Origin: Candidatus Woesearchaeota archaeon
GTDB lineage: Archaea; Nanobdellota; Nanobdellia; Woesearchaeales; UBA10216
Length of the DNA: 64,000 nucleotides
NCBI GenBank assembly: GCA_016192905.1
Contig: JACPTG010000004.1
Span: 173,734-237,733, forward strand
Direction of reading: 5' to 3'
Part shown: positions 1 to 64,000 of the stretch, piece after piece
Layout: each line of letters starts with the position of its first letter
How positions within the stretch are numbered: the stretch's first letter is position 1
Made by a program: the position numbers and the translations under genes
Notes under the pieces: model-generated
The model's input: only the letters and a program-made list of their open reading frames with translations
The model's database searches: none
Told to the model about the DNA's origin: nothing

Positions 1-592
1 GTCTTTCATTCAGGCCAATCCTGCAAAAATTGTATAAGATTTCCCTTCCATGCTCAGTCATTATTGACTCAGGATGGAACTGGACTCCGAAAATCGGGTA
101 GGACTTATGCTGGAGCCCCATAATTGCCCTGTCGTCCCTGCTGCGGGCAGTAATGGCAAGACAGTCAGGAAATGACTCCTCATCGGCAACAAGGGAGTGG
201 TATCTCATCACCCTGATATTGTTCCTGATTCCCCTGAAAATCCCCTTTCCTGAGTGCGTGATAAGGCTTGTTTTTCCGTGCATCGGCTTGCGGGCCCTTA
301 CCACCTTCCCGCCAAAAGCAGAAACTATGCCCTGATGGCCAAGGCAGACGCCCAATACAGGAATACTCCTGCCCAGCTTTGAAATAACCTCTGCGCATAC
401 CCCAAAATCACTTTTATTTTTGGGATTCCCTGGCCCTGGAGAAATAATTATCAGCCTGTAATTCCTTTCTTTAATCCTGCCAAGCGAAAGCGCATTGTTC
501 CTGACCACGTCAACATCCAGCCCAAACTCAGCCAGCATCTGGTACAAATTGTAAACAAACGAGTCAAAGTTGTCAATCAGCAGCGCCTTCAT
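1..592 (-). CDS. trpG: anthranilate synthase component II / glutamine amidotransferase (3' end truncated by window edge)
   Basis: Hand translation from rc ATG at 592: [25 protein letters not shown]...GVCLGHQG...FHPESIMTEHGREIL. This is the class-I GATase triad region. The frame stays open to position 2. The track ORF 180..398 is in a different frame. Confidence 0.85.
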   Translation of the reverse strand, partial: MKALLIDNFDSFVYNLYQMLAEFGLDVDVVRNNALSLGRIKERNYRLIIISPGPGNPKNKSDFGVCAEVISKLGRSIPVLGVCLGHQGIVSAFGGKVVRARKPMHGKTSLITHSGKGIFRGIRNNIRVMRYHSLVADEESFPDCLAITARSRDDRAIMGLQHKSYPIFGVQFHPESIMTEHGREILYNFCRIGLNER

Positions 593-1941
593 TTGTTTAC
601 CCCCATCACACTGAGCAATGCCGCTGCCTTTGCCTCGGTCTCCTCAAACTCCCTTTCAGGGACGCTGTCATAGACAATCCCTGCGCCTGCCTGCAAAAAA
701 GCCCTGTTTTTCACTGCAAACAATGTCCTTATGCAAATCGCAAAGTCCACATTCCCATTGCTGGAAAAATAACCCACTGCACCACCATAAGGCCCTCGCC
801 TGTCACGCTCCAGCTGCGAAATTATCCCAATCGCCCTAATCTTTGGCGCGCCGGAAACAGTCCCTGCAGGAAAAATCGCCCTGAACGCATCAAAGCCGGC
901 CATTCCCTTTTTTAGCCTGGAGCAGACAAGGGATGCCATGTGCTGGACGTGCGAAAATTTCTGAACTCCCATCAGCTCAGGAACCGAAACCGAGCCTATA
1001 ACAGACACTTTTCCAACATCGTTCCGCGTGAGGTCAACAAGCATAAGGTGCTCTGCCCTCTCCTTCCCGTCTGCCAGCAGTTCCTGCTCAAGCCTCAGGT
1101 CTTCCTCTGCGGAATTCCCCCTTGGCCTCGTGCCAGCCAATGTCGCATAGCTGGTGATATCCCTGCCCTCAACCCGAATCAGGTTTTCAGGGCTTGCCCC
1201 TATAATTTTCCTTTCACCAAACTTCAGGCAGTACATGTAAGGAGAGGGGTTTATCTGCTTCAGCCTTGGATAAATGGTGAAGATATCACCTGAAAAGTTT
1301 ATTTCATACCTTCTGGAGATTACAGCCTGGAAGATCTCCCCGGAAACAATTGACTCCTTCACCTTCTTCACCTTTCTGCAGAATTGCTGCCGTGACATGC
1401 CTGGCTTTAGGCTTACAACCCTGAATGGCTTTTCCCCATGCGTTTTCGCTGCGAGCATTTGAGCAATCCGTGGATACCTGTTCCTCGCCGAATAGACGTA
1501 CCTTGCCTCTTTTTTCAGGTGGTCAAAGACTATTACATCGTCATAAATCCCGAACTCAAAGTCAGGGAAAAGCTGAGCTCCCTTCTGAGGCTGAATTTCC
1601 TCAAGGCTCCTGACAAAATCAAAAGAAAAATAGCCAACCCCGCCTCCAACAAAGCCTTCTGAAGCCAAGCAATTCCTGCGTAAGTTGGCCTCCAGGTCAC
1701 GAAGAGGATCATTGGTAACCGACTTCTTTCCATTCACATAAATGAAACCCCCTTTGAATACGATGTGCCTTGCCGGGCTGAATCCAACAAAGGAAAACCT
1801 GGCCAGTTTTTCGTTCCCCTCACAGCTTTCCAGAAGAAAAGCATTTTTGAATTTCCTTGAAATGGATGAAAAAACATCTGAAGGGCTAAGTTCTGGATTA
1901 AGGGCAATCTGCCCTGGAGCGCTATTTTTTTTTGCAGTCAT
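589..1941 (-). CDS. trpE: anthranilate synthase component I (chorismate-binding enzyme)
   Basis: 450 aa. Chorismate-binding motifs present (…GAVGYFS…, …[26 protein letters not shown]…). Its stop abuts the trpG ATG. Confidence 0.88.
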
Positions 1942-2159
1942 CAGGCCTGCCTCCTGAAATAAAGCTTCCTTCTCAGGTCAGAAGGAACTGGCTCCTCTGC
2001 AAGAAGCCCGGCCTGCAGGAGCAGCTTCAGGGAACACTTGATGCCCCGCCTGGAAAGCCTGGTTTTTTCCGCAATGAAGCCCTGCGTTAAACCAGCTTCA
2101 TAAGATAAAAATACTTCAAGAATCCTAAGGCAGGAACGATTCAGGCCACCGGCAACCAA
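1941..2159 (-). CDS. small winged-HTH protein (putative regulator), TTG start
   Basis: 72 aa. The segment RSCLRILEVFLSYEAGLTQGFIAEKTRLSRRGIKCSLKLLLQAGLL matches the helix-turn-helix pattern of MarR/ArsR/Lrp N-domains. The stop and the trpE ATG overlap as TGATG. No ATG start, and the RBS is weak. Confidence 0.4.
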   Translation of the reverse strand: MVAGGLNRSCLRILEVFLSYEAGLTQGFIAEKTRLSRRGIKCSLKLLLQAGLLAEEPVPSDLRRKLYFRRQA

Positions 2160-2293
2160 CTCTTGAAACTTCTGGAGTGGAATCTAACTTAGAAACTAAA
2201 GCCTGCCTTCCAAAGGCAACCACCACTCAACGTCGCATTCATAGAAATACAGAATGGCAGGCTTGCTTAAATACCTTTTGGTAGGGGCAAAAT

Positions 2294-2557
2294 TCAGCCC
2301 CTGACATAAAGGAATTCTGTGTTCCTTAGCGGATCTCTCAACAAAATAGCTTCCTCCCTGCCCTCAGCACGGCCATAAAAAGTTGTTGCAGTCACACCTG
2401 ACGGAAGCCCGATTTCCCTCATATAAAAAGGCAAACCATTTGCCCGGTCAAGTGTTGCAAGAAGCGCACGCTGCTCCCCCTCTTCCCTGCCCGTCACCCT
2501 AACATAGGGAGGCTGGAAAGCCCCTAAAAACCTGTCAAACCCGTTAAAATCAGCCAT
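2294..2557 (-). CDS. small protein, paralog 1 of a tandem triplet (unknown function)
   Basis: 87 aa, MADFNGFDRFLGAF… It is preceded by TTGGAGGTAGATTGAAATGGCTGA, the same RBS and start context as the next two ORFs. A G/C hairpin lies downstream. Confidence 0.5.
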   Translation of the reverse strand: MADFNGFDRFLGAFQPPYVRVTGREEGEQRALLATLDRANGLPFYMREIGLPSGVTATTFYGRAEGREEAILLRDPLRNTEFLYVRG

Positions 2558-2583
2558 TTCAATCTACCTCCAATCAGCTAAAC

Positions 2584-2832
2584 TCAGCATTTCAGCAAAT
2601 AATTCCTCACATAGAGGGCTTCACCAACAGCCACAGCGTAGACATCCTGGCCAGCATAAACAACGGCGCTCCTCGCGGCGTCCGGGCCAATGCCCTCCAG
2701 TCCAGTGGCTCCCAAAAGGCCTTCAGGCAATCCTACCGACTCTTCAAGCCTCATGTCATGCTCTACAAGTTTTAGCAGAGATTCAGCGCCCCAACCGCTG
2801 GCCTTAAAAAAACCTTCCATACTATCAGCCAT
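2584..2832 (-). CDS. small protein, paralog 2 of the tandem triplet
   Basis: 82 aa, MADSMEGFFKASGWGA…LL.L…GLPEGL. Shares the MAD..GF..G.A and LL..L…GLP.G pattern with paralog 1. Upstream context is the identical TTGGAGGTAGATTGGAATGGCTGA. Confidence 0.5.
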   Translation of the reverse strand: MADSMEGFFKASGWGAESLLKLVEHDMRLEESVGLPEGLLGATGLEGIGPDAARSAVVYAGQDVYAVAVGEALYVRNYLLKC

Positions 2833-2934
2833 TCCAATCTACCTCCAAATCATATTTTGTAATTGTTATCAGAGCGAACATACAGCGACCTTTGCTGCCC
2901 GCCATCCATGTAAGTCTCAGTAAACAGCAGAGCT

Positions 2935-3102
2935 TCAGGGACACCGTACGTCATTGAAAAAGGCTGTTGCAGAAGTTGCAACTCCAGGACGCTTGTCAGC
3001 AACAAGCGCCACTGCACCTCTATACTCCCTGCCCATATACAAATCCAGCAGCGCTTGCAAATCGCCGTCAGCTGCCCTCACATATCCCCTGATGTCATCC
3101 AT
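2935..3102 (-). CDS. small protein, paralog 3 of the tandem triplet (55 aa, below the ORF-track cutoff)
   Basis: Hand translation: MDDIRGYVRAADGDLQALLDLYMGREYRGAVALVADKRPGVATSATAFFNDVRCP*. Upstream TTGGAGGTAGGTTGAAATGGATGA matches the other two. The LLxLYMxxEY segment resembles LLATLDRANGLPFYMREIG of paralog 1. Confidence 0.45.
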   Translation of the reverse strand: MDDIRGYVRAADGDLQALLDLYMGREYRGAVALVADKRPGVATSATAFFNDVRCP

Positions 3103-3339
3103 TTCAACCTACCTCCAATACTTCTTTATCCTCACATCTGAAAGGTCAAATGACTCTGAGACTGCACCTGAAGTTACCAGATTCTTCAGGCTATACTTGA
3201 CTGAACGAACAGAAAGGCCGGTAGCCAGAACAATTTCCCTTTGCGTAACTGGACTTGAACCAATAACCCTGAAAACCTTATTGCAAGACCTAGAAGACGA
3301 GTTGCCTATGACAAAGGTAATCGCCTTTTGACATAAAAA

Positions 3340-3362
3340 GAAAAGCAGAGCCTGAAATTTAA
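3340..3362 (-). promoter_or_regulatory. BRE/TATA promoter (GCAAAGTATTTAAA on the minus strand) driving the small-ORF/trp block
   Basis: rc reads gcatagcaaagtatttaaatttcag, about 240 nt upstream of paralog 3. The same 14-mer occurs upstream of the gene at 46760..47038. Confidence 0.4.
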
Positions 3363-3401
3363 ATACTTTGCTATGCGTGCAATATTGCCTTGGCGCCGCT
3401 T

Positions 3402-3478
3402 AGGTCGAGTAGCCTGCGCCTGCAGTGAAAGGGCGAATGCTCGACAGGCAGCTATCAGATAGAACCCTTTCACTGCCT
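3402..3478 (-). terminator. two adjacent stem-loops overlapping the tktC stop (putative terminator/RNA structure)
   Basis: GCAGTGAAAGGG(…31 nt…)CCCTTTCACTGC is a 12-bp stem. Next to it is GGCGC(…)GCGCC. Both sit just before the internal promoter. Confidence 0.35.
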
Positions 3479-4411
3479 CAGCGCCTTCTTTCCAACAGCC
3501 CTCTTGACCGCAGCTGCAATGTGACCCGGGCTCAATCCGTATTTCTCGTAAAGCTCCCCTGGCTTGCCTGACTCTGCGAAAACATCCTTAACGCCAACCT
3601 TCTGGACAGGGATAAGACTATCGTTCTCATTAAGAACATCTTGGACAGCAGAGCCAAGGCCTCCTATTATGCTGTGGTCCTCTGAAGTGACAACCGCCCT
3701 GGTTTTTGAGGCGTATTCAAGAACAAGGCTTTTGTCTATTGGCTTTATGGAGGAAATGTTAACAACAGCAGCCCTTATGCCTTCCTTCTCCAACTGCTCT
3801 GCAGCCTTAAGCGACTCAGAAACCATTGTGCCGCATGCAAAAATTACAGCGTCTGCACCCTCACGCACAACATAACCCCTGCCAATCTCAAAATTATGGG
3901 AATCATCATAAAGCGCTGGAACAGGAGCGCGGGACATCCTCATGTAAGCAGGCCCAATATGCCTGTAAAGAGCCTCAACTGCCTTTTCAGTCTGAACAGA
4001 ATCAGCAGGGACAAGCACAACCATGCCTGGAAGGGCCCTCATAGTTGCAATGTCAGTAATCTCCTGCGCTGTAGGGCCGTCCTCGCCTGTGGCAAGCCCT
4101 GCATGGCTGCCTACAAGCTTCACGTTCAATTTTGAATAACACACTGATACAAAAATCTGGTCATAAGCGTTCCTTGTAAGGAAGCACGCAAAGCTGGACG
4201 CAAAGGGCTTTTTTCCGCAGGTGGCAAGGCCTGCCCCAGTGCAGACCATGTCAGCCTCTGCAATGCCCATAGTGAAGAAACGGTCAGGGTATTTTTCGCC
4301 GAACTGGAGGCTCCTGGTTGAATCCTGCAAATCTGCGTCAAGCACAACAACGTCCCTGTCATCAGCAATCTTCAGCAAACCCCTGCCATAGCCATCCCTG
4401 GAAGCTTCCAC
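3470..4411 (-). CDS. transketolase, C-terminal (pyrimidine-binding) subunit
   Basis: 313 aa. …FTMGIAEADMVCTGAGLA…VGSHAGLATGEDGPTAQ… This is the split archaeal-type tkt. Confidence 0.9.
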   Translation of the reverse strand: MEASRDGYGRGLLKIADDRDVVVLDADLQDSTRSLQFGEKYPDRFFTMGIAEADMVCTGAGLATCGKKPFASSFACFLTRNAYDQIFVSVCYSKLNVKLVGSHAGLATGEDGPTAQEITDIATMRALPGMVVLVPADSVQTEKAVEALYRHIGPAYMRMSRAPVPALYDDSHNFEIGRGYVVREGADAVIFACGTMVSESLKAAEQLEKEGIRAAVVNISSIKPIDKSLVLEYASKTRAVVTSEDHSIIGGLGSAVQDVLNENDSLIPVQKVGVKDVFAESGKPGELYEKYGLSPGHIAAAVKRAVGKKALRQ

Positions 4412-5269
4412 CTACATCGCCTCCACTTCAGCCAGCGCCTGCCTCAGCTGCTCAGCGTTTGGAGCCTTCCCATGCCATGAGGAAACATTCTCCATGAAGG
4501 AAACGCCCTTGCCCTTGACTGTCCGGGCGATGACAACCTTCGGCCTGCCCCTGATTGTCAATGCCAGGTCAAAAGCGTTGCAAAGCTCCTGCACATCGTG
4601 ACCATCCACCTCGGACGTATGCCATCCGAAGGCTGCAAACTTCTCAGCAACAGGCTCAATCCGCATCAGCTTCTCAGTCGGGCCGTTCTGCTGCAGGCCA
4701 TTCCTGTCTACGATGGCTATTACATTATCAAGCCTGTAATGGGCAGCTGACCTTGCAGCCTCCCATACCTGGCCCTCCTGAAGCTCGCCGTCACCCATTA
4801 CCACATAAACATCGTATGGCTTTCCATCAAGCTTTCCTGCCAGGGCCATTCCATTGCCAACAGACAAGCCCTGGCCAAGGCTTCCAGTGCAGACATCAAT
4901 TCCCGGAGTGTAGATGCTGGAGTGGCCCTGAAGCCTGCTGTTCAGCTGCCTGTAGGTTTTGAGATCTTCCTTTGGGAAAAATCCAGCCTCTGCCATTGCC
5001 GCATATAATGCAGGTGTTGCATGCCCTTTGCTCATGACAAAACGGTCCCTGTCAGGCCACTTAGGATTCTTGGCATCAAACTTCATCTGACGGAAGAATA
5101 ATACGGAAAGAATTTCAGCAGCAGACAAAGAGCCGCCAGGATGGCCAGAGCCAGCCCTGTTGGCCATTAAAAGACTTTGCAGCCGGATTTCCTTTGCAAA
5201 CGCCCTGAGCTCTTCCGGAGTCCTCATATTTACAGGCAGGTCCATGGGTGAGTAAATAAAGTTTGTCAA
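4412..5269 (-). CDS. transketolase, N-terminal (TPP-binding) subunit
   Basis: 285 aa. GHPGGSLS…SKGHATPALYA…VVMGDGELQEG…DRNGLQ. Directly adjacent to the C-terminal subunit. Confidence 0.9.
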   Translation of the reverse strand: MTNFIYSPMDLPVNMRTPEELRAFAKEIRLQSLLMANRAGSGHPGGSLSAAEILSVLFFRQMKFDAKNPKWPDRDRFVMSKGHATPALYAAMAEAGFFPKEDLKTYRQLNSRLQGHSSIYTPGIDVCTGSLGQGLSVGNGMALAGKLDGKPYDVYVVMGDGELQEGQVWEAARSAAHYRLDNVIAIVDRNGLQQNGPTEKLMRIEPVAEKFAAFGWHTSEVDGHDVQELCNAFDLALTIRGRPKVVIARTVKGKGVSFMENVSSWHGKAPNAEQLRQALAEVEAM

Positions 5270-6090
5270 AAATCCTTTCCTTTTGGATAGGAGCCTAAAA
5301 TCTTCATGAACAACGCGTTTTTCCTCAGCTCAGCAATTGCATTCTTTACCTTTCCATCTTTAAGAGAGCCCTCAAAATCAAGGTAAAACATGTATTCCCA
5401 CTTTTTCCCTTTCATTGGCCTTGAAACGAGCTTTGTCAGGTTAATGTTGTTTTCCGCAAGTCCCCTCAGGCTGCAGTACAAAGAGCCGGGGGTGTGCTTT
5501 ACACTGAATACCACTGAGGTCTTTAATTCCCTGCTGCCCGCAACTCCCTGCTCCCTTGCCACAACAAAGAAGCGTGTTGTGTTGCCACTGTCAGTCTCTA
5601 TCCGCTTTCTTAGCATCTTCATGCCGTATATCTCTGCCGCCAGCTCACTCGCAACAGCAGCCTCCTCCTTATTCCCCCTTTCCTTTACTATCCTAACAGC
5701 GCCTGCCGTGTCATATTCCTCAATCCTCTGAATACTGTTCCTGTCCAGGAATTCCTGGCTCTGGACGAGGGCCTGTGGATGGGAATACGCCCTCCTGATA
5801 TCTTTCAGGCCAGAGCCCTTCTGCCCAATCAGGCAGTGGTGCACAGGAAGGTATTCCTCACCACAGACCACGAGGTTTTTTTCAAGGAGCAGGTCATAGT
5901 TCTCATTCACGTCTCCAGCAGTGCTGTTCTCCACAGGCACCATTCCGTAAGCTGCGTGACTTCTTTCCACCCTCTCAAAAAGCTCCCTGAAAGTCCTGCA
6001 GGGGGAAGTTTGCACTTTCCTGCCGAAATGGTTGAAGGCTGCAAGCTCGCTGTATGCGCCGTGCTCGCCCTGGAATGCAACGTCATCCAT
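5266..6090 (-). CDS. pheA: prephenate dehydratase with C-terminal ACT domain
   Basis: PDT motifs present: AYSELAAFNHF, TRF. ACT tail present: VVFSVKHTPGSLYCSLRGLAENNINLTKL. Start taken at the internal Met (MDDVAFQGEHGAYSE), just after the tyrA stop. The track start at 6129 would overlap tyrA by 47 nt. Confidence 0.82.
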   Translation of the reverse strand: MDDVAFQGEHGAYSELAAFNHFGRKVQTSPCRTFRELFERVERSHAAYGMVPVENSTAGDVNENYDLLLEKNLVVCGEEYLPVHHCLIGQKGSGLKDIRRAYSHPQALVQSQEFLDRNSIQRIEEYDTAGAVRIVKERGNKEEAAVASELAAEIYGMKMLRKRIETDSGNTTRFFVVAREQGVAGSRELKTSVVFSVKHTPGSLYCSLRGLAENNINLTKLVSRPMKGKKWEYMFYLDFEGSLKDGKVKNAIAELRKNALFMKILGSYPKGKDF

Positions 6091-6787
6091 TTTTGCCTGC
6101 CAGTTCCATAATCCTTTTTCCAAAGCCAATCAGTGCAGGCCTTGCAAACCTGTTATAGCGAAGCATGTCCAAAAACAGCTGGTAAGAGTCACTCTCAACC
6201 CTCTCCTTAATGCCTGCCATGAGTTCAGAATTCATGGTTTTTATCTCCGGCGCGCCAGAAGGAAACGACCGGCCAATTGCATGGATAAGAGCAAGCGAAA
6301 AGGCAGCCTGCCGGTCATGCTCCTCAGGCGTGGTTTCCATTACCCTGAGCCCGAGCCCGGCCATGAAATCCTTAACCTTCTTAAGCCTTGCCTGGCTTAT
6401 CCTTACAGGGCATAAAACTATTCTCCTGCTCCCAGGCCTGCTGTAGCTGTCAGGCCCGAACAATGGGTGAGTGGAAATCAAATCAGCCTGAGGCAGCCCC
6501 TTGCGCAATACACCAGCAGGATATTCCTTTACAGAGCACACGTCCATAACAAGGGCTCCTTTCCTGACATGGGGCCTTATCTGCCTGACAGCATCCTCAA
6601 GAGAGGATGCGTGGACACACAGCAATACGATGTCAGACGCTGCTGCTTCCTCTAATGTGGCTGTGCATTCTTCACGCTTCAAGTCATAGACTAATGTCCT
6701 GAAGTGCCGGCTCAGCAGCCTTTCAGCCAGCCTTCCAAACCTTCCACGCCCGATTATTCCAAGGCTTTTCTTAGCTGCCTTAACCAT
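6083..6787 (-). CDS. tyrA: prephenate dehydrogenase
   Basis: 234 aa. N-terminal Rossmann motif (LGIIGRGRFG); STHPLFGP; PDH domain. Confidence 0.82.
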   Translation of the reverse strand: MVKAAKKSLGIIGRGRFGRLAERLLSRHFRTLVYDLKREECTATLEEAAASDIVLLCVHASSLEDAVRQIRPHVRKGALVMDVCSVKEYPAGVLRKGLPQADLISTHPLFGPDSYSRPGSRRIVLCPVRISQARLKKVKDFMAGLGLRVMETTPEEHDRQAAFSLALIHAIGRSFPSGAPEIKTMNSELMAGIKERVESDSYQLFLDMLRYNRFARPALIGFGKRIMELAGKNG

Positions 6788-7835
6788 ACGCCCTCTGCCT
6801 GAGAAGATGGTCTACCAGAACAAGGGCAACCATTGCCTCAACCACAGGAACCGCCCTTGGACAGAGGCACGGGTCAAACCTTCCCTCTGCCTTCAGCTTT
6901 TCCTCCCTTCCTGCCCTGCTTATTGTCTGCTGCTCCTTAGCTATTGATGAAGTGGGCTTTACTGCGGCCCTTACGATTATGTCCTGGCCGCTTGAAATCC
7001 CTCCAAGAATCCCTCCTGCGTGGTTTGTGGAGAATCCTGATTTTTTTATCGCATCGTTTGCCTCTGAGCCCTTCATCTCAGCAAGCCTGAACCCGTCACC
7101 AATCTCAATACCCTTAACCGCGCCTATGCTCATAACTGCCTTTGCAAGGTCTGCACTCAGCTTGTCAAAGGTCGGCTCGCCAAGGCCTGCGGGAACTCCT
7201 TTTGCAACAACCTCAACTATGCCTCCGACTGAATCGCCTTCTGCTTTTGCAGCCAGAATAAGCTTTTCCATCTCCAACGCCTTTTTCCTGTGGGCAGCCC
7301 TTACAGGGTTCTTCTCTGTCTCGCTGTAGTCTATCTCGCTGTCCTCCAGCCTTATCCTGCCCACCTGCCTTGTGAAACCAATAACACTTATACCTTCCTT
7401 TTCCAGGACTTTCTTTGCGATTGCAGCTGCCGCCACGCGGCCTACCTGCTCCCTTGCCGAGCTCCTTCCGCCACCCCTCCAGTCCCTTATGCCATATTTC
7501 TTTTCGTAAGTGTAGTCAGCGTGCCCTGGCCTGTACAGCTCCCTGAACTTCTCGTATTTGGCCGAGTCTATATCCTCATTCATCACCATTATGGATATAG
7601 GGGCTCCTGTAGTACGGCCTTCGAAAACTCCTGACATTATAATGGCCTTGTCCGCCTCTTTCCTTGGAGTCGTGACTGCACTCTGGCCAGGCCTTCTCCT
7701 GTCAAGGTCTTTCTGAATGTCCTCTTCACTTACTTCCAAGTTTGGCGGGCAGCCATCTATGACAACACCCACGCCTTTCCCATGAGACTCGCCCCATGTT
7801 GATATCCTGAACATCCTTCCGAAAGTGCTGGTCAT
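6780..7835 (-). CDS. aroC: chorismate synthase
   Basis: 351 aa. FGRMFRISTWGESHG…GRSSARE… are canonical AroC motifs. Confidence 0.92.
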   Translation of the reverse strand: MTSTFGRMFRISTWGESHGKGVGVVIDGCPPNLEVSEEDIQKDLDRRRPGQSAVTTPRKEADKAIIMSGVFEGRTTGAPISIMVMNEDIDSAKYEKFRELYRPGHADYTYEKKYGIRDWRGGGRSSAREQVGRVAAAAIAKKVLEKEGISVIGFTRQVGRIRLEDSEIDYSETEKNPVRAAHRKKALEMEKLILAAKAEGDSVGGIVEVVAKGVPAGLGEPTFDKLSADLAKAVMSIGAVKGIEIGDGFRLAEMKGSEANDAIKKSGFSTNHAGGILGGISSGQDIIVRAAVKPTSSIAKEQQTISRAGREEKLKAEGRFDPCLCPRAVPVVEAMVALVLVDHLLRQRAYG

Positions 7836-8350
7836 TGTTTCACCCTTGCGTGCTTTAAAAAGCCGAGTATAATCCGCGCAGCCTCCTGAGGGCTTGCTTC
7901 TGAAGTGTCAATAACCACATCCGCAATCCCAAAGTATCTCTTCTCCCTTTTCCTCAAAACCTGCCTTATCTCAGCAACCGCGCCCTTCCCGGTAATGGAC
8001 GGCCTGCCACTGCCAGCTATCCTTGAGGCAATCACTTCACTGTCAGCAGTCAGGAGAATAACCAGATTTTTTTTCCGGTCAAACCTTATCCTGCTTTCTG
8101 TAAATGCGCCGCCTCCGGTCGCAACCACAGCGCGACCTGACCTCAGGGCAGCCCTTACCGCCACTCTTTCCAGAGACCTCAGCCTTTTCCACCCTGATTT
8201 GGCCACCAGCTCAGGAATGGTCATTTTTGCAAGCCTCTCAACCTCATCATCAGTGTCAATGAACCTGGATTTAAGCTTTCTTGAAAGAATTTTCCCAACC
8301 GCAGTCTTGCCAACACCCCGGTATCCTGTAAGAACTATGTTCATCAGCAA
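7832..8350 (-). CDS. aroK: shikimate kinase, bacterial P-loop (AroK/AroL) type
   Basis: 172 aa. Walker A (LTGYRGVGKTAVGKIL), ATGGG, and an AroK-like layout. It is not a GHMP-family kinase. Confidence 0.82.
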   Translation of the reverse strand: MLMNIVLTGYRGVGKTAVGKILSRKLKSRFIDTDDEVERLAKMTIPELVAKSGWKRLRSLERVAVRAALRSGRAVVATGGGAFTESRIRFDRKKNLVILLTADSEVIASRIAGSGRPSITGKGAVAEIRQVLRKREKRYFGIADVVIDTSEASPQEAARIILGFLKHARVKQ

Positions 8351-9612
8351 AGCCTCTCAAGCTCCCTGAAAAAATCCGGGAAAGTCTTTGAAACACACTC
8401 AGCACCCCTAATAACCATGCCCTTCACTGCAAGCCCTGCAATGGCAAAGCTCATGGCCATCCGGTGGTCATTGTAAGTTTCAATGGCAGAACCTTTCAAA
8501 TGGCCTGGTTCTATTTGGAGCCTGTTTTCAGTCTCAGTTACCTTTGCCCCCATCTTTCTCAGTTCTGTTGCCGTTGCCCTAATCCTGTCAGTTTCCTTTA
8601 CTCTAAGGTTGCTTATGTTCATTATACTCGTCCTTCCATTTGCAAAGGCTGCAACGACTGCCAAGGTCTGTGCAGTGTCAGGCATGCTGTTCATGTCAGC
8701 AACTATCCCCTTGAGGCTGCCGCCTTGGACTTCTATCCAGTCCTTGCCTTTCCTTACCCTGCAACCCATCTTTCCAAGCAGGTCAGGGAATTTTGCATCG
8801 CCCTGCACGCTTTTCGGGTTTACCCCTGTTACCTTTACCCTTCCCTTTGTCACTGCGGCTGCAGCGAAAAAGTATGATGCGTTGCTAAAGTCGCCCTCCA
8901 CAAAGTAGTTTCTCGCTGAGTATTTTTGGCCGGATTTCACTGACAACTCCCTGTAGTTCCTGTTGGAGGCCCTAATACCAAATGCCGTCATTGAGTCAAT
9001 CGTCATATCAACGTAGGGCTTTGAAGTCAGGTCTCCTGTAATTTCTATCTGGACATCATTATCAGCGTATGGGGCAACCATGAGCATTGCGCTCAGGTAC
9101 TGGCTGCTTAATGAACCATCTAAATTTGCCTTTCCCCCTTTCAGCCTCCTGCCCCTTACAGTCACAGGCGGAAAACCATGACTCGTCTTTATCTCTGCGC
9201 CAAGCTGCCTCAGCCCCTCCTCCAAGTCGCCTATCGGCCTTTGCCTCATTCTTGCTTCCCCGTCAATAATGGTGCGGCCTTCTGCCAATGTTGCCGCGGC
9301 TGCGATGAACCTTACTGTAGTTCCGGAGTTGCCTGCGAATATGGTTTTCTTAGGAGCCGCCATAGCTTCCGGCTTCCCTTCAACAGCGATTGTCCCACTG
9401 TTCTGGCCTATCAGTGCGGCATTAACCCCAAGCTGTTTCAGGGCGTTTATCATGTGCCTGGTGTCATCGCTGTCAAGGCAGTTGCTCAGCGTTGACCTGC
9501 CATCCGCCAGGGCTGCTATCATTAGTGCCCTGTTTGTGAAGCTCCTTGACCTTGGGCAGCCGATGCTCGCGTTTAGTTCACCTTCACATACAGGCTTCAC
9601 AGAGATTTCCAT
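8344..9612 (-). CDS. aroA: 3-phosphoshikimate 1-carboxyvinyltransferase (EPSP synthase)
   Basis: EPSPS fold repeats present: …LGNSGTTVRF…, …RPIGDLEEGLRQLGA… Start chosen at internal MEISVKPV. Confidence 0.9.
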   Translation of the reverse strand: MEISVKPVCEGELNASIGCPRSRSFTNRALMIAALADGRSTLSNCLDSDDTRHMINALKQLGVNAALIGQNSGTIAVEGKPEAMAAPKKTIFAGNSGTTVRFIAAAATLAEGRTIIDGEARMRQRPIGDLEEGLRQLGAEIKTSHGFPPVTVRGRRLKGGKANLDGSLSSQYLSAMLMVAPYADNDVQIEITGDLTSKPYVDMTIDSMTAFGIRASNRNYRELSVKSGQKYSARNYFVEGDFSNASYFFAAAAVTKGRVKVTGVNPKSVQGDAKFPDLLGKMGCRVRKGKDWIEVQGGSLKGIVADMNSMPDTAQTLAVVAAFANGRTSIMNISNLRVKETDRIRATATELRKMGAKVTETENRLQIEPGHLKGSAIETYNDHRMAMSFAIAGLAVKGMVIRGAECVSKTFPDFFRELERLC

Positions 9613-11054
9613 AAAGATTCCCTCATTATTTCTATCGGAGCTTTTTTGCCGGTCCACAGCTCAAACTGGCCGGTTGCCTGGTGAAGGAGCATTGCGAGGC
9701 CGTCCACTGTCATGCAGCCGGATTCTTTTGCCTCTCTTAACAGCCTTGTTACAGGCGGCTTGTATATAACGTCCATGACGACACCCCTCAACTGCGCTTT
9801 CGGGACAGGGGTTTCGCCATCATTTGGGCTCATTCCAACAGTGGTGCAGTTTATCAGGATGTCGTATTCCATCTTATCCAGGTCGCTTATCGGGCCATAG
9901 CCACACCCAAGCTTTTCCGCAACCTGCCTGGCCCTCTCCACAGTCCTGTTCAGGATGAAAAGCCTGCAGCCTTCCCTTGACAGCTCGAACGCAACTGATT
10001 TTGCAGCCCCTCCAGCGCCGATGATTACTACGACTTTGCCCTTAATGGCGGTCTTTTCCAAAAGCGCCTTCTTCGCGCCCATGCCGTCAGTGTTGTGCCC
10101 AATAAAGATGCCGTCCCTGACTGAAATCGTATTCACAGCGCCAATCTTCCCGGCGTTTTCATCCATGCTGTCAAGATGCCTAATTACCTGCTCCTTGTAG
10201 GGCGTTGTTACAGAAAACCCGGCAGGGTTCAGCTTCCTGATTTCACCAAGGAAAGCAGCCAGATTGTCAACCTCGAATTTCATGTGCACGAAGTTAAGGC
10301 CCAATTTCTCATACACAGGGTTGAACATGAAGAAGCTCCTGCTGTACCTCGCAGGCCTTCCGATAGTGCCAAGAATCCCTGTTTTCCGGTTCAGCCTATC
10401 AGCCCTGTAAACATCCTTCATAAGCGAAAACTGAATCTGCCCTGTAGCAGACTCCATTCCTGAATCAAGGGCGGCATAGGTGAGAAAAGAGCCAAACACC
10501 CTGTAAAGAATCCTGCTAAGCTCGCCCTTCTCCCCCATGCAAACAGCTATGAAAGGCGTTTTCAAATCCTTCACAGACTCAAACATGCGGATATTGTCAA
10601 CTATGTCATTTGCAAAAGTGGCGACCTTGGCAATATCGCAGCCAACGCCTTCCAATTCGGCAAAAATCCTTCTTATTTCCCCTATGTCAGCCGGAGTCTC
10701 TTTTAGGTTATGGAAGGAAACAATCAGCCTGCAGCTTCCCCTGCCGTCCGCCAGCATCTTAATCGAATCCGAGCCGCTGCTAAGCTCCACATCAACATAA
10801 TCTGCGCCAAGGCTTATGGCGTCCTTAAGCAGCGCTATCCTTTCGTCCTCGCTTCCCCTGTAAAAACCGCCCTCCTCCTTTTTCCTGCAAGTCACTATAA
10901 CCTGCTTTTTCCTGGCGCTGAGCAGCCTGCCAAGCCTTGGGCTTTCCATGCAGTCAATCCTGAGCTCAATTATGTCTGCACCCCTTGCCGCCGCTGTTTC
11001 CATACAGTCCAGGGCTTCCTGCTCAGTTTTCGCTGTTATGGGGATGCATATCAT
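9597..11054 (-). CDS. bifunctional 3-dehydroquinate dehydratase (type I) / shikimate dehydrogenase fusion
   Basis: 485 aa. The N-terminal half is type-I DHQase: ICIPITAKT…GADIIELRIDCM. The C-terminal half is SDH: …HNTDGMGAKKAL…VVIIGAGGAAKSVA…. Confidence 0.85.
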   Translation of the reverse strand: MICIPITAKTEQEALDCMETAAARGADIIELRIDCMESPRLGRLLSARKKQVIVTCRKKEEGGFYRGSEDERIALLKDAISLGADYVDVELSSGSDSIKMLADGRGSCRLIVSFHNLKETPADIGEIRRIFAELEGVGCDIAKVATFANDIVDNIRMFESVKDLKTPFIAVCMGEKGELSRILYRVFGSFLTYAALDSGMESATGQIQFSLMKDVYRADRLNRKTGILGTIGRPARYSRSFFMFNPVYEKLGLNFVHMKFEVDNLAAFLGEIRKLNPAGFSVTTPYKEQVIRHLDSMDENAGKIGAVNTISVRDGIFIGHNTDGMGAKKALLEKTAIKGKVVVIIGAGGAAKSVAFELSREGCRLFILNRTVERARQVAEKLGCGYGPISDLDKMEYDILINCTTVGMSPNDGETPVPKAQLRGVVMDVIYKPPVTRLLREAKESGCMTVDGLAMLLHQATGQFELWTGKKAPIEIMRESLWKSL

Positions 11055-11344
11055 CGCTGTTGTCTCCTGAGCTGCCTTTTTCTTGACTGCGCTATTATCT
11101 CCCTGAAAATGCTTTCTGTTGCCACTTCATCTATCCCCTCCAGCCTGGCAATGGCCTTAACCCTTCCAATCACTTCCTGCTCCCTTTCCAGGTCAAGCAC
11201 AGGCATGCCTGCCTTTGCCTTGTGCTCAGCTATCCTGTCCGCTATCTTGAGCCTTTTCCTTATCAGGCGTGCGAGTTCCCTGTCTGTCTCATCAATCTCC
11301 TTCCTCAAACTGTTAAGGTCATCATCAACCATTCTGCATCTCAC
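11051..11344 (-). CDS. chorismate mutase (AroQ class)
   Basis: 97 aa. LRKEIDETDRELARLIRKRLKIADRIAEHK is typical of AroQ. An internal Met at residue 5 is a possible alternative start. Confidence 0.78.
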   Translation of the reverse strand: MRCRMVDDDLNSLRKEIDETDRELARLIRKRLKIADRIAEHKAKAGMPVLDLEREQEVIGRVKAIARLEGIDEVATESIFREIIAQSRKRQLRRQQR

Positions 11345-12420
11345 CTGCTGCCGTCTATGCTTTTCCTTACTAATTCCTCGTCAACATTCCTTAGCCTGTC
11401 AACCTTTCCTATTCCACCGAGGAGAGCGTATTCTGCCTGCCTGTTTTTTGCCTTTTTGTCCAGCATGGTTTTTGCAATTATGTCGGCTGTTTTTATATCC
11501 CCAGGCACCTTAACAGGCAGCCCTGCGCGTTCCAGCAGGCTATTCTGCCTTTCTATGTCCTGCTTTTTCATCGCCTTTTCAGCCAAGCACGCTTCCACAG
11601 CCATACCTATGGATATTGCCTCGCCGTGGCTAAGCGTATAGCTGCTCAGCTGCTCCACAGCATGCCCTATCGTATGGCCATAGTTCAGGGCTTTCCTAAG
11701 CATGCTTTCCCTCTCATCCTTCATGACAATTGCAGACTTTACAGCCGCACACCTTGATATTGCCTCCATAAGCGCGTTCTTGTCCTTTGCCAGCACTTTT
11801 TCAATGTCCCTTTCAAGGTATTCAAACAGCTTTTTGTCAGCAATCATCGCGTGCTTTATGCACTCAGCCAATCCGCTGCCCATTTCCCTGGCAGGAAGAG
11901 TTTCAAGGAAGTCCAAATCTGAAAATACGGCTTTGGGCTGCCAGAAAGCGCCAATCAAATTCTTGCCATGGCGCGTATCAACGCCGGTCTTTCCTCCAAT
12001 GCTGCTGTCAACCATTGACAACAGAGTTGTAGGGACATGAATGTAAGGAACCCCCCTGCAGTAAGTTGCGGCCACAAATCCTGCAAGGTCCCCAACCACT
12101 CCGCCGCCCAAGGCTATTATGAGCGTATCCCTCCCAAACCCATTCATGATAAGCTCATCCTCAATAAGGGCTTTTGTATCGCGGCTCTTTCCTGCCTCTC
12201 CAGGCTTGATGCTCACAAGCTCTGCTGCAACATGCGCCTTTTCAAGGGCGTCCAAAACCTTCCTGCTGAAAAGCCCCTCAGTGTTGCTGTCTGTTATAAC
12301 GCACGACCTCAAGCCCATGGCCTTTGCAAATTTTGCCATTTCCTGAAGGAGCCCTGAGCCTATGTGAATGTCGTATGACTCATCCACAGCTTTTTTCAGG
12401 CTTAACCTTATTGCCGCCAT
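11341..12420 (-). CDS. aroB: 3-dehydroquinate synthase
   Basis: GGGVVGDLAGFVAATYCRGVPYIHVPTTLLSMVDSSIGGKTGV. Start at MAAIRLSL, just after the DAHP synthase stop. Confidence 0.9.
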   Translation of the reverse strand: MAAIRLSLKKAVDESYDIHIGSGLLQEMAKFAKAMGLRSCVITDSNTEGLFSRKVLDALEKAHVAAELVSIKPGEAGKSRDTKALIEDELIMNGFGRDTLIIALGGGVVGDLAGFVAATYCRGVPYIHVPTTLLSMVDSSIGGKTGVDTRHGKNLIGAFWQPKAVFSDLDFLETLPAREMGSGLAECIKHAMIADKKLFEYLERDIEKVLAKDKNALMEAISRCAAVKSAIVMKDERESMLRKALNYGHTIGHAVEQLSSYTLSHGEAISIGMAVEACLAEKAMKKQDIERQNSLLERAGLPVKVPGDIKTADIIAKTMLDKKAKNRQAEYALLGGIGKVDRLRNVDEELVRKSIDGSR

Positions 12421-12421
12421 T

Positions 12422-13435
12422 TTACAGCTTCCTGCCAACTGCCCTGGATATTTCCCTAAGCTGCTGCATCAGCTCTGCGAACTGTGCAGGCAGCAACGCC
12501 TGCGGGCCGTCACAAAGCGCCTTTTCAGGCTCGTGGTGCACCTCAATGAGCAGGCCATCAGAGCCTGCGGCCACAGCAGCCTTTGCCAAGGCCCCAACAT
12601 AATTCCGGTTCCCTGCTGCGTGGCTGGGGTCCACTATCACAGGAAGATGCGTTTCCTCCCTGAGCACAGGCACGGCTCCAATGTCCAAAGTGCTCCTTGT
12701 TGCAGTCTCAAAAGTCCTAATACCCCTCTCGCAAAGCACAATGTTGTGGTTTCCCTCCTTCATCATGTACTCTGCAGCGAGCATCAACTCCTTTATGGTG
12801 GCGCTCATCCCCCTCTTAAGAATCACCGGCTTGTCTGTCTTCCCGATTTCCTTAAGCAGGTCGAAATTCTGCATGTTCCGGGCACCCACCCTCAGCATGT
12901 CCACATATCCGGCAACCATCTCCACGTCCCTTGTGTCCATGACCTCTGTCTCAACGAGCAGCCCTGTAGCCTGCCTTACCTTCCTCATCATCCTGAGACC
13001 CTCTTCCCCAAGGCCCTGGAAATCGTAAGGGCTTGTCCTGGGCTTGAACGCAGAGCCCCTTAATATCTTTGCGCCAGCTGCCTTCACTTCCTTTGCAACG
13101 GCCATGAGCTGCTCCTCGCTTTCTATAGCACAGGGACCTGCAATAACCACGATTTCCTCTCCCCCGATTTCCACCCCGCCGACATTCACAACAGTCCCCT
13201 CAGGCCTGAACTTCCTGCTTGCCATCTTGTAGGGCTTCATTATGGGAGTCACGGCGAGCACGCCACGCATGCTCCTGAACCCGTTCACACCAATTCCCCT
13301 GGTATCACCTATCACGCCTACGGCAAGCGTTTCAGCGCCCCTGTGTATGTGCGCCTGAAACCCATGCGCCCTAATCCTATCAACGACCCTGTCAACATCA
13401 GACTCGCTTGCGTTCTGGTCCATCATAATAATCAT
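12422..13435 (-). CDS. DAHP synthase, class I-beta (KDO8PS-like) with N-terminal regulatory domain
   Basis: 337 aa. The N-terminal ~70 aa form a ferredoxin-like/ACT-like domain, followed by …IAGPCAIESEEQ…KPRTSPYDFQGLG…DPSHAAGNR…. Confidence 0.86.
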   Translation of the reverse strand: MIIMMDQNASESDVDRVVDRIRAHGFQAHIHRGAETLAVGVIGDTRGIGVNGFRSMRGVLAVTPIMKPYKMASRKFRPEGTVVNVGGVEIGGEEIVVIAGPCAIESEEQLMAVAKEVKAAGAKILRGSAFKPRTSPYDFQGLGEEGLRMMRKVRQATGLLVETEVMDTRDVEMVAGYVDMLRVGARNMQNFDLLKEIGKTDKPVILKRGMSATIKELMLAAEYMMKEGNHNIVLCERGIRTFETATRSTLDIGAVPVLREETHLPVIVDPSHAAGNRNYVGALAKAAVAAGSDGLLIEVHHEPEKALCDGPQALLPAQFAELMQQLREISRAVGRKL

Positions 13436-13686
13436 CTTGCATCACTCTCCATGATTCATCGGATATGGTTAAACCACTGACTGGAAAAAACTGTGCGCCC
13501 GCCTTATCTTGCCAGGTTTTCAGCAGGCGAAATCAATACCAGAAATAAAAGCTAAAAGAATCAGATGCACTTCCGCTGACTACAGACCTTTTCATTATAC
13601 AGCATGGGAGCAGACGCATGTATTTAAAACTTTCTCCAAGCGAAAGTATTATAAAGTAATACTAAATCATACTTTTCAGTGGTCTT

Positions 13687-14817
13687 ATGAAAATAGGCCT
13701 CCCAAAGGAAATAAAGACAGGCGAGAATAGGGTAGGCTTAGCTCCTGAAGGCGCGGCTGAGCTGACCAGGAATGGCCATACTGTGATAATTGAGTCTTCT
13801 GCAGGAGCAGCGTCAGGGTTTCCGGATTTAGAGTATGCCCAGGCTGGCGCAAAAATAGCTGAAAATGCCTCGCAGGTCTGGGAAGGCTCGGAAATGGTAA
13901 TCAAGGTAAAGGAGCCGCTTGAGTCCGAGTTCAAATACCTGAGAGAGGGGCTAATACTGTTTACCTACCTTCACTTGGCAGCAGAGGAAAAAGTCGCAAA
14001 GACGCTTCTTGACAAGAAAGCAATTGGCATAGCGTATGAGACAGTAGAGCTGGATGACGGCAGCAAGCCAATGCTCAGGCCAATGAGCGAAGTGGCCGGA
14101 AGGATGGCTGTGCAGATAGGCATGCACTATCTTGAGAGGACAAACGGCGGCTCAGGCAAGCTGCTTTCAGGCGTAACAGGAGTAAATCCCGGAGTTGTAA
14201 CGGTAATAGGCTCAGGGGTTGCAGGAATGAATGCTGCAAGAATAGCACATGGAATCGGGGCGCAGGTCATCGTGGTAGGCATAATAGAAGAACAGCTTAA
14301 AAGGGCGGCATCACTGCTGCCTGGGATAAAGACCCTGCACTCCACAGCAGAAAACATAGCTGCGGCGGTTGCTTCAAGCGACCTCGTAATCGGCTCAGTG
14401 GCTGTAACCGGAGCATCTGCACCCAAACTGGTAACCAGGCAAATGGTCAGCAGAATGCGGCCAGGCTCGGTGATAGTGGACATAAGCATAGACCAGGGAG
14501 GCTGCTTTGAGACGTCGAGGCCAACCACCCATGCAGCTCCTGTCTATAAAGAGGAGGGAGTCACCCATTACTGCGTGACGAACATGCCAGGGGCTGTCCC
14601 GAACACATCAACAACAGCCCTGACAAAGGCAACGCTGCCATACGCGCTGAAAATAGCAAACGAAGGCCTGGCCGCGCTGCAGGACGAATACATTGCAAAG
14701 GGCGTCAACACGTTCCTTGGGAAGCTAACAAACAAGCAGGTCGCAGAGGCGCTGAAAATGGAGTACGAGCCGCTTCAAACAGCCATACCGCTTGCCAGAT
14801 ACAGAGAATTGTGCTGA
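13687..14817 (+). CDS. ald: alanine dehydrogenase
   Basis: 376 aa. MKIGLPKEIKTGENRVGL…VIGSGVAGMNAARIAHGIGA… is the canonical Ald family pattern. Confidence 0.9.
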   Translation: MKIGLPKEIKTGENRVGLAPEGAAELTRNGHTVIIESSAGAASGFPDLEYAQAGAKIAENASQVWEGSEMVIKVKEPLESEFKYLREGLILFTYLHLAAEEKVAKTLLDKKAIGIAYETVELDDGSKPMLRPMSEVAGRMAVQIGMHYLERTNGGSGKLLSGVTGVNPGVVTVIGSGVAGMNAARIAHGIGAQVIVVGIIEEQLKRAASLLPGIKTLHSTAENIAAAVASSDLVIGSVAVTGASAPKLVTRQMVSRMRPGSVIVDISIDQGGCFETSRPTTHAAPVYKEEGVTHYCVTNMPGAVPNTSTTALTKATLPYALKIANEGLAALQDEYIAKGVNTFLGKLTNKQVAEALKMEYEPLQTAIPLARYRELC

Positions 14818-14823
14818 TGCAAT

Positions 14824-15270
14824 TTACGATAGCAGCCTTTCCACTGCGATGAGTGCAATCCCCCTTTTCCTTGGGAAAGCCGCAATGCCAATCTTAACGT
14901 GAAAGCAATTGCCGCTGTCAGTAACAAAAAACTCCCCTGCAAGCAGCTTATCCTTGTCCAGCCGCACAAAAAAGTCAAGGCCTGAATCAAGCCTGGATTC
15001 CTTTTGATGAATCAAAAGCTGCCTCTGGCGCTCGCCAAGCCTTTCCCTGAGAAAATCAAGGAACGCCCTGATGTGCCTGTCCTTCACAAGCACAATCTCC
15101 AGAATGCCAATCCTGCGCTCATTAAAGCCAACAGCAGCCTGCTGCCTTACCAGAACCTTTTCCTTTTCAAGGTCCAATGGGACAAGAGACCTGAAAGCGG
15201 CATGGACAGCGTCATAATCCTCACCGTCCTTCACAAAGACGCGTATCGTAACTGAGTTCGCAAACTTCAT
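14824..15270 (-). CDS. conserved hypothetical protein (possibly a small archaeal RNA-binding protein family)
   Basis: 148 aa. No diagnostic motif recognised. Convergent with ald. Confidence 0.35.
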   Translation of the reverse strand: MKFANSVTIRVFVKDGEDYDAVHAAFRSLVPLDLEKEKVLVRQQAAVGFNERRIGILEIVLVKDRHIRAFLDFLRERLGERQRQLLIHQKESRLDSGLDFFVRLDKDKLLAGEFFVTDSGNCFHVKIGIAAFPRKRGIALIAVERLLS

Positions 15271-15314
15271 CCTATCTCCAAACCTTTAAATAGCTTTAAA
15301 ATTATTTCCAAAAA

Positions 15315-16226
15315 ATGAAGCACAGCATAAGGACAACAGCACTGCTGCTGACGCTATTCCTGCTCACACAGCTGGTCGGGCTTGTCGTTGTGGACAACTA
15401 CATAGACAAGGAAGCAACTGAGAAAACAGGGGCTGTAACCTACAAAGACCTGCCATACCACATAGAGAGGCCGAATGTCTCGCCGCAGGAATCAATCTGG
15501 CTAATACTGGCCGGAGTGGGCATAGGCACCGCAATCCTGCTGGTTCTAATCAAATTCAGGAAGGTAGGCCTCTGGAAGGTCTGGTTTTTCCTCAGCGTTG
15601 CAATAACCCTAAGCATGGCCCTGGCATCATTCATACCAGCGGCCGCTGCCCTGGCTGCAAGCATCGGCCTGGCCGCCTGGAAAACATTCAGGCCAAACAT
15701 CTACGTGCACAACATTACAGAGGTGTTCATATACGGCGGGCTGGCCGCGATATTCGTACCAATGCTCAACATACTATACGCGACAATACTATTGCTTGCA
15801 ATTTCTGCATACGATGCGATAGCAGTCTGGCAAAGCAGGCACATGGTAACCATGGCGCAATTCCAAACCTCAACAGGAATATTCTCAGGCCTTTACCTTC
15901 CCAAGGAGGCCCACCATGGAAGGCGGAGGGAGAAGGCTGAATTTCAGCCAGGGAAGGCCGCAGGGCAGCCAGCCAAGCCCCAAGAGAAGGAAACAAGCGC
16001 AGTGCTTGGAGGAGGCGACATGGGCTTCCCCCTGATATTTGCAGGCGTTGCGCTGAAAACACTACCCTTTGCCCAGGTCCTCATAATACCTGCGGCTGCA
16101 GGCCTGGCAATTCTTGGCCTTATGGTGTTTGGCAAGCAGAATAAATTTTACCCTGCAATGCCCTTCATAACAGCCGCGTGCCTGCTTGGATACGGGCTAA
16201 GCGTTTTTTTGGCTCTTTATGCCTAA
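15315..16226 (+). CDS. presenilin/signal-peptide-peptidase-like intramembrane aspartyl protease (GxGD type)
   Basis: 303 aa and about 9 TM. YD motif in a TM (AISAYDAIAVW). Long hydrophilic loop. GGGDMGFPLIF and PAM(PF) lie in later TMs, giving the presenilin-homolog topology. Confidence 0.5.
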   Translation: MKHSIRTTALLLTLFLLTQLVGLVVVDNYIDKEATEKTGAVTYKDLPYHIERPNVSPQESIWLILAGVGIGTAILLVLIKFRKVGLWKVWFFLSVAITLSMALASFIPAAAALAASIGLAAWKTFRPNIYVHNITEVFIYGGLAAIFVPMLNILYATILLLAISAYDAIAVWQSRHMVTMAQFQTSTGIFSGLYLPKEAHHGRRREKAEFQPGKAAGQPAKPQEKETSAVLGGGDMGFPLIFAGVALKTLPFAQVLIIPAAAGLAILGLMVFGKQNKFYPAMPFITAACLLGYGLSVFLALYA

Positions 16227-16323
16227 AAGGCAGCATACGCCCCGAATCCGCCCGGGGCTATCACTCTTGTCCTGCCGATAGCCATCATTAAGAGCGGTTT
16301 GTGGCTTTTTTCCTGGCGAGCAG

Positions 16324-16859
16324 CTATATTTTTATTTCAGCAACTTTGTGCCACCATGAAACGTGCTTTTCTAACCAGTAATCCAGGCTATATTTGCTTG
16401 TGCCTGAATTTGCATTCAGCACTATGAAAGCCAAAAAAACCATCGCGTAAATTATTCCGGTCCCTATGTCTGTTGCTCCAGCCGTATATGGGCCACCAAA
16501 ACCTTCTGCTGTGGACCATATCAGCAGGCTAAACCCGAGGGCTAGAGTATAACTTACTTTGCGGGCAAATCCGAAAATGAGGGTGATAGCGATGGCTGTT
16601 TCCAGCACTGCAGTTACGAATGAAAAAAAGTGACATGGGGGGAAACAGTTGCTATCCAAAAATTAAACCAGGGAGCCAGCCATCCGGGCTGGCCATTTGC
16701 AGCTTCAACAAGAATATCAAGATATTCCGCTCTAAAGGCTGGCTGCCATTTCAGAGCGGCATCAATGAGCCAAAAAAGCCCAAATAACACCCTCATCCCA
16801 CTCTTGATCCGGTCCATTGAGGGAGAATAAGTTTTGGTTTTAGAGTCGCCTTTCATCAA
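16324..16859 (-). pseudogene. DoxX-like membrane protein interrupted by a frameshift at C7/T7 homopolymers (two ORFs: 16614..16859 and 16324..16659)
   Basis: The upstream frame ends …WIATVSPHVTFFHS*. The overlapping frame continues …SFVTAVLETAIAITLIFGF… across ccccccatgtcacttttttt. Confidence 0.5.
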
Positions 16860-16889
16860 TCCAGAAACTGGATAAAACCATATAAAAAA

Positions 16890-17594
16890 TTATCTTTTTT
16901 TTTCCAGAACCAGCCTTAATACCTCATCCTCATGGCCGGCGCCCACAACCGCGAGCACCCGCTTATCAGGATTGGCGGCCATAATCCTGGCAAGGGCCTC
17001 TGCCATATGCACATTCCGCTCCTCGACAAGAACCCTGTAAATGCCAGGGTACTTTGACCTAAGCTCTCCCATAAGGAGGGATATCAGCTCGCGGTCAGGA
17101 ACCTTTGAAAGGTCCACCTTAACCCTTTTTGAAAAGGGCGACAATAAGACATCGGCAAACAGCCGGAATTTTTCCCTGAAAGTGAAATACCTGGAAAACC
17201 TTCGCATGGTTATGGCAATGTCCCTGTCAATCAGGGCGACAGGAATATTCCTTTCCCTCGCAAGAAGCACAGCCTTCCTCATGTCAGAGCCAGGGACAAT
17301 GCCAACGTGCTCGCCAAGCCTTGCCTGAAGAAAGCTGCCAATCACCAGAAAAAGAAACCCACCCAACCCAATGCGCCTGATGTCAGAAAGGGAAGGAGCG
17401 GCCTTTACACCGCTCATAAGCGCATGGAGCCTTCCCCTGTCAAGCTCCACCGCAACAATCTCAGGCATAAACTCATCAAAAGAGCGTTCAATAACCTTTA
17501 TGCTGTCCGCTGATATATGCGAAGTGCCAACCACCCTGAAATTATCCATATGCGGAAGGAGAATCAGGCCAAGGTTAAAAACGCTTTTCAACAA
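16890..17594 (-). CDS. TraB/GumN family protein
   Basis: 234 aa. VVGTSHIS and a C-terminal HxxE are typical of the TraB family. Confidence 0.7.
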   Translation of the reverse strand: MLKSVFNLGLILLPHMDNFRVVGTSHISADSIKVIERSFDEFMPEIVAVELDRGRLHALMSGVKAAPSLSDIRRIGLGGFLFLVIGSFLQARLGEHVGIVPGSDMRKAVLLARERNIPVALIDRDIAITMRRFSRYFTFREKFRLFADVLLSPFSKRVKVDLSKVPDRELISLLMGELRSKYPGIYRVLVEERNVHMAEALARIMAANPDKRVLAVVGAGHEDEVLRLVLEKKR

Positions 17595-17725
17595 TGGCGC
17601 TTCTTGTTATATTACTTACCAGTGGTGATAACCCAAAGGCTCCTGTTTTGCCAGCCATCACAAACTTTAAATAAATAGGTGTAGACTAAAATCTGTTTTT
17701 ACTATGAAATAGTGGAGGGGTAAAC

Positions 17726-18001
17726 ATGCTCAAGACCAAGAAGCTTATTGAAACCTATGACATGAAGGTATTCACCGACTCAGGGGAGTACTTCGGAGAC
17801 GTTGAGGAGGCAATATTAACACCAACAAAGATAATCGGCTGGAGGGTCAAGGCTACAAGAACGAGCTTCCTGAACAAAATCCTCGGAGGAGGGGCAAAAG
17901 GGGTAATAGTGCCGCACCAGCACGTAAAGTCAGTGGGCGACGTCATGATAATAAGCAAAATGGCAGTGCCAACCTACAGCAAGGAAGCAGAGAGTGACTA
18001 G
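17726..18001 (+). CDS. PRC-barrel domain protein
   Basis: 91 aa. YDMKVFTDSGEYFGDVEEAIL…IIGWRV… SD GGAGGGGT and a TATA (aactttaaataaat) lie upstream. Confidence 0.72.
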   Translation: MLKTKKLIETYDMKVFTDSGEYFGDVEEAILTPTKIIGWRVKATRTSFLNKILGGGAKGVIVPHQHVKSVGDVMIISKMAVPTYSKEAESD

Positions 18002-20397
18002 CGCTGCTTCAAGATGTCCTTGACAAGCTCAACCACTTCAGGATATTCTTCAGGGTGAAGCATCCCTGTATGGAACGTCCTCACGCCTGAGCAGTTCCCT
18101 GAAACGTAGAAATTATCCGCGAAAGGCAGGTATGCGCTGGATGCCTTCACCACGCCATCCCCGTCCTCGCCAACTGTCCTGCAGCCTGTTCCCACAATGT
18201 TGTAAACAGGAATTCCCGGAGGCGGGCTGGCAGCAAGCTTTCTCATGAAAAAAGAGCCCGCTTCCATATCCCGGCACTCCTTCTCCTCGCCAAAAAACCC
18301 GCAAATCTGGCTTTCAGTTGAATTGATGCCCTGGTTTGGTGTGCCAAGCATAATCAGGGCTGCAACAGAGCCATCGCCAAAAATACTCATATAACTCCTT
18401 GAGACCAGGCCGCCCATTGAATGGGCAACGATAACAACCTTATCCCTGCCGGTGCGCCTCTTAACAACCTCAACAAGGTCCCGCAGCCTAACAGCAAGGG
18501 CTGTTATTTCCTGGCTTGGCCGCCTAACAGGCTCATAGCCGACCACATCATAATAGTAAGTGACCGCTATGAGAACAGGCTTTCCTGACAAACCCCAGTC
18601 TCCTTCAGAGACGTTCCCGGACTCATAATAAAGGACTCCTGCGTTGACAAATCCCTCCTTCTGAAGCTCACGCTGGATGGGCCCAAAGGCGCTGGCGCTG
18701 AATTCAGGCTGGTTCCTGCTATTGAATGAACGGCCGTGCACTAAAACAACCGGGAAGGTCTGGCTGTCATTCCTGCAGAAAACACAGCAGGGCCTGCACT
18801 GGCCCAGCACGCAGCAGACAGGGTAAGGAGTGTCCAGCGAGAAGTTAACATACTGAAGGCTGACATTGACTGCCTGAACGTCAATGAATGAAAGATTTTG
18901 CCTGCCGAAATTAACCGTGACATCAGGAAGCCCATCACAGTGGTATTTCCTGAATTCAGCTACAGAAGGGCTTAAGTTAAAGGCAAGCCTCAATGCAGGG
19001 TCGGGTGAAAGGGCCTTGTTGAGTGAAAGATTGAATTCTAATTCCTGAAGCGAGGCAATGAATTCAGGCCGGGAAAGCAGGCCGCGCATGTCAAGGTATG
19101 AATAAAGGTAAGGATATGCATCGGAAAAATTTTTTGAAATATTCATCGAATCCAAGACCCTTGTTGAGTAATAAACCTGACCCCAGTAAAATGTGCTCTG
19201 CAGATCCTCTGCATCGGCGCAGGCATAACTCATCAACGAGCTGATGTTTGTGCGGGTGACAGGGGGGTAGTACCTAGGGCCATAATAAGCCGGGCAATAG
19301 CCCTTAACCCTGCAAATGCGGTCCACCTCCCCTGAGAAATTAACCTGGGAATCAGCATAATCAGAGAAAGAGGAAAGGGAATAAGCATGGGCTTCGTCCA
19401 GCTCAGAAAGCAAAAGCTGCTGCTCAGCCAAAACCAGGCTGATGTTTGAATAGTTCCTTATAAACAAACTGTAAGCAGACTGGTTAACAAGGTTTGCAAT
19501 TTCACGCAGCCTTGCCTGCTGGAAAGTGTCGTTAATCTCCACAGCAACCGCGAAATCATCAGAAGCGTTTGTCTCCCCTGAAAGCAGGGTCTCATACTGC
19601 AATAGGCTTTGGTTATAAGCATCCACCAGCAGATTTAGTTCTGAATTAAGGCTAACCACCAAATCCTTGTCAGGCAGAGTGCGGTTTCTGAATTTATCAG
19701 CCAGCAACGCGAATTCCTGCTGGCTCCACAATGTCCTGAAGGACTCAGCTTCAATCAAAAGCTTCTGGACATTATCATTCAAAGCAGACCTGCCCTTTGC
19801 CAGCGAATCAATCCTGGCAGTCTCCTCTGCAAAGGCAAGCCTGGCCTCAAGAACCTGGGCGCCTGAGTAAAACCCGTTCACATCCCCAAGGTAAGAAGCC
19901 AGAGGCTGCCCAAGCTTTCCCTTAAGCTCAAGCTCCTCAGCAGTGTAGTCATAATTAAGGGTGACAAAAGAGGATGTCACAAACGGGCCATAAGAGGAAG
20001 AGCATCCAAACCGCCCAATGTTCCTGCACGCTGCCTCGAAATTGTACACAAACTGGCCCTGGCCACGCCTGGAAAGACTAAGCGAATAATTCCTAGGAAA
20101 AGCCTCGCCGCGCTTCAGCAGGACCGTGCCGTTATCCAAAACACGGCCTTCACTGGTGTCAACAAACCTGTAGCTGCATTCGGCACTGCAAAGAGTCTTT
20201 GGAAGCGCAACCAATTCAAATGAGGCATTAACCTCATCCCCATAATGCGCCCTGTAACTGGCCTGGGAAGGGCTAACCCTTGCGGAAATATCAGCAGTGC
20301 CGATAACGTTCAACAATACTGCCAGGATAATGGTGGACAAAGCAACAACAACAAACAGCCCTGCAAGGAAAATCTCGCGCTTCCGTGACCTTCGCAT
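17998..20397 (-). CDS. large membrane-anchored extracellular protein with C-terminal alpha/beta-hydrolase (lipase-like) domain
   Basis: 799 aa. N-terminal signal-anchor. More than 20 N-x-S/T sequons. The C-terminus has VLVHGRSFNS…VVIVAHSMGGLV, an AHSMG lipase nucleophile elbow. Confidence 0.65.
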   Translation of the reverse strand: MRRSRKREIFLAGLFVVVALSTIILAVLLNVIGTADISARVSPSQASYRAHYGDEVNASFELVALPKTLCSAECSYRFVDTSEGRVLDNGTVLLKRGEAFPRNYSLSLSRRGQGQFVYNFEAACRNIGRFGCSSSYGPFVTSSFVTLNYDYTAEELELKGKLGQPLASYLGDVNGFYSGAQVLEARLAFAEETARIDSLAKGRSALNDNVQKLLIEAESFRTLWSQQEFALLADKFRNRTLPDKDLVVSLNSELNLLVDAYNQSLLQYETLLSGETNASDDFAVAVEINDTFQQARLREIANLVNQSAYSLFIRNYSNISLVLAEQQLLLSELDEAHAYSLSSFSDYADSQVNFSGEVDRICRVKGYCPAYYGPRYYPPVTRTNISSLMSYACADAEDLQSTFYWGQVYYSTRVLDSMNISKNFSDAYPYLYSYLDMRGLLSRPEFIASLQELEFNLSLNKALSPDPALRLAFNLSPSVAEFRKYHCDGLPDVTVNFGRQNLSFIDVQAVNVSLQYVNFSLDTPYPVCCVLGQCRPCCVFCRNDSQTFPVVLVHGRSFNSRNQPEFSASAFGPIQRELQKEGFVNAGVLYYESGNVSEGDWGLSGKPVLIAVTYYYDVVGYEPVRRPSQEITALAVRLRDLVEVVKRRTGRDKVVIVAHSMGGLVSRSYMSIFGDGSVAALIMLGTPNQGINSTESQICGFFGEEKECRDMEAGSFFMRKLAASPPPGIPVYNIVGTGCRTVGEDGDGVVKASSAYLPFADNFYVSGNCSGVRTFHTGMLHPEEYPEVVELVKDILKQR

Positions 20398-20486
20398 CCA
20401 GACTGGAAGGGGAATCTTTGTTTATAAATGTGTCTGGATTGCCAATAGAAACAATTAAATTACACCCAAAGAAACTGCACTAATAT

Positions 20487-20573
20487 ACGGCAGTGGTCAA
20501 ACGGCATGACAGGAGCTTCCCAAGGCAATGCTGCAAAAAGCTTCTAGTCCGGGTTCAATTCCCGGCTGCCGTA
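20487..20573 (+). tRNA. tRNA-Gly(CCC) with 16-nt intron at canonical position 37/38
   Basis: Acceptor ACGGCAG/CTGCCGT with discriminator A. D-arm GTCA…TGAC. Anticodon stem GGAGC/GCTTC, loop TTCCCAA. T-arm CCGGG-TTCAATT-CCCGG. The intron is AGGCAATGCTGCAAAA. A TATA (tttataaatg) lies upstream. Confidence 0.7.
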
Positions 20574-20634
20574 TGAAACTTGTCCCTTCCCGGCCTTGGG
20601 TTACCTTTAAATCCTCCAAAAGATTACCTGCCTT

Positions 20635-20748
20635 ATGGAAACAGCGGTAGAGCCTGAAAACTGCCCTATATGCGGCAGGTTCATCTCCTATGCAAGGGGC
20701 GACCTCTGCTTTTGCACAAACTGCGGGTACCGGGATGACTGCTGCTAA
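20635..20748 (+). CDS. small Zn-ribbon protein (37 aa)
   Basis: METAVEPENCPICGRFISYARGDLCFCTNCGYRDDCC. Contains CPxCG…CxxC pairs. Below the ORF-track size cutoff. Confidence 0.3.
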   Translation: METAVEPENCPICGRFISYARGDLCFCTNCGYRDDCC

Positions 20749-20873
20749 AATGTCCCTGAAACTGAAAGAGTGGTAAAATGGCAAAGGCCACCTTAGATAA
20801 GCTGTCTGCACCACCAACAAAAAATCACAGTAAACTATATAAAAGAACCAGGGTTTCTTAACAATTGTTAAAA

Positions 20874-21233
20874 ATGATGCGGCTTCCACAGGAGATACAG
20901 GTATGGTATGTGCTGCCTGCATTAAGGAGGGAGCTTGCCATATTGCTGGCGCATTCCACGCCGAGGAAAGAAATAGCAAAAACACTCGGGGTATCAGAAG
21001 CGGCAGTATCCCAATACCTGAGCTCAAAAAGAGGCAACAATGTGGCATTTGACAGGCAGATAATGGGCCAGATAGCAGCCGCAGCCGCGCGGATAAGCAG
21101 AGACAGCAGCCAGGCAATGGCTGAGCTGATAAGGCTGTCAGAGCTGCCGGGCGTAATGCAGGCGATGTGCCGCCTGCATAAAGAACAGGAGCCTTCTGTG
21201 GAGAAGGGCTGCGACATCTGCTTCAGGAGATAA
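20874..21233 (+). CDS. HTH transcriptional regulator with C-terminal Cys cluster
   Basis: HTH segment RKEIAKTLGVSEAAVSQYL. C-terminus …CRLHKEQEPSVEKGCDIC. TATA (ctatataaaag) upstream. Immediately precedes sufB. Confidence 0.55.
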   Translation: MMRLPQEIQVWYVLPALRRELAILLAHSTPRKEIAKTLGVSEAAVSQYLSSKRGNNVAFDRQIMGQIAAAAARISRDSSQAMAELIRLSELPGVMQAMCRLHKEQEPSVEKGCDICFRR

Positions 21234-21234
21234 C

Positions 21235-23652
21235 ATGGCAGAACTAGACCTATTGAATCTGGACTATGAGGACAAATACGGGTTCAGAGACCCTGAAGTC
21301 TACGTCAAAAAACTGCAAAAAGGCCTCTCAGCAGAAGTGGTCCGGGAAATATCAGAAACAAAAGGCGAGCCAGAATGGATGCTCAAATTCCGGCTGAAAG
21401 CGCTTGACATATTTTACAGGAAAAAGATGCCTCAATGGGGCGCAGACCTGTCTGCAATAAACTTTGACGACATCATCTACTACATCAAACCATCTGAGAG
21501 AAAGGCAACAAACTGGGAGGACGTGCCTGAAAAAATCAAGCAGACCTTTGAAAAGCTAGGCATACCCGAGGCTGAGAGAAAATTCCTTGGCGGCTCAGGC
21601 GCGCAGTATGAATCAGAAGTCGTGTACCACAAGCTCAGGGAAGACCTTGAGAAGAAGGGAGTGGTGTTCCTCGACACCGATACCGGCCTGAAGGAGTATG
21701 AAAGCCTGTTCAAGCAGCACTTCGGGACTGTGGTTCCCCCCCACGACAACAAGTTTGCCGCGCTCAACAGCGCAGCATGGAGCGGCGGGAGCTTCATCTA
21801 TGTCCCGAAAAACGTAAAGGTGGACATGCCCCTGCAGGCCTATTTCAGGATAAACGCCCAGAGCATGGGACAGTTTGAAAGGACGCTTATAATGGCAGAT
21901 GAGGGGGCGTCTGTTACATACGTCGAGGCCTGCACAGCCCCCATGTATTCAACCAATTCGCTGCATGCGGCCGTGGTTGAGCTTATCGCAATGAAAAATT
22001 CCAAAATCAGGTACACCACCATACAGAACTGGTCAAGCAATGTGTACAACCTTGTAACAAAAAGGGCATTCGCCTATGAGCATGCATTTGTCGAGTGGAT
22101 TGACGGGAATTTGGGCTGTTTATCCGGCGACGCACAGGTTTTCCTAAACAGTAACCTCAAGCCTATTTCGGAAGTGCAAGCGGGCGATAGCATTTTTGCG
22201 ATGGATGGCTATTTCAATTTAGAAAAGCGAAAGGTTGCCAGCAAAAAATTCAGCGGCAAGCAAAAAATTTTCAAGCTTAAGACACTAAACCACCGTGAAA
22301 TAAAGGCCACTGCAAGCCACCCTTTTCTTATTTTCAGAAAGCTTGGCAAATTCAGCTTTGCTGAATGGACCCCGCTTGATAAGATAAAGATTGGCGACCT
22401 AATCGCCATCTCGGGCCACATCCCCGACTCTGGAGAGCCGTTAAAAATTACGTTTTCAAAAAAAGGCATTAAAGAACTCAAAATCCCCGATGAAACCAAT
22501 GATGATTTGCTATGGCTAATGGGGGTTTACATTGGAGATGGCTATTGCGACAAAAACAGAGTATATTTTGCCGTTCCTGAAACGGACAAGGCCTGCCCCA
22601 AGCTTGTAAGGCTGCTTAAAGAGATTTTCGGAGTTGCCGGGGAAAGGAAGGGGGTCGTCCTTAGAATTGCCTCGGTAGACTTGGTAAGGTTTATCAAGCA
22701 AACTCTTGGGTTCTATGGCACTGCCCAAACCAAACGGATACCTGGCTGGATTTTTACCATTCCAAAATCCCAGCGGCTTGCCCTATTAGACGGATATATA
22801 GCCGCTGATGGATACATCCGCGAAAATCATACAAACATATCCATAACCAGCTCTAACAGGCAGCTTCTTTCCGAAGTGAAAATGCTGGCAATAACCTGCG
22901 GTTTAAACCCGATGAAAATAAGCACATGGACCAGACGGGAGTTAAAGCCCCTTGGCAAGGAAATTAAGGAATATACACACCACTTTCTCTATTTTGGGGA
23001 GGGAAAATTCGAGAAGGACGTTGTTTTCTGTCCAGTTTCAGATATTACCTTCTGCGGCGAAGAGGACACATGGGATATAGAAGTTGAAGACAGCCATAAC
23101 TTTGTCGCAAATGGATTTATTGTTCATAACTCAAATATCACCATGAAGTACCCGAGCGTTTACCTACTCGGAAGAAACGCGAAGGCAGACATACTATCCG
23201 TCGCGTTCGCTGGCAAGGGCCAGCACCAGGATGCTGGCGGAAAGGCGCTTCATTTTGCTCCGGACACCACATCAACAATAATCTCAAAGTCGATAAGCAA
23301 AGGCGGGGGAAGGACCTCATACAGGGGCCTTTTACATGTTGAGAAGGGAGCGACAGGCGTAAAGTCAAACGTGAGATGCGACGCGTTAATACTGGATGAG
23401 GCATCAAGGTCAGACACATATCCGTACATGAAAATCGAGGAGCAGGACACAACCATAACCCATGAGGCGACAGTTGGAAAAATCGGCGAGGACAAGATAT
23501 TCTACCTAATGAGCCGCGGACTGACCGAGCAGCAGGCAATCGCAATGATAGTCCTTGGATTTGTGGAACAGTTCACCAAAGAACTGCCAATGGAATATGC
23601 TGTGGAACTCAACAGGCTGATAAGGCTTGAAATGGCAGGAAGCGTAGGATGA
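21235..23652 (+). CDS. sufB: Fe-S cluster assembly protein SufB, interrupted by an intein
   Basis: N-extein 294 aa (…FVEWIDGNLG) and C-extein (SNITMKYPSVYLLG…EDKIFYLMSRG…) together make ~466 aa of SufB. Confidence 0.9.
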   Translation: MAELDLLNLDYEDKYGFRDPEVYVKKLQKGLSAEVVREISETKGEPEWMLKFRLKALDIFYRKKMPQWGADLSAINFDDIIYYIKPSERKATNWEDVPEKIKQTFEKLGIPEAERKFLGGSGAQYESEVVYHKLREDLEKKGVVFLDTDTGLKEYESLFKQHFGTVVPPHDNKFAALNSAAWSGGSFIYVPKNVKVDMPLQAYFRINAQSMGQFERTLIMADEGASVTYVEACTAPMYSTNSLHAAVVELIAMKNSKIRYTTIQNWSSNVYNLVTKRAFAYEHAFVEWIDGNLGCLSGDAQVFLNSNLKPISEVQAGDSIFAMDGYFNLEKRKVASKKFSGKQKIFKLKTLNHREIKATASHPFLIFRKLGKFSFAEWTPLDKIKIGDLIAISGHIPDSGEPLKITFSKKGIKELKIPDETNDDLLWLMGVYIGDGYCDKNRVYFAVPETDKACPKLVRLLKEIFGVAGERKGVVLRIASVDLVRFIKQTLGFYGTAQTKRIPGWIFTIPKSQRLALLDGYIAADGYIRENHTNISITSSNRQLLSEVKMLAITCGLNPMKISTWTRRELKPLGKEIKEYTHHFLYFGEGKFEKDVVFCPVSDITFCGEEDTWDIEVEDSHNFVANGFIVHNSNITMKYPSVYLLGRNAKADILSVAFAGKGQHQDAGGKALHFAPDTTSTIISKSISKGGGRTSYRGLLHVEKGATGVKSNVRCDALILDEASRSDTYPYMKIEEQDTTITHEATVGKIGEDKIFYLMSRGLTEQQAIAMIVLGFVEQFTKELPMEYAVELNRLIRLEMAGSVG
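22117..23130 (+). mobile_element. SufB intein with LAGLIDADG homing-endonuclease domain (338 aa)
   Basis: Starts CLSGDAQVFL (block A). LAGLIDADG blocks LLWLMGVYIGDGYC and LALLDGYIAADGYI. Ends …VANGFIVHN followed by extein +1 Ser. Confidence 0.85.
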
Positions 23653-24770
23653 TAGAACTCCTTTCTGCCAGGGCAGTTGAAAATGAGGGGTTCTGGCTCA
23701 AGCGGATTAGAAAGGAGGCTGTTTCAGCAATTGAATGCCTAACGCCTGACAAAAGCCTTTCAGACACCGGTCTGGAGGCGGCCAGAATTATTGGACAGCA
23801 GGAAAAGCCCGAGATATCCATTAACGGCGGGGCGGCCGACATCATGCAGCTGGGCCAGGATGAATGGAAAAGGATTTATGAGAATGCGGTAATCAGGCAT
23901 GATGAGGACTTTTTCACTGCGCTCAACACGGCAGTATTCAATGCAGGGACCATGATTTCAGTGCCAAAGGGGGGCAGGGCCGAGATCAACAGGAAAATTG
24001 TCAGCAAGGGGGCATCCATAATAAGGACAGTGATAATGCTAGAGGAAGGCTCAAGCCTGTCCTTCACAGACACAGCGGAGTCTGCGGAAAGAAACTTTTT
24101 CCACAGCGAGGCCATGGAGATAATAATGAAGGAAAATTCCAATTTGGACCTCACATTCATCAACAGCCTGAACAACAACACAGTGTCTGTCTTCAACCGC
24201 AAGGCAGTGCTGGGAGAAAATTCATCCATTTCCTGGAGCACGCTGACATCAGGCTCATCAATTTGCAAAACAAGGCGGCAGACCAGGCTTGCCGGCCAGG
24301 GGGCATCGGTAAAGGATGCCGAGATAATGCTGTCGGCAGGGAGCCAAAGGTTTGACGTAAGGGCGGATATCATCCATGAGGGCAGGCATACACAGAGCAA
24401 TGTGCTGGCAAAAGGGATACTTGCCGGAGAATCGCGCCAGAAAGCGTATGGAAACGTAAACATAAAAGACACAGCAAAAGGGACAAATTCTGTCCTTGAG
24501 GAACATTCAATCATCCTAAGCCCAGGCGCCAAGGCGGACTCAATACCTGGCCTTGAGATAGAAACAAATGATGTAACTGCAAAGCATGCCGCCACATGCA
24601 CGCAGCTTGACGAGGAAAAGCTGTTCTACATAACCAGCAGAGGGGTGTCACCTACCGAGGCACGGAAGCTTGTAACAAGGGGATTCCTGGCCTCAGCCAT
24701 AGGCAAAATGAGCAACAAGGAACTATTAATGGAGAACGCTGAAAAATGGCTACAACACTCAGCCTGCTGA
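23649..24770 (+). CDS. sufD: Fe-S cluster assembly protein SufD
   Basis: 373 aa with a SufBD beta-helix C-terminus (…EEKLFYITSRG…). Its ATGA overlaps the sufB stop. Confidence 0.85.
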   Translation: MIELLSARAVENEGFWLKRIRKEAVSAIECLTPDKSLSDTGLEAARIIGQQEKPEISINGGAADIMQLGQDEWKRIYENAVIRHDEDFFTALNTAVFNAGTMISVPKGGRAEINRKIVSKGASIIRTVIMLEEGSSLSFTDTAESAERNFFHSEAMEIIMKENSNLDLTFINSLNNNTVSVFNRKAVLGENSSISWSTLTSGSSICKTRRQTRLAGQGASVKDAEIMLSAGSQRFDVRADIIHEGRHTQSNVLAKGILAGESRQKAYGNVNIKDTAKGTNSVLEEHSIILSPGAKADSIPGLEIETNDVTAKHAATCTQLDEEKLFYITSRGVSPTEARKLVTRGFLASAIGKMSNKELLMENAEKWLQHSAC

Positions 24771-25966
24771 CCAAAACAAGAAAGGACTTCCCAATACTTG
24801 GAAGAAACGTAAACGGAAAGCCGCTGGCATACCTGGACAACGCAGCAACAAGCCAAAAGCCAAGGCAGGTAATAGAAGCAATTTCAGCATATTATGAAAA
24901 TTACAATGCAAACATACACAGGGGCATACACCGCCTGAGCGAGGAGGCTACAGCGGCATATGAAGAGGCGCATAAGAAGGCCGCGGGCCTCATTGGAGCC
25001 CGGGAAGGGGAAATTATCTTTACCAAGAACACTACGGAATCATTAAACCTGCTGGCTTATTCCATAGGGCTAACCCTAAGGCCCGGGGATGAAATAGTCC
25101 TTACAGAGGCAGAGCACCACAGCAACCTTGTGCCATGGCAGCAGGTAGCCAAAATAACCCAATCGCAGGTGAAATTCGCGCAGGTAAACGAAAAGGGCGA
25201 GCTGGACATGGAGCACTTCCAAAGCCTTGTAACCAGGAATACGCGCATAGTTGCAGCAGCGCATGTGACCAACGCATTTGGCGCAATCAACCCAGTCAAG
25301 GAAATGGCTGAAATAGCGCATTCAGAAGGGGCGCTGATGGTCGTTGATGCAGCCCAGAGCGTGCCGCACATGCCTGTCTCTGCCAGCCAGCTTGGCTGCG
25401 ACTTTATCGCATTCTCCAGCCATAAGATGCTTGGGCCAACCGGGATAGGCGTGCTCTATGGAAGGAAAAGCGAGCTTGAAAAAATGCACCCATTCCTTTA
25501 CGGAGGGGACATGATAAAGGAGGTAAGTTACGAGGAAACCAAGTTCAACGAGCTCCCATGGAAATTCGAAGCAGGAACGCCAAACATATCAGGGGCTATT
25601 GGATTCGGGGCGGCAATAGACTACCTCTGCAAAATAGGGTTGGACAGCGTGCAAAGCCACGAGCAGGCCCTCACCAGACACGCACTAAAAAGACTTGCCG
25701 AGGAGAAAGACGTCCTTGTTTACGGGCCTGAGAAAAGGGCAGGGATAATCTCATTCAACATCGGGAACGTGCACCCGCATGACGCAGCCGCAATACTTGA
25801 CATGGAAGGCATAGCGGTAAGGGCAGGCCACCACTGCGCAATGCCGCTGATGAAAAAAATGGGGTTGCAGGGGACTGTAAGGGCAAGCTTCTACCTCTAC
25901 AATACAAAGGCTGAAATTGGCAGGCTCGCAGAGGCGCTTGAAAAGGTAAGGAAGGTGTTCAAATGA
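24746..25966 (+). CDS. sufS: cysteine desulfurase SufS (class V aminotransferase)
   Basis: 406 aa. …SSHKMLGPTGIGVLYG… (PLP Lys); RAGHHCA (active-site Cys). Confidence 0.92.
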   Translation: MATTLSLLTKTRKDFPILGRNVNGKPLAYLDNAATSQKPRQVIEAISAYYENYNANIHRGIHRLSEEATAAYEEAHKKAAGLIGAREGEIIFTKNTTESLNLLAYSIGLTLRPGDEIVLTEAEHHSNLVPWQQVAKITQSQVKFAQVNEKGELDMEHFQSLVTRNTRIVAAAHVTNAFGAINPVKEMAEIAHSEGALMVVDAAQSVPHMPVSASQLGCDFIAFSSHKMLGPTGIGVLYGRKSELEKMHPFLYGGDMIKEVSYEETKFNELPWKFEAGTPNISGAIGFGAAIDYLCKIGLDSVQSHEQALTRHALKRLAEEKDVLVYGPEKRAGIISFNIGNVHPHDAAAILDMEGIAVRAGHHCAMPLMKKMGLQGTVRASFYLYNTKAEIGRLAEALEKVRKVFK

Positions 25967-26352
25967 ACGCTGAAATATACCAGCAGCACATTCTGGACCA
26001 TTATTCAAACCCGAGGAACCGGAGGGAAATCGAAAATGCTGACTTGCAGTACAGGGACAGCAACCCCCTATGCGGAGATGAGGTTGCCATGTATGCAAAG
26101 CTAAAGGATGGTCTCATGGAGGACTTGAGCTTCATAGGCCGAGGCTGCGCAATCAGCCAGGCTTCAGCATCAATGATCACCGAAGCCCTGAAGGGAGCAA
26201 GCCTCAGCCAGGCTGCCGAAATGGGAAAAGAAGATGTAACAAGAATGCTCATGATACAAATCAGCCCAACAAGGCTCAAATGCGCATTACTGCCGCTAAA
26301 AACACTCCAGGCCGGAATAAGGGTTTACCAAAATGGCGCTGCTCGAAATTAA
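25963..26352 (+). CDS. sufU: SufU/IscU-like sulfur-acceptor/scaffold protein
   Basis: 129 aa. NPLCGDEV, GRGCAISQASASMITE, PTRLKCALL. Confidence 0.78.
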   Translation: MNAEIYQQHILDHYSNPRNRREIENADLQYRDSNPLCGDEVAMYAKLKDGLMEDLSFIGRGCAISQASASMITEALKGASLSQAAEMGKEDVTRMLMIQISPTRLKCALLPLKTLQAGIRVYQNGAARN

Positions 26353-27094
26353 CAACCTAAAAGTACAGGTGGAAGGCCAGGAAATAGTTAAAGATGCAAC
26401 CCTGTCAGTTGAGGCAGGACAGGTGGCGGCCCTGATGGGCCCAAACGGGTCAGGGAAAAGCACGCTGGCATACAGCCTAATGGGGCACCCGAAATACAAG
26501 GTTACATCAGGAAGCATCATCCTTGGAGGAAAGGAAATTACAACTGCAACCCCTACAGAAAGGGCAAAGGCAGGGCTGTTCCTCTCCTTCCAGTACCCAA
26601 GCGAAATACCCGGCGTAAGCGTTGAAAATTTCCTCAGGGAGGCATACAATTCAGTAAGGGAAAAAAAGATTGGAGTGATGGAATTCCACAAGCAGCTTGC
26701 AGAAAACATGGGGCTGCTGGGCATACCTGAAAGCTTTGCAGGAAGGCACATAAACGAAGGGTTCTCAGGAGGGGAAAAGAAGAAGATGGAAATACTGCAG
26801 ATGTCAATACTGGCCCCGAGAATGGCGCTGCTGGACGAAACAGACTCAGGCCTGGACGTGGACGCCCTGAGGACTGTTGCCGAAGGAATAAAAAGGACAC
26901 TCAACCATGAAAGGGGAGTTCTTCTCATCACGCATTACCAGCGAATCCTTGAATACATAAAGCCGGACAAAGTTTATATAATGAAGTCAGGCAGGATAGC
27001 TGCGGCAGGAAACGCAGACCTGTCTGTAATGGTGGAAAAAAAGGGATATGACTGGGTGACTGACAATGGCCACGTTCAAAGCAAAGCTGCTTGA
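26333..27094 (+). CDS. sufC: Fe-S cluster assembly ATPase SufC
   Basis: 253 aa. GPNGSGKSTL, the ABC signature FSGGEKKKMEIL, and LLDETDSGLD. Confidence 0.92.
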   Translation: MALLEINNLKVQVEGQEIVKDATLSVEAGQVAALMGPNGSGKSTLAYSLMGHPKYKVTSGSIILGGKEITTATPTERAKAGLFLSFQYPSEIPGVSVENFLREAYNSVREKKIGVMEFHKQLAENMGLLGIPESFAGRHINEGFSGGEKKKMEILQMSILAPRMALLDETDSGLDVDALRTVAEGIKRTLNHERGVLLITHYQRILEYIKPDKVYIMKSGRIAAAGNADLSVMVEKKGYDWVTDNGHVQSKAA

Positions 27095-27761
27095 AACAAT
27101 ACAGGAAACCCCAAGGGTCAAGCTTCTAAGGTTCGCAAGGCCAGCCAGCTTTGACTTCAAGCCAGGCCAATTCATAACAGCATCAATAGAAGGCCTCAAA
27201 GGGCCCCATGGCGAAACGGTAAAAAGAAGCTACTCAATAGCCTCCTCGCCGCACGACAAGGACTACATAGAACTCTGCGTGGCAAGGGCTGAAACAGGCT
27301 TGTTCTCAAACGCCCTCCACAAACACAAGCATGGAGAGGAAGTCATAATAACAGGGCCATACGGGGTTTTCCAGCTTAGGGAACCTGTCCATCCAAACAC
27401 CACATTTGTGGCAGGAGGCAGCGGAATCGCGCCAATAAGGAGCATGATAAGGACGCACATGCACAGGGGCGAAAAAACAAACCTCTTTTACGGGTTCAGG
27501 AGCCCTGAAGAATTCATCTACAGGAAGGAACTCACGCAACTCGCGGCAAAGGGCAAAATAAAGCTCTTCCTGACCATCGACAAGCCAGCCAAGGGCTGGA
27601 AAGATGAGGTGGGGTATGTCTCTGAACTCCCTGCGAAGCACGCGAATTACGAAAAGACAGACGCATACATATGCGGGCCGCCAGCAATGGTGACTGCAAC
27701 AATAAAGGCGCTTACAGAGCTCGGATTTGACCAGAAAAGGATATACAGGGAACAGTGGTAG
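27066..27761 (+). CDS. FAD/NAD(P)-binding oxidoreductase (ferredoxin-NADP reductase-like), co-operonic with suf
   Basis: 231 aa. RSYSIASSP is the FAD-binding RxYS motif. GGSGIAPIRSM is the NAD(P)-binding motif. No Fe-S Cys cluster. Confidence 0.78.
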   Translation: MATFKAKLLETIQETPRVKLLRFARPASFDFKPGQFITASIEGLKGPHGETVKRSYSIASSPHDKDYIELCVARAETGLFSNALHKHKHGEEVIITGPYGVFQLREPVHPNTTFVAGGSGIAPIRSMIRTHMHRGEKTNLFYGFRSPEEFIYRKELTQLAAKGKIKLFLTIDKPAKGWKDEVGYVSELPAKHANYEKTDAYICGPPAMVTATIKALTELGFDQKRIYREQW

Positions 27762-27804
27762 CATGAATAGTAGTTGACAGTTGGTTGTTGGTTGTATTGC
27801 AAAG

Positions 27805-27956
27805 CAGTACACGAAGCCAGACAGTACACATTGGCGACCTCCCGAAGGGGCTGCTGAAACCAAGGAAGGCACAGCCTGCTACTTGTTAACAGTTTTATAA
27901 GTGATTTCTGCGGATAGAGAACTAAAAAAACCTGTGCGAGCTGACTCTTCGTGAAC
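27805..27956. repeat. ~150-bp intergenic element bounded by imperfect inverted arms (cagtacacgaagccag … ctgactcttcgtgaacag); carries one copy of the dispersed GCTGACTCTTCGTGAAC motif
   Basis: Arms at 27808-27821 and 27939-27956. It also shares the ttaacagtttta and tagtagttg/gttggttg segments with the 29120-29233 intergenic region. Confidence 0.3.
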
Positions 27957-28391
27957 AGACGCCAACCTGTCCAAATCAGCCCTGGACATAACTGCAACAG
28001 TTCCAAACATCGCCTTCAGCCCCTGCCTAAGCGAGGACTTGTCGCAAACAGAGTCATGAAGGTGGGCTGCAACAACCCATTTCTCCTCAGGCTGCGAAAA
28101 AGGGTTGACAAAAACCAGGGTGGCCCTGCTGTCAACAAACGACTTCCACCTGTCAAGCAAAGCCTTAAAATTCTCCGCACTGTTGAAAGTGACAATGGTG
28201 CAGCCTGGCTCAAGCCTGGCCTGCCCAAGAGCAGGAGCAACAATGCAGGGTACAACCCTATCCTTATGCCTTACACTAATCCTGCTGCCCCTGACCTCCA
28301 TTGCCACAATGCTTTTCCTGACAGCATCCCTGTTCCTCAGATAGAGCGTGGCCCACTCAACCAGATATCCCTCCTGATTCATGAAGGCCAA
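27879..28391 (-). CDS. conserved hypothetical protein
   Basis: 170 aa. No motif recognised. Its C-terminal codons overlap the repeat arm, so the true stop is uncertain. Confidence 0.45.
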   Translation of the reverse strand: MAFMNQEGYLVEWATLYLRNRDAVRKSIVAMEVRGSRISVRHKDRVVPCIVAPALGQARLEPGCTIVTFNSAENFKALLDRWKSFVDSRATLVFVNPFSQPEEKWVVAAHLHDSVCDKSSLRQGLKAMFGTVAVMSRADLDRLASVHEESARTGFFSSLSAEITYKTVNK

Positions 28392-28639
28392 AAACCGGCC
28401 AGGAGGTATAAATAGTTTTTTCCTTCATCCAAACCAGTAGCTGTCTTCCATAATATCGTAAAAGTCATCCGGCTCAAGCTCGAAAAGCGAATGCATAAAT
28501 ACCACCTCCTTCTTTACTTAAAATGTACATGAAGTGGTTCTAACGCTATCTTAATTAAATAATTTATTTCTGTTTTCATATACAAATGGGCATTTTTTTC
28601 AATAAAGCTTAAATATATGTTCATTGTGACATCAAACTT

Positions 28640-29119
28640 ATGGAGGAAAACAAACAAAGGGAAAGCCCTGAAAAAAGGGAAATACGCGAATTGGACATCC
28701 GAATACTCAACATACTGCTTGAAGACTCAAGGCTGTCGTACAGGCAGCTGGCAAAAAAGGCAGGCGTGTCGGTCGCAACCGCCATGAACCACGTGAAAGG
28801 GCTTGAAAAAGAAGGGGTAATCAAGGGATATACAGCAACCGTGAACTATGACAGGCTTGGCTTTGACATTGACGTTATAGTCAGCGTCAAGGTCTCCAAG
28901 GGAAAACTCTTCGCGGTTGAAAACAGGATTGCGGCAATACCGAATGTAGTGGAAGTGTACGATGTAACAGGGGACTTTGACTGCGTTGTTGTGGCCAAAT
29001 TCAAAAACAGAAGGCTGCTAGACAATTTCCTTAAAAAGATACAGACATTTGAGTTTGTCGAAAGGACAAGCACAGTGATGATACTCAACACAATAAAAAA
29101 CAGCCAGATGAGGCTTTAG
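28640..29119 (+). CDS. Lrp/AsnC family transcriptional regulator
   Basis: 159 aa. HTH (LDIRILNILLEDSRLSYRQLAKKAGVSVATAMNHVKGLEKEGVI) plus a RAM domain. AT-rich TATA region upstream. Confidence 0.85.
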   Translation: MEENKQRESPEKREIRELDIRILNILLEDSRLSYRQLAKKAGVSVATAMNHVKGLEKEGVIKGYTATVNYDRLGFDIDVIVSVKVSKGKLFAVENRIAAIPNVVEVYDVTGDFDCVVVAKFKNRRLLDNFLKKIQTFEFVERTSTVMILNTIKNSQMRL

Positions 29120-29172
29120 TGGTTTGTGGTTAATTGTAGGTAGTTAGCATAATGTTTAATCTAATAGTAGTA

Positions 29173-29190
29173 GGCTGACTCTTCGTGAAC
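29173..29190. repeat. copy of dispersed motif GGCTGACTCTTCGTGAAC in a convergent intergenic region
   Basis: Exact 17-18-nt match to 27939-27956 and to the reverse complement of 50989-51006. Flanks partly similar to the 27805-27956 element. Confidence 0.4.
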
Positions 29191-29233
29191 GGCAACAAGG
29201 TGAACTGGACAAAGGAGTGAACAATTAACAGTT

Positions 29234-29689
29234 TTACTCCTTCCTGGGGTTAAGAAGCGAGTCAGCGTAGGCAACATAGCCGACTGTCCTGTCATAATAC
29301 TCCCTGATTGTCTCCATTGTGATAAGCAATATCCCGCTGTCTGTAATGGCTGTCATCGTAACATGCCTCCTGTACTCATTGCTTCTCCTGTACTCAGCCC
29401 TGCTTATCTTCTTAAGAGTCTGGTAAAAAATCACCATGTCAGTGATTTTCTCGTCGTTGAAGAGCTTTTTCACAAGCTCTGCCTTCAGCCCTGCATTAGA
29501 AGGAATCTCCTTTACCTTTTTCCTTTCCTTTGCCCTCTCAAGAAGGGCGTCAATGGCAAGGGAAATCCCGCTGATAAGCCTGTCAATAATGCTCTTTATA
29601 ACATCAACTGTCCTCGTGTACTTCAGGCTTACGTACAACAGGTGGTCAGCCCTTTTCAGCTCTTCAGAAGCCTCTTCAATCAGAGTCAT
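29234..29689 (-). CDS. hypothetical alpha-helical protein
   Basis: 151 aa. Co-oriented with NAC and overlapping it by 14 nt. Confidence 0.45.
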   Translation of the reverse strand: MTLIEEASEELKRADHLLYVSLKYTRTVDVIKSIIDRLISGISLAIDALLERAKERKKVKEIPSNAGLKAELVKKLFNDEKITDMVIFYQTLKKISRAEYRRSNEYRRHVTMTAITDSGILLITMETIREYYDRTVGYVAYADSLLNPRKE

Positions 29690-30011
29690 TTTTCCTGTCT
29701 TTCAGCGAAATTATGGCAGCGGCAATGTCCCCGCCAGAGGCGTCCAGGGCCTTCCTGGCCACATCCCCTGTAACCCCTGCCTGCGATGAAACCAGCTGAA
29801 CGTCATCCTCTGAAACCGAAGACCTCTCAACAACGTTCCCAACAACCTGAAAGGTGTCCTGGCCCATCATGTTAACCTTTGTAACCGAGGGGCTGGAAAT
29901 TACGATATCCTTCCCGGCAGACCTGATTATAACCTCAGAAGCAGGAATATCCTCGCTGCGGATGCCCATCCTCCGCATCGCAGCCTTGACAGCCTTATCA
30001 TCCATCCTCAT
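29676..30011 (-). CDS. nac: nascent polypeptide-associated complex protein (NAC alpha, with UBA-like C-terminus)
   Basis: 111 aa. NAC domain (…KVNMMGQDTFQVVGNV…) and a UBA-like tail (VQLVSSQAGVTGDVARKALDASGGDIAAAI). Confidence 0.85.
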   Translation of the reverse strand: MRMDDKAVKAAMRRMGIRSEDIPASEVIIRSAGKDIVISSPSVTKVNMMGQDTFQVVGNVVERSSVSEDDVQLVSSQAGVTGDVARKALDASGGDIAAAIISLKDRKNDSD

Positions 30012-30013
30012 GA

Positions 30014-30172
30014 CTAACCTACCGCATGCAGAACTATCTCGATGACCATCACAATGGCAGCAAGAAGGATGACATGGCCTGGCTGGAACTCAATCTTGCT
30101 CTTGTACTCGTCAAAGTACCTGACAATGCCACCCATAGAGCTGGGCATCTGAACCTTGTCGTCCCTTGCCAT
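30014..30172 (-). CDS. preprotein translocase subunit Sec61beta (SecG)
   Basis: From the internal Met: MARDDKVQMPSSMGGIVRYFDEYKSKIEFQPGHVILLAAIVMVIEIVLH is the archaeal Sec-beta signature plus a TM. Confidence 0.8.
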   Translation of the reverse strand: MARDDKVQMPSSMGGIVRYFDEYKSKIEFQPGHVILLAAIVMVIEIVLHAVG

Positions 30173-30225
30173 AGCGTTTAGGGTTGGGAAGGTAAGTATA
30201 AAAAGGTTATTGCTCACAAACAATC

Positions 30226-30426
30226 CTACTTTGGGAGATGTAAACCCTTCATCTTGCCCTTAAAGCCTAACCAGAGATAAATGACGGCAAGAAAAAATCC
30301 TATGAATACAGCAAGCAGAAGCCAGAGAACCAGCAGCTCTCCACGCAGGCCAAGGATTGTAAAGCTTCCAAACCGCCTCTCATAAGATGTTAAGCCAGCA
30401 TAGCTTACTGCAACGGCAGCCAACAC
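30226..30426 (-). CDS. small membrane protein (hypothetical)
   Basis: 66 aa with two hydrophobic helices. Abuts the upstream ORF. Confidence 0.3.
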   Translation of the reverse strand: MLAAVAVSYAGLTSYERRFGSFTILGLRGELLVLWLLLAVFIGFFLAVIYLWLGFKGKMKGLHLPK

Positions 30427-30783
30427 TATAATGCCTCCTGCAATAGCTTTACTGCCTGGCTTGAAGGGGTTTGCCGATGATTCATATCCCTTTGCCAGGA
30501 CATAGGAAACAAAGTCATGTTATCAGATATCCAGCCGTAGCCAGGATAAAACCTGTTGTGGGAACTCAAAGGTGAAACAATACATGATGAGAAAAGGATT
30601 TTAGGACTGGGATTAACCAGCCTGATTCCCCTAATACTGCCCAAATCAACATACCTGCCATTCCTTCCTGTTGTTTGGCTGAAGGCATCTGGCCACAGAA
30701 AAATCCTTTTCCCCTCCAAAAAGGGCTGTTTGTTCTTAAAAGGAAATTCAGGAAGCTCAACATCAGGCTTGTCCTTCACCATT
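30426..30783 (-). CDS. hypothetical protein
   Basis: Start chosen at internal MVKDKPDVEL, after the atpD stop. No motif recognised. Confidence 0.3.
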
Positions 30784-30786
30784 TTG

Positions 30787-31410
30787 TTACGCATGCGCCC
30801 GCTTGATGTGCTTGAGCCTTGCGAAGTTCTCCCTCTCCATCTCCTCAAGCCTGAGCCTTACGTAGGAAGCTGATGCCTCAAGCCTTGGAATGGTGATTTT
30901 CTCAAGCGCATTAACCTTCCTCTTGGTCTTCTCAATCTCCTGCAGCAGCCTCCTCAATGCGGTTTCGTGCTCTGCCGCCTCCAGAACCTTCTCAACAAGC
31001 TTCTCGTAGGCAAGCGCTGCCTCGTCAATCTTAATAGAGCCGGAAAGGTAGCCAAAGCCCCTGGTGAAAATGCGCTTCTGCACAGCGCCCTTCTTTATGC
31101 TGGGCACCAGAACGCCCATCACGTTCTTGGCCTCAAGCTGGATAACCGGCTTGTCCTTAACAGCCAGCGCTACAGACTTAACAGCCAAATCAGAGTCAAG
31201 CGCCCTGGTGATATTCATCTTCCCAAGCGCATGCCTGTACTCCTCCACAAGCTCAGAGCGAACATTCCTGGCCTTTTCAAGTGCCTTGAAGAACTCAATA
31301 ATAAGGCCGTCACGCTTCTTCTTAAGCATGCTATGGCCAGACCTTGCCAGCTTAATCTTCTTCCTGAGAAGAAGCAGCTCGCTTCTATTTGGAGTTACGT
31401 TCTGGGACAT
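30787..31410 (-). CDS. atpD: A1AO (V-type) ATP synthase subunit D
   Basis: 207 aa. Coiled-coil subunit with the pattern typical of subunit D (…[25 protein letters not shown]…). Confidence 0.9.
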
Positions 31411-34357
31411 TCTTGTAGTACTTCTTCCTCAGCTCAGGGCTTATCCTGACAAGCTCAGCCTCAGGCAGGGCTCCCAAAAGAGCCCAAGCAACCCTAAGCG
31501 TATCCTCCTGGACAGACCTGTTCTCATTCCTGGCCTGCCTGACGAACACGTCCTCAAAGGAGGCTGCGAACTTCAAAAGGCGGCGGTCCCTCTCAGCAAG
31601 CGACTCCTCGCCGACAATAGCAGCCAGGCCCCTGAGGTCGCGGCCCTCAGCATAGGCTGCGTACAGCTGGTCTGAAACCTGCTTGTGGTCCTCCCTTGTC
31701 TTGCCCTGGCCGATGCCAAGGTTCATCAGCCTTGACAGGGATGGCAAAACATCAATCGGAGGGTAAATGTTCTTCCGGTGAAGCTCCCTGCTCAGGACAA
31801 TCTGGCCCTCGGTAATGTACCCTGTCAGGTCAGGAATCGGATGGGTGATGTCATCACCAATCATGGTCAAAATCGGAATCTGCGTAACAGAGCCCTTCTT
31901 TCCCTTGACAATCCCGGCCCGTTCATACAGCGAAGCGAGGTCAGTGTACATATAGCCGGGGTAGCCCCTCCTCCCGGGAATCTCCTCCCTGGCCGCGCCA
32001 ATCTCACGAAGTGATTCACAATTTGATATTATTAAGCCATTTCCAACCAAGAATTTTCCTGTTTCTGGAATGGTGACATCAAAAACAAACAAGTCTTTTG
32101 GTTCAGTTACTTTAATGTCTGTGATTTCGTCCAAAATGAATTCATCATTTGCATGTTTCTTTAACTCTTTCAGGATTTCATCATTTTCTGCAACGAGTTG
32201 AGAGAACTTTTCCATGCATTTTACAAGTTGCACTTTACTAATTCTCTTAAAGCCCCGTTCAACTTCAGACAACTGGCCGTTACTGGAAATTTGAGTTTGT
32301 TTTATTCCATATTTATGCCTCAATGCCCTTATTAATGTTCCGCAAACTCTCGGCGCATATTCAAATTCAGCGCTCTCTAAAGCATTATCCTTTACCTTCT
32401 CTAATTTATGTCTTTTATGCGGGTGTGATGCGCCAACTTTTTCAACAAACAAGTTAACATACCTTTTGCCTCTTATGATTATGTCAAACACATTACTCTC
32501 TCCATAAGTGCCTGTAGAGTGCCTATCAACAATGATAGAAGCTATTCCAAGTCTCCTTAAAAGCTGTTGGAGCCTTTTGATAACTTTTTCATTCACAGAA
32601 GTATATTGAATGACCCTTCTATTGACAATGCAGCTGCCATCGCCATCAAAGTAGCCTCTCAAAAATGCAGAAATCAAGTTTTCAGGCAATGAGAACAATT
32701 TCTTAAATTCCTTATCTTTCAAACCAAAGAAAGTTGCTATGTCGCAGTAAGCCTTATTATTAATTCTGCATATACTTACTCCATCTTGACTCTTGAAATC
32801 TGTAATCTGGATGTTGGGGAAAATTGTTGTAATCTTTTTCTTGTATATTTTTCTCAAATCAGAACTTGTATTTGAGAAATCCACGCGATAGATGTGGCTA
32901 TTCTCATTTCTTATCAATGAGCCATCAGAAGCAACTAGCCCTAGCAAGTAAAGTAAGTCGTCGTTTGCGTATGCCGTCGCTATTTTCAATCTATTGCCGC
33001 CAACATGCGATATGGCTGAAATTGCCTTCTCTATTGGCAACTCAGGACATATTTTAATCAATGCTCGAATCTCTTTAACATTCAAGAAACTTTCAGAATC
33101 TGTTAGCCTTGAATAATTAATGCCCGATTCTTTACATGCTTCCTTCAGTGAACCATACAGTTTTTTCAGTTTTTGTTTGCTGGTTTCCCTGACTAACTTA
33201 TCAAAGAAAACAATTGTGTTTTCATTTAATGCATCTATTATGGAAGGAATAGCCGTATTCACATTTATTTTTGATGTAATTGCGACTCTATCACCTTTCT
33301 TTAATTGGCCTGCAGGCGCCATTCTTAGTCCAAGAATCGTGTCTGTCAGTATCCTATGATTTGGCGTCAAGGTTAATTTGTTTCCTGAGCGAGTTGATAG
33401 TTCTATCATTTGCATTGAAGCTGGAAGCTTTTGAACTCGGGCAATCTGTTTAATGGCATCATTATTACCGTCCCATGTTAGCGCTTTTTCTTCCTTATCC
33501 CTAATATCAACATCAGAACCTCTTGTTTGACTTTCAACAAATTCTTTAATTGTTGTTATTCTTCCATCACCTAAAAACATCTCAGTTTCTCCAGCGACGC
33601 AGTAGTTCGTCATATCAGTCAATATTACCAGCACATGCATGTCCTTCTCATACGCAAAATACTCTGCTGCTGTAAGCGCCATTCTTGGAGTTATAAGCCT
33701 CTCCACAGCAGGGTCATCTGCCAGGTTGAGGAATACGAGAGACCTCTTAAGCGCGCCAGTGTTCTCGAAATCAGTAATAAAGCGCTGCGCTTCCTCATTG
33801 GTAATGCCCATTGCGGCAAAGATGACGACAAAGCCAGCCTCTTTGCCCAGAACCCTTGCCTGCCTTGCAATCTGAAGGGCAATGTCGTTGTGCGGCAGGC
33901 CAGAGCCTGAGAAAACAGGCAGCTTCTGCCCCCTGACAAGCGTATTCATCAGGTCAATGGTTGAAATACCTGTCTGGATGAAGTCCTCAGGGCCTGCCCT
34001 GGCCACCGGGTTAATGGCAGCCCCGGTAATGTCAAGCTTATCCTCAGGAATAATTTCAGGGCCGTTGTCAATGGGCTTTCCAGCGCCGCTAAGAATCCTT
34101 CCAAGCATGTCCGGGGAAACAGGCAGCCTGATGTTTTCGCCAAGGAACCTTACGCGGGCATCCCTGTCCAGGCCAGAAGTGCCCTCGAAAACCTGGACTA
34201 CGACTATATCATCACTTGTATCAAGAACCTGGCCTGTCTTTAATTCACCTGAAGGCGTGGCAATCCTTACCAGGTCATTATAGCCAACAGGGTCTGTCTT
34301 CCTTACAAAGACAAGCGGGCCTGCAATCCGTGAAACAGTCTTATACTCCTTTTCCAT
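31385..34357 (-). CDS. atpB: A1AO (V-type) ATP synthase subunit B, interrupted by an intein
   Basis: The N-extein ends …ILTDMTNY. The C-extein begins [36 protein letters not shown]. The exteins sum to ~464 aa. Start taken at MEKEYKTV. Confidence 0.9.
32021..33601 (-). mobile_element. intein in ATP synthase subunit B with LAGLIDADG endonuclease domain (527 aa)
   Basis: Starts [22 protein letters not shown] blocks [14 protein letters not shown] and [11 protein letters not shown]. Ends [11 protein letters not shown] with +1 Cys. In frame. Confidence 0.85.
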
Positions 34358-36074
34358 CCCTAAACTCCCTCTCCATGTCAGCCACAATCCCCTTGAGGAA
34401 TGGCTCGTAATCCTTCTCAAACTTCACATCGCCAATCCTGTCCTTTGCCTTAATCTCCAGAATCCTCTGCGCCTTCCCGCCTGATTCAAGGGCAGCGTAC
34501 GCAAGGTCAGCATACTTCAGGACAGTCTTCATTATGAGATAGGTTTTCTTAGGCTGCGAATACGTGTCAACAGGGTGGAATGCGTTCTGCTGCAGCAGGA
34601 ACTCACGGGCCATCCTCGCTATCCTCAGCGTAATCCGCTCACGCTCAGGCAGGGCATCAGAGCCAATAAGCTGGACAATCTCAAGCAGCCTGTCCTCCTC
34701 CTGAAGCACGGCCATAAGCCTGTCAACACAATTTCTCCAATCAGCAGCAACGTTCTTCGCAAACCAGGGCTCAAGGATGTCTGCGTACAGCGAGTAGGAA
34801 GTAAGCCAGTTTATTGAAGGGAAATGCCTGCGCTGGGAGAGCTTTGCATCCAAAGCCCAGAATACCTTAACAACCCTAAGGGTGCTTTGAGTTACAGGTT
34901 CTGAAAAATCCCCGCCTGGCGGCGAAACAGCGCCTATGACAGAAACAGAGCCTTCCTTTCCAGACAGCGCGACAACCCTGCCAGCCCTTTCGTAAAACTC
35001 CGCAAGCCTTGTTGAAAGGTATGAAGGGTAGCCCTCCTCACCAGGCATCTCCTGAAGCCTTGAAGAGATTTCCCTCATGGCCTCAGCCCACCTTGAAGTT
35101 GAGTCAGCCATAAGGGCAACGCTATAACCCATGTCCCTGTAATACTCAGCGATTGTAACTCCTGTGTAAATTGAAGCCTCCCTGGCGGCAACAGGCATGT
35201 TTGAAGTGTTCGCGATAAGCACAGTCCTGTTCATAAGCGGCTTATCAGTCCGCGGGTCAACCAGCTTAGGGAACTCCTCCAAGACCTCAGTCATCTCATT
35301 GCCCCGCTCGCCGCAGCCTACATAGACTACGACTTCTGCATCGGCCCACTTGGCCAAGGCCTGCTGAGTCACCGTTTTTCCCGACCCGAATGGCCCCGGG
35401 ATAGCAGCCACTCCTCCCTTGGAAAGCGGAAACAGCGCATCAAAAACCCTCTGGCCGGTAATCAGGGGAAGGTTGGGAATAAGCTTTTTAGAGGAAGGCC
35501 TGGGTCTCCTCACAGGCCACTGCTGCATAAGCGTAATTTTCGCGCCATTCTCCAAAGTGCAAACCTCGTCCTCAACGGTGAACGAGCCCTCTCTGATATC
35601 CTTCGCCTTTCCTGCGGAAATGTCTGCAGGGGCAGGGAACCTGTGTTCTGTGTTAAGCTCCTGGACAGTCCCGATAATCATTCCCGGAGAAACCAAATCG
35701 CCTTTTTTTACAGCAGGCTTAAACTCCCACTTCTTCCTGCGGTCCAAGCCAGGGGCAGTGATGCCGCGGGATATGAAATCTCCACGCTGCCTCCTAAGCT
35801 CTGCAAGCGGCCTCTGGATGCCATCATAAACAGAGTTAAGAAGCCCGGGGCCAAGCTCAACAGAAAGCGGAAGGCCTGTAGTCTCAACAACCTCGCCAGG
35901 CTTCAGGCCTGAAGTGTCCTCATAAACCTGGATTGTCGTGCGGTCATCATTAATCTGGATAACCTCACCCATAAGCTTCTCCCTGCCCACGCGAACAACG
36001 TCGTACATCCTGGCGCTGAGCCCCTTCGCAACGACCACAGGGCCTGAAATCTGGTAAAGCCTTGCCATTTTCAA
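34341..36074 (-). CDS. atpA: A1AO (V-type) ATP synthase catalytic subunit A (no intein)
   Basis: 577 aa. GPFGSGKT Walker A; …[22 protein letters not shown]…. Confidence 0.92.
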
Positions 36075-36349
36075 AGTTCTATGCCAATAGACCCCCTTAT
36101 CAGCCGGGCCATATCCTCCCTCCTGTCACTCGTTGACAGCATAACAAAAAGCGGGTTAATGGAATCTTCAAAAAATTTGCGGTCATCCTCCCCAAAAGCA
36201 GAAACAATGGACTCGTCAACAATGACAACCCCCACCTTCTCCTTTGGGATTGACCTAAGCTCGCCAGCCTTGGAGTAGTTAAATGTCTTCAGGCCAACCA
36301 ACTCAAACCCAAGCGTAAACTCAGGGCTACCAACAGCGACAAGATCCAT
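36071..36349 (-). CDS. atpF: A1AO ATP synthase subunit F
   Basis: Start at internal [20 protein letters not shown]. Length and position are typical of subunit F. Confidence 0.78.
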
Positions 36350-36350
36350 G

Positions 36351-37394
36351 CTAAACCACCAGCTGCTCCTCAATGAAACCCTCAGCCATCCCAAGCTGCC
36401 GGGCCTTCATAATGAGCCTCAGATTCCTGATTTCAATCTCCTTGGCAAACACATACCCGACAATCGAGTCTGCAAGCAGCGGCTTCCTCCTATGAAGCGA
36501 AAGCGCCTTCCTGAGAAGGTACTTGTAAAGGCCAGTCTCGACATAAATTAAAGTTTCCTTTTCCCTGAACTCCTTAACGCCCTGCCTGACATGCTCGCCA
36601 AACCTTGAATTCTCAAGCGCTGAAAGAATCTCCGCAAGCCCAAGCTCGGAAAGCCTCCTCACCATTGGCTCTGCATCAGCAACCGCCTTCTGCATATCGC
36701 GCTTATCCATACCCTCGCGCCTGTACCTAAGAACCTTAATCAGGGCAGCAATCAGCATCTCCTCAGCCAGGAACTCGCGGAAAAGGCTGCTGCCCATTCC
36801 CTGCATCCCAGCAACAATCGCCCTCCTGTACTCTGAATCAATCACGTTCTCAACCTCGGCAAGGCTGCCAGTCTCCCTAAACCTGTCAACAGCAACCTTA
36901 ACCTGGGCTGCAGGGAGGCCGGAATCGCGGAGAGCCTCCTCAACTGACTGCCTCCTGAAAACAGAGCGAAGCCTTTCAGCGCTTACAGAATAGGGAACGA
37001 GCACATTCATAACATCATCCTCTGACGAAGATGTATAAATGCCCCTAAGCACAGCCTTAAAATTATCCCTATCCCGCCTTTTCAGGTAAACATCCAGGAC
37101 ACGCTGAAGCGAAGGCCCTGAAAAGCGCCTGAGCTTCTGATAAGTGTTAGCCAGGTTAAGGTTAAGAGCCTGCTCCATAAGACTGACTCCTGAAAACCTT
37201 ACAGCAAGGGCATCAATCTCAGCCTTGTACTGGCTGGACTCAAGAAAGCCGATTACCTCAGAAAGGCCCATCCTAAGCAGCCTGTCATAATCCTGCCTGC
37301 CAAGAAGAGCTGCGCGCATCACGCATACACGGGCATAAGCGTAAGGGTAACGCCCGCCAGACTCAATTCCCGGTGAAGAGTATCTTTGCAACAT
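36351..37394 (-). CDS. atpC: A1AO ATP synthase subunit C (d-like)
   Basis: 347 aa, all-helical. Placement between E and F is as in archaeal operons. Confidence 0.82.
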   Translation of the reverse strand: MLQRYSSPGIESGGRYPYAYARVCVMRAALLGRQDYDRLLRMGLSEVIGFLESSQYKAEIDALAVRFSGVSLMEQALNLNLANTYQKLRRFSGPSLQRVLDVYLKRRDRDNFKAVLRGIYTSSSEDDVMNVLVPYSVSAERLRSVFRRQSVEEALRDSGLPAAQVKVAVDRFRETGSLAEVENVIDSEYRRAIVAGMQGMGSSLFREFLAEEMLIAALIKVLRYRREGMDKRDMQKAVADAEPMVRRLSELGLAEILSALENSRFGEHVRQGVKEFREKETLIYVETGLYKYLLRKALSLHRRKPLLADSIVGYVFAKEIEIRNLRLIMKARQLGMAEGFIEEQLVV

Positions 37395-37914
37395 CCTTCA
37401 ATGTCAACTCCCTGACTTTTTCAATCATCGCGCCGTAGCTCAGGTCAATCCTGACAGTTCCGTCACTGTTCTCAGCAATTATGCCGCCGGCAATCCCCGC
37501 AGGCTGGCATCTGACACCTGTAACTGACTTTACATCCCTTTCATTGCACATTACAAGCTGCACGTCCATCTGCTCCCTGGCCCTCCTAAGAAGGCTTTTC
37601 ACATGCTCAGACCTCCTGGCGGCCGGGGACTTGACAATGGCGGCTGCGGCTTCAAAATAGACCTCTTCAATCAGCCGCTTCCTCGCATCCAGCAAGGCCT
37701 TTGCCGCCTCAAGCTCTGCTGCAGCCAAATCCCTGGAGCGCTCCTCAGCAAGCCTTAGCTCAGCATCATCCAGCAAAGCCTTTGCAATCTCATCAGCTTT
37801 CTGAGTGGCAACAGCGATAACCTGCTCTTCCTCTTTCTTTGCCTCAGAAAGAATGCCCTGGGCTTCCTTCCTCGCCCTGGCAAGCACATCCTCCCTGACC
37901 TTCTCAAAGCCCAC
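37363..37914 (-). CDS. atpE: A1AO ATP synthase subunit E
   Basis: 183 aa with a charged coiled-coil N-terminus and a globular C-terminus. Confidence 0.82.
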   Translation of the reverse strand: MGFEKVREDVLARARKEAQGILSEAKKEEEQVIAVATQKADEIAKALLDDAELRLAEERSRDLAAAELEAAKALLDARKRLIEEVYFEAAAAIVKSPAARRSEHVKSLLRRAREQMDVQLVMCNERDVKSVTGVRCQPAGIAGGIIAENSDGTVRIDLSYGAMIEKVRELTLKDVAKILFTGN

Positions 37915-38142
37915 TCAACCACCCTGAGCAAGACCCAAGATCATAATGGCAACCACAAGACCGAATATGACAAGCGTCTCAGGAATGACAGTCATCAAAA
38001 GGCCCTTTCCAAAGAACTCGTCCTTCTCAGCCATGGCGCCAACAGCTGCAGCCCCAATCTCCTTCTCTGCGAGCGCAGCGCCAATGGCACTCAAGCCAAT
38101 GGCCAGCCCGGCACCAATGGCAACCAAACCAGTCTCAACCAT
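37915..38142 (-). CDS. atpK: A1AO ATP synthase proteolipid subunit K (c)
   Basis: 75 aa, Gly/Ala-rich two-helix hairpin, with the ion-binding Glu in helix 2 (VIPETLVIFGL). Confidence 0.85.
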   Translation of the reverse strand: MVETGLVAIGAGLAIGLSAIGAALAEKEIGAAAVGAMAEKDEFFGKGLLMTVIPETLVIFGLVVAIMILGLAQGG

Positions 38143-39985
38143 GCATCCTCACCTCGCGTTCACCGAATGGCCTGAAAGGCTCAGAGCCACCTTTATAAAA
38201 TTTTGTGAAAAACTCAACATACTCAAGCCTGAGCGAATGAAGAAAAGAGCCGAGAAGCCCAAGCAAAATATTAATCGTATGGCCCAATAAGAGCATAATT
38301 ACCCCGCCCACGACCGCAAAGCCCCCTGCGTGGAACATCTCGCCTGCAAACTCATTGACGATAAGCGCAAGCTGCACAGAAGCAAGGCCCACAGCCATAA
38401 GCCTGGCGTAAGAAAGGATATTGCTAAAAATGCCAATGGACTCAACAAGGGCCTTGACGCCTCCAATGGCGCCCATCCTCAGCTCAGCAAGCACCAGCAT
38501 GAAAACCCCTGCGGCCAACGAGCCTGCTGAGAGGACAACAAAAGGCTGCGGGACCTGAAAAATGCCAAGTGAGGAAAGGATAAAAGGCGCTCCAAGCTGG
38601 ATGAAAACCCAGCTGAACTTCTCCATAAACGCGGCAACAAACCCATGCCTCAGCTCATTCACAAAGCCAAGAGCCAATCCAAGGTTAACGTGCAAGACGC
38701 CAAAAGCAATCGCTGCCAAAAACAGAGCCTGCCTGCCCTCAGCATGCGCCCTACTCAGCAAATGCGGGATTGAAATCCCGAAAAACTGCTCCTCGCCAAA
38801 AAACTCGCCAAAGACAAACCCAAAAACAACTGAAGACAACGCACCGAGCAAAAGCACATCCAAAAGGGCAGCCCTGCCAAGCCTCATCCTCAGCAGGAGA
38901 ACCATGGCAAGGGTAACCAGGCCGTATCCAATGTCGCCAAGCATGAACCCAAAGAAAACAGGGAAAGTAAGAAACACAATCAACGTGGGGTCAATCTCGT
39001 CATAAAGGGGAAGCCCTCTCAAGCCAATCAGAAGCTCAAACGGGCTCGCAGCAGCTACATTATTCAACCGGACCGGGACCTTATCATGAGGGCCAACCTC
39101 CTCACAGGAAACAGAAACCCTGCCTTCGGAAACCCTCTCCAGCCGCTGCCTGACAGTGCCAAAGCCCTGCTCAGGCACAAAGCCAGTCACAACAAAAATG
39201 TTCCTGGACGTGCCAAACCTCAAGGGAGCCTCAGCCTTCTCAAGCTCGGCCGCGACCACCCACTCAGCAGACACGATAAAATCAGCCCACTTCTCCCTAA
39301 GCCTCGCAACGCCAGCAGCTATACCTGACTGCTCTGCCAAAAGCTTCTGCCTCTCAGCCGCAAACCTTTCAATGTGAACCGCAGCAGTGCCCTTCAAGCC
39401 CTCTGGAACAGGAATGTCAGCAAACCCTTCAGAAGCCAAGAACTCCTGGACCTCCCTGGCCTTTGCCGCCTCAACAAAAACAGCCAAAACGCCATCACCC
39501 CTGACAACGGCAACCCTGTCTGAAATACTTCCCAGGCGGGCATCAACAGACTTATCACCAAGCCTTCCAACAAAAACAGAAACAGACCTGCAGGACTTCA
39601 AGTCCTCCAGGCCAATGCCAAGCCCTGCCAGAGAAGACAGCTCTGACTCAAGCTGAGCCAAGGACTTCAACCTTTCTGACAAGGCCTTCTCCTGCCCAGC
39701 GAGCTCTCCAACAGACCTGCTGAGGACATCAAGCTTCTGCCCAGCCTCTGCAATGCCAATCCTCCTTGAAGGCTTCCCAAGCTTAATCCTGAGAAAAGCG
39801 GCAGCGGACCTTGCCGCAACCAAAAGCTCAGAAAGCCTCTCCGCAGACGCAAAGGGCTTCCCAAGCTCAAGCTCAGAAGCCTCGGATATGTGAACAGCCT
39901 TAAGAGCGTAAAGCTCGGCGACAACCTTTTCCATAACTGACTTGGAGCCAACTACCTGAACCTTGACCATCCTCTGAGGCATCAT
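38135..39985 (-). CDS. atpI: A1AO ATP synthase subunit I (a)
   Basis: 616 aa. A soluble N-terminal half plus a polytopic C-terminal half with conserved Arg in TM. Confidence 0.86.
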   Translation of the reverse strand: MMPQRMVKVQVVGSKSVMEKVVAELYALKAVHISEASELELGKPFASAERLSELLVAARSAAAFLRIKLGKPSRRIGIAEAGQKLDVLSRSVGELAGQEKALSERLKSLAQLESELSSLAGLGIGLEDLKSCRSVSVFVGRLGDKSVDARLGSISDRVAVVRGDGVLAVFVEAAKAREVQEFLASEGFADIPVPEGLKGTAAVHIERFAAERQKLLAEQSGIAAGVARLREKWADFIVSAEWVVAAELEKAEAPLRFGTSRNIFVVTGFVPEQGFGTVRQRLERVSEGRVSVSCEEVGPHDKVPVRLNNVAAASPFELLIGLRGLPLYDEIDPTLIVFLTFPVFFGFMLGDIGYGLVTLAMVLLLRMRLGRAALLDVLLLGALSSVVFGFVFGEFFGEEQFFGISIPHLLSRAHAEGRQALFLAAIAFGVLHVNLGLALGFVNELRHGFVAAFMEKFSWVFIQLGAPFILSSLGIFQVPQPFVVLSAGSLAAGVFMLVLAELRMGAIGGVKALVESIGIFSNILSYARLMAVGLASVQLALIVNEFAGEMFHAGGFAVVGGVIMLLLGHTINILLGLLGSFLHSLRLEYVEFFTKFYKGGSEPFRPFGEREVRMHG

Positions 39986-40296
39986 TTCACAAACTCCCCA
40001 AAAGACTCAAGAACGTGCGCAACAGCCTTTTCCTTCCTCCTCTGGCCTGCCTTAAACACCTCTGCGGCCCTGAGCCTTCCATCCTCAAGCAGCTTTTCCC
40101 TCAAAACAGATACCTTTTCACGGCCCTGGGCCAGAATTTTTTCCGCGGAAATGCGGGCTTCCTTTTCCCTGATTGAAATTATCCTCGCAGAATTAGACCT
40201 CGCAGAAGATACAACCTCCTGCGCCCTCTTCCTGGCAGACTCAACAATCTCATCCGCCTCACTCTCAGCCTTCCTTATCTCCTCAATAACCTTCAT
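39982..40296 (-). CDS. atpH: A1AO ATP synthase subunit H
   Basis: Start at internal MKVIEEIRKAESEADEIVESARKRAQE. The upstream ATG at 40326 would lie inside the RNase P RNA. Confidence 0.72.
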   Translation of the reverse strand: MKVIEEIRKAESEADEIVESARKRAQEVVSSARSNSARIISIREKEARISAEKILAQGREKVSVLREKLLEDGRLRAAEVFKAGQRRKEKAVAHVLESFGEFVK

Positions 40297-40299
40297 TTT

Positions 40300-40656
40300 A
40301 AAAGTGCGGGGGCAAGAATAAGCCACCTTCTGTCATGCCCGATGGCAGCACAGGCTGCCGATGGCACGCCTCAACATTCGACTAAGCGTCAAAGACTTGC
40401 ACCGGCCAGGACTCGCCGTTTCACCGTATCCCAGGGGAAATGTCTGCAGGTTAACTCTCCCATATCCTCGCGGAGGGATTCTCAGCATCATCCTAACCCA
40501 TGGGCCGTGCCGTTTCTGAGCGGTTGCCTTCCCTTTCAGGAACTCCCTGACAGGAGTGGCCATGTTTCAGCTCGCCTTTGCACAAGGCTCGCGTCGGTGG
40601 GTGGACTTTCCTCAGCGAAAAAACCGCCGGAGTCAAGCTCCTGCCCCGCACAACAC
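40300..40656 (-). ncRNA. rnpB: RNase P RNA (archaeal type A)
   Basis: On the minus strand: CR-I GAGGAAAGUCCACC. CR-V ACAGAAGGUGGCUUA, giving a P4 helix with a bulged U. GGUGAAACGGCG. P1 pairing GUGCGGGGCA/UGCCCCCGCAC. TATA (ttttaaat) about 27 nt upstream. No credible ORF. Confidence 0.7.
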
Positions 40657-40859
40657 CTGGACAAAAAGGAGATTTAAAAAGGTTTTGGCAGGCAAGTTAG
40701 CAGTCGGCGGTTGCATTCATGCTTAAAACTCAGCCGTATAAACCTTTATATACCGCGGCATTTCCCACAGTGCATTGCCTAGCCATTCACAATAATGGCG
40801 CTTGCAGTGGGCTATAAAACCTGCACATTGGCTTCTTGTCAGATGTGCTTAGATAAAAA

Positions 40860-41462
40860 ATGACTACAGCTGGAAATTTTTTGGTCCCCCAGGAGCAGTA
40901 CCTGAAGGCAGGAATCCACATAGGCACGAAATTCAGGACAAGGTACATGGAGCAGTTCATCTACAAGACAAGGCCTGACGGGCTCAGCGTGCTAAACCTC
41001 CAGAAAATTGACGAGAGGATAAGGCTGGCCATAGGCCTGCTTTCCGTTTACGCCCCTGAGGATATTCTTGTCGTCAGCAGGAGGGAGAATGGATGGAAGG
41101 CTGTGAAGATGCTGAACAGGGTTACAGGCATGCGCATAATCGCAGGCCGCTACCTTCCAGGCATCCTCACAAACCCAAAGCTTGAGAAGTACATGGAGGT
41201 CAAGGCTGTCCTGGTCACTGACGCCTGGCCTGACAGGAATGTCATTGGCGACGCTGTCAAGATAGGGATTCCGGTCATAGCCCTCTGCGACACCAACAAC
41301 CAGGCAAACAACATTGACCTGGTCGTGCCCTGCAACAACAAGGGAAAGAAGAGCCTCGGGCTCCTGTTCTGGATAATTGCGCTTGAGTACCTGAAGAAAA
41401 GGGGAACTATTCAGTCCGATTCTGAGTTTAAGGCGGTCATTGAGGACTTCACCGACGAATAA
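40860..41462 (+). CDS. rps2: 30S ribosomal protein S2
   Basis: 200 aa. …GIHIGTKFRTRYMEQFIY… is the archaeal S2 family pattern. Confidence 0.92.
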   Translation: MTTAGNFLVPQEQYLKAGIHIGTKFRTRYMEQFIYKTRPDGLSVLNLQKIDERIRLAIGLLSVYAPEDILVVSRRENGWKAVKMLNRVTGMRIIAGRYLPGILTNPKLEKYMEVKAVLVTDAWPDRNVIGDAVKIGIPVIALCDTNNQANNIDLVVPCNNKGKKSLGLLFWIIALEYLKKRGTIQSDSEFKAVIEDFTDE

Positions 41463-41655
41463 TCATCCCAGGTCTTCGTCATACCCTGCCATGAAAGCCT
41501 CTTCCTGCGGGCTGAGCTCATCATCCTCAAGCATCTGCTCTGCCCTGCCTGCCTCGTAAATGTCCTGCTCGGAGTCTTCCATTGCGCATCACCTGTCAAG
41601 GTGTACGCAAGCTTAATATATACTTAACCACTATAGAATATATGGCATATAAACT

Positions 41656-42594
41656 TTGGGGGTTATAATGGATGTAAGGAAAATCGTGAGCTTCGGCAAC
41701 TCGTCATTCGTAATTTCGCTACCAAAAAAGTGGGTTATAAGCCACGGGCTCAAGAAGGGCGACAGCGTCTATGTTGACGAGCGCAATTCCGAGCTGATCG
41801 TCTCAGGGGCTGAGAAGACCAAAAAGGCGCCAAGCCATGCCGTAATCAGCGCCGAGGGCAAGTCGCTTGCCGAGCTGAAGACAGAGATTTTTGCAGCTTA
41901 CGTCAACAATTACAGCATGGTTTCCATATCCGGCGGGAACGTAAAGGACATTTCGCCAGACATCAAGAGGATAATCCATGGCCTTGTCGGCATGGAGGTT
42001 GTCGAGGAGACGGCTTCAAGCATTGTCGTAAAGGACCTCATGGACCTGAGCGAGGTATCAATCGACAGCCTTGTGAGGAGGATGGACATCCTCCTGAAAT
42101 CAATGCTTGAGGACTCGGCCCAGCCTGACAGGAAGGAGAGCGTGAGCGAGCGGGACAAGGAAGTGAACCGCTTGGCACTCCTTTCAGCCAGGATTTTCAA
42201 GGCAGTGACCGAAAACCCCGGCCTGCTCAGGATTTTCGGCAACAGCTACTGGGACATGTACATCGCAAGGCAGGTCGCATTCCAGCTTGAGCATATAGGG
42301 GATAATGTCAAGAGGGCTTCAAGGCAGCTTGGCAGGAAGGGCAATGAAGACCTGAGGAGGATTTTCAGCCAGCTCAGGTCACGTTACCTGGAAGTGATGA
42401 AGGTTTACTATACAAAGGACAAGGAAGCCGCATATAGGCTTGAGTCTGACACGCGGAAGTTCCTCCACGCCTGCGACAAGCTGATTGAAAAAAACAGGGA
42501 TGTCACATCCACAAGGATTATCGACAACCTCAACGGAATGTCAAAGGCCATGATGTACATACTGAGGACGGTAATGGAAAGCGGGTCGGCGTAG
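41656..42594 (+). CDS. PhoU-domain protein with N-terminal AbrB/SpoVT swapped-hairpin domain
   Basis: 312 aa. VRKIVSFGNSSFVISLPKKWVISHGLKKGDSVYV is the AbrB-like part, followed by PhoU-like helical repeats. A paralog lies at 56927..57862. Confidence 0.72.
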   Translation: MGVIMDVRKIVSFGNSSFVISLPKKWVISHGLKKGDSVYVDERNSELIVSGAEKTKKAPSHAVISAEGKSLAELKTEIFAAYVNNYSMVSISGGNVKDISPDIKRIIHGLVGMEVVEETASSIVVKDLMDLSEVSIDSLVRRMDILLKSMLEDSAQPDRKESVSERDKEVNRLALLSARIFKAVTENPGLLRIFGNSYWDMYIARQVAFQLEHIGDNVKRASRQLGRKGNEDLRRIFSQLRSRYLEVMKVYYTKDKEAAYRLESDTRKFLHACDKLIEKNRDVTSTRIIDNLNGMSKAMMYILRTVMESGSA

Positions 42595-42636
42595 ATAAAG
42601 TCAGCATACCAGGCCTTTGTTTCAAATCAAAATTTT

Positions 42637-43323
42637 TCAGAATAGCCTGAAACCCTTCTCCTGCACTTCCTCAAATCCGGCGCCGGTGATTTCATACACC
42701 AGTTCCCTCTGCGGAATGTGCCTGTGCCTCTGAAGTATGGCCAGCCTCTTGCTTGAGTGAAGCTGCCTAAGCTCTATCAGGCACTTGCTGCTGTACGTTA
42801 TAATGTCCCCGCCAACCATCCTTATCCCTTTCTTGCCTTCAAAGTCAGAATAAACCTGATTTGTGACTATAACCGGTATTGCCTTTGTACGCGCAAGCCC
42901 GACCAAAGCCGCAACCTGCCTGCCCAGCTCCCTGTTAAGCTCAGAGTTATCCGAAGTCCTCTGCGCCCTGTACAGGGAGGTTATTGTATCAACCACCACG
43001 AGCCCAACCTTCTCAGTCGCCAGGCTACCCAGCTTCTCCAGGCATTTCTTCTGCTCATCGAAACTTGCAGGGCGGAGAAAGAGTATCCTTTCCATCACTG
43101 AATTGTCATTGCCTGCCAGCTGACGCAGCCTTGTCACCGAGAGCCCGCCTTCTGTGTCCACAAAAATAGCCTTCCTGCCCTGGCGCGCTGAATTGATGCA
43201 GGCAAGAAGGCAGGCAGTTGTCTTTCCAGTACCGGCCGGCCCATAGATTGTAGTGACAGCATCGCTTTCATACCCTCCCTCAAGCAGCCTGTCAAGAACA
43301 GCAGTGCCTGTCCCGAGCTTTTC
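42637..43323 (-). CDS. radB: DNA repair/recombination protein RadB
   Basis: Start at MEKLGTGTAVLDRLLEGG. Walker A is GPAGTGKT. About 230 aa, the size of RadB. Confidence 0.8.
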   Translation of the reverse strand, partial: EKLGTGTAVLDRLLEGGYESDAVTTIYGPAGTGKTTACLLACINSARQGRKAIFVDTEGGLSVTRLRQLAGNDNSVMERILFLRPASFDEQKKCLEKLGSLATEKVGLVVVDTITSLYRAQRTSDNSELNRELGRQVAALVGLARTKAIPVIVTNQVYSDFEGKKGIRMVGGDIITYSSKCLIELRQLHSSKRLAILQRHRHIPQRELVYEITGAGFEEVQEKGFRLF

Positions 43324-43405
43324 CATAGATTGCCGTGCTTTCACGGTGTTTTTAAAGTGTTTGCACAAGAATTTAGCAATAGCAGAACTCGCAGTTCCTT
43401 AACCG

Positions 43406-43834
43406 TCATCGCTTTTTTGCGTGGATATGCCTCTCATACGCCTTCTTCGTAAGCGAATCAGCCTCTGAATTCTCCTCCCGTGGAATCCACTGGAATTTTA
43501 CATTCTTCCCTTCAAGCATGCGCCTGATGATGGGAGCATACTTCCTTGCAGTCTCTGAAATGAGCTTGTACTCGCCGGCCATCTGCCTGGCAACCAGCTG
43601 GCTGTCCCCCCTGATAGTGATATCTTTTTCCCCGGGATAGCTCTTCAGGACAAAATCAACAGCATGCAGAATGCCGTTGTATTCGGCAACGTTGTTTGTC
43701 ATGCCCTTCCCCTCACCCACAACGCCTTGCCCCTCCCCAAGCTTTTTGCCAGCCCTATAAACAACAAAGCCGTAGGTTGCAACGCCGCCGGGGTTGATTG
43801 GCGCGCAAAGGCCGTCAAAGAAAATCTCAATCAT
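43406..43834 (-). CDS. rnhA: ribonuclease HI (type 1 RNase H)
   Basis: Start at MIEIFFDGLC. Motifs DG…NNVAEYNGILHAVDFVL…IRGDSQLVARQ…IPREENSEADSL carry the DEDD catalytic residues. Confidence 0.78.
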   Translation of the reverse strand: MIEIFFDGLCAPINPGGVATYGFVVYRAGKKLGEGQGVVGEGKGMTNNVAEYNGILHAVDFVLKSYPGEKDITIRGDSQLVARQMAGEYKLISETARKYAPIIRRMLEGKNVKFQWIPREENSEADSLTKKAYERHIHAKKR

Positions 43835-44360
43835 CAGCGCCAAACACCTCCACATCCCTGTAAACAGGGCCCTTTGCGGCCTGAAGAATGCTCTGCTTAA
43901 GGCTGAAGCTGCCAACCTGGAATTCAAGCCTGTTTACGGATATTCTTTTCATGACCTCCAGAAAATGTGCCCTGTCACTAATATACTTTGCCCTGGCGAG
44001 GGTTATGTGCGGGCTGAACCCGTGGTCATCAGGGTATTCGCTGCCGATGCAATCATCAACTGACCTGTGCAAATCAAGGAAACCCTTTTCTGGACTAACC
44101 CCCACCCAGACAACCCTCATGTTCTTTTCAGAGGGGAAAACGCCGAGGTCTGAAAGCGAGGCTGAAAACCTTCTGAAACCCGCTTTCCGCAGTTCCGCCC
44201 TGACCCATTCAGCCTTATCCTGCGTCACCTCGCCGAGAAACTTCAGGGTAAGGTGAAAATTTTTTGCAAGGCTAAGCTTTTCCTCTGGAAGAAGGGACTG
44301 AATCCTTGACAACTCTTCCAAAACCGGCCCCGGAAGATCAACCGCGATAAACAATCTCAT
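43827..44360 (-). CDS. thpR: RNA 2',3'-cyclic phosphodiesterase (2H phosphoesterase, LigT/ThpR)
   Basis: Start at MRLFIAVDLPG. Two H-x-T-x motifs are present (HLTLKFLG, HITLAR). Confidence 0.8.
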   Translation of the reverse strand: MRLFIAVDLPGPVLEELSRIQSLLPEEKLSLAKNFHLTLKFLGEVTQDKAEWVRAELRKAGFRRFSASLSDLGVFPSEKNMRVVWVGVSPEKGFLDLHRSVDDCIGSEYPDDHGFSPHITLARAKYISDRAHFLEVMKRISVNRLEFQVGSFSLKQSILQAAKGPVYRDVEVFGADD

Positions 44361-44412
44361 ATGTGCTGCCAGTTTTAGCAATTCTTAAATACTTGCCTAT
44401 GTTTAACTGCCC

Positions 44413-44622
44413 ATGGCAAGAAAATTTACAGTAATCATCGAAAAGGACAGGAAAGGATTGTTAGTTTCTGAGGTTCTTGGGCTGCCCGGGTGCCATACCC
44501 AGGGTAAAGACATGGAACAGTTAATGGAAAGGACCAAGGAGGCAATACAGGCTTACCTTGAATCCGAAGAGGATATTGAGATATCAGAAGAATTTGTGGG
44601 TGTAAAGCAAATAGTGGTTTAA
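44413..44622 (+). CDS. hicB: HicB-family antitoxin (UPF0150)
   Basis: 69 aa. …VIIEKDRKGLLVSEVLGLPGCHTQGKDMEQLMERTKEAIQAYLE is the canonical HicB N-domain. Confidence 0.7.
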   Translation: MARKFTVIIEKDRKGLLVSEVLGLPGCHTQGKDMEQLMERTKEAIQAYLESEEDIEISEEFVGVKQIVV

Positions 44623-44709
44623 TGCCCAAGCTGCCAATTCTCACAGGAAGATGGAAGGAAAACTGTGGTTCCCTGCCATGCACAGGAAGACCTAGAGCTT
44701 ATAAAATGA
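44622..44709 (+). pseudogene. hicA: hicA toxin remnant (internally deleted and frameshifted)
   Basis: Frame 1 reads MPKLPILTGR (the HicA N-terminus). The +1 frame reads EDGRKTVVPCHAQEDLELIK* (the HicA mid/C-terminus). The central dsRBD-like segment is missing. Confidence 0.5.
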
Positions 44710-44742
44710 GAAGGTCAGCTGCAATGAAAAGCCTCGAAGAGA

Positions 44743-45087
44743 CTACTTCTCCTCCTCACCGAAGTCCTCACTGTCCTCAGTGTCCTCTTCAGACTCGTCC
44801 CCTGGCTCATCAGATTCCTCAACTTCCTCGTCTGATTCCCCTTCAGACTCCTCTTCCTTTTTGGACTCTGACTTTCCAATGACCTCAGCGAAGCCGACGC
44901 TCTTAAGAACCTTTGTCACGCGAATCCTGACCCTGTCACCCTTGTGAGTGTCAGGAACAAAAAGCACAAACCCCTCCTTCTTGGCAATGCCATCGCCCTT
45001 CTCACCGACAGCCTCAATAACAGTCTCCATCTCGTCGCCCACCTTGACCGGCGTAGGCTTTGGCCTGAAACCCTTTTCTGAATTCAT
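44743..45087 (-). CDS. TRAM-domain protein with acidic C-terminal tail
   Basis: 114 aa. PVKVGDEMETVIEAVGEKGDGIAKKEGFVLFVPDTHKGDRVRIRVTKV is a TRAM OB-fold, followed by an E/D-rich tail. Confidence 0.8.
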   Translation of the reverse strand: MNSEKGFRPKPTPVKVGDEMETVIEAVGEKGDGIAKKEGFVLFVPDTHKGDRVRIRVTKVLKSVGFAEVIGKSESKKEEESEGESDEEVEESDEPGDESEEDTEDSEDFGEEEK

Positions 45088-45203
45088 GTACGTTTCCTCC
45101 GAACAAATTTTTACAATACAGATTTGAAATTCATTATATAAATGTTTCTACTCCCCAGGCGCATTCGGCAATGTTTTTATAGCCGCCACGCTGACACAGC
45201 GCC

Positions 45204-45758
45204 ATGTCTGACTTTGACATAGGGTATGCCTATTACCTGCATGACAAGCAGATAGAGGCTGAGGACGCCAGGGCGAACGGCACTATCCTCATAAGGACAG
45301 GGGTAATTTTAATCCTCTTTTCCATGTCAATCGCAGCACTGGCCCGGAAGCCCGAGGCATTGCTGCTTTCAGCGCTGGGCTTCGCGGCCATAATGATGGG
45401 CGTCCAGAGGCATGCGGCAACGAAGAAGCTGCATGAGGGCGAGATTAAACGGAATCAGAGAATGAACATTGAGCTGCATCACACTCCTATCAAGCCCCAT
45501 CAACTTATTGCAAAGCCTTCGATACTGAGGGAAAGGCTGGCAAGGAAATTCTCAGAAAGCCTGTCTGAACACCATGCAGAAAAGGAGGCCATAACAGAAA
45601 TAATCAGGCAGAACTCGGGAAGTGACATAAACTCGGTCTACAAAATATACAGGCTCCAGGGCGGCAAGGCCGACCCGGAGCACTTTGTAAAGCTGCTGCA
45701 CAGCTTAAAGAGGCACGGCCATGTGCAGGTCAGGCACCTAAACGTCCCTGATTCCTGA
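45204..45758 (+). CDS. hypothetical membrane protein (2 TM)
   Basis: 184 aa. No motif recognised. Confidence 0.4.
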   Translation: MSDFDIGYAYYLHDKQIEAEDARANGTILIRTGVILILFSMSIAALARKPEALLLSALGFAAIMMGVQRHAATKKLHEGEIKRNQRMNIELHHTPIKPHQLIAKPSILRERLARKFSESLSEHHAEKEAITEIIRQNSGSDINSVYKIYRLQGGKADPEHFVKLLHSLKRHGHVQVRHLNVPDS

Positions 45759-46736
45759 CTCGTCCACAAAAAACATCGCCTCAGCCTCAGGAAGATTCGG
45801 GCTGTCAACAAGCTTTGCCACCCGGCTGCCCTTCTTTCCCCTCCTGAGATACATCCTGTATGTGCTGTTATGGCTGACAACATGTCCGCCAATGGCCTCA
45901 GTGGGGTCCCCAAAAAAGACATCAGGCCTGGCCATCACCTGATTCGTGACATAGACGCACAGATTGTAGGTGGTGGCAAGCCGCATCAGGGAATGCATGT
46001 GCTTGTTAAGCTTCTGCTGCCTCTCAGCAAGAGTGCCCCTGCCAATGAACTCTGCCCTGAAATGCGCGGTAAGGGAGTCCACCACCACGAGCTTTACATT
46101 CAGCCCCTTCTTGATAAGGTCCTCAACCTTCTCGGCAAGGAGCATCTGATGGTCTGAGTTGAAAGCCCGCGCAACCCTGATGTTCCTAAGGACCTTATCA
46201 GGGTCCATTCCTGGAAGGATGAGCTGCTTTATCCTCTCTGGCCTGAATGTTGACTCGGTGTCTATGAAGACTGCAACGTTCTCAGGGTTGTCCCTCTGGA
46301 CATTAACGCAGAGAGTGTGGGCCAGCTGTGACTTGCCTGCGCCATAAGCCCCGAACGCCTCTGTAATCGCGCCTGACTCAAAGCCGCCGCCCAGAAGATT
46401 ATTCAGCGCGCTGCTTTTTGTCGTAATCTTGTAAATTCCCTCCCTCCTCTTCAATACCTCGTCAGCGCTTTCAAAGCCCATCTCCATCTTTTCCCTGGCA
46501 GACTGGATTATCCTCCTTGCAGCCTGCTCGGTCACGCCAGCCATGTCCACAATCTCCCCAGGGGTTGCGACTGCAACAGAAAGAAGCGTGTCAAATCCTG
46601 AAGCAGCAAGCTTCTCAGCAGTGGCAGCGCCCACGCCAGGCAGCTGGGTAAGCTCAGCGCCCCTGAAAGCCAGCCCTGCAACCGGCTCATCAACTTCCTC
46701 AGATTCCATAACCAGCTCCGCTCTTTTTTTCATCAC
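45738..46736 (-). CDS. radA: DNA repair and recombination protein RadA
   Basis: 332 aa. HhH N-domain (LPGVGAATAEKL). Walker A GAYGAGKSQL. …VDSLTAHFRAEF…. Confidence 0.92.
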   Translation of the reverse strand: MMKKRAELVMESEEVDEPVAGLAFRGAELTQLPGVGAATAEKLAASGFDTLLSVAVATPGEIVDMAGVTEQAARRIIQSAREKMEMGFESADEVLKRREGIYKITTKSSALNNLLGGGFESGAITEAFGAYGAGKSQLAHTLCVNVQRDNPENVAVFIDTESTFRPERIKQLILPGMDPDKVLRNIRVARAFNSDHQMLLAEKVEDLIKKGLNVKLVVVDSLTAHFRAEFIGRGTLAERQQKLNKHMHSLMRLATTYNLCVYVTNQVMARPDVFFGDPTEAIGGHVVSHNSTYRMYLRRGKKGSRVAKLVDSPNLPEAEAMFFVDESGIRDV

Positions 46737-46759
46737 GCATCACCATTTTTCAAAAGAGG

Positions 46760-47038
46760 TCAAATGACCTCCTCCATAACAATCTCCTCCTGCGCACCAT
46801 CATCCCTGCTTACAAGGTAGTCAAACGCCTTGGTAAGCACAAGCACTGCCTTGGGAAGGTCGTTAACACGCAGCGAGCCCGTGGACTTCCACGTGTCCTT
46901 GTCCTTATAGCTGCGCTCAACCTGCACAGAGGCATAGCTTCCCTTTTCTGTCACATTCCGCCAGATTACCGCAGAAACAGGGCCTGCCCTGAACTTCTTC
47001 TCAGGCCTTTGCCTAGCCAACTTATTAACGATTTCCAT
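46760..47038 (-). CDS. hypothetical small protein
   Basis: 92 aa. The promoter GCAAAGTATTTAAA and an SD (GGAGGAGG) lie upstream. Confidence 0.4.
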   Translation of the reverse strand: MEIVNKLARQRPEKKFRAGPVSAVIWRNVTEKGSYASVQVERSYKDKDTWKSTGSLRVNDLPKAVLVLTKAFDYLVSRDDGAQEEIVMEEVI

Positions 47039-47261
47039 CTTACCTCCTCCTTCCTGTTCGGGTCTTGTTTCAACCTCTCAGCTAACGCCTTGAGGCGGAG
47101 TAAGAAGACTATCAGCATGCTGGGTTTAAATACTTTGCCCGGGCCTGTCCAGTGTCCAGTGGGTTATTGGCCATATGGTTCTGTATAGGGAGTTATGCTG
47201 ATTACCGTAATTATAACGAAAAAAATGAAGAATAAAGTTTGAATAAATAACCCCCAGGATA

Positions 47262-47285
47262 ACCCCCACCCAGGTGGGAGGCCTC
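47262..47285 (-). terminator. stem-loop (CCCACC-cagg-GGUGGG) followed on the minus strand by a T-rich tract, downstream of rpa
   Basis: rc reads cccacctgggtggg-ggttatcctggggg-ttatttattcaaactttattcttcatttttttcg. Confidence 0.35.
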
Positions 47286-47297
47286 AAAAGACCTGCA

Positions 47298-48314
47298 TCA
47301 GCCCCTCTGCTCCCTCAGCTTCTCAACTTCCTGCTGCAGCCTGGCAATCTCATCATCAGGCTCAGGGTTAACCAGAACGCTGCTGGCAACAAGCTCAACC
47401 CTGTTGAACATGTCATTTTTTGCAGATTTTCCGAGAATCTTCACGCTGGCTCCCAAAAGCTCATTCCTCACATTCTCAAAAGCCTCAGGAGAGTCCCTGA
47501 AGGCAAGTATTCCCTCATTAGGAAGCCCAAGAAGCTTCTGGGCCTGCTCCCTGAAGAAAACAGCCCTCACACTTTCAGTGCCATCATCCAGATAAGCGTT
47601 AAGCACGTAAGAGTAGGAGGGGCTTACAGCGCCATGAACCTCACACACAGCCGAGCCATCATTCATGCGCGCCCTCTTGCCGCAATGGCAAACCTCAAAA
47701 AACCTCGGCTCGAAAACCTGGACAATGGTAGCAAGAACTTCAACCTGGCCCTCGCCTCCCTGAAGTTCTGCGAGATTCTTCCGCGAAGCAGACTGGACAG
47801 CAGTAACTGGCACGTTCACTGACTCACCCTCAGGATTAATCAGCAGCTTGCTCCTGTCATTAAGATGGACCTCGTTAAAAGAGCCGCGCTGCCTGACATA
47901 GCCTCCCTTTACACGCAACACATCACCAGCCTTCAGCTTAGAGGCGAAATCAGCCATCTCATTCCAAAGCACAACCCTCACCTGGCCGGTCTCATCAGCT
48001 ATCTGGACCGAGGCCACCCTGCCCTCCCTGCCTGAAGACTGGAAAGACCTTGCCTCGTAAACAGCAACAACCCTGCCAAGAACCTCCACATCCCTCAGCC
48101 CTGCCAGGATGTTCCTAATCTCCATCCTTCCTGAAACCGGCTCAAAAAGCCTCACGCCCAACTCGTTGGCAATAATATGGGCCGCGCCCTCCCTGCTCAC
48201 CAGGCCGGAGAGCATTGAAATCCTTTCATCAACCCGCCTGCCTATCTCAGCCTCATCAAGGCCTGACTTCTCCCTTATTCTTGCAACTATATCCTCATAA
48301 GGCACCCTAAGCAT
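47298..48314 (-). CDS. rpa: replication protein A (archaeal SSB/RPA with OB folds and Zn ribbon)
   Basis: 338 aa. Two OB-fold regions and the Zn ribbon CHCGKRARMNDGSAVCEVHG. Confidence 0.78.
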   Translation of the reverse strand: MLRVPYEDIVARIREKSGLDEAEIGRRVDERISMLSGLVSREGAAHIIANELGVRLFEPVSGRMEIRNILAGLRDVEVLGRVVAVYEARSFQSSGREGRVASVQIADETGQVRVVLWNEMADFASKLKAGDVLRVKGGYVRQRGSFNEVHLNDRSKLLINPEGESVNVPVTAVQSASRKNLAELQGGEGQVEVLATIVQVFEPRFFEVCHCGKRARMNDGSAVCEVHGAVSPSYSYVLNAYLDDGTESVRAVFFREQAQKLLGLPNEGILAFRDSPEAFENVRNELLGASVKILGKSAKNDMFNRVELVASSVLVNPEPDDEIARLQQEVEKLREQRG

Positions 48315-48409
48315 GTCACCGGGCTTGGCTGCGAACTATAAATAAGTTTTGCTTGCGGTTTTTACTGGCGCAAAACTATTTAAAGGCTCTTGGCTGATTC
48401 TGATGCGGC

Positions 48410-49225
48410 ATGGGAAAAAGAGGTGAATCGTCGCTTTCCTATTTTGTATCCACAAATTTTGTCAAAATCGCGGTCAGCGCAATGATAGTTGTCGTGCTGC
48501 TCCTGCTTGTCCGGGCCTACGCCAACAACAGCTCCACAGAAAGGCAATTCCTGTCAAGGGACACCGCCATGCTCATAGATGCCATGCTCGCAGCTCCCGG
48601 AGATGTCGAGTATGCCTACGTCCTGCCAAGCCGCAGGTTTGACTACAAGCTGGGCGGAGGCATTGTGAGTGTCCAGGACAAGCGTGCAGGCCTTTCATCT
48701 GAGTATTTCTTTGCCGAGAGCGAGAGGGTTGCCTTTGTGCCGCTGGAAACAGAAAGCCCGCCCAGGGAGTTAAGGTTTATCAAGAAAGGCAAGGAACTGC
48801 GGGTCAACGCAGTCTACGACGACAGCGAAAAGGAAGCATTGAAGGCTTTCGACCAGCTTGTAAGCTTCCTCAGGACAAATTCAAAGAAATCATACACTTT
48901 CAAGTGCCGCGAAACCTTCGCATTCAACGCTGCAATCGGCTACTACATTTCATTCTCAAACGGAATTGCCAGCCTGATCCACCAGTCATCAACAGGAGAA
49001 AGCCAGGTGGCGTCAGACAGGGTGCCTGACCTGGATGTCTACAACTCCGCTGCAAAGGGCTTCATACTGGCCTCAGGATGGGAGCCTGACAGCACCGCAG
49101 CCATAAAAATGAATGGAGCCCTCAGCCTTGTGCACGAATCCGGAACGTGGCATTACTCAAGCAGCAGCATTGAGGTCAACCAGCTTCCAGCATGCGAACT
49201 CGAATCACTGGCAAGAAAGCAGTAG
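48410..49225 (+). CDS. secreted/surface protein, first gene of pilin-like cluster
   Basis: 271 aa. MGKRGESSLSYFVSTNFVKIAVSAMIVVVLLLLV: a KRG motif followed by a hydrophobic helix. Confidence 0.5.
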   Translation: MGKRGESSLSYFVSTNFVKIAVSAMIVVVLLLLVRAYANNSSTERQFLSRDTAMLIDAMLAAPGDVEYAYVLPSRRFDYKLGGGIVSVQDKRAGLSSEYFFAESERVAFVPLETESPPRELRFIKKGKELRVNAVYDDSEKEALKAFDQLVSFLRTNSKKSYTFKCRETFAFNAAIGYYISFSNGIASLIHQSSTGESQVASDRVPDLDVYNSAAKGFILASGWEPDSTAAIKMNGALSLVHESGTWHYSSSSIEVNQLPACELESLARKQ

Positions 49226-49638
49226 TAAGCGAGGAGCTGGCACAGATTGCCAGAACCGCTTTCCTGATTTACGTAGTGGTAGTAATCATAGCAGTCATGT
49301 ACCTGAACTCTGTAAAAATACTTGACACCGGCGATGCTGAAGCAAGAATCCTGGCCAACAGGCTCGCATACGAGGCAGGAGGCACTGACAAGGACACGGG
49401 CCGCGTGTACGTCGGGACACTGGACAACTCCATTGATTCAAAAACCCTGGAAAAACGAATGGACTTCGTCATCCAAAGAAGGATTGGAGGAAAGATTTCA
49501 ACTGGAACAAAAGCGGTTTACTACAACGAATTCTGGTACAACAACCTGAAGCCAAGGGTTGGGTACGATGCAGTCCAGGGAAGCCAGGCCTTTTACGGGC
49601 ATAAAGGGGAAGTAGCCAGCTCAGAGGTAATAATATGA
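49192..49638 (+). CDS. pilin-like protein (start uncertain)
   Basis: …TGKKAVVSEELAQIARTAFLIYVVVVIIAV… then a small globular domain. Overlaps the previous gene by 34 nt if the ATG at 49192 is used. Confidence 0.4.
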   Translation: MRTRITGKKAVVSEELAQIARTAFLIYVVVVIIAVMYLNSVKILDTGDAEARILANRLAYEAGGTDKDTGRVYVGTLDNSIDSKTLEKRMDFVIQRRIGGKISTGTKAVYYNEFWYNNLKPRVGYDAVQGSQAFYGHKGEVASSEVII

Positions 49639-50153
49639 ACACCAGGGGAGACCTTCCAATCGGAATTTTCATCGCAGCATTAGTATTTACTTTTTCAGCC
49701 ATCACACTACTTCTTGCGGTCAACTTCCTGCCAGTGTTCGGAAGGCAAGGGCCAATAGTCTCAAGCGTTGGAAGCAGCCTGGCTGACTCAGAATACTACG
49801 CCTTCTCAATCAGCGCAGTCAACTTCCTACGGCTGGAAAAGGAGGGCTCAAGCATCGGCAGGAAAATGGATGAACTGGCACAGGCATGCAAGATAGGAGG
49901 AAGCGAGTGCGACGCACTTGCCGCAAAAATGGATGCTTATGCCGACGCCTACCTGAAGGCGTATGAGAAGAAATGCGTTGCAATCGAACTTCGGGAACCA
50001 ACAGGCGTCATGATATGGCAGGGAAGGCAGTCAGAGCACTGCCTCTTCGCAAGGTCTGCATTTGCAGGAGCCAAGTACAAGACTGAGATTCTAATCCCCA
50101 CAAGCGACCTGTCAACAGGCATCGTGTTCATCCAGAAAAGGGTGTTCGGATGA
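49635..50153 (+). CDS. pilin-like protein
   Basis: MNTRGDLPIGIFIAALVFTFSAITLLLAV: a class-III-signal-like TRG motif plus a hydrophobic stretch. 172 aa with 4 Cys. Confidence 0.5.
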   Translation: MNTRGDLPIGIFIAALVFTFSAITLLLAVNFLPVFGRQGPIVSSVGSSLADSEYYAFSISAVNFLRLEKEGSSIGRKMDELAQACKIGGSECDALAAKMDAYADAYLKAYEKKCVAIELREPTGVMIWQGRQSEHCLFARSAFAGAKYKTEILIPTSDLSTGIVFIQKRVFG

Positions 50154-50938
50154 GAGCACTGCATGGAAGGAAGGCTGACTTCATGGCCACTGTAACAACC
50201 TTTCTGGGCGTAAGCATCCTGGTATTCCTGCTGGGATTCCAGCTCGGCAGCTATTACCAGGTCGCAAAAGGGCTTAACATCGGCGACAAACAATTCACCC
50301 TTTTCTCAGCCTACAGCAGGGCAGAGGAAGCACTTTTCTACGTTGACGAATCCTCAGGCATTGCCCTTGAACAGGCGTCCTCTGAAGCAGCCGCAATGGG
50401 CGGAACCGCAAGCCCTGCCTGCGGGACAGCCAGCGGAATTGCGCTCTGGAAGGATGGCAAAAAGGAGTGCTACCCATCAACAGAAGACAACAGGGCAGCG
50501 CTTGCCCAGTCACTTACTCCACAGCTTTCCAAGTACCTGGCAGCCTACAAGGCGCTAAAGATACCTGCTGACTATTCCTACGAGTTCAAGGAGGGGAATA
50601 TCATTGGAATGGCAAAGCAGGATACAGCAATCAGCGGCGAACTGGCGAAGACAGATTCAAAAGACACATACTCATACAAGTTCAGGGCCTCCTTCAAGCA
50701 CCCGATGCCCTATTCAGATGAATATGACGCCCTCAAAGCGAAAGCCAGGCAGATTGCGTCATCATGCGAGGGAAAAAACGGGTTTTCAGGATGCATCAAA
50801 TCCTTTGACGGCCCAGCAGCAGGAGGACTTCAACTGGATGTAAACTGCCTGGGGCCTCCTGACGAAACAGAGAGGCTCGCGCTAATCTGCGCAAGAAATG
50901 GCAAAACAGAATACAGGTTCGGGCTCAGGCTGGAGTAA
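50150..50938 (+). CDS. pilin-like/secreted protein
   Basis: MRALHGRKADFMATVTTFLGVSILVFLLG. 262 aa with a Cys-containing ectodomain. Confidence 0.5.
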   Translation: MRALHGRKADFMATVTTFLGVSILVFLLGFQLGSYYQVAKGLNIGDKQFTLFSAYSRAEEALFYVDESSGIALEQASSEAAAMGGTASPACGTASGIALWKDGKKECYPSTEDNRAALAQSLTPQLSKYLAAYKALKIPADYSYEFKEGNIIGMAKQDTAISGELAKTDSKDTYSYKFRASFKHPMPYSDEYDALKAKARQIASSCEGKNGFSGCIKSFDGPAAGGLQLDVNCLGPPDETERLALICARNGKTEYRFGLRLE

Positions 50939-50988
50939 TTTAAGCTAAATTGACTAAAGTATTGCATTTGTACAGTATTCATTTGTAC

Positions 50989-51006
50989 CGTACACGAAGA
51001 GTCAGC
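50989..51006. repeat. copy (reverse orientation) of dispersed motif GGCTGACTCTTCGTG(T/A)AC between convergent pilin-like operons
   Basis: gtacacgaagagtcagcc is the reverse complement of ggctgactcttcgtgtac. It is flanked by internally repeated gtacaaatg. Confidence 0.4.
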
Positions 51007-51046
51007 CTGCTACGAACCATTAACTTCATACTACCAACTAAACTGC

Positions 51047-51583
51047 CTAATATGAACACCTGCTGAAATAGACAGAGGAACCTGACCTTACACCCCTTAT
51101 GCAGAAAATCCTCTCCTTGCCGCCGTCCAGAGCCACATAAAAAAGGCCCTTTGACTTCTCTGAGCCGCGGTTAAGCCCGGCCAGGCTGCTGTCAGCCATG
51201 AAACTGCTGACATCCCTTGCAGACCTGCAATACCTTTCCTCCCTCCTGGAGCATCCCTCGCTGCAGACGCAAAGGCATGCGCCGGCATTGCATGAAGGCT
51301 CATCAGGCTTGGCTATCTGCCTGCTGCCATCAACCAAGATATGCTTCTCCCCTGCCAGGAAGCCATAAAGAAAGCGGCTGTCCAATGAAAGCTGCCGCTC
51401 AAACGGCTCATTATCAGCAACAAGGCCTGCAGCCTCCACCACCACGTCAAAAGTCCGGTTAGGGTCAGGCTGCCAGACAGGAGCAAGGATTCTGAAGAGA
51501 AGCCAAAGCAGGATAATGAAGGCAGCGGTCACCACAAGCCTAATCGTGGTCTCCGGAACAAGAGTCTCAGCCCTTCGTGCCAT
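51047..51583 (-). CDS. pilin-like/secreted protein
   Basis: Start at internal MARRAETLVPETTIRLVVTAAFIILLWLLF. Confidence 0.45.
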   Translation of the reverse strand: MARRAETLVPETTIRLVVTAAFIILLWLLFRILAPVWQPDPNRTFDVVVEAAGLVADNEPFERQLSLDSRFLYGFLAGEKHILVDGSRQIAKPDEPSCNAGACLCVCSEGCSRREERYCRSARDVSSFMADSSLAGLNRGSEKSKGLFYVALDGGKERIFCIRGVRSGSSVYFSRCSY

Positions 51584-51839
51584 GGCAACACCAACTTTTC
51601 GAGTCCTCGCAAAGCCCTGGAGTGCAGGTCTTGCCAGCCCTCCTCTCGGAATCCAGCTGGGATTCAGGAACGCAGCTGCCGCCAAAATTGCTGCAGCTCC
51701 CGCTCTTGACAAGGCCAAGCCTCTTCAGGACGTCCTGAAACTGGCCTGTGACTATGGCAATGACTATGACCATCACAACCAGAATCAAAACAGCAACAAC
51801 CATTGTCTCCAATGAAAGGTTAACGCCTTTCCTGCTCAT
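51567..51839 (-). CDS. pilin-like small Cys-rich protein
   Basis: Start at internal MSRKGVNLSLETMVVAVLILVVMVIVIAIV. The C-terminus is Cys-rich (CSNFGGSCVPE…CTPGLCEDSKSWCCHG). Confidence 0.5.
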   Translation of the reverse strand: MSRKGVNLSLETMVVAVLILVVMVIVIAIVTGQFQDVLKRLGLVKSGSCSNFGGSCVPESQLDSERRAGKTCTPGLCEDSKSWCCHGTKG

Positions 51840-52399
51840 TTTATCACCACCCTGGGCCTGCAGGTGCCTCCGCCCAGAATTGAGAAGCCACTCCCCCTGC
51901 ACTCATAAAGCCCGGGCGCACAGCACGGGCCAGAACCTCCAACCACTGGGCCGATAACAGGCATAGGCTTGAGCAGAGGAATCCCGCCTTCACAAGCCTC
52001 GCCTTCCTTCTCGCATTTCACGCACTGGTTATTGATGTTCCCAAAGCCGGCAGGGCAATCAGCAACCCTGCATCCAGCTTCCCGACAGTAATCATTATGC
52101 CTTATAGGCCTATAACTGCCAGGGTCGCAAAATTCATCCACCTTCCCAAACTCACCCCAGCGCTTGCACTCAGGCACAGGATTCCCCTCCTTGTCCACCT
52201 TGGCATTCTTGCACCAAAAGGAGTTTAGGTTATTCTTAACACACTTCTGCGGGTCGGTAACTGCAATAGGCGAGGCGTCAATAATCTTATCAATAAGCGC
52301 AGGGCCATTAGTCCACGCCACCCACAAAAGGATTGCGAGGACAACAATGCCAAGTATAAGGAGAATGGGAAAAGCAAGGAAAAGAAAGCCGCGTTTCAT
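51836..52399 (-). CDS. pilin-like Cys-rich extracellular protein
   Basis: MKRGFLFLAFPILLILGIVVLAILLWV, then a 16-Cys ectodomain (…CKNAKVDKEG…CVKCEKEGEAC…). Confidence 0.55.
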   Translation of the reverse strand: MKRGFLFLAFPILLILGIVVLAILLWVAWTNGPALIDKIIDASPIAVTDPQKCVKNNLNSFWCKNAKVDKEGNPVPECKRWGEFGKVDEFCDPGSYRPIRHNDYCREAGCRVADCPAGFGNINNQCVKCEKEGEACEGGIPLLKPMPVIGPVVGGSGPCCAPGLYECRGSGFSILGGGTCRPRVVIK

Positions 52400-52551
52400 C
52401 CTCCGAACGTAAGCCTCCGCATAAGCTCGGCAAAGACATCCTCATTGCCAGTCTTAAGCTTGAAAATGATAAGGACCGTTACGAGAAGCAAGGCCACCCC
52501 AAGAATAATCTTAAGAGTCATTTCAATCTCAAAAGAGCCCCTTTTCGCCAT
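52396..52551 (-). CDS. 51-aa mini pilin-like protein (below the ORF-track cutoff)
   Basis: MAKRGSFEIEMTLKIILGVALLLVTVLIIFKLKTGNEDVFAELMRRLTFGG*. Its ATGA overlaps the next gene. Confidence 0.45.
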   Translation of the reverse strand: MAKRGSFEIEMTLKIILGVALLLVTVLIIFKLKTGNEDVFAELMRRLTFGG

Positions 52552-52572
52552 ACACATCCATCCTCAACGCAG

Positions 52573-53562
52573 TTATATAATTTTATCGCTCAGCTCCTCG
52601 CAGCCAAACCTGCGGAGGAGGCTTTCATCATACCTTCCAAAAACAGTAAACGCTGTCCAGTCCTTAACAGGCTGGCCCTGAACATAAGCCTCGGCAGCGC
52701 CCTCAATCCCTGCGCCGATGGTGGCGACTGTAACCACCTTGAAAATGATGGCAGCGCCAGCAGCCACCATAGCGCCGCCGCCTGGAGGAACAATAAAGGC
52801 CACAATCGCGCCGCCCACAATCAGGACAACACCGCCTGCAATGGCAACCTTGCCGCCGCCTGACTCATAAAACTTGGCCAAAAACTCCTCAGCGTTCCTA
52901 ACAAAAGGCTCGCTCTTGGCATAGACAAAGACAACAGCGTAAGGGCTGGAAGCGTCAAGACTTGAGGCCTCAAGCGACTCCCTCTGGGCTGCAATCGCAG
53001 GATTGTCAACAAAGCCGCCCTTAGTCCGGCCCATCATGTAATCAAAATAAGTAACTCCATTATTCGCAAGCTCGCTATTCGGGACATTGTTCTTCATAAG
53101 GTAACCATAGAACCCGTCAATCTGCCTGTCGCTCCTGAACTGAAAGACAGCGCATACAGAACAGTAAGTCTTGGGCCCGCCAAACAAATCCAGCTTACCC
53201 TCACCAAACTGGTTCCAGCACTGATAAATCTCCTCAGCCATCTGCCTTTTAATTGACTCCTGCCTCTTATCAGCGTCATCAGGAAGGCTTAAAGTGCGCT
53301 GCCTGTCCCTATAGCTGACAGTATACGATTTTGCATCAAACTGCCTGTAAACAGACGGGCAGTCAATAATTTCAGAAGAAGGATTATAGGTCTTAAGCTG
53401 CAGGGCTGAATGCACTTTTACAGATTCCCTGCATACATAACGGTCAGCGATGTCCTCACCGCCCCTGAAAATTGCAAGAGCCAAGGTAATAAGTATCACT
53501 GCAGAAATTACAACCAGCACACCCTTCATTAGCTGGTCAACAGCCAGGCTAGCCCTTGCCAT
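52573..53562 (-). CDS. pilin-like large subunit/adhesin candidate (paralog of 53549..54532)
   Basis: Start at internal MARASLAVDQLMKGVLVVISAVILITLALAIF. Shares the motif QCWNQFGEGK…FGGPKTYCSVCAVFQF with its paralog. Confidence 0.5.
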   Translation of the reverse strand: MARASLAVDQLMKGVLVVISAVILITLALAIFRGGEDIADRYVCRESVKVHSALQLKTYNPSSEIIDCPSVYRQFDAKSYTVSYRDRQRTLSLPDDADKRQESIKRQMAEEIYQCWNQFGEGKLDLFGGPKTYCSVCAVFQFRSDRQIDGFYGYLMKNNVPNSELANNGVTYFDYMMGRTKGGFVDNPAIAAQRESLEASSLDASSPYAVVFVYAKSEPFVRNAEEFLAKFYESGGGKVAIAGGVVLIVGGAIVAFIVPPGGGAMVAAGAAIIFKVVTVATIGAGIEGAAEAYVQGQPVKDWTAFTVFGRYDESLLRRFGCEELSDKII

Positions 53563-54532
53563 AAAGCCGGTCGCACTCCCTGCCAACCTCACCAGTCGGA
53601 ATAAGCCCGACTCCAACCACTGCAGGAATCTCATCACCAGAAGGGGCCTTCTTAATGAACGCAGCCCCAAAAAGGCCTGCAATCCCATCCTTCTCAAGCC
53701 TCCTCCTGCAAAGCCAGGCAAAGCCCTTTGAATCCCTGCTGCCCAGCACCCTTCCGCCAAGCTTAAGGTCAGAAGGCGCATCGCCAGAAGGCGAAGCCCT
53801 GCCAAGCGCAGCGCCAAGCCAGTCAGTGACAACCGTGAATGCAGCGCAGGAAGCAGCGCCCTCAGGACTCAGGGGAAGGATAGAAGACAGATGCCACTTG
53901 ACATCAGGCTTTACAGAGATGAAAACAACAGACTGCGGCTTTGTTTCCAGCTTCATGTTAAACTCTCCCTTGGCATCGCTGGTCAGGTAATCCCAATACG
54001 TAATCTGGGCGCCGGTAAACTCGTCAGTTATGTAATGCTCCTTCAGGAACTGGTGGAAATCATCGTACTTCACATTTTCATACTTGCTGTCAAACTCGAA
54101 CTGCGCACAAACAACACACCTGCTTGAGCCGTCATACTCGCCAAAAGGGTCAATCGGATTCGGATAGCCCCTGCCAAGGTTGCCCCAGCATTTCGCCAAC
54201 TGGTCAGCAACAGCCTTCTGCACATAGAAATCAGACCTTGCCTTCGTGAACTGGCTGTAAAGGACATCCTTCCTGTAAATGCCGTCATCATAACGCCTGA
54301 TTGCGTCCTCATCAACCCTGAAATACTGGGTAATGCAGTTCAAGTCCTTAATCAAAGGCGAGTCAAATCCGAGAAGCTTGGTCTTTGCCATTGCCGAGGC
54401 GCTGAACCTGCAGGCAGGCTGGGTGGCATACGCCTTGAAGCCGAAGACAACAACGTAGACAAACCAAAGTGCAACCGCGAATACAATAGCAAAAATGACG
54501 GCATTCAACAAAGCGCTCTGGGCCCGGCTCAT
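53549..54532 (-). CDS. pilin-like large subunit/adhesin candidate
   Basis: MSRAQSALLNAVIFAIVFAVALWFVYVVVF… and KCWGNLGRGYPNPIDPFGEYDGSSRCVVCAQFEF. Confidence 0.55.
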   Translation of the reverse strand: MSRAQSALLNAVIFAIVFAVALWFVYVVVFGFKAYATQPACRFSASAMAKTKLLGFDSPLIKDLNCITQYFRVDEDAIRRYDDGIYRKDVLYSQFTKARSDFYVQKAVADQLAKCWGNLGRGYPNPIDPFGEYDGSSRCVVCAQFEFDSKYENVKYDDFHQFLKEHYITDEFTGAQITYWDYLTSDAKGEFNMKLETKPQSVVFISVKPDVKWHLSSILPLSPEGAASCAAFTVVTDWLGAALGRASPSGDAPSDLKLGGRVLGSRDSKGFAWLCRRRLEKDGIAGLFGAAFIKKAPSGDEIPAVVGVGLIPTGEVGRECDRLYGKG

Positions 54533-54651
54533 CTTTGCGGCACCAACATCGTTATCCTGCTGACAATGATAAGAGCCGCCACCAGAAACAATGCCGCAAT
54601 GACAAGCACAACCACCATGCTAAGAGAGCCTGACTTCCCACCTCTTTCCAT
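54529..54651 (-). CDS. 40-aa mini pilin-like protein (first gene of the minus-strand operon)
   Basis: MERGGKSGSLSMVVVLVIAALFLVAALIIVSRITMLVPQR*. Its stop overlaps the ATG of the next gene (ATGAGCC). Confidence 0.4.
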   Translation of the reverse strand: MERGGKSGSLSMVVVLVIAALFLVAALIIVSRITMLVPQR

Positions 54652-54729
54652 AAACTGAAAAACCGGAGAAATAGCTATATAATCCTTTCTAAAGGGCGGC
54701 GGTATCGGAAACCCGCCTCTATTGTCGAG

Positions 54730-54835
54730 ATAACTTAAATTTACTTTAAGTTACTTAAACGTAGTGGAGTAAAATTTCTATCGTCTACAAAACAGGAAAC
54801 TTTATAAATACTTAAAGTTTACTTAAACTTACCTC
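54730..54835. promoter_or_regulatory. divergent promoter region with five or more ACTTAAA / TTTAAGT repeats
   Basis: …gataACTTAAAtttACTTTAAGTtACTTAAAcg… …tataaatACTTAAAgtttACTTAAActt… Lies between the pilin-like operon and the kinase-like gene. Confidence 0.35.
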
Positions 54836-54969
54836 ATTCAACAGAACAATAAAATCCAAAACCTATGCTAACATCAACGGCGTCTCTCTTCCCATTGCAC
54901 TTAAAGACTTGGCAGAACTGATAAAGTCCGGGTATTTGAAAAAAGTCGGCTCTTTTAGAGGAGCGTATT

Positions 54970-56946
54970 ATGTTCTCGGAAAGGAACAGGCTTAGGATGA
55001 GCAGCCTGAGGAGCGGCCTGGAAAAATACCTGGACGTGGGGGCCTCAGCTTTAAATGCGGCGCAGCACGGCCTTGAGAAAGCAGTAAACTCAGTCCTGGA
55101 ATACCATGCAGCCACATCAGCCCTCGCATTCCCGCCTGCGTGGTGGGCTTTTGACAGGCTGTTCAGTCTTGGAGTGCAGCTAATCAACTCCTACAGGGAA
55201 TACCAAACAGCACAGCCTGCGGCAAATCCAGACGCGGCAATACTGACATCAGGAGGCTTGGCTGCGCTTCTGGCAGCGCAATACCTGAACCACCAGCTGA
55301 GGATACAAAGGTCAATAAGACAGATAGGGCTCAAGAGAGACCTGGTAATTAGGGCGGCCCGCAGCCACATTTCTTCCAGAGGCAAAAGCACGCCAATCCA
55401 GATATGGGACAGCCTGTTTGAAAATGCGCACGCCACAGCCGCAATACCAGTCGGAATAGCATACTCAGCCTACGGATACAACCTGCCGGCACTGGCAATG
55501 ATATACGGGGCTAGTTTTCTCGCACTGCGGATTTCAGGGCCCTGGCTGGAGTCAGACTCCTTCCTGTGGCCAAGACTGAAAGGCGCGCTGATGGGAAGGC
55601 GGGATTACATCACCAGCCTTGAGCGGATGGCAGAGGAAACAAACAACACCAAGGCAAGGCAGGAATTGATGAACCACTACTTTTCCATGGGAGATGCAAT
55701 CGCTGCCTACGCCCACGCCAAAGCACTTAGGGAAAGAGGAATCAGCCACCCAAAGACATACCACATCCCGCTCCACCCATACCCATATCAGGAGGCCATC
55801 GCAGACCAAATGGAAAGAGTAGAGCAGGGAGCAGCAGGGCTCCAGGACTATGCAGTGCTGGCAGCGCTCCTGGCAGGCGTTGACAGGCATAAGGCTAGGG
55901 ATACACTTATGAGCATGGCAGAGAGGCATAAAACACCAGAAGCAAGGGCACTCGCATTCCTTTTCCTCCATGACCTTGGCTTCACTGATGAAAAGGACAT
56001 GCAGGTCGGCCTGGCCCTGGAGGAGATAGTCCAATCGCCGGAAAAATACAGGAGAAGACAGCTTGAGAAACCACATCCAGTGTATGTAATACAGCACCCG
56101 CTTCTGGAAAATGACGTGGCCATCAAGATACATCCAGATGCAAAGGCTGAAAGCGAACTCCTCAGAATCGCAAGAATCAGCCTTTGCAACCATCCAACAT
56201 TCTTCGGCCTGGAGGTATTTCATACAGGCCACTTACCCTTTAGCTATTACGCGATGGGCCTCCTTAAAGAAGGGAGCACACTATACAGGGAACTGATGTC
56301 AGGACAGGCTGGCCTTGCTGAGATAATGCTGGCAAGCGAGCTGACAAGCAGGCTTCACACTGCATTTGAGGGTGTCCAGGCAGTGGAGGTTGAGGCTCAA
56401 GGAAAGCTTGCATCCATACTCGCAAAGGAATACCTCAACATTCCACCACACACATTAAAGCTCCTTCATGAAGGAATTCCTTTCCTGGCCCAGCACATTT
56501 CAACCTCGCCATACAAATTCAACACAGACGGCCACCCGGAAAACAGGTGGATTGTGCGCACGCCTGACAGGACTAAAATGGCGCCTCTTGATTTTGGAAG
56601 GAGGGAAAGGGTGAACGCAGTAATGGAAGATGCAGCACTGACGAGGTATGACGACTACCTCGGCGACGCTGAAATCGAGGCATATGCCAGGGAAAAAGGC
56701 CTTGAGCCCATAGCCTTTCAATGTGCTGTCGCTGCAAAAATGCTTTCATACTGCTCTGCATGCATGGAGCCGCAGCGGGGCAAGGACACGGCCAGGGCTG
56801 ACGGGTTCCTAAGAAGGGCAATTCATGCAATTGAAATGCTCAAGAATGCAGCGCCAATAACATACGGCAGGCACTCCAAAGGGTTAGGGTCACTGGTCAG
56901 CGGCCTGTCAATAATGAGAGAACAGATTAAACTGACAGGGCAATAA
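54970..56946 (+). CDS. membrane-associated atypical protein-kinase-like protein
   Basis: 658 aa. N-terminal ~380 aa are helical with hydrophobic segments. The C-terminal half has VAIKIHPDAK (VAIK), FNTDGHPENRWIV (a catalytic-loop-like D…N), and LDFGRRE (DFG). Confidence 0.55.
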   Translation: MFSERNRLRMSSLRSGLEKYLDVGASALNAAQHGLEKAVNSVLEYHAATSALAFPPAWWAFDRLFSLGVQLINSYREYQTAQPAANPDAAILTSGGLAALLAAQYLNHQLRIQRSIRQIGLKRDLVIRAARSHISSRGKSTPIQIWDSLFENAHATAAIPVGIAYSAYGYNLPALAMIYGASFLALRISGPWLESDSFLWPRLKGALMGRRDYITSLERMAEETNNTKARQELMNHYFSMGDAIAAYAHAKALRERGISHPKTYHIPLHPYPYQEAIADQMERVEQGAAGLQDYAVLAALLAGVDRHKARDTLMSMAERHKTPEARALAFLFLHDLGFTDEKDMQVGLALEEIVQSPEKYRRRQLEKPHPVYVIQHPLLENDVAIKIHPDAKAESELLRIARISLCNHPTFFGLEVFHTGHLPFSYYAMGLLKEGSTLYRELMSGQAGLAEIMLASELTSRLHTAFEGVQAVEVEAQGKLASILAKEYLNIPPHTLKLLHEGIPFLAQHISTSPYKFNTDGHPENRWIVRTPDRTKMAPLDFGRRERVNAVMEDAALTRYDDYLGDAEIEAYAREKGLEPIAFQCAVAAKMLSYCSACMEPQRGKDTARADGFLRRAIHAIEMLKNAAPITYGRHSKGLGSLVSGLSIMREQIKLTGQ

Positions 56947-57862
56947 AGGCGGCTGAAAAGTTTGACACAAGGTCAAGCTGCTCCATCAGCAATGCAACCG
57001 AAGCAGACTCATGCCTCTGGCACTTCTGAAGAAAATGCTGCGCCCCCCTATAAATCTCTGATTTCCTGGCAGCAAGCTCCGGAACCACCTTAACCCTATC
57101 TGCCCCAGGCATATAAAGGGCTTCATAATAGGCCCTGAGAAGGGCATTTGACTCCTGAGCCAAGCTGATGAATTGCCCGCTTACCTGCCTTGATTCGGCC
57201 AGGCCAGACAACGACTTCGCGATGGCAGCAAGGCAATCACAAACCTTCTCCAGATTCCACGCCACAATATAGGCAAAGCAGGTCTTCCTATACTCGCTGT
57301 GGCCATACTTAACAAGAATGCGCTCGCAAAAGTTGACAAGCTGGTTGTTCGTCTGCTCAAGATGAAGCAAACCCTCCAGCTCAGCATACCTGCCTGCCTT
57401 TAAGTACTCTACAAGACTGTCGCCAAGGGACAAGGTTACCATGAATGCCCGGCGCAGCGCTGAATCAGCCTCTCCAGGCACCTCTGTAGAAACAGAACGG
57501 ATAATCAGCCTGCTCCCTGACTGCTCTGTAATGGCAGAGCCAATGAAAAGACTCCTGACTAAATCATGAACAAGCCTTACAGTTTCAGCATCCTCAAACA
57601 AGACCTCAATCTCATCAAAACCCCGCTTGTTCAGCGCACCAAGGCCCCAGCTCAGCATCCTGGGCTCAAGGCCACGCGCGTCAAATACAGCGCGCTCGGC
57701 AGAAGGATGGCTGGCAGCAGATATAATCAGGCGGCTGTCCTTGTCATCAACATCCACCTCGTCGCCCTTCTTAATGCCTACCCGCCTTGCCCACCGGCTG
57801 GGCAGGGAAACAACCAAGGTCTTTCCAGCCAGCTGAATAACCTTTCTTTTCATATACGCCAT
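56927..57862 (-). CDS. PhoU-domain protein with N-terminal AbrB-like domain (paralog of 41656..42594)
   Basis: KRKVIQLAGKTLVVSLPSRWARRVGIKKGDEVDV plus a PhoU-like helical domain. Confidence 0.72.
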   Translation of the reverse strand: MAYMKRKVIQLAGKTLVVSLPSRWARRVGIKKGDEVDVDDKDSRLIISAASHPSAERAVFDARGLEPRMLSWGLGALNKRGFDEIEVLFEDAETVRLVHDLVRSLFIGSAITEQSGSRLIIRSVSTEVPGEADSALRRAFMVTLSLGDSLVEYLKAGRYAELEGLLHLEQTNNQLVNFCERILVKYGHSEYRKTCFAYIVAWNLEKVCDCLAAIAKSLSGLAESRQVSGQFISLAQESNALLRAYYEALYMPGADRVKVVPELAARKSEIYRGAQHFLQKCQRHESASVALLMEQLDLVSNFSAAFIALSV

Positions 57863-57978
57863 TTAGGAAGGTTTAGGTATATAAATGTTTGCTAAATATA
57901 TAACTATAAGATAATATATAACTTTTAAGAATAAGATATATAATCTTTCGGAAGCTTTCCGAAAACTGAGGTGATAGC

Positions 57979-58443
57979 ATGAAAAACAAGGACATTCTGA
58001 TAATCGCCCAGTTACGGAGAAATGCCAGGCTGCAGCTCACTGACATAAGCTCCAGAACAGGAATCCCAATATCCACAGTATATGACAGGATAAAGGGCTA
58101 TGCAGGCAGGTCTGTCAAGAAATATGCAGCCATCCTGGACTTCCCAGAGCTTGGCTTCCCAATAACAGCCCACGCAACATTTGCAGTGGAAAAGACGCAA
58201 AAGGCAGAATTCGGAGGGCACCTGACCAGGCACCCAAACGTGAATTCAGTCTACAGAATAAACAATGGCCACGATTTCATGGCAGAGGTGATATACCCTG
58301 ACATAAGCGGACTGGAATCGTTCATGGACAGGCTGCACGAAAGATTCAAGATACGGGACAAAAAAGTGTACTACGTAGTGGATGAGCTGAAGAAGGAGGA
58401 ATTCCTGAACGACGCCAAAATGCTCCCTGAAATGCCTACTTAA
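57979..58443 (+). CDS. Lrp/AsnC family transcriptional regulator
   Basis: 154 aa. HTH (ILIIAQLRRNARLQLTDISSRTGIPISTVYDRIKG) plus a RAM domain. Confidence 0.85.
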   Translation: MKNKDILIIAQLRRNARLQLTDISSRTGIPISTVYDRIKGYAGRSVKKYAAILDFPELGFPITAHATFAVEKTQKAEFGGHLTRHPNVNSVYRINNGHDFMAEVIYPDISGLESFMDRLHERFKIRDKKVYYVVDELKKEEFLNDAKMLPEMPT

Positions 58444-60007
58444 TGGAATCGCGGACCTCATAAAGCGGATCATCAGAATCCCCTACGGAAGGCGTGGGCG
58501 ATTGCGCAGGAGGGGAGCCTGGATTTTTCCTCAGCTTGGCGACAACAACGCCCAGCAGAACCACAAAAAGAATAACGCCTGCAAGCACAAAAAATATCCT
58601 GTTAGTACGCCTAACTCCTGCACTAAAATCCACCCTGACAGGCTCAGAAGGCCGAGATTCAACAGGAGCTGAGGAGTTAACGGAAACGTTCTGCTGGGCA
58701 ACAGCCGAAGCAACGCTCACAGGCTCAACAGAAGAGTAAGCGAAACTCTGGCCGAACAGGCTCTTATACCTCACAAGAGAGGTTAAATTATAGCTCCCAT
58801 CAGCGGTATCAACAACATAAGAAAACTCCTTATGCGACAAGCCCTCAATCCTAAGAACGCTCTCATTAGCCTCAACAAGACCATGAAGCTCAAGCCTGAG
58901 GTCAACAAGCGGCTTATTGGCAGGATTTATGACAAAAACAGAAAGACGGCTGCCTGCAGGCAGGCTCTGCCTTCCAACCCGCACATAAAGAGGCTTCAGG
59001 CTGCCATTGACAAAAACAGAGGACTCGGCCTTCTGCTGGACTCCATCAACCGAAAATTCAGCCCGGGACGAGACAGGGATAAGGCCTGCCTTTTCGACAG
59101 CAAACCTGTTCTGGAAGACCCTCACCTCATTTTCAAGCATCTTCCCGTTAAAGGAAAAAAACCTGCCGTCAGCGGACAGAGAATTGTCAGTCTTAACCGG
59201 GACAAGACCGCTGCCAACATCCACCCTGAAGGCAATGCTCAGATTTTTTGAGGATTTCAATGTGAAATTAACAGGCACCTCATCTCCAACCTCAGGGCTC
59301 AGGTTACTTACGGAAAAACCGGCCCTGACAGGATAATCCGGAACTATGACTGAAGCTGAAGACTCCTCCCTCGCAAAGCCAATCCCATTCATGTACTCAA
59401 CACGGGCAACAGAGCCAAAGGAAACATTGGACTTCGGCCTTAAGATATAGGAGCACTTCACCGCCTCGCCGGCAGCAAGCTCACCCCGCCATGAAACATT
59501 GTTGCCAGCAATCTGGCAGTCAGAAGCCAGCGAAACGTCAAACTCAGCAGGATAGGCGTCCTGGAAGAAAACAGAGCTGGCAGATGCCTCCCCAACATTC
59601 TGCATAATAGAGGTCACTGTAAACTGCCTGCCAAGAAGCAGCTCCGAAGGCATAACACGGGTCAGGTTTACCTTGGCAATATAGGCCTCAATAGCCAGCT
59701 TTGCCTTGTAAACCCTTGTGTTGGTAACATTCCGGTCCCAGTGGCTGAACGTGAAGTTGTCAAAGCACACATTATAGCCGGCCTGCTGCACGCAGTCACC
59801 GGCCGAGACAACAAAGCTGCCGCCAGCAAGGCTGACAACAACCTTGTTCTCGCCAGAGAAATCCACAGAGAAGGTCTGGTTGTTACTGGTAACGTACAGC
59901 TTGTCCTCGTAGGCGAAGGCGTCAAACACCTTTTCCTTGTAAAGCTCGGCAAAAACCTGCATAGAGATAAGAGAAAGCACAATCACCGACAAAATAAGCA
60001 GTCGCAT
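58436..60007 (-). CDS. surface-anchored (glyco)protein: signal peptide, multiple N-glycosylation sequons, C-terminal TM anchor
   Basis: Start at MRLLILSVIVLSLISMQVFA. C-terminus …RIFFVLAGVILFVVLLGVVVAKLRK plus a Pro/Ser tail. TATA (tttttatagg) upstream. Confidence 0.6.
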   Translation of the reverse strand: MRLLILSVIVLSLISMQVFAELYKEKVFDAFAYEDKLYVTSNNQTFSVDFSGENKVVVSLAGGSFVVSAGDCVQQAGYNVCFDNFTFSHWDRNVTNTRVYKAKLAIEAYIAKVNLTRVMPSELLLGRQFTVTSIMQNVGEASASSVFFQDAYPAEFDVSLASDCQIAGNNVSWRGELAAGEAVKCSYILRPKSNVSFGSVARVEYMNGIGFAREESSASVIVPDYPVRAGFSVSNLSPEVGDEVPVNFTLKSSKNLSIAFRVDVGSGLVPVKTDNSLSADGRFFSFNGKMLENEVRVFQNRFAVEKAGLIPVSSRAEFSVDGVQQKAESSVFVNGSLKPLYVRVGRQSLPAGSRLSVFVINPANKPLVDLRLELHGLVEANESVLRIEGLSHKEFSYVVDTADGSYNLTSLVRYKSLFGQSFAYSSVEPVSVASAVAQQNVSVNSSAPVESRPSEPVRVDFSAGVRRTNRIFFVLAGVILFVVLLGVVVAKLRKNPGSPPAQSPTPSVGDSDDPLYEVRDSIK

Positions 60008-60126
60008 GGGCTTAAAATACAAACACAAGCCTATAAAAATTTGCCGGAAAGGTGCTACAGTTTATTATCGTGAATGCTCGCAGTATATAATGGATTCTGC
60101 AAGGCTAATATATGCAATATGACAAC

Positions 60127-61140
60127 TCACTTAACCACATTAACCTGCTTCTTCCTGGCATAACCGCTGACATTCTCAACAGTGGTATCAAGAATCCTCA
60201 GCAAAGCCTCCCTGCTGTTGAAGGCATTGTGGGGAGTGATAATCACGTTGCCCATCCGCTGAAGCATGTGATTCTGAAGGACAGTCCGCAGGTCACAGGT
60301 CTGAGCAAAGCCTGCCGAAAGGAGCTGCTTCTCCTCCTTAATCTCGCACTCCTCCTCAAGAACATCAAGCCCTGCAGCAGCAAGCTGGCCTGAAGACAAA
60401 CCGCCAATGAGGGCCTCAGTCTCAACCAGGCCGCCCCTTGCAGTGTTAATAAGAATAGAACCCTTTTTCATTGAATTGATGTTAGACTTGTTGATTAAGT
60501 GGTGGGTGGCCTTGTTGTAGGGGCAGTGTAAAGTTACTAAATCGCTGTTCTTCAGCAGCTTTGCCATGTCTGCATACCTAAACCCGAGGTTTTTGGCCAG
60601 CCCGGAGTCCCGGTTAAGGTCAAAAGCCAGCACATCCATCTCAAAGCCGCGGGCCATCCTTGCGACATGCTGGCCAATGCTGCCCATGCCGACAATGCCT
60701 ATTGTTTTACCCTTAAGGTCAAAGCCCCTCAGCCCTTCCAGGCTAAAGTCGCCCTTCCTCGTGCGGTCAACGCTCTCCACAATCTTTCTTGAGAGGGCAA
60801 GTATAAGCGCGAAGGTGTGCTCGGCAACAGTATTCTCGCCATAATTTGGAACATTGCAAACAACAATTTTCCTCTTCCGGCATTCCTCCAGGTCAATATG
60901 GTCAAAGCCAGTGGACATGGTCGCGATGAGCTTAAGCTTAGGCAGGGAATCAAGAACTGACTTGTCAACCTTGGAGTAAATGAAAACCGCAAGAACCTCA
61001 GCATCCCTGACCTTCCTCAATGAAGCGCCATCAATCTTGCCGCTGAAAAAAACAGGCGAGAAGCCCTTCAGATTTTTGGATATGTGCTCGCGCTCCCAGT
61101 CCTCAACCTCAAAGAAGGCTGCCTTCCGCATAACCAGCAA
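60127..61140 (-). CDS. D-isomer-specific 2-hydroxyacid dehydrogenase (D-lactate dehydrogenase-like)
   Basis: 337 aa. GIVGMGSIGQHVARM (NAD-binding). The catalytic R/E/H triad context is present (…TARGGLV…, …ITPHNAF…). Confidence 0.88.
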   Translation of the reverse strand: MLVMRKAAFFEVEDWEREHISKNLKGFSPVFFSGKIDGASLRKVRDAEVLAVFIYSKVDKSVLDSLPKLKLIATMSTGFDHIDLEECRKRKIVVCNVPNYGENTVAEHTFALILALSRKIVESVDRTRKGDFSLEGLRGFDLKGKTIGIVGMGSIGQHVARMARGFEMDVLAFDLNRDSGLAKNLGFRYADMAKLLKNSDLVTLHCPYNKATHHLINKSNINSMKKGSILINTARGGLVETEALIGGLSSGQLAAAGLDVLEEECEIKEEKQLLSAGFAQTCDLRTVLQNHMLQRMGNVIITPHNAFNSREALLRILDTTVENVSGYARKKQVNVVK

Positions 61141-61257
61141 TCCCTGATGGAACTATAAAAAACTTTGCCTGCGGTAATGCGGACATGGCCAAATTCAGAA
61201 TCCGCCCGGGGCCACTTTTTCACAAACTTTATATACTTGTTATAACACGTAATTACT

Positions 61258-61455
61258 ATGGGGCTTATTTTGACCCTTCATGCGAAAGAGCAGATGGTCG
61301 AAAGGGGAGTAAGCAGGCAGCAGGTCATTGATACGATAAAGAAAGGGTCAAAAGTTGTTCAGACTGACGGGTTTTTAGCCTCTTATAGCTACATAAAGGT
61401 AGCATACAAGATGAGAGGTGATAAATTCATTGTAAAAACGGTGATGCTAAGATGA
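61258..61455 (+). CDS. DUF4258-family putative toxin
   Basis: 65 aa. LTLHAKEQMVERGVSRQQVIDTIKKG matches the DUF4258 consensus (HAxEQMxERGIS). Confidence 0.55.
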   Translation: MGLILTLHAKEQMVERGVSRQQVIDTIKKGSKVVQTDGFLASYSYIKVAYKMRGDKFIVKTVMLR

Positions 61456-61787
61456 GCGAAAAATGCTATATTTGTGAAAAAGGCGAACTTCTAAAGAAGA
61501 AAGTAGATGTCAAGCCTTATGGTGTTTCAATCGGAAAGTTTGATGCCCAAGTTTGCACTGAATGCAACGAAACGTTCTTTAGCGAGCAAACATCAGATAA
61601 GATAGATGAAGTTGCAAAAATCAAAGGGCTGTGGGGACTTGAAGCCCGAACCAAGATAGGCCAGGTCGGAAATTCGATTGATGTTAAGATAAGCAAGAAA
61701 ATTGCTGAATTTGCAGGCCTCAAGAAAGGAGGAGAAGTCAGAGTTTATCCCGAAGGGAAAAACAGGATAATAATTGAGTCTGCTTGA
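61452..61787 (+). CDS. putative antitoxin: N-terminal Zn ribbon (YgiT/MqsA-like) + C-terminal AbrB/SpoVT-like domain
   Basis: CYICEKG…CTECNE and VKISKKIAEFAGLKKGGEVRVYPEGKNRIIIE. Overlaps the upstream ORF by 4 nt. Confidence 0.55.
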   Translation: MSEKCYICEKGELLKKKVDVKPYGVSIGKFDAQVCTECNETFFSEQTSDKIDEVAKIKGLWGLEARTKIGQVGNSIDVKISKKIAEFAGLKKGGEVRVYPEGKNRIIIESA

Positions 61788-61805
61788 AAAAGAAATCGCC
61801 CCGAC

Positions 61806-61846
61806 TTTTAACAAAAACATCCATAGTCCGCCCAAGGCTACTTTTT
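61806..61846. repeat. 40-nt intergenic repeat, copy A (TTTTAACAAAAACATCCATAGTCCGCCCAAGGCTACTTTT)
   Basis: Identical 40/40 to 63111..63150 and about 31/40 to 63903..63945. Each copy begins 6-15 nt after a stop codon. Confidence 0.6.
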
Positions 61847-62212
61847 GCTTTTTTTCCCATCCTCAGCCCAATGAATCATGGGATGAAGCGCTCGCATCAG
61901 TTTCTTTCCATTTTTGGTTAAAGAATATTCAACTCTTGGCGGCATTTCATTAAATGAATGCCTTTGGACTATTCTCTCAGCTTCTAATTCCCGCAAGCGT
62001 TCTGTCAAAATCTTGGCTGTTGCTTTTTCAAGCCTGTCCTTAAGCTCGTTAAACCTTAGTATTCCAAAGTTTCCAATGGTAATTATAATTGATATAGACC
62101 ATTTTTTGCTTAGGAAATCAGAAGCCTCTTCAAGAGGCCTGGGACAGTAGCCCTTTAAAGACTTCATTTTACAACACTTAGTATCAATTTGGATAGTTTT
62201 GTTAGTTTCCAT
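61838..62212 (-). CDS. HxlR-type winged-helix transcriptional regulator
   Basis: 124 aa. CPRPLEEASDFLSKKWSISIIITIGNFGILRFNELKDRL…ILTERLRELEAERIV matches the HxlR family. Confidence 0.72.
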   Translation of the reverse strand: METNKTIQIDTKCCKMKSLKGYCPRPLEEASDFLSKKWSISIIITIGNFGILRFNELKDRLEKATAKILTERLRELEAERIVQRHSFNEMPPRVEYSLTKNGKKLMRALHPMIHWAEDGKKSKK

Positions 62213-62292
62213 TTTTAAACTCCTAAATTTAAATAGTAGCTTACTTTATTTGTTATACTAAGTAGATTATTTAAACTTTGTGAGGTGGAACG

Positions 62293-62427
62293 TATGGAGA
62301 AGAGAAAACCCTGCTGCTCAGGAGGCATATGCCCTGCTTGTGAATGCTGCATATGCATTTGCACGAAGGAGTTAAAGAAAATACTCTCGCCGGAAGTGAG
62401 AAAATTGCTACTAAAGGAAATTGATTA
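62293..62427 (+). CDS. Cys-rich 44-aa peptide (8 Cys)
   Basis: MEKRKPCCSGGICPACECCICICTKELKKILSPEVRKLLLKEID*. SD GAGGTGG upstream. Divergent from hxlR. Confidence 0.4.
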
Positions 62428-62458
62428 AGGCAAATAAATTGATGATGAGTGGAAATCT

Positions 62459-62962
62459 ATGCTAAAAGTAATGTATACTGTCTTATCTAACAGGAAATAT
62501 TTAGCAATAGCTATATTTTCCACAATATCATTAATGATTTTATACATCATTTCATTATCTTCTGTGGTTTTAAAATCATTCGATATAATTACTGATACTG
62601 CGATGCTCAGTTCTATTTTCTCTGGCGGTTTGTTACAACTTATTTTAATTGGCGTACTTACAATATTATTTGGCATCTGGTTAGCGATGCAGCTTTATCT
62701 GCGATGGGAAAATAAGGAAATGAAGGCAACTCCAATTGCTGCAGCGAGCGGAAGCGTATTCAGTGGCTTCTTGGGAGGGTTGGGCGCACTTGGGGGATGT
62801 CCTGCTTGCCTCGTTATCATTACAGCGGTTATAGGCAGTACAGCAACCGCATTCCTACTTCAGTACAGGACACCAATTGTGCTGTTAGCAATAGCATTAA
62901 GTGTCCTGTCTATTTATATTACATCAAAATCCATAGAGAATAAATGCGGGTGGTGCAAATGA
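62459..62962 (+). CDS. membrane protein with intramembrane Cys pair (GGCPACL) and C-terminal CGWCK
   Basis: 167 aa, about 4 TM. Confidence 0.5.
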   Translation: MLKVMYTVLSNRKYLAIAIFSTISLMILYIISLSSVVLKSFDIITDTAMLSSIFSGGLLQLILIGVLTILFGIWLAMQLYLRWENKEMKATPIAAASGSVFSGFLGGLGALGGCPACLVIITAVIGSTATAFLLQYRTPIVLLAIALSVLSIYITSKSIENKCGWCK

Positions 62963-63093
62963 CAAAATCTTTTATCTGCCCCGAATGTAATTTTTCCTAT
63001 AGGGGAAAAAAGTGGGCAGAAAAATGCGAAAAGTGGTGCAAGGAGCACAATAGCTGTAATATTGAAATTACAAAACACGCTATTCAAACATGA
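62959..63093 (+). CDS. 44-aa Zn-ribbon-like mini-protein
   Basis: MTKSFICPECNFSYRGKKWAEKCEKWCKEHNSCNIEITKHAIQT*. Its ATGA overlaps the upstream gene. Confidence 0.4.
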   Translation: MTKSFICPECNFSYRGKKWAEKCEKWCKEHNSCNIEITKHAIQT

Positions 63094-63110
63094 TTTTAGT
63101 TAGCCCTTAT

Positions 63111-63150
63111 TTTTAACAAAAACATCCATAGTCCGCCCAAGGCTACTTTT
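63111..63150. repeat. 40-nt intergenic repeat, copy B
   Basis: Identical to copy A. Directly follows the Zn-ribbon mini-ORF stop. Confidence 0.6.
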
Positions 63151-63158
63151 CTATATCT

Positions 63159-63431
63159 TTATTGCTTGCTGATGAACTCCATTATTTCTTTTTTCATTTT
63201 TGGATTTAACGAGACGTGGAGTTCTCCAGTTGATTTTTTGGCAAGAAGCCAACTATCATTAATCAGCTCTTTTATGGCGTTGTCAATCAATTTTTGACCT
63301 TCCTTTGTTGATGTAAAATTGGAAGGGAAACCTTTTTTCAGATTTCTTACATCAGTATGCTTGCCTCCCCATCTAGGAGGAGTTATAAGTCCATCAAGAA
63401 TTATCCTTTTTACAACTTTAGCATCATGCAT
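63159..63431 (-). CDS. hypothetical small protein
   Basis: 90 aa. No diagnostic motif. Lies in the AT-rich island. Confidence 0.4.
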   Translation of the reverse strand: MHDAKVVKRIILDGLITPPRWGGKHTDVRNLKKGFPSNFTSTKEGQKLIDNAIKELINDSWLLAKKSTGELHVSLNPKMKKEIMEFISKQ

Positions 63432-63546
63432 GTTTCAAATCGCCATACACCCCTTAATAACGCTTTCTTCTATAATGATATGATATGATATTAAAACAAA
63501 AGATTTAAATATGCATGGATGTAGCTATAGCCATATATGAAAAGGG

Positions 63547-63891
63547 ATGAACAAAATGGAACAACCGATATTCATTAAAGCGCTTGGTGACACACCGAAG
63601 ATAAGGATTTTGAACTACTTAATAAAGTACCGTGGGTTGGACTACTCGATGTCGGATATTGCCAGGAACAGCAATGTTGGCTGGGCAACTCTTAGCAGGT
63701 TATGGAAAGAATTTGTAGGATTGAAGATAATGACTGCTACAAGAGAAGTAGGAAAGGCGAAACTGTTCAAGTTAAATGAGAAAAATGAAGCAGTCATGAA
63801 GCTTATAGAAGTATACAATAAACTGTTAGAACAAGAAACAGAAGACTATTTTGCCAAAAATACAACAACAGTTAAGTCTACTGTAGAATAA
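63547..63891 (+). CDS. winged-helix DNA-binding protein
   Basis: 114 aa. KIRILNYLIKYRGLDYSMSDIARNSNVGWATLSRLWKEFVGLKIM is HTH-like. Confidence 0.55.
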   Translation: MNKMEQPIFIKALGDTPKIRILNYLIKYRGLDYSMSDIARNSNVGWATLSRLWKEFVGLKIMTATREVGKAKLFKLNEKNEAVMKLIEVYNKLLEQETEDYFAKNTTTVKSTVE

Positions 63892-63902
63892 GAAAAGCCC
63901 CG

Positions 63903-63945
63903 CTTTTTAACAGAAACATTAAGTGTCCGCCCGGGGCTACTCTTT
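63903..63945. repeat. 40-nt intergenic repeat, diverged copy C
   Basis: CTTTTTAACAGAAACATTAAGTGTCCGCCCGGGGCTACTCTTT. The flank GCCCCG…CGGGGC can form a hairpin. Follows the stop of the wHTH gene. Confidence 0.5.
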
Positions 63946-64000
63946 AAATTACCCTAATCTTTATATCTCCTTTGTCCACTACCCAGTGCTTCCGAAGCCG

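Follow-up and report, generated by a model that had tools for sequence, protein, structure and literature searches.

Arrays of gene cassettes, including CALINs, are known from integrons, and archaeal integrons have also been described (Ghaly et al. 2022, PMC9668308). Their small cassettes consist of cargo and one recombination site at the 3' end and are reused in varying order; toxin-antitoxin (TA) cargo is common, and the integrase often does not adjoin the array. Elements that target tRNA genes integrate downstream of the tRNA and carry direct repeats of its 3' end at their junctions, and CIMEs, whose tandem accretion is known from streptococci, are stacked in tandem with retained att sites and without an integrase of their own (PMC5704250). 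The locus described here and its relatives in other genomes are alike in these respects. No description of an integron-like cassette arrangement for these archaea was found in the literature searched.

The window, i.e. the whole stretch of 64,000 nucleotides that was analysed, derives from Candidatus Woesearchaeota archaeon. In its last three 1-kb bins the GC content is 0.42, 0.37, and 0.36 as compared to about 0.50 elsewhere. This AT-rich stretch is a real insertion of 2838 bp (61141..63978) between the start of a 2-hydroxyacid dehydrogenase gene and the stop of a dUTPase gene. The GC content of the island is 0.377, whereas same-size windows elsewhere show a mean of 0.500 (sd 0.019, minimum 0.43; z −6.3); the tetranucleotide distance corresponds to a z of 10.4, and GC3 is 0.31-0.49 for island genes and 0.50-0.62 for other genes. 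The right end was set using Logan contig L001, whose sequence equals that of the window from 63121 on and continues for 2.2 kb beyond it. GC content is back to 0.51 immediately past the last repeat (63892-63947); therefore, the island ends inside the window, the final 22 nt of which are the 3' end of the dUTPase gene. In three syntenic relatives (L017, L018, L019) with the same wider synteny and a dehydrogenase identity of 70-72%, the dUTPase gene directly abuts the dehydrogenase gene without any repeat, and the island site is therefore empty there. These relatives are distant (GC about 0.40), and no recognisable attB was found at their empty sites. An earlier note on this DNA had placed an AT-rich island, consistent with horizontal acquisition, at the window end. 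The composition drop is borne out, and the island stops within the window, at 63978. Horizontal acquisition is strongly supported by the deviant composition, the empty site in three relatives, and the occurrence of the same cassettes in other genomes; the composition is not ordinary, and homologs of the island genes are not syntenic in all relatives.

The island is organised by a repeat. Three copies of 48-57 nt are located on the forward strand at 61792-61848, 63098-63153, and 63892-63947, and a partial copy at 61193-61220. A 16-nt core pattern matched five times in the window, where 0.05 matches are expected. The 15-nt core TCCGCCCGGGGCTA is the 3' end of tRNA-Gln genes that are intact in the related loci L005, L007, and L012, where AT-rich cassettes start directly 3' of them; it covers the 3' strands of both T-stem and acceptor stem together with the discriminator base (GTCCGCCCGGGGCTA). 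The intact genes end with ...GGCGGTTCGA(A/G)TCCGCCCGGGGCTA; those of L005 and L007 have a UUG anticodon and an intron (Rfam, 51-52 bits), and that of L012 has a CUG anticodon (60 bits). The other part of the site is a conserved arm not derived from tRNA, (A)GCCCnn-CTTTTTAACAGAAAC-N7, which we call the P-arm. Copy 1 consists of P-arm CGCCCCGACTTTTAACAAAAACATCCATA and core GTCCGCCCAAGGCTAC, copy 2 of P-arm and core with 94% identity to copy 1, and copy 3 of AGCCCCGCTTTTTAACAGAAACATTAAGTG and core TCCGCCCGGGGCTAC; copy 3 forms the right boundary (GC 0.5 directly after it). A tRNA 3'-end core is present at all four island junctions. At the left boundary (61193..61220, forward strand) it is a partial, degenerate copy (TTCAGAATCCGCCCGGGGCCAC) followed by a T-run, lacking both P-arm and tRNA body; upon alignment with L012, the same position is taken there by the intact tRNA. 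No intact tRNA is located at the island, and the sole tRNA of the window, at 20486, is unrelated.

Outside the island, a solitary site was found at 16241..16263 (forward strand), where two genes converge and the GC content is normal. It reads GCCCCG followed by GAATCCGCCCGGGGCTA, the latter being identical to the tRNA-Gln 3' end over 17 nt. Excision might have left this site as a scar, or it could be a secondary att site without an insert. Two very large collections yielded no more than about 15 copies of the full site, which points either to a rare system or to an overly strict search pattern.

The repeats divide the island into three cassettes of 625, 1305, and 794 bp, which carry a DUF4258/YgiT-AbrB TA pair, an HxlR gene with an operon of a Cys8 peptide, a 4-TM CPAC membrane protein, and a Zn-ribbon protein, and a 90-aa protein with a wHTH protein, respectively. 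The cassettes hold genes on both strands and have their own TATA-like boxes. This gene content had been correctly listed in the earlier note and agrees with the Pfam and NCBIfam matches and the ATGA overlaps. The note also counted three repeats but missed the partial copy, and it treated the island as one unit with the repeat as an aside; the cassettes delimited by the repeats are, in fact, reused separately elsewhere. The DNA of the TA cassette shows 87% column identity across three genomes (window, L007, L012); homology begins exactly at the left core and ends exactly at the right core, and the sequences beyond the cores are unrelated. In L012, the order is tRNA-Gln, TA cassette, repeat, with the TA cassette as the sole insert at that tRNA; in L007, tRNA-Gln is followed by several genes, a repeat, the TA cassette, and another repeat. 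L005 harbors tRNA-Gln, a partial site, a cassette encoding an 89-aa protein and a wHTH protein, a repeat, and pyrD. The peptide-membrane-Zn-ribbon module of L002 is followed by Fic and a repeat, after which GC climbs from 0.37 to 0.51, and in L010 three repeats separate AbiEi/AbiEii and LmuB/SbcCD-like gene pairs. The repeat is the organising feature of the island: a site that derives from the tRNA-Gln 3' end and sets apart three cassettes, each best read as mobile on its own.

All eight island proteins were scanned, and none is a recombinase or integrase; the Pfam matches listed for the 62 other window ORFs include no Phage_integrase or recombinase, and none was found in the related islands examined. 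A circle or excised form of the cassettes was not observed. The insertion, the tRNA origin of the core, the reuse of cassettes across genomes, and their limits at the cores are thus direct observations, whereas we infer both a recombinase and the act of recombination itself.

Comparison with integrons revealed clear differences. The inverted R''/R' pair of attC (RYYYAAC/GTTRRRY) and a supported hairpin are absent from the sites described here: TTTTAAC is present, but no downstream GTTRRRY was found on either strand of the copies. Identity with attC was rejected since there is no R' box, the candidate stem shows no covariation, and folding z-values are −1.2 to −1.5. An IntI/attI/Pc array with promoterless, co-oriented cassettes was likewise rejected, since the matches listed contain no integrase and the genes lie on both strands with TATA-like boxes of their own. 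Furthermore, integrons use attI beside intI as target, whereas the natural target here is the tRNA-Gln gene, of whose 3' end the core is a copy. The array resembles CIMEs in its retained att sites, in the lack of genes for integration and transfer, and in its stacking: three units lie between four sites, and none of them encodes a recombinase. In contrast to CIMEs (PMC5704250), the units are 0.6-1.3 kb in size, contain a single module of two to four genes each without backbone remnants, and have a conserved arm of about 30 nt across unrelated cargo. This common arm points to a dedicated cassette system rather than to random decay. With elements targeting tRNA genes the array shares boundary repeats and an empty site; it has neither an adjoining intact tRNA nor its own integrase and occupies a tRNA-less site, whereas tRNA adjacency is seen in L005, L007, and L012.

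We consider it probable that the units are mini-cassettes that lack an integrase, have an attP-like site in common, and were accreted through the action of a recombinase encoded elsewhere. Each cassette would bear this site of about 50 nt, arm plus 15-nt core, at its right end, and the recombinase, most likely a tyrosine integrase, would join it to the 3' end of tRNA-Gln or to an existing site of the array. At every event, attL (target plus core) would form on the left and P-arm plus core would end up on the right, and repetition would stack cassettes in tandem. The present array sits at an ectopic position between the dehydrogenase and dUTPase genes, where it starts with no more than a degenerate tRNA 3'-end fragment. 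Its cargo (TA pair, small protein with wHTH protein, stress module) is typical accessory DNA.

Decay could also produce such a picture. The array might be what remains of larger integrative elements (proviruses, plasmids, or ICE-like elements) after repeated integration at tRNA-Gln and loss of integrase and backbone, the cassettes being leftovers rather than mobile units; tRNA 3'-end direct repeats, tandem structure, and a missing integrase are indeed products of decay and accretion (PMC5704250), and some sites are degenerate, e.g. L002 1437-1452 and L006 6663-6698. Against this stand the TA cassette of 0.6 kb, which is precisely core-bounded in three genomes and the sole insert at the tRNA in L012, the one conserved P-arm common to cassettes of unrelated cargo, and the lack of backbone remnants (replication, capsid, or transfer genes) in any of the arrays, which together make decay improbable. 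A different origin would be conceivable if the element of about 50 nt acted mainly in the transcript, as a tRNA-like acceptor-stem hairpin with a T-run serving as terminator or 3' processing or stability signal; it would then accompany accessory genes, and homologous recombination between its copies would exchange cassettes. Every copy comes after a gene end and is followed by a T-run, a solitary hairpin of the same core follows a gene at 16241, and 5' AGCCC can pair with 3' GGGCT in eight copies (82% of cells paired as compared to 18-61% with the partner slid). The pairing is not accompanied by covariation, however: no pair shows a change in both partners, and shuffles score as high as the real data. 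Folding energies are ordinary (z −1.2 to −1.5), several copies starting with GAATCC lack any 5' strand, and no Rfam family matched. Moreover, an initial insertion at a tRNA gene cannot be due to homologous recombination, as the sequence shared there amounts to no more than the 15-nt core. A mainly transcript-borne role appears very improbable.

The genomes of DPANN archaea are tiny, and how accessory genes enter and leave them is poorly understood. If mini-cassettes are indeed accreted in trans, gene flow in DPANN would have a concrete and searchable mechanism in cassettes with a defined site of about 50 nt. The integron principle of pairing cargo with a portable site would then have been invented independently a second time, and such a system would offer a means of cataloguing the TA, defence, and stress genes that these archaea carry. 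Because of the shortness and conservation of the site, the recombinase question is directly testable. More tentatively, and with somewhat less than even confidence, we propose that Woesearchaeota possess a dedicated capture system, integron-like but unrelated to integrons, in which mini-cassettes (0.6-1.3 kb, self-expressed) would be shuffled by a trans-acting recombinase between tRNA-Gln genes and secondary sites, so that TA, defence, and stress modules spread from genome to genome, one of them a previously undescribed metal or redox system of Cys8 peptide, 4-TM Cys-relay, and Zn-ribbon.

This module occupies the second cassette. The HxlR-family regulator gene (61838..62212, reverse strand; Pfam HxlR E 4e-25, 87.9 bits, cutoff 20.8) is divergent from the operon, and its stop codon falls within the core of repeat copy 1; a divergent HxlR gene is also found in L003 and L016. 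The operon, located on the forward strand, begins with the gene of the 44-aa Cys8 peptide (62294..62428; CCx4Cx2CxCCxCxC then helix, TKELKKILSPEVRKLLLKE), which has no signal sequence and is kept upstream of the membrane gene in L002, L003, L004, L014, L015, and L016. Gene finders almost never call this gene. The 167-aa membrane protein (62459..62962) has four predicted TM segments, with AF2 helices at 12-43, 57-83, 93-135 (broken at the CPAC motif), and 139-160; it carries an invariant C114-P-x-C117 in the third TM and C163-x-x-C166-K (CGWCK) at the C-terminus. Its gene overlaps by ATGA with that of a 44-aa Zn-ribbon protein (62959..63093; CPEC...CxxxC), which is kept beside the module in L002, L004, L014, L015, and L016. 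The operon cassette recurs in L002, ending there in the same repeat. The module is conserved in DPANN together with an HxlR or ArsR regulator and constitutes a conserved, unannotated Cys-rich system.

MerF has a second Cys pair at its C-terminus, arranged as in this membrane protein, whose own C-terminal pair is probably cytoplasmic according to our reading of the positive-inside rule. MerE contains a CPC pair inside a TM helix, corresponding to CPAC here, and the sequences are alike over that helix; MerE, however, has two TM helices and 78 aa as compared to four and 167 aa. The mer systems lack a Cys8 peptide and a Zn ribbon as components, whereas the protein studied here is partnered with both, and, unlike a mer operon, the module is regulated by HxlR or ArsR, with no merA, merR, or merP in the cassette and no merA nearby. 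The earlier note had likened the module to MerT-like handling of thiophilic metals, a reading that gains some but limited support. Pfam MerE (PF05052) is matched at E ≤ 0.01 by 21 of 29 family members, but the window protein scores 18.3 bits (E 0.002), below the gathering cutoff of 22.8, only homologue P0024 exceeds that cutoff (25.5 bits), and the similarity is confined to one helix. hhalign gave E 1e-4 and 43% identity over 40 columns with an approximate MerE sequence. Weak MerT/MerP-like neighbours occur at a single locus, L003; another has multicopper oxidase and ArsP neighbours, and at some loci ArsR replaces HxlR. With MerE similarity borderline and neighbours of metal or redox type, a thiophilic-metal function is plausible from sequence. 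We rate as possible, at little short of an even chance, a MerE/MerF-like relay that handles thiophilic metals or metalloids. In it, a thiol-sensing regulator (HxlR here, ArsR elsewhere) would control the cytosolic Cys8 peptide, the 4-TM protein, and the Zn-ribbon protein, and the metal would pass from the membrane Cys pair to the cytoplasmic Cys pair and on to the Cys-rich peptide.

For the operon, a thiol-disulfide redox system, or one responding to reactive electrophile or persulfide stress, has to be weighed against this metal relay; HxlR/ArsR would then be thiol redox sensors and the 4-TM CxxC protein an oxidoreductase of the membrane, comparable to DsbB, VKOR, or CcdA, with the Cys8 peptide as its substrate or partner. 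The neighbours at L015 are VKOR, thioredoxin, DsbD_TM, and glutaredoxin, the distant family member P0104 has its 4-TM domain fused to a DsbA/Thioredoxin_4 domain, the window HxlR resembles the redox regulators RrpA and RrpB, and the broader 4-TM family (208 representatives) keeps both CxxC motifs with no MerE signal. Redox neighbours and DsbA fusion fit such a role, which the earlier note had also raised, about as well as a metal role. The MerE similarity of close relatives and the metal-type neighbours at two loci speak against it; furthermore, the peptide has no signal sequence and, by our topology reading, would therefore not contact an extracytoplasmic oxidase. Overall, a purely non-metal system seems somewhat unlikely. 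Peptide maturation, also considered previously, is unsupported because no conserved maturation enzyme is present.

The remaining cassettes carry smaller modules. Cassette 1 (61221..61791, forward strand; Pfam and NCBIfam, homologous cassette in L007 and L012) starts with a TATA-like box (TTTATATA, 61228-61235), followed on the same strand by the DUF4258 toxin gene (61258-61455; 34.8 bits, cutoff 25) and the YgiT-Zn-finger/AbrB-like antitoxin gene (61452-61787; YgiT_finger 25.4 bits, cutoff 20.2), which overlap by ATGA (4 nt, 61452-61455). Both products exceed their family cutoffs and the genes form a compact two-gene unit, and we classify them by family as a predicted TA pair. The 4-nt overlap and the location in mobile DNA resemble known type II pairs of a DUF4258 toxin and a YgiT/MqsA-type Zn-finger antitoxin; however, the YgiT finger is joined here to an AbrB/SpoVT-like C-terminal part (residues 68-101, a sub-cutoff match to an addiction-module antidote model with 25.4 bits, cutoff 55.9) and in MqsA to an HTH. 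Cassette 3 encodes the 90-aa protein (63159..63431, reverse strand), which has no family match, and, divergent from it, the 114-aa wHTH protein (63547..63891, forward strand). Homologues of both are located in the single cassette of L005 (28% identity, E 2e-11, and 29% identity, E 3e-20, respectively). In other Woesearchaeota, a diverged homologue of this pair (28-29% aa) immediately follows tRNA-Gln, as the TA cassette does. The wHTH of the 114-aa protein resembles that of Csa3 (PADLOC E 5e-7).

The GC content of the window was approximately 0.50 across 61 kb and decreased to 0.42, 0.37, and 0.36 in the final three 1-kb bins. Logan contig L001 (SRR12113428), which is identical to the window from position 63121, extends 2.2 kb past its end and carries the genes following the island, namely those encoding dUTPase, NrdR, and cobalamin adenosyltransferase. 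Beyond the last repeat, GC content was back at about 0.51; therefore, the whole island falls inside the window. It comprises positions 61141-63978 (2838 bp) with a GC content of 0.377, as compared to a mean of 0.500 ± 0.019 and a minimum of 0.43 in windows of equal size elsewhere (z -6.3). The tetranucleotide distance reached a z of 10.4, and GC3 was 0.31-0.49 for island genes versus 0.50-0.62 for other genes. These values confirmed the AT-rich island described at the window end in an earlier note; all island genes listed there were found, and the family assignments stand wherever a family exists. An Rfam search of the island at E ≤ 10 returned only noise, and an exact sequence look-up of the antitoxin retrieved no record. 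An archaeal RNase P RNA at 40309-40647 marks the window as archaeal.

The locus was compared with contigs L017, L018, and L019, the closest available dehydrogenase relatives (70-72% identity). All three share the wider synteny of cobalamin adenosyltransferase, NrdR, dUTPase, dehydrogenase, and a protein of ~520 aa; the gap between the dUTPase and dehydrogenase genes amounts to 42, 154, or 240 nt, and island genes and repeat copies are absent at this locus. The composition deviates and the island genes are not syntenic in these relatives, showing that the island was acquired horizontally, as the note had proposed. L019 carries, relative to L017 and L018, a 90-aa gene and a Fic gene (4311-5231) inserted between NrdR and dUTPase; this is a second variable spot in this neighborhood.

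Repeat finding and a nucleotide profile revealed three full repeat copies of 48-57 nt at 61792-61848, 63098-63153, and 63892-63947 and a partial copy at 61193-61220. The site pattern is TTTTAAC-N2-AAAC-N7-GTCCGCCC. Each full repeat consists of a conserved arm not derived from a tRNA and a 15-nt tRNA-derived core; the arm begins with one of two 5'-end forms, (A)GCCCnn or GAATCCnnC, followed by CTTTTTAACAGAAAC and N7. Degenerate repeat patterns were scanned against species-representative genomes and JGI metagenomes, which yielded true copies in eight further loci (one a duplicate of another) and one chance match, L008. Loci L006 and L007 originate from one MAG labelled Methanosarcinales, a label that is unconfirmed. 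Viral contigs contained neither a site copy nor a relative of the antitoxin or the membrane protein.

Loci L005, L007, and L012 each contain an intact tRNA-Gln gene (AGCCCCG...GGCGGTTCGAATCCGCCCGGGGCTA; Rfam tRNA 51-60 bits) whose 3' end is literally the repeat core, and an AT-rich insert directly follows each of these genes. The tRNA has a UUG anticodon and an intron in L005 and L007 and a CUG anticodon in L012. We take the repeat to be a recombination site that originated from the 3' end of tRNA-Gln. The triple repeat of the earlier note is real; its origin and its role in delimiting cassettes had not been anticipated there. The window array itself sits at a locus without a tRNA gene, and its left site retains only TTCAGAATCCGCCCGGGGCCAC of the tRNA end. 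Furthermore, the HxlR stop codon (minus strand, 61838-61840) is the CTA within the core motif GGCTAC, and the T-run after the core encodes the Lys-rich HxlR C-terminus; thus, the cassette boundary extends into the end of a coding sequence.

A solitary site without an attached cassette was found at 16241-16263, where convergent genes meet and the GC content is normal. It is a hairpin, GCCCCG/GAATCCGCC/CGGGGCTA, in which GCCCCG precedes 17 nt that match the tRNA-Gln 3' end exactly; it may be a scar left by excision or a secondary att site that is empty. A tRNA gene at 20486-20574 (Rfam tRNA 49.6 bits) has an apparent intron, an ARAGORN 4-base anticodon 'ccca', and a 3' end unrelated to the repeat core; a mechanically called 206-aa ORF overlaps it on the opposite strand. 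Split-tRNA halves as in Nanoarchaeum were rejected as an explanation of the repeats, with only 15-21 nt of tRNA present and tRNA-Gln intact in relatives. A structured hairpin or mini-tRNA acceptor stem was likewise unsupported: pairing was possible at 82%, there was no covariation, and the folding energy was ordinary.

The repeats divide the island into a toxin-antitoxin (TA) pair (cassette 1, 61221-61845), HxlR with the three-gene operon (cassette 2, 61846-63150), and genes for a 90-aa and a wHTH protein (cassette 3, 63151-63944). Each type recurs elsewhere. The TA cassette lies between tRNA-Gln and a repeat in L012; in L007, tRNA-Gln is followed by five genes, a repeat, the TA cassette, a repeat, and Fic. 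In L005 (and L011), the order is tRNA-Gln, partial site, a cassette of 89-aa and wHTH proteins, repeat, and pyrD; the L005 proteins are 28-29% identical to their window counterparts. L002 contains the operon, Fic, and a repeat, after which GC content climbs from ~0.38 to 0.51. Logan contigs with the membrane protein gave only cassette 2 unitigs, which break at the repeats. In L006, a RelE-like pair is flanked by two sites.

The TA cassettes of the window, L007, and L012 aligned with 87% column identity, and homology ended exactly at the left and the right core. Left of the left core, host DNA is found in the window, the arm of the previous cassette in L007, and the tRNA body in L012; beyond the right core, the three flanks are unrelated to one another. 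Homology bounded by cores is the pattern that would be expected of site-specific recombination with crossover in the core.

Additional features were noted in the related loci. L010 (ORJL010181405.1, 1-8276) is an AT-rich 8-kb stretch in which three site copies on the minus strand separate two-gene units. These correspond to AbiEi/AbiEii and to an LmuB/SbcCD-like pair, the latter consisting of LmuB and an SbcD-like nuclease; therefore, the same site type also bears defence-system cassettes. Fic-domain genes recur beside the Cys-rich module or within cassette arrays (L002 1513-2367, L003 2505-3476, L007 4674-5579, L015 8542-9453, L019 4311-5231). In L005, a GC-rich (~0.53) segment of ~150 nt (2864-3011) separates tRNA-Gln from the first partial site, ahead of the AT-rich cassette; the segment may be what is left of an earlier element, or it may be a small RNA.

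No recombinase was found among the eight island proteins, no integrase among the Pfam matches listed for the 62 other window ORFs, and neither in the related islands examined. The best-supported reading is that the cassettes are integrase-less mini-elements with a shared attP-like site; they would depend on mobilisation in trans and form stacks through accretion. The left junction would then correspond to attL, made up of the target, the core, and a short T-rich P' arm, and the right junction to attR, made up of the P arm and the core. What is missing from this cassette system is the recombinase. The logic of the system resembles that of CIMEs and tandem accretion (PMC5704250), and in function the cassettes resemble integron cassettes. 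However, membership in the integrons was rejected. The sites are not attCs, as they lack an R' box and a supported hairpin; canonical attCs are used by the archaeal integrons reported in 2022 (PMC9668308). The repeat defines an integron-like array of independently reused, integrase-less Woesearchaeota cassettes, which we group with tRNA-targeted site-specific integration with accretion.

The membrane protein of cassette 2 is one of 31 proteins that form a tight family with identities of 56% or more; members with a named source are Woese- or Pacearchaeota. Two motifs are invariant: C114-P-x-C117, which lies in the third transmembrane segment, and the C-terminal C163-x-x-C166-K. The 44-aa Cys8 peptide (CCx4Cx2CxCCxCxC, then a conserved helix) is almost never annotated, yet each of the six further loci examined encodes it upstream of the membrane gene; its homologue search gave a single match because such short ORFs are rarely called. 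Five of the six also encode the Zn-ribbon protein with the module; as regulator, a divergent HxlR or a co-directional ArsR is present. The AlphaFold model of the membrane protein (pLDDT 58) was too poor for a fold search. A PDB sequence search with the close family found nothing; with a broad profile, the top match was MerF, which was not significant (E 0.16).

The earlier note had suggested thiophilic-metal handling, redox, or peptide maturation for this operon. Pfam MerE matched 21 of 29 family members at E ≤ 0.01; the gathering score of 22.8 is passed by a single member (25.5) and not by the window protein (18.3). An hhalign comparison with a manually entered Tn21 MerE sequence yielded E 1e-4, with 43% identity across the 40 columns that surround the Cys motif. 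Neighbors in L003 include weakly MerT-like (E 1e-3) and MerTP/MerP/CopZ-like proteins (E 9e-9 to 3e-5), those in L014 ArsR, a multicopper oxidase, and ArsP. By our reading of the positive-inside rule, the C-terminal Cys pair would be cytoplasmic, which together with the absence of a signal sequence from the Cys8 peptide fits a relay built like MerF or MerE, leading from the membrane Cys pair via the cytoplasmic pair to a cytosolic Cys-rich acceptor. Metal handling is plausible but unproven; we put the chance that the operon handles a metal or metalloid slightly short of even.

The operon might instead be a thiol-redox or electrophile system, which we consider rather unlikely. L015 encodes VKOR, thioredoxin, DsbD_TM, and glutaredoxin, and also a cupredoxin, next to the module. 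Moreover, a wider 4-TM family of 208 representatives keeps both CxxC motifs and shows no MerE signal, and in its distant member P0104 (417 aa) the 4-TM part is fused, by way of a fifth predicted TM helix, with a CPYC-bearing DsbA/Thioredoxin_4 domain, hinting that this wider family may work in thiol-disulfide exchange. The MerE matches of the close family and the neighbors in L003 and L014 argue against a redox role of the operon. Peptide maturation, including a RiPP system, is unlikely: no maturase is conserved across the loci, and the radical SAM genes of L004 are not kept in the others.

The sole other strong composition anomaly of the window lies at 31385-34420, where GC content dips to 0.36-0.42 (32001-34000). 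This dip is the most deviant tetranucleotide window outside the island and falls within a 1011-aa ORF. Because the Pfam matches listed for this ORF group include ATP-synt_ab, LAGLIDADG_3, and Intein_splicing, the dip probably corresponds to an intein that includes a homing endonuclease and interrupts the gene of an A-type ATP synthase subunit. A second Intein_splicing match (E 1e-18), separate from the ATP synthase gene intein, was obtained for the ORF group at 589-23652; therefore, the window probably contains two intein-bearing genes.

Follow-up and report, generated by a model that had tools for sequence, protein, structure and literature searches.

A low-GC island of 2.76 kb, inserted between two housekeeping genes, occupies the right-hand end of the stretch of Woesearchaeota (DPANN) chromosome analysed here (64,000 nt in full, hereafter the window), and four copies of a short repeat, in the order D-A-B-C, cut it into three unrelated modules (Table 1). 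Its base composition is foreign to its surroundings, with a GC content of 31-42% (about 39-40% in module 1) against 49-51% in the flanks. The modules measure 0.6-1.3 kb and have their operons intact; each ends with the stop codon of an open reading frame followed by the left arm of a repeat copy, and every one of them closes on its right side with a full copy. The proteins of module 3 gave no family match above threshold. In L001 the right flank continues past the window with the genes for dUTPase, NrdR and Cob adenosyltransferase, and the assemblies of public short-read data (L001, L010) break inside copies A and B.

Table 1. Repeat copies, modules and genes at the island and at the separate site S (positions in the window).
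Feature	Position	Strand	Description
Site S	16239-16260	+	GCCCCGAATCCGCCCGGGGCTA, that is, GCCCCG-AA-TCCGCCCGGGGCTA; short form without the 22-nt AT-rich middle
2-Hydroxyacid dehydrogenase gene	60127-61131	-	Left chromosomal flank
Copy D	61193-61220	+	Right half only, 28 nt, ATTCAGAATCCGCCCGGGGCCACTTTTT; left junction of the island
Module 1	61221-61797	+	Toxin-antitoxin pair; own TATA-like box at 61228-61235
DUF4258 toxin	61258-61455		Module 1
YgiT/MqsA-type zinc-finger and AbrB-like antitoxin	61452-61787		Module 1
Copy A	61798-61846	+	Full site: left arm GCCCCGACTTTTAACAAAAAC and right half ATCCATAGTCCGCCCAAGGCTACTTTTT
Module 2	61838-63102	both	HxlR/MerE-like metal cluster
HxlR regulator	61838-62212	-	Module 2
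Cys-rich peptide, 44-47 aa	62285-62428	+	Module 2
MerE-like membrane protein	62459-62962	+	Module 2
Zinc-ribbon protein, 49 aa	62944-63093	+	Module 2
Copy B	63103-63151	+	Full site; matches copy A at 45/48 positions
Module 3	63152-63896	both	Two small DNA-binding-like genes
90-aa protein	63159-63431	-	Module 3
114-aa putative helix-turn-helix protein	63547-63891	+	Module 3
Copy C	63897-63945	+	Full site, right junction; core TCCGCCCGGGGCTA at 63926-63939
dUTPase gene, 3' end	63979-64000	-	Stop codon 63979-63981; right chromosomal flank

The initial annotation had described a 40-nt repeat present twice in identical form and once diverged, and this held: the 40-mer TTTTAACAAAAACATCCATAGTCCGCCCAAGGCTACTTTT lies on the plus strand at both 61806-61845 and 63111-63150, and a 79% copy occupies 63897-63944. 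None of 100 shuffled sequences contained a match to the 40-mer, none being expected by chance. A repeat search widened the family to 48 nt, with members at 61798-61845, 63103-63150 (94%) and 63897-63944 (79%). Although the three copies are real, the original count missed the right-half copy D and a more distant relative, site S, and at least five copies lie within the 64 kb. The four clustered copies are direct repeats in a single orientation, and their spacing of 626, 1305 and 794 nt, with genes between them, bears out the exclusion of CRISPR. It had also been considered that a recent local duplication, flanking genes included, might explain the copies; against this, both the window and two other genomes contain further copies, and the flanking genes are not related to one another.

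Differences between copies A and B are confined to their first 8 nt. Copy D, with its core TCCGCCCGGGGCCA at 61201-61214, has the dehydrogenase promoter on one side and module 1 on the other. Site S stands 12 nt past the stop codon of the reading frame 15315-16226, between convergent genes, and agrees exactly over 17 nt with the copy of L006, a close relative. It could be a site without an inserted module, or else have been derived by deletion. All copies except site S are found at module borders. An additional match at 12103-12117, with two mismatches and inside a coding region, is attributable to chance.

Across the aligned copies the invariant positions are GCCC, TTTTAACA and GTCCGC, and the site can be searched for with the pattern GCCCNNNNTTTTAACANNAANNNNNNNNGTCCGC. 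The left arm is present in copies A, B, C, E and E'' and absent from copies D, D', F and F''. Copies A, B and E read CATAG in the middle of the site, where copies C and E'' read AGTG. Runs of T4-T5 occur in most copies and on both strands without being conserved, copy C ending in CTCTTT and copy E in CATTTC. The plus-strand reading frames that precede copies A, B and C have their stop codons at 61785-61787, 63091-63093 and 63889-63891. From these, the extended repeat (GCCC...) begins 10, 9 and 5 nt downstream and the 40-mer register 18, 17 and 13 nt downstream, for which the 6-15 nt given originally was roughly right. Each of the three full copies is flanked by convergent genes, and the stop codon of the minus-strand HxlR gene (61838-61840) falls inside copy A. 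The differences between the aligned copies are not adenine-specific, for which reason a diversity-generating retroelement was rejected; a reading as origin recognition boxes was likewise set aside, as the copies are all direct and an orc1/cdc6 gene was not noticed among the open reading frames of the window.

Comparison with other genomes places the borders of the inserted DNA at the repeats. The dUTPase and 2-hydroxyacid dehydrogenase genes adjoin each other in two relatives (L012 and L013, about 70% protein identity), and the island is therefore an insertion. In L006, whose flanks are 94-97% identical at the nucleotide level, copy D and the left flank are kept and a different module follows, one that has no right-hand full copy; identity ends right past ...GGGGCYACTTTTT (the core and T-run), to return where the dUTPase gene has its stop codon. 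The Fic gene of two other MAGs (L015 and L019) is preceded by a copy reduced to the right half, and a full copy overlaps its stop codon; homology between the two MAGs is confined to the stretch between these copies, the surrounding genes being entirely different. Homology between genomes thus breaks at the core. The two orthologous Fic copies carry different middle types, so that the sites are mosaic. The membrane protein of module 2 has a 92%-identical homologue at another locus of a close relative (L015). A partial dehydrogenase (MBI4210308.1) is encoded on a further contig of 2.7 kb, which probably carries another version of the island.

About 10 copies are known in all, from three genomes of one lineage. 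No copy was present in the distant homologues of module 2 (L016, L017 and L018) or in the homologues of the flanking genes (L012-L014). Scanning genome and metagenome collections with ATNNNNNNTCCGCCCRRGGCYACTYTT returned six matches, of which L006 alone is a true relative; BLASTN found the repeat neither among plasmids nor among phages of the collections searched, and scans of viral contigs with three patterns gave 0 hits. The core alone matched viral contigs 11 times, in unrelated GC-rich contigs whose flanks have no similarity, and we regard these matches as chance. Apparent remnants in L015 (at about 1106-1146) and a weak match in the L006 module were no better than shuffled controls (p = 0.08-0.2) and were discarded.

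A recombination (attachment) site, and not a terminator, is what the repeat most likely represents. Among the options listed in the initial annotation, a recombination site fits best: the copies stand where unrelated low-GC modules begin and end, genomes cease to be homologous exactly at them, and the left-most copy is without the module-side arm. The layout is that of tandem attachment sites, with common-core direct repeats around foreign DNA between genes that are adjacent elsewhere, and the arm on the element side is found at one junction only. With roughly even confidence, we propose that the repeats of about 48 bp are att-type sites of an integron-like cassette system, in which an integrase acting in trans would move small modules by conservative site-specific recombination. 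A full site is composed of a module-borne left arm (GCCCnnnnTTTTAACAnnAA...) and a right half of about 28 bp that ends in the near-invariant core TCCGCCCGGGGCTA; in this model the chromosome would provide sites consisting of the right half only. A circularised module with one full site could then recombine into such a site, after which the left junction would have the right half alone and the right junction a complete site; repeated rounds could build the D-A-B-C array. A left junction would be expected to look as copy D does, with only the right 28 nt, and the identity of copies A and B outside their first 8 nt agrees with a Campbell-type event by which module 2 recently entered a resident site. 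No recombinase gene was found in the island, in about 11 kb to its left or in about 3-4 kb to its right, and the module proteins were among those scanned against Pfam, PHROGs and NCBIfam with the same negative outcome; since the modules are without one, the enzyme would have to act in trans, and a tyrosine recombinase encoded elsewhere in the genome would be the likeliest candidate. The layout, the foreign base composition, the insertion relative to other genomes and the homology breaks are observed; the enzyme, the crossover position and the circular intermediates are inferred.

Some of these observations could also arise in other ways. Ordinary homologous recombination between repeated sequences of 14-40 nt could produce identical borders, and the regular placement just past stop codons would also fit an RNA function at 3' ends. 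Taken together, these would make the repeat a 3'-end element (oligo-T terminator, insulator, 3'-UTR motif or protein-binding motif) between whose copies homologous recombination shuffles DNA, a reading that we consider unlikely though the strongest of the rivals. Each full copy starts 5-10 nt past a same-strand stop codon or overlaps one, and the copies lie between convergent genes with T4-T5 runs, an archaeal termination signal, on both strands. However, it is GCCC, TTTTAACA and GTCCGC that are invariant and not the T-runs, the right-half copies D and F'' lie upstream of genes at left module borders, and the remaining 61 kb of ordinary genes contain one relative of the repeat only. A hairpin terminator finds no support either, copies A and B being without a fold. 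Structure prediction, run as had been proposed, revealed no fold common to all copies on either strand, no terminator-like site was called at any copy, and the repeat is thus unlike an intrinsic terminator with its stable GC-rich hairpin and following T-run. The complementarity GCCCCG...CGGGGC noted in copy C is real (63897-63902 with 63932-63937), and copy C is the only one of the three whose fold is more stable than that of shuffled sequence (plus strand z = -2.3, minus strand z = -3.4); copies A and B fold like shuffled sequence (z = -0.4 and 0.05 on the plus strand, -0.4 and -0.25 on the minus strand), and site S gave z = -1.9. The same inverted repeat underlies the idea of a selfish REP- or MITE-like element that spreads by itself, its association with module borders being secondary. 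Such an element would be small and outside genes, as the repeat is, and copy C and site S have terminal inverted repeats of 6-7 bp (GCCCCG/CGGGGC), yet the stable stem AGCCCCG/CGGGGCT is limited to copy C among the full and half copies and is missing in A and B, target-site duplications are absent, copies are few, and the half-copies show a consistent left/right asymmetry at module borders. We therefore think this origin, among those first put forward, improbable.

Two further explanations were weighed. The copies could be scars left by classical plasmids or viruses with an integrase of their own, inserted one after another at a tRNA-like target and since decayed, with loss of the integrase genes; for archaeal elements there is good documentation of integration in tandem and of direct att repeats (PMC8371274). 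Judged by its letters, the right half (TTCA..TCCGCC-CGGGGCT-A) may loosely resemble the T-loop, T-stem and acceptor 3' end of a tRNA. Against this, ARAGORN found no tRNA gene or fragment at any copy, Rfam at E<=10 returned only noise over 60900-64000, and modules of 0.6-1.3 kb with intact operons and uniform ends have a regularity unlike random decay; we give such scars a somewhat smaller chance than a 3'-end element. A canonical integron cassette array without integrase (CALIN) and with attC sites would account for modules that each close at the 3' end with one site, all sites being in the same orientation, which is what was found on testing, and for the toxin-antitoxin content, which is typical of cassettes; integrons and CALINs have moreover been reported in DPANN genomes (GTDB Nanoarchaeota; PMC9668308). 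The inverse cores RYYYAAC...GTTRRRY of attC are nevertheless absent from every copy, copies A, B and C included, the only such pair within 61100-64000 being inside the HxlR coding region. A conserved hairpin is absent too, the 48-nt site is shorter than attC (57-141 nt), and the modules are multi-gene, use both strands and have their own promoters, which makes a canonical CALIN very improbable and the least likely of these explanations.

Attachment-type sites served by an enzyme in trans, the reading that we prefer, recall several known systems without coinciding with any. As in integron arrays and CALINs, the archaeal ones included (PMC9668308), the site of each module lies directly past its last same-strand reading frame in uniform orientation, the first site is of a different and shorter type, accessory genes such as toxin-antitoxin pairs are carried, and, as in CALINs, no integrase adjoins the array. 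Unlike integron arrays, the present one lacks the inverse cores and the conserved single-strand hairpin of attC, its site is shorter, its modules hold 2-4 genes on both strands with promoters of their own, and insertions occupy at least two or three loci of the chromosome in place of a single platform. Composite SCC elements of staphylococci are tandem islands with repeated integration site sequences, some of them without a recombinase of their own. There, as here, direct repeats form the left junction, internal sites and right junction around unrelated modules, and modules without a recombinase would rely on one in trans; SCC-type elements, however, have a single known target within a gene that is conserved, and are served by known recombinases of the serine or tyrosine type, whereas here target and enzyme are putative and the modules about ten times smaller. 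Archaeal integrative elements, whose att sites lie in tRNA genes or intergenic DNA, are likewise bounded by short-core direct repeats around foreign low-GC DNA and can integrate in tandem (PMC8371274), but here no tRNA gene lies at any site and no integrase in the inserted DNA. Xer/dif modules (pdif of Acinetobacter plasmids, archaeal XerA/dif) are small, bounded by sites and include toxin-antitoxin pairs, and pdif modules are moved by a host-encoded recombinase in trans, as we propose for the present ones. The copies, in contrast, are without the 28-bp Xer/dif dyad (two 11-bp inverted arms with a 6-bp spacer): site S has arms of 6 bp with an 8-nt spacer, copies A and B have at most an imperfect 5-bp dyad, and the inverted arms around the core are weak, with no clear dyad of the recombinase type. 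The sites are also direct and not alternating, and there are several per chromosome, whereas dif is one site per chromosome.

The genomes of DPANN archaea are tiny, and little is understood of the ways in which accessory genes are acquired and rearranged in them. A review of the tyrosine recombinases of archaea makes no mention of DPANN at all (PMC8371274), and archaeal integrons have so far been found with bacterial attC models (PMC9668308). It is possible, though we advance it only tentatively, that the island represents an undescribed, integron-like cassette-capture system of Woesearchaeota, with promoter-bearing modules of 0.6-1.3 kb, non-attC sites of about 48 bp, a recombinase in trans and several chromosomal core sites. 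If so, DPANN would possess a second way of capturing genes, integron-like and operating through a short lineage-specific site at several loci, by which genes for defence, toxin-antitoxin pairs, Fic proteins and metal resistance would be moved from one locus or genome to another. It would also explain the assembly breaks at such islands, and the search pattern allows both the system and its recombinase to be sought in complete genomes and read sets.

The repeat is a real and non-random feature of the window. The 40-mer that the initial annotation had reported twice is present in two exact copies on the + strand (A and B), where 0 would be expected by chance. Repeat detection lengthens the family unit to 48 nt and brings in copy C, a third and, as had been claimed, diverged member (79% identity). 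Each of the three lies 3' of an ORF on the + strand, as had also been described, with the extended repeat (GCCC...) beginning 10, 9 and 5 nt past the stop codon for A, B and C, respectively. Two relatives had been overlooked, namely copy D, which has only the right part of the site, and a short site S far to the left; beyond copies A-D and site S, searching the entire window with a profile turned up no further relative. The exclusion of CRISPR was upheld, as the copies are spaced by 626, 1305 and 794 nt with genes between them.

Coordinates of the repeat copies, the modules and other features
Feature	Sequence	Position (strand)	Remarks
Copy A	window	61806-61845 (+)	exact 40-mer
Copy B	window	63111-63150 (+)	exact 40-mer
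Copy C	window	63897-63944	
Copy D	window	61193-61220	right 28 nt only; same orientation as A-C
Site S	window	16239-16260	reads GCCCCG-AA-TCCGCCCGGGGCTA, without AT-rich middle
Modules 1-3 together	window	61221-63945	split by copies D, A, B, C
Module 1	window		DUF4258 toxin; zinc-finger/AbrB-type antitoxin
Module 2	window		HxlR regulator, divergent from Cys-rich peptide, MerE-like membrane protein and small zinc-ribbon protein
Module 2, peptide to zinc-ribbon genes	window	62285-63093	
Module 3	window		90-aa protein, divergent from 114-aa putative helix-turn-helix protein
SufB	window	21235-23652 (+)	intein
A-type ATPase B subunit	window	31385-34357 (-)	intein
tRNA	window	20486-20574 (+)	only tRNA call in window
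AbrB/MazE-type paralogues	window	41656-42594 (+); 56927-57862 (-)	~311 aa each
Second ORF, alternative module	L006	2688-2831	47 aa
Fic-family gene	L013	6311-7231	adjoins dUTPase
Fic-family gene	L015	1513-2367	adjoins module 2 homologue
Fic-family gene	L016	2505-3476	adjoins module 2 homologue
Fic-family genes	L019	10001-10855; 11364-11768	second copy truncated; Bro-N gene downstream
Module 2 homologue	L016	1-2350	adjoins further small Cys-containing and membrane proteins

The window, from a Candidatus Woesearchaeota MAG, is otherwise an ordinary chromosome segment (49% GC), with genes for aromatic amino-acid synthesis, SUF and the A-type ATPase recognized by reading ORF translations, and SufB and the ATPase B subunit confirmed by Pfam. 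Both of these proteins have inteins with a LAGLIDADG endonuclease domain (calls based on Pfam Intein_splicing and LAGLIDADG_3). The tRNA, with an odd 4-base anticodon (ARAGORN), is probably an intron-containing archaeal tRNA, and the two AbrB/MazE-type paralogues carry that domain at the N-terminus, the long C-terminal part of both matching no family.

GC content drops to 31-42% in the island, compared with 49-51% in its flanks. The island's left neighbour is a 2-hydroxyacid dehydrogenase gene; to the right, past the window end on an overlapping public contig, lie dUTPase, NrdR and Cob adenosyltransferase, so that the island ends there. In relatives at ~70% protein identity the dUTPase and dehydrogenase genes are adjacent, 155-240 nt apart, which marks the island, on sequence comparison, as an insertion between the two; that gap holds no trace of the repeat. 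Within module 1, two public short-read contigs from sister samples (L002 and L003) both end at ~61456-61474, the toxin/antitoxin junction, and the exact 111-aa antitoxin has no record in the collection searched, which suggests strain-level variation. Module 2, with its CC/CxxC-rich peptide, GGCPAC motif in the MerE-like protein and zinc-ribbon protein, appears to belong to a metal-handling (mercury-like) cluster, and has about 30 homologues, mostly on 1-2 kb contigs. Its HxlR ORF, on the - strand, has the tail ...GKKSKK and continues across copy A's T-run, the TAG stop at 61838-61840 being the CTA of the repeat core; the HxlR homologue on L016, from a more distant relative, has a different C-terminal end.

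With each species represented by one genome, a pattern scan gave one true relative, L006, a contig of a MAG labelled Methanosarcinales that has the same dehydrogenase and flanks 94-97% identical to the window. Identity spans the dehydrogenase promoter and copy D, ends directly after ...GGGGCYACTTTTT, where L006 has a different 0.57-kb module, and returns exactly at the dUTPase stop codon. The L006 module is without a right-hand repeat copy; its second ORF stops ~30 nt short of the dUTPase stop codon and seems truncated, pointing to a deletion with which that copy may have been lost. A partial dehydrogenase >90% identical to the window's (MBI4210308.1) is on a 2.7-kb contig of another MAG, labelled Diapherotrites; that contig probably has another version of the island's left junction.

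On L015, another contig of the MAG that has L006, a module 2 homologue (membrane protein 92% identical) lies beside a Fic gene with a full-length copy downstream (E), overlapping its stop codon, and a degenerate right-half copy upstream (F). The orthologous Fic gene of L019, a third MAG (a distinct assembly by accession range), has an intact right-half copy (GTCCGCCCGGGGCTAT) on one side and a full copy (E'') on the other. L015 and L019 are unrelated up to the upstream copy, mostly >90% identical through the promoter and Fic gene into the left, module-side arm of the downstream copy, less so in the rest of that copy, and unrelated directly past its core; the genes around Fic are wholly different. 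Homology thus breaks at the repeat in two independent cases, with the same asymmetry, the right half only on the left and a full site on the right. Every copy found lies in three related genomes, and the more distant relatives examined lack the repeat. Fic-family genes recur by variable DNA in several Woesearchaeota.

Of the options initially raised, a recombination site of the island is the best supported. We give an even chance to the reading that the repeats are attachment sites bounding small mobile modules that move by conservative site-specific recombination; this reading infers an enzyme, a crossover point and a circular form. A circular module with one full site would recombine with a chromosomal right-half site, so that the module arm would be present at the right junction and missing from the left one, and further rounds would build the array. 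Neither the modules nor the flanking DNA examined on either side gave a recombinase domain, so the enzyme would have to act in trans. Across five full copies (A, B, C, E and E'') the invariant positions are GCCC, 4 variable bases on, TTTTAACA, then, after 2 variable bases, AA and GTCCGC, the last within the core TCCGCCCGGGGCTA. The middle is CATAG in A, B and E and AGTG in C and E''; since the orthologous Fic copies differ in type, the sites are mosaic, as expected if partners swap right halves. A and B differ only in their first 8 nt, which fits a resident site having recently received module 2.

An element acting at 3' ends, with ordinary homologous recombination shuffling it, would account for the placement after stop codons; this reading is unlikely, and it leaves unexplained both the half-copies upstream of genes and the conservation of a GC-rich core instead of T-runs. 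The T-runs initially noted are present at most copies, yet are absent from the conserved positions of the five-copy alignment. A hairpin terminator, of the factor-independent kind suggested, is not supported: no hairpin-plus-T-run site was called at any copy, and compared with shuffled sequence copy C alone folds better, A and B doing so on neither strand. Rfam gave no match to the repeat even at E<=10, and no tRNA or tRNA fragment was found at it.

Decayed classical integrative elements are quite unlikely, given that four unrelated modules all end regularly, with an ORF stop and then the left arm. It is distinctly improbable that the repeat is a selfish REP- or MITE-like sequence. Plasmid, phage and viral-contig collections contained nothing similar to it. 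A canonical attC array is highly improbable: its defining features were sought and are lacking, with no attC-type inverse core pair at any copy.

Archaeal integrons are known, but were detected with bacterial attC models (PMC9668308), and DPANN are absent from a review of archaeal tyrosine recombinases (PMC8371274). Functionally, the island comes closest to integron arrays that have no integrase nearby and to tandem islands that lack a recombinase and are bordered by repeated integration sites. In sequence and in structure the repeat fails the attC tests and, unlike in integron arrays, the modules here are multi-gene, have their own promoters and use more than one chromosomal locus.
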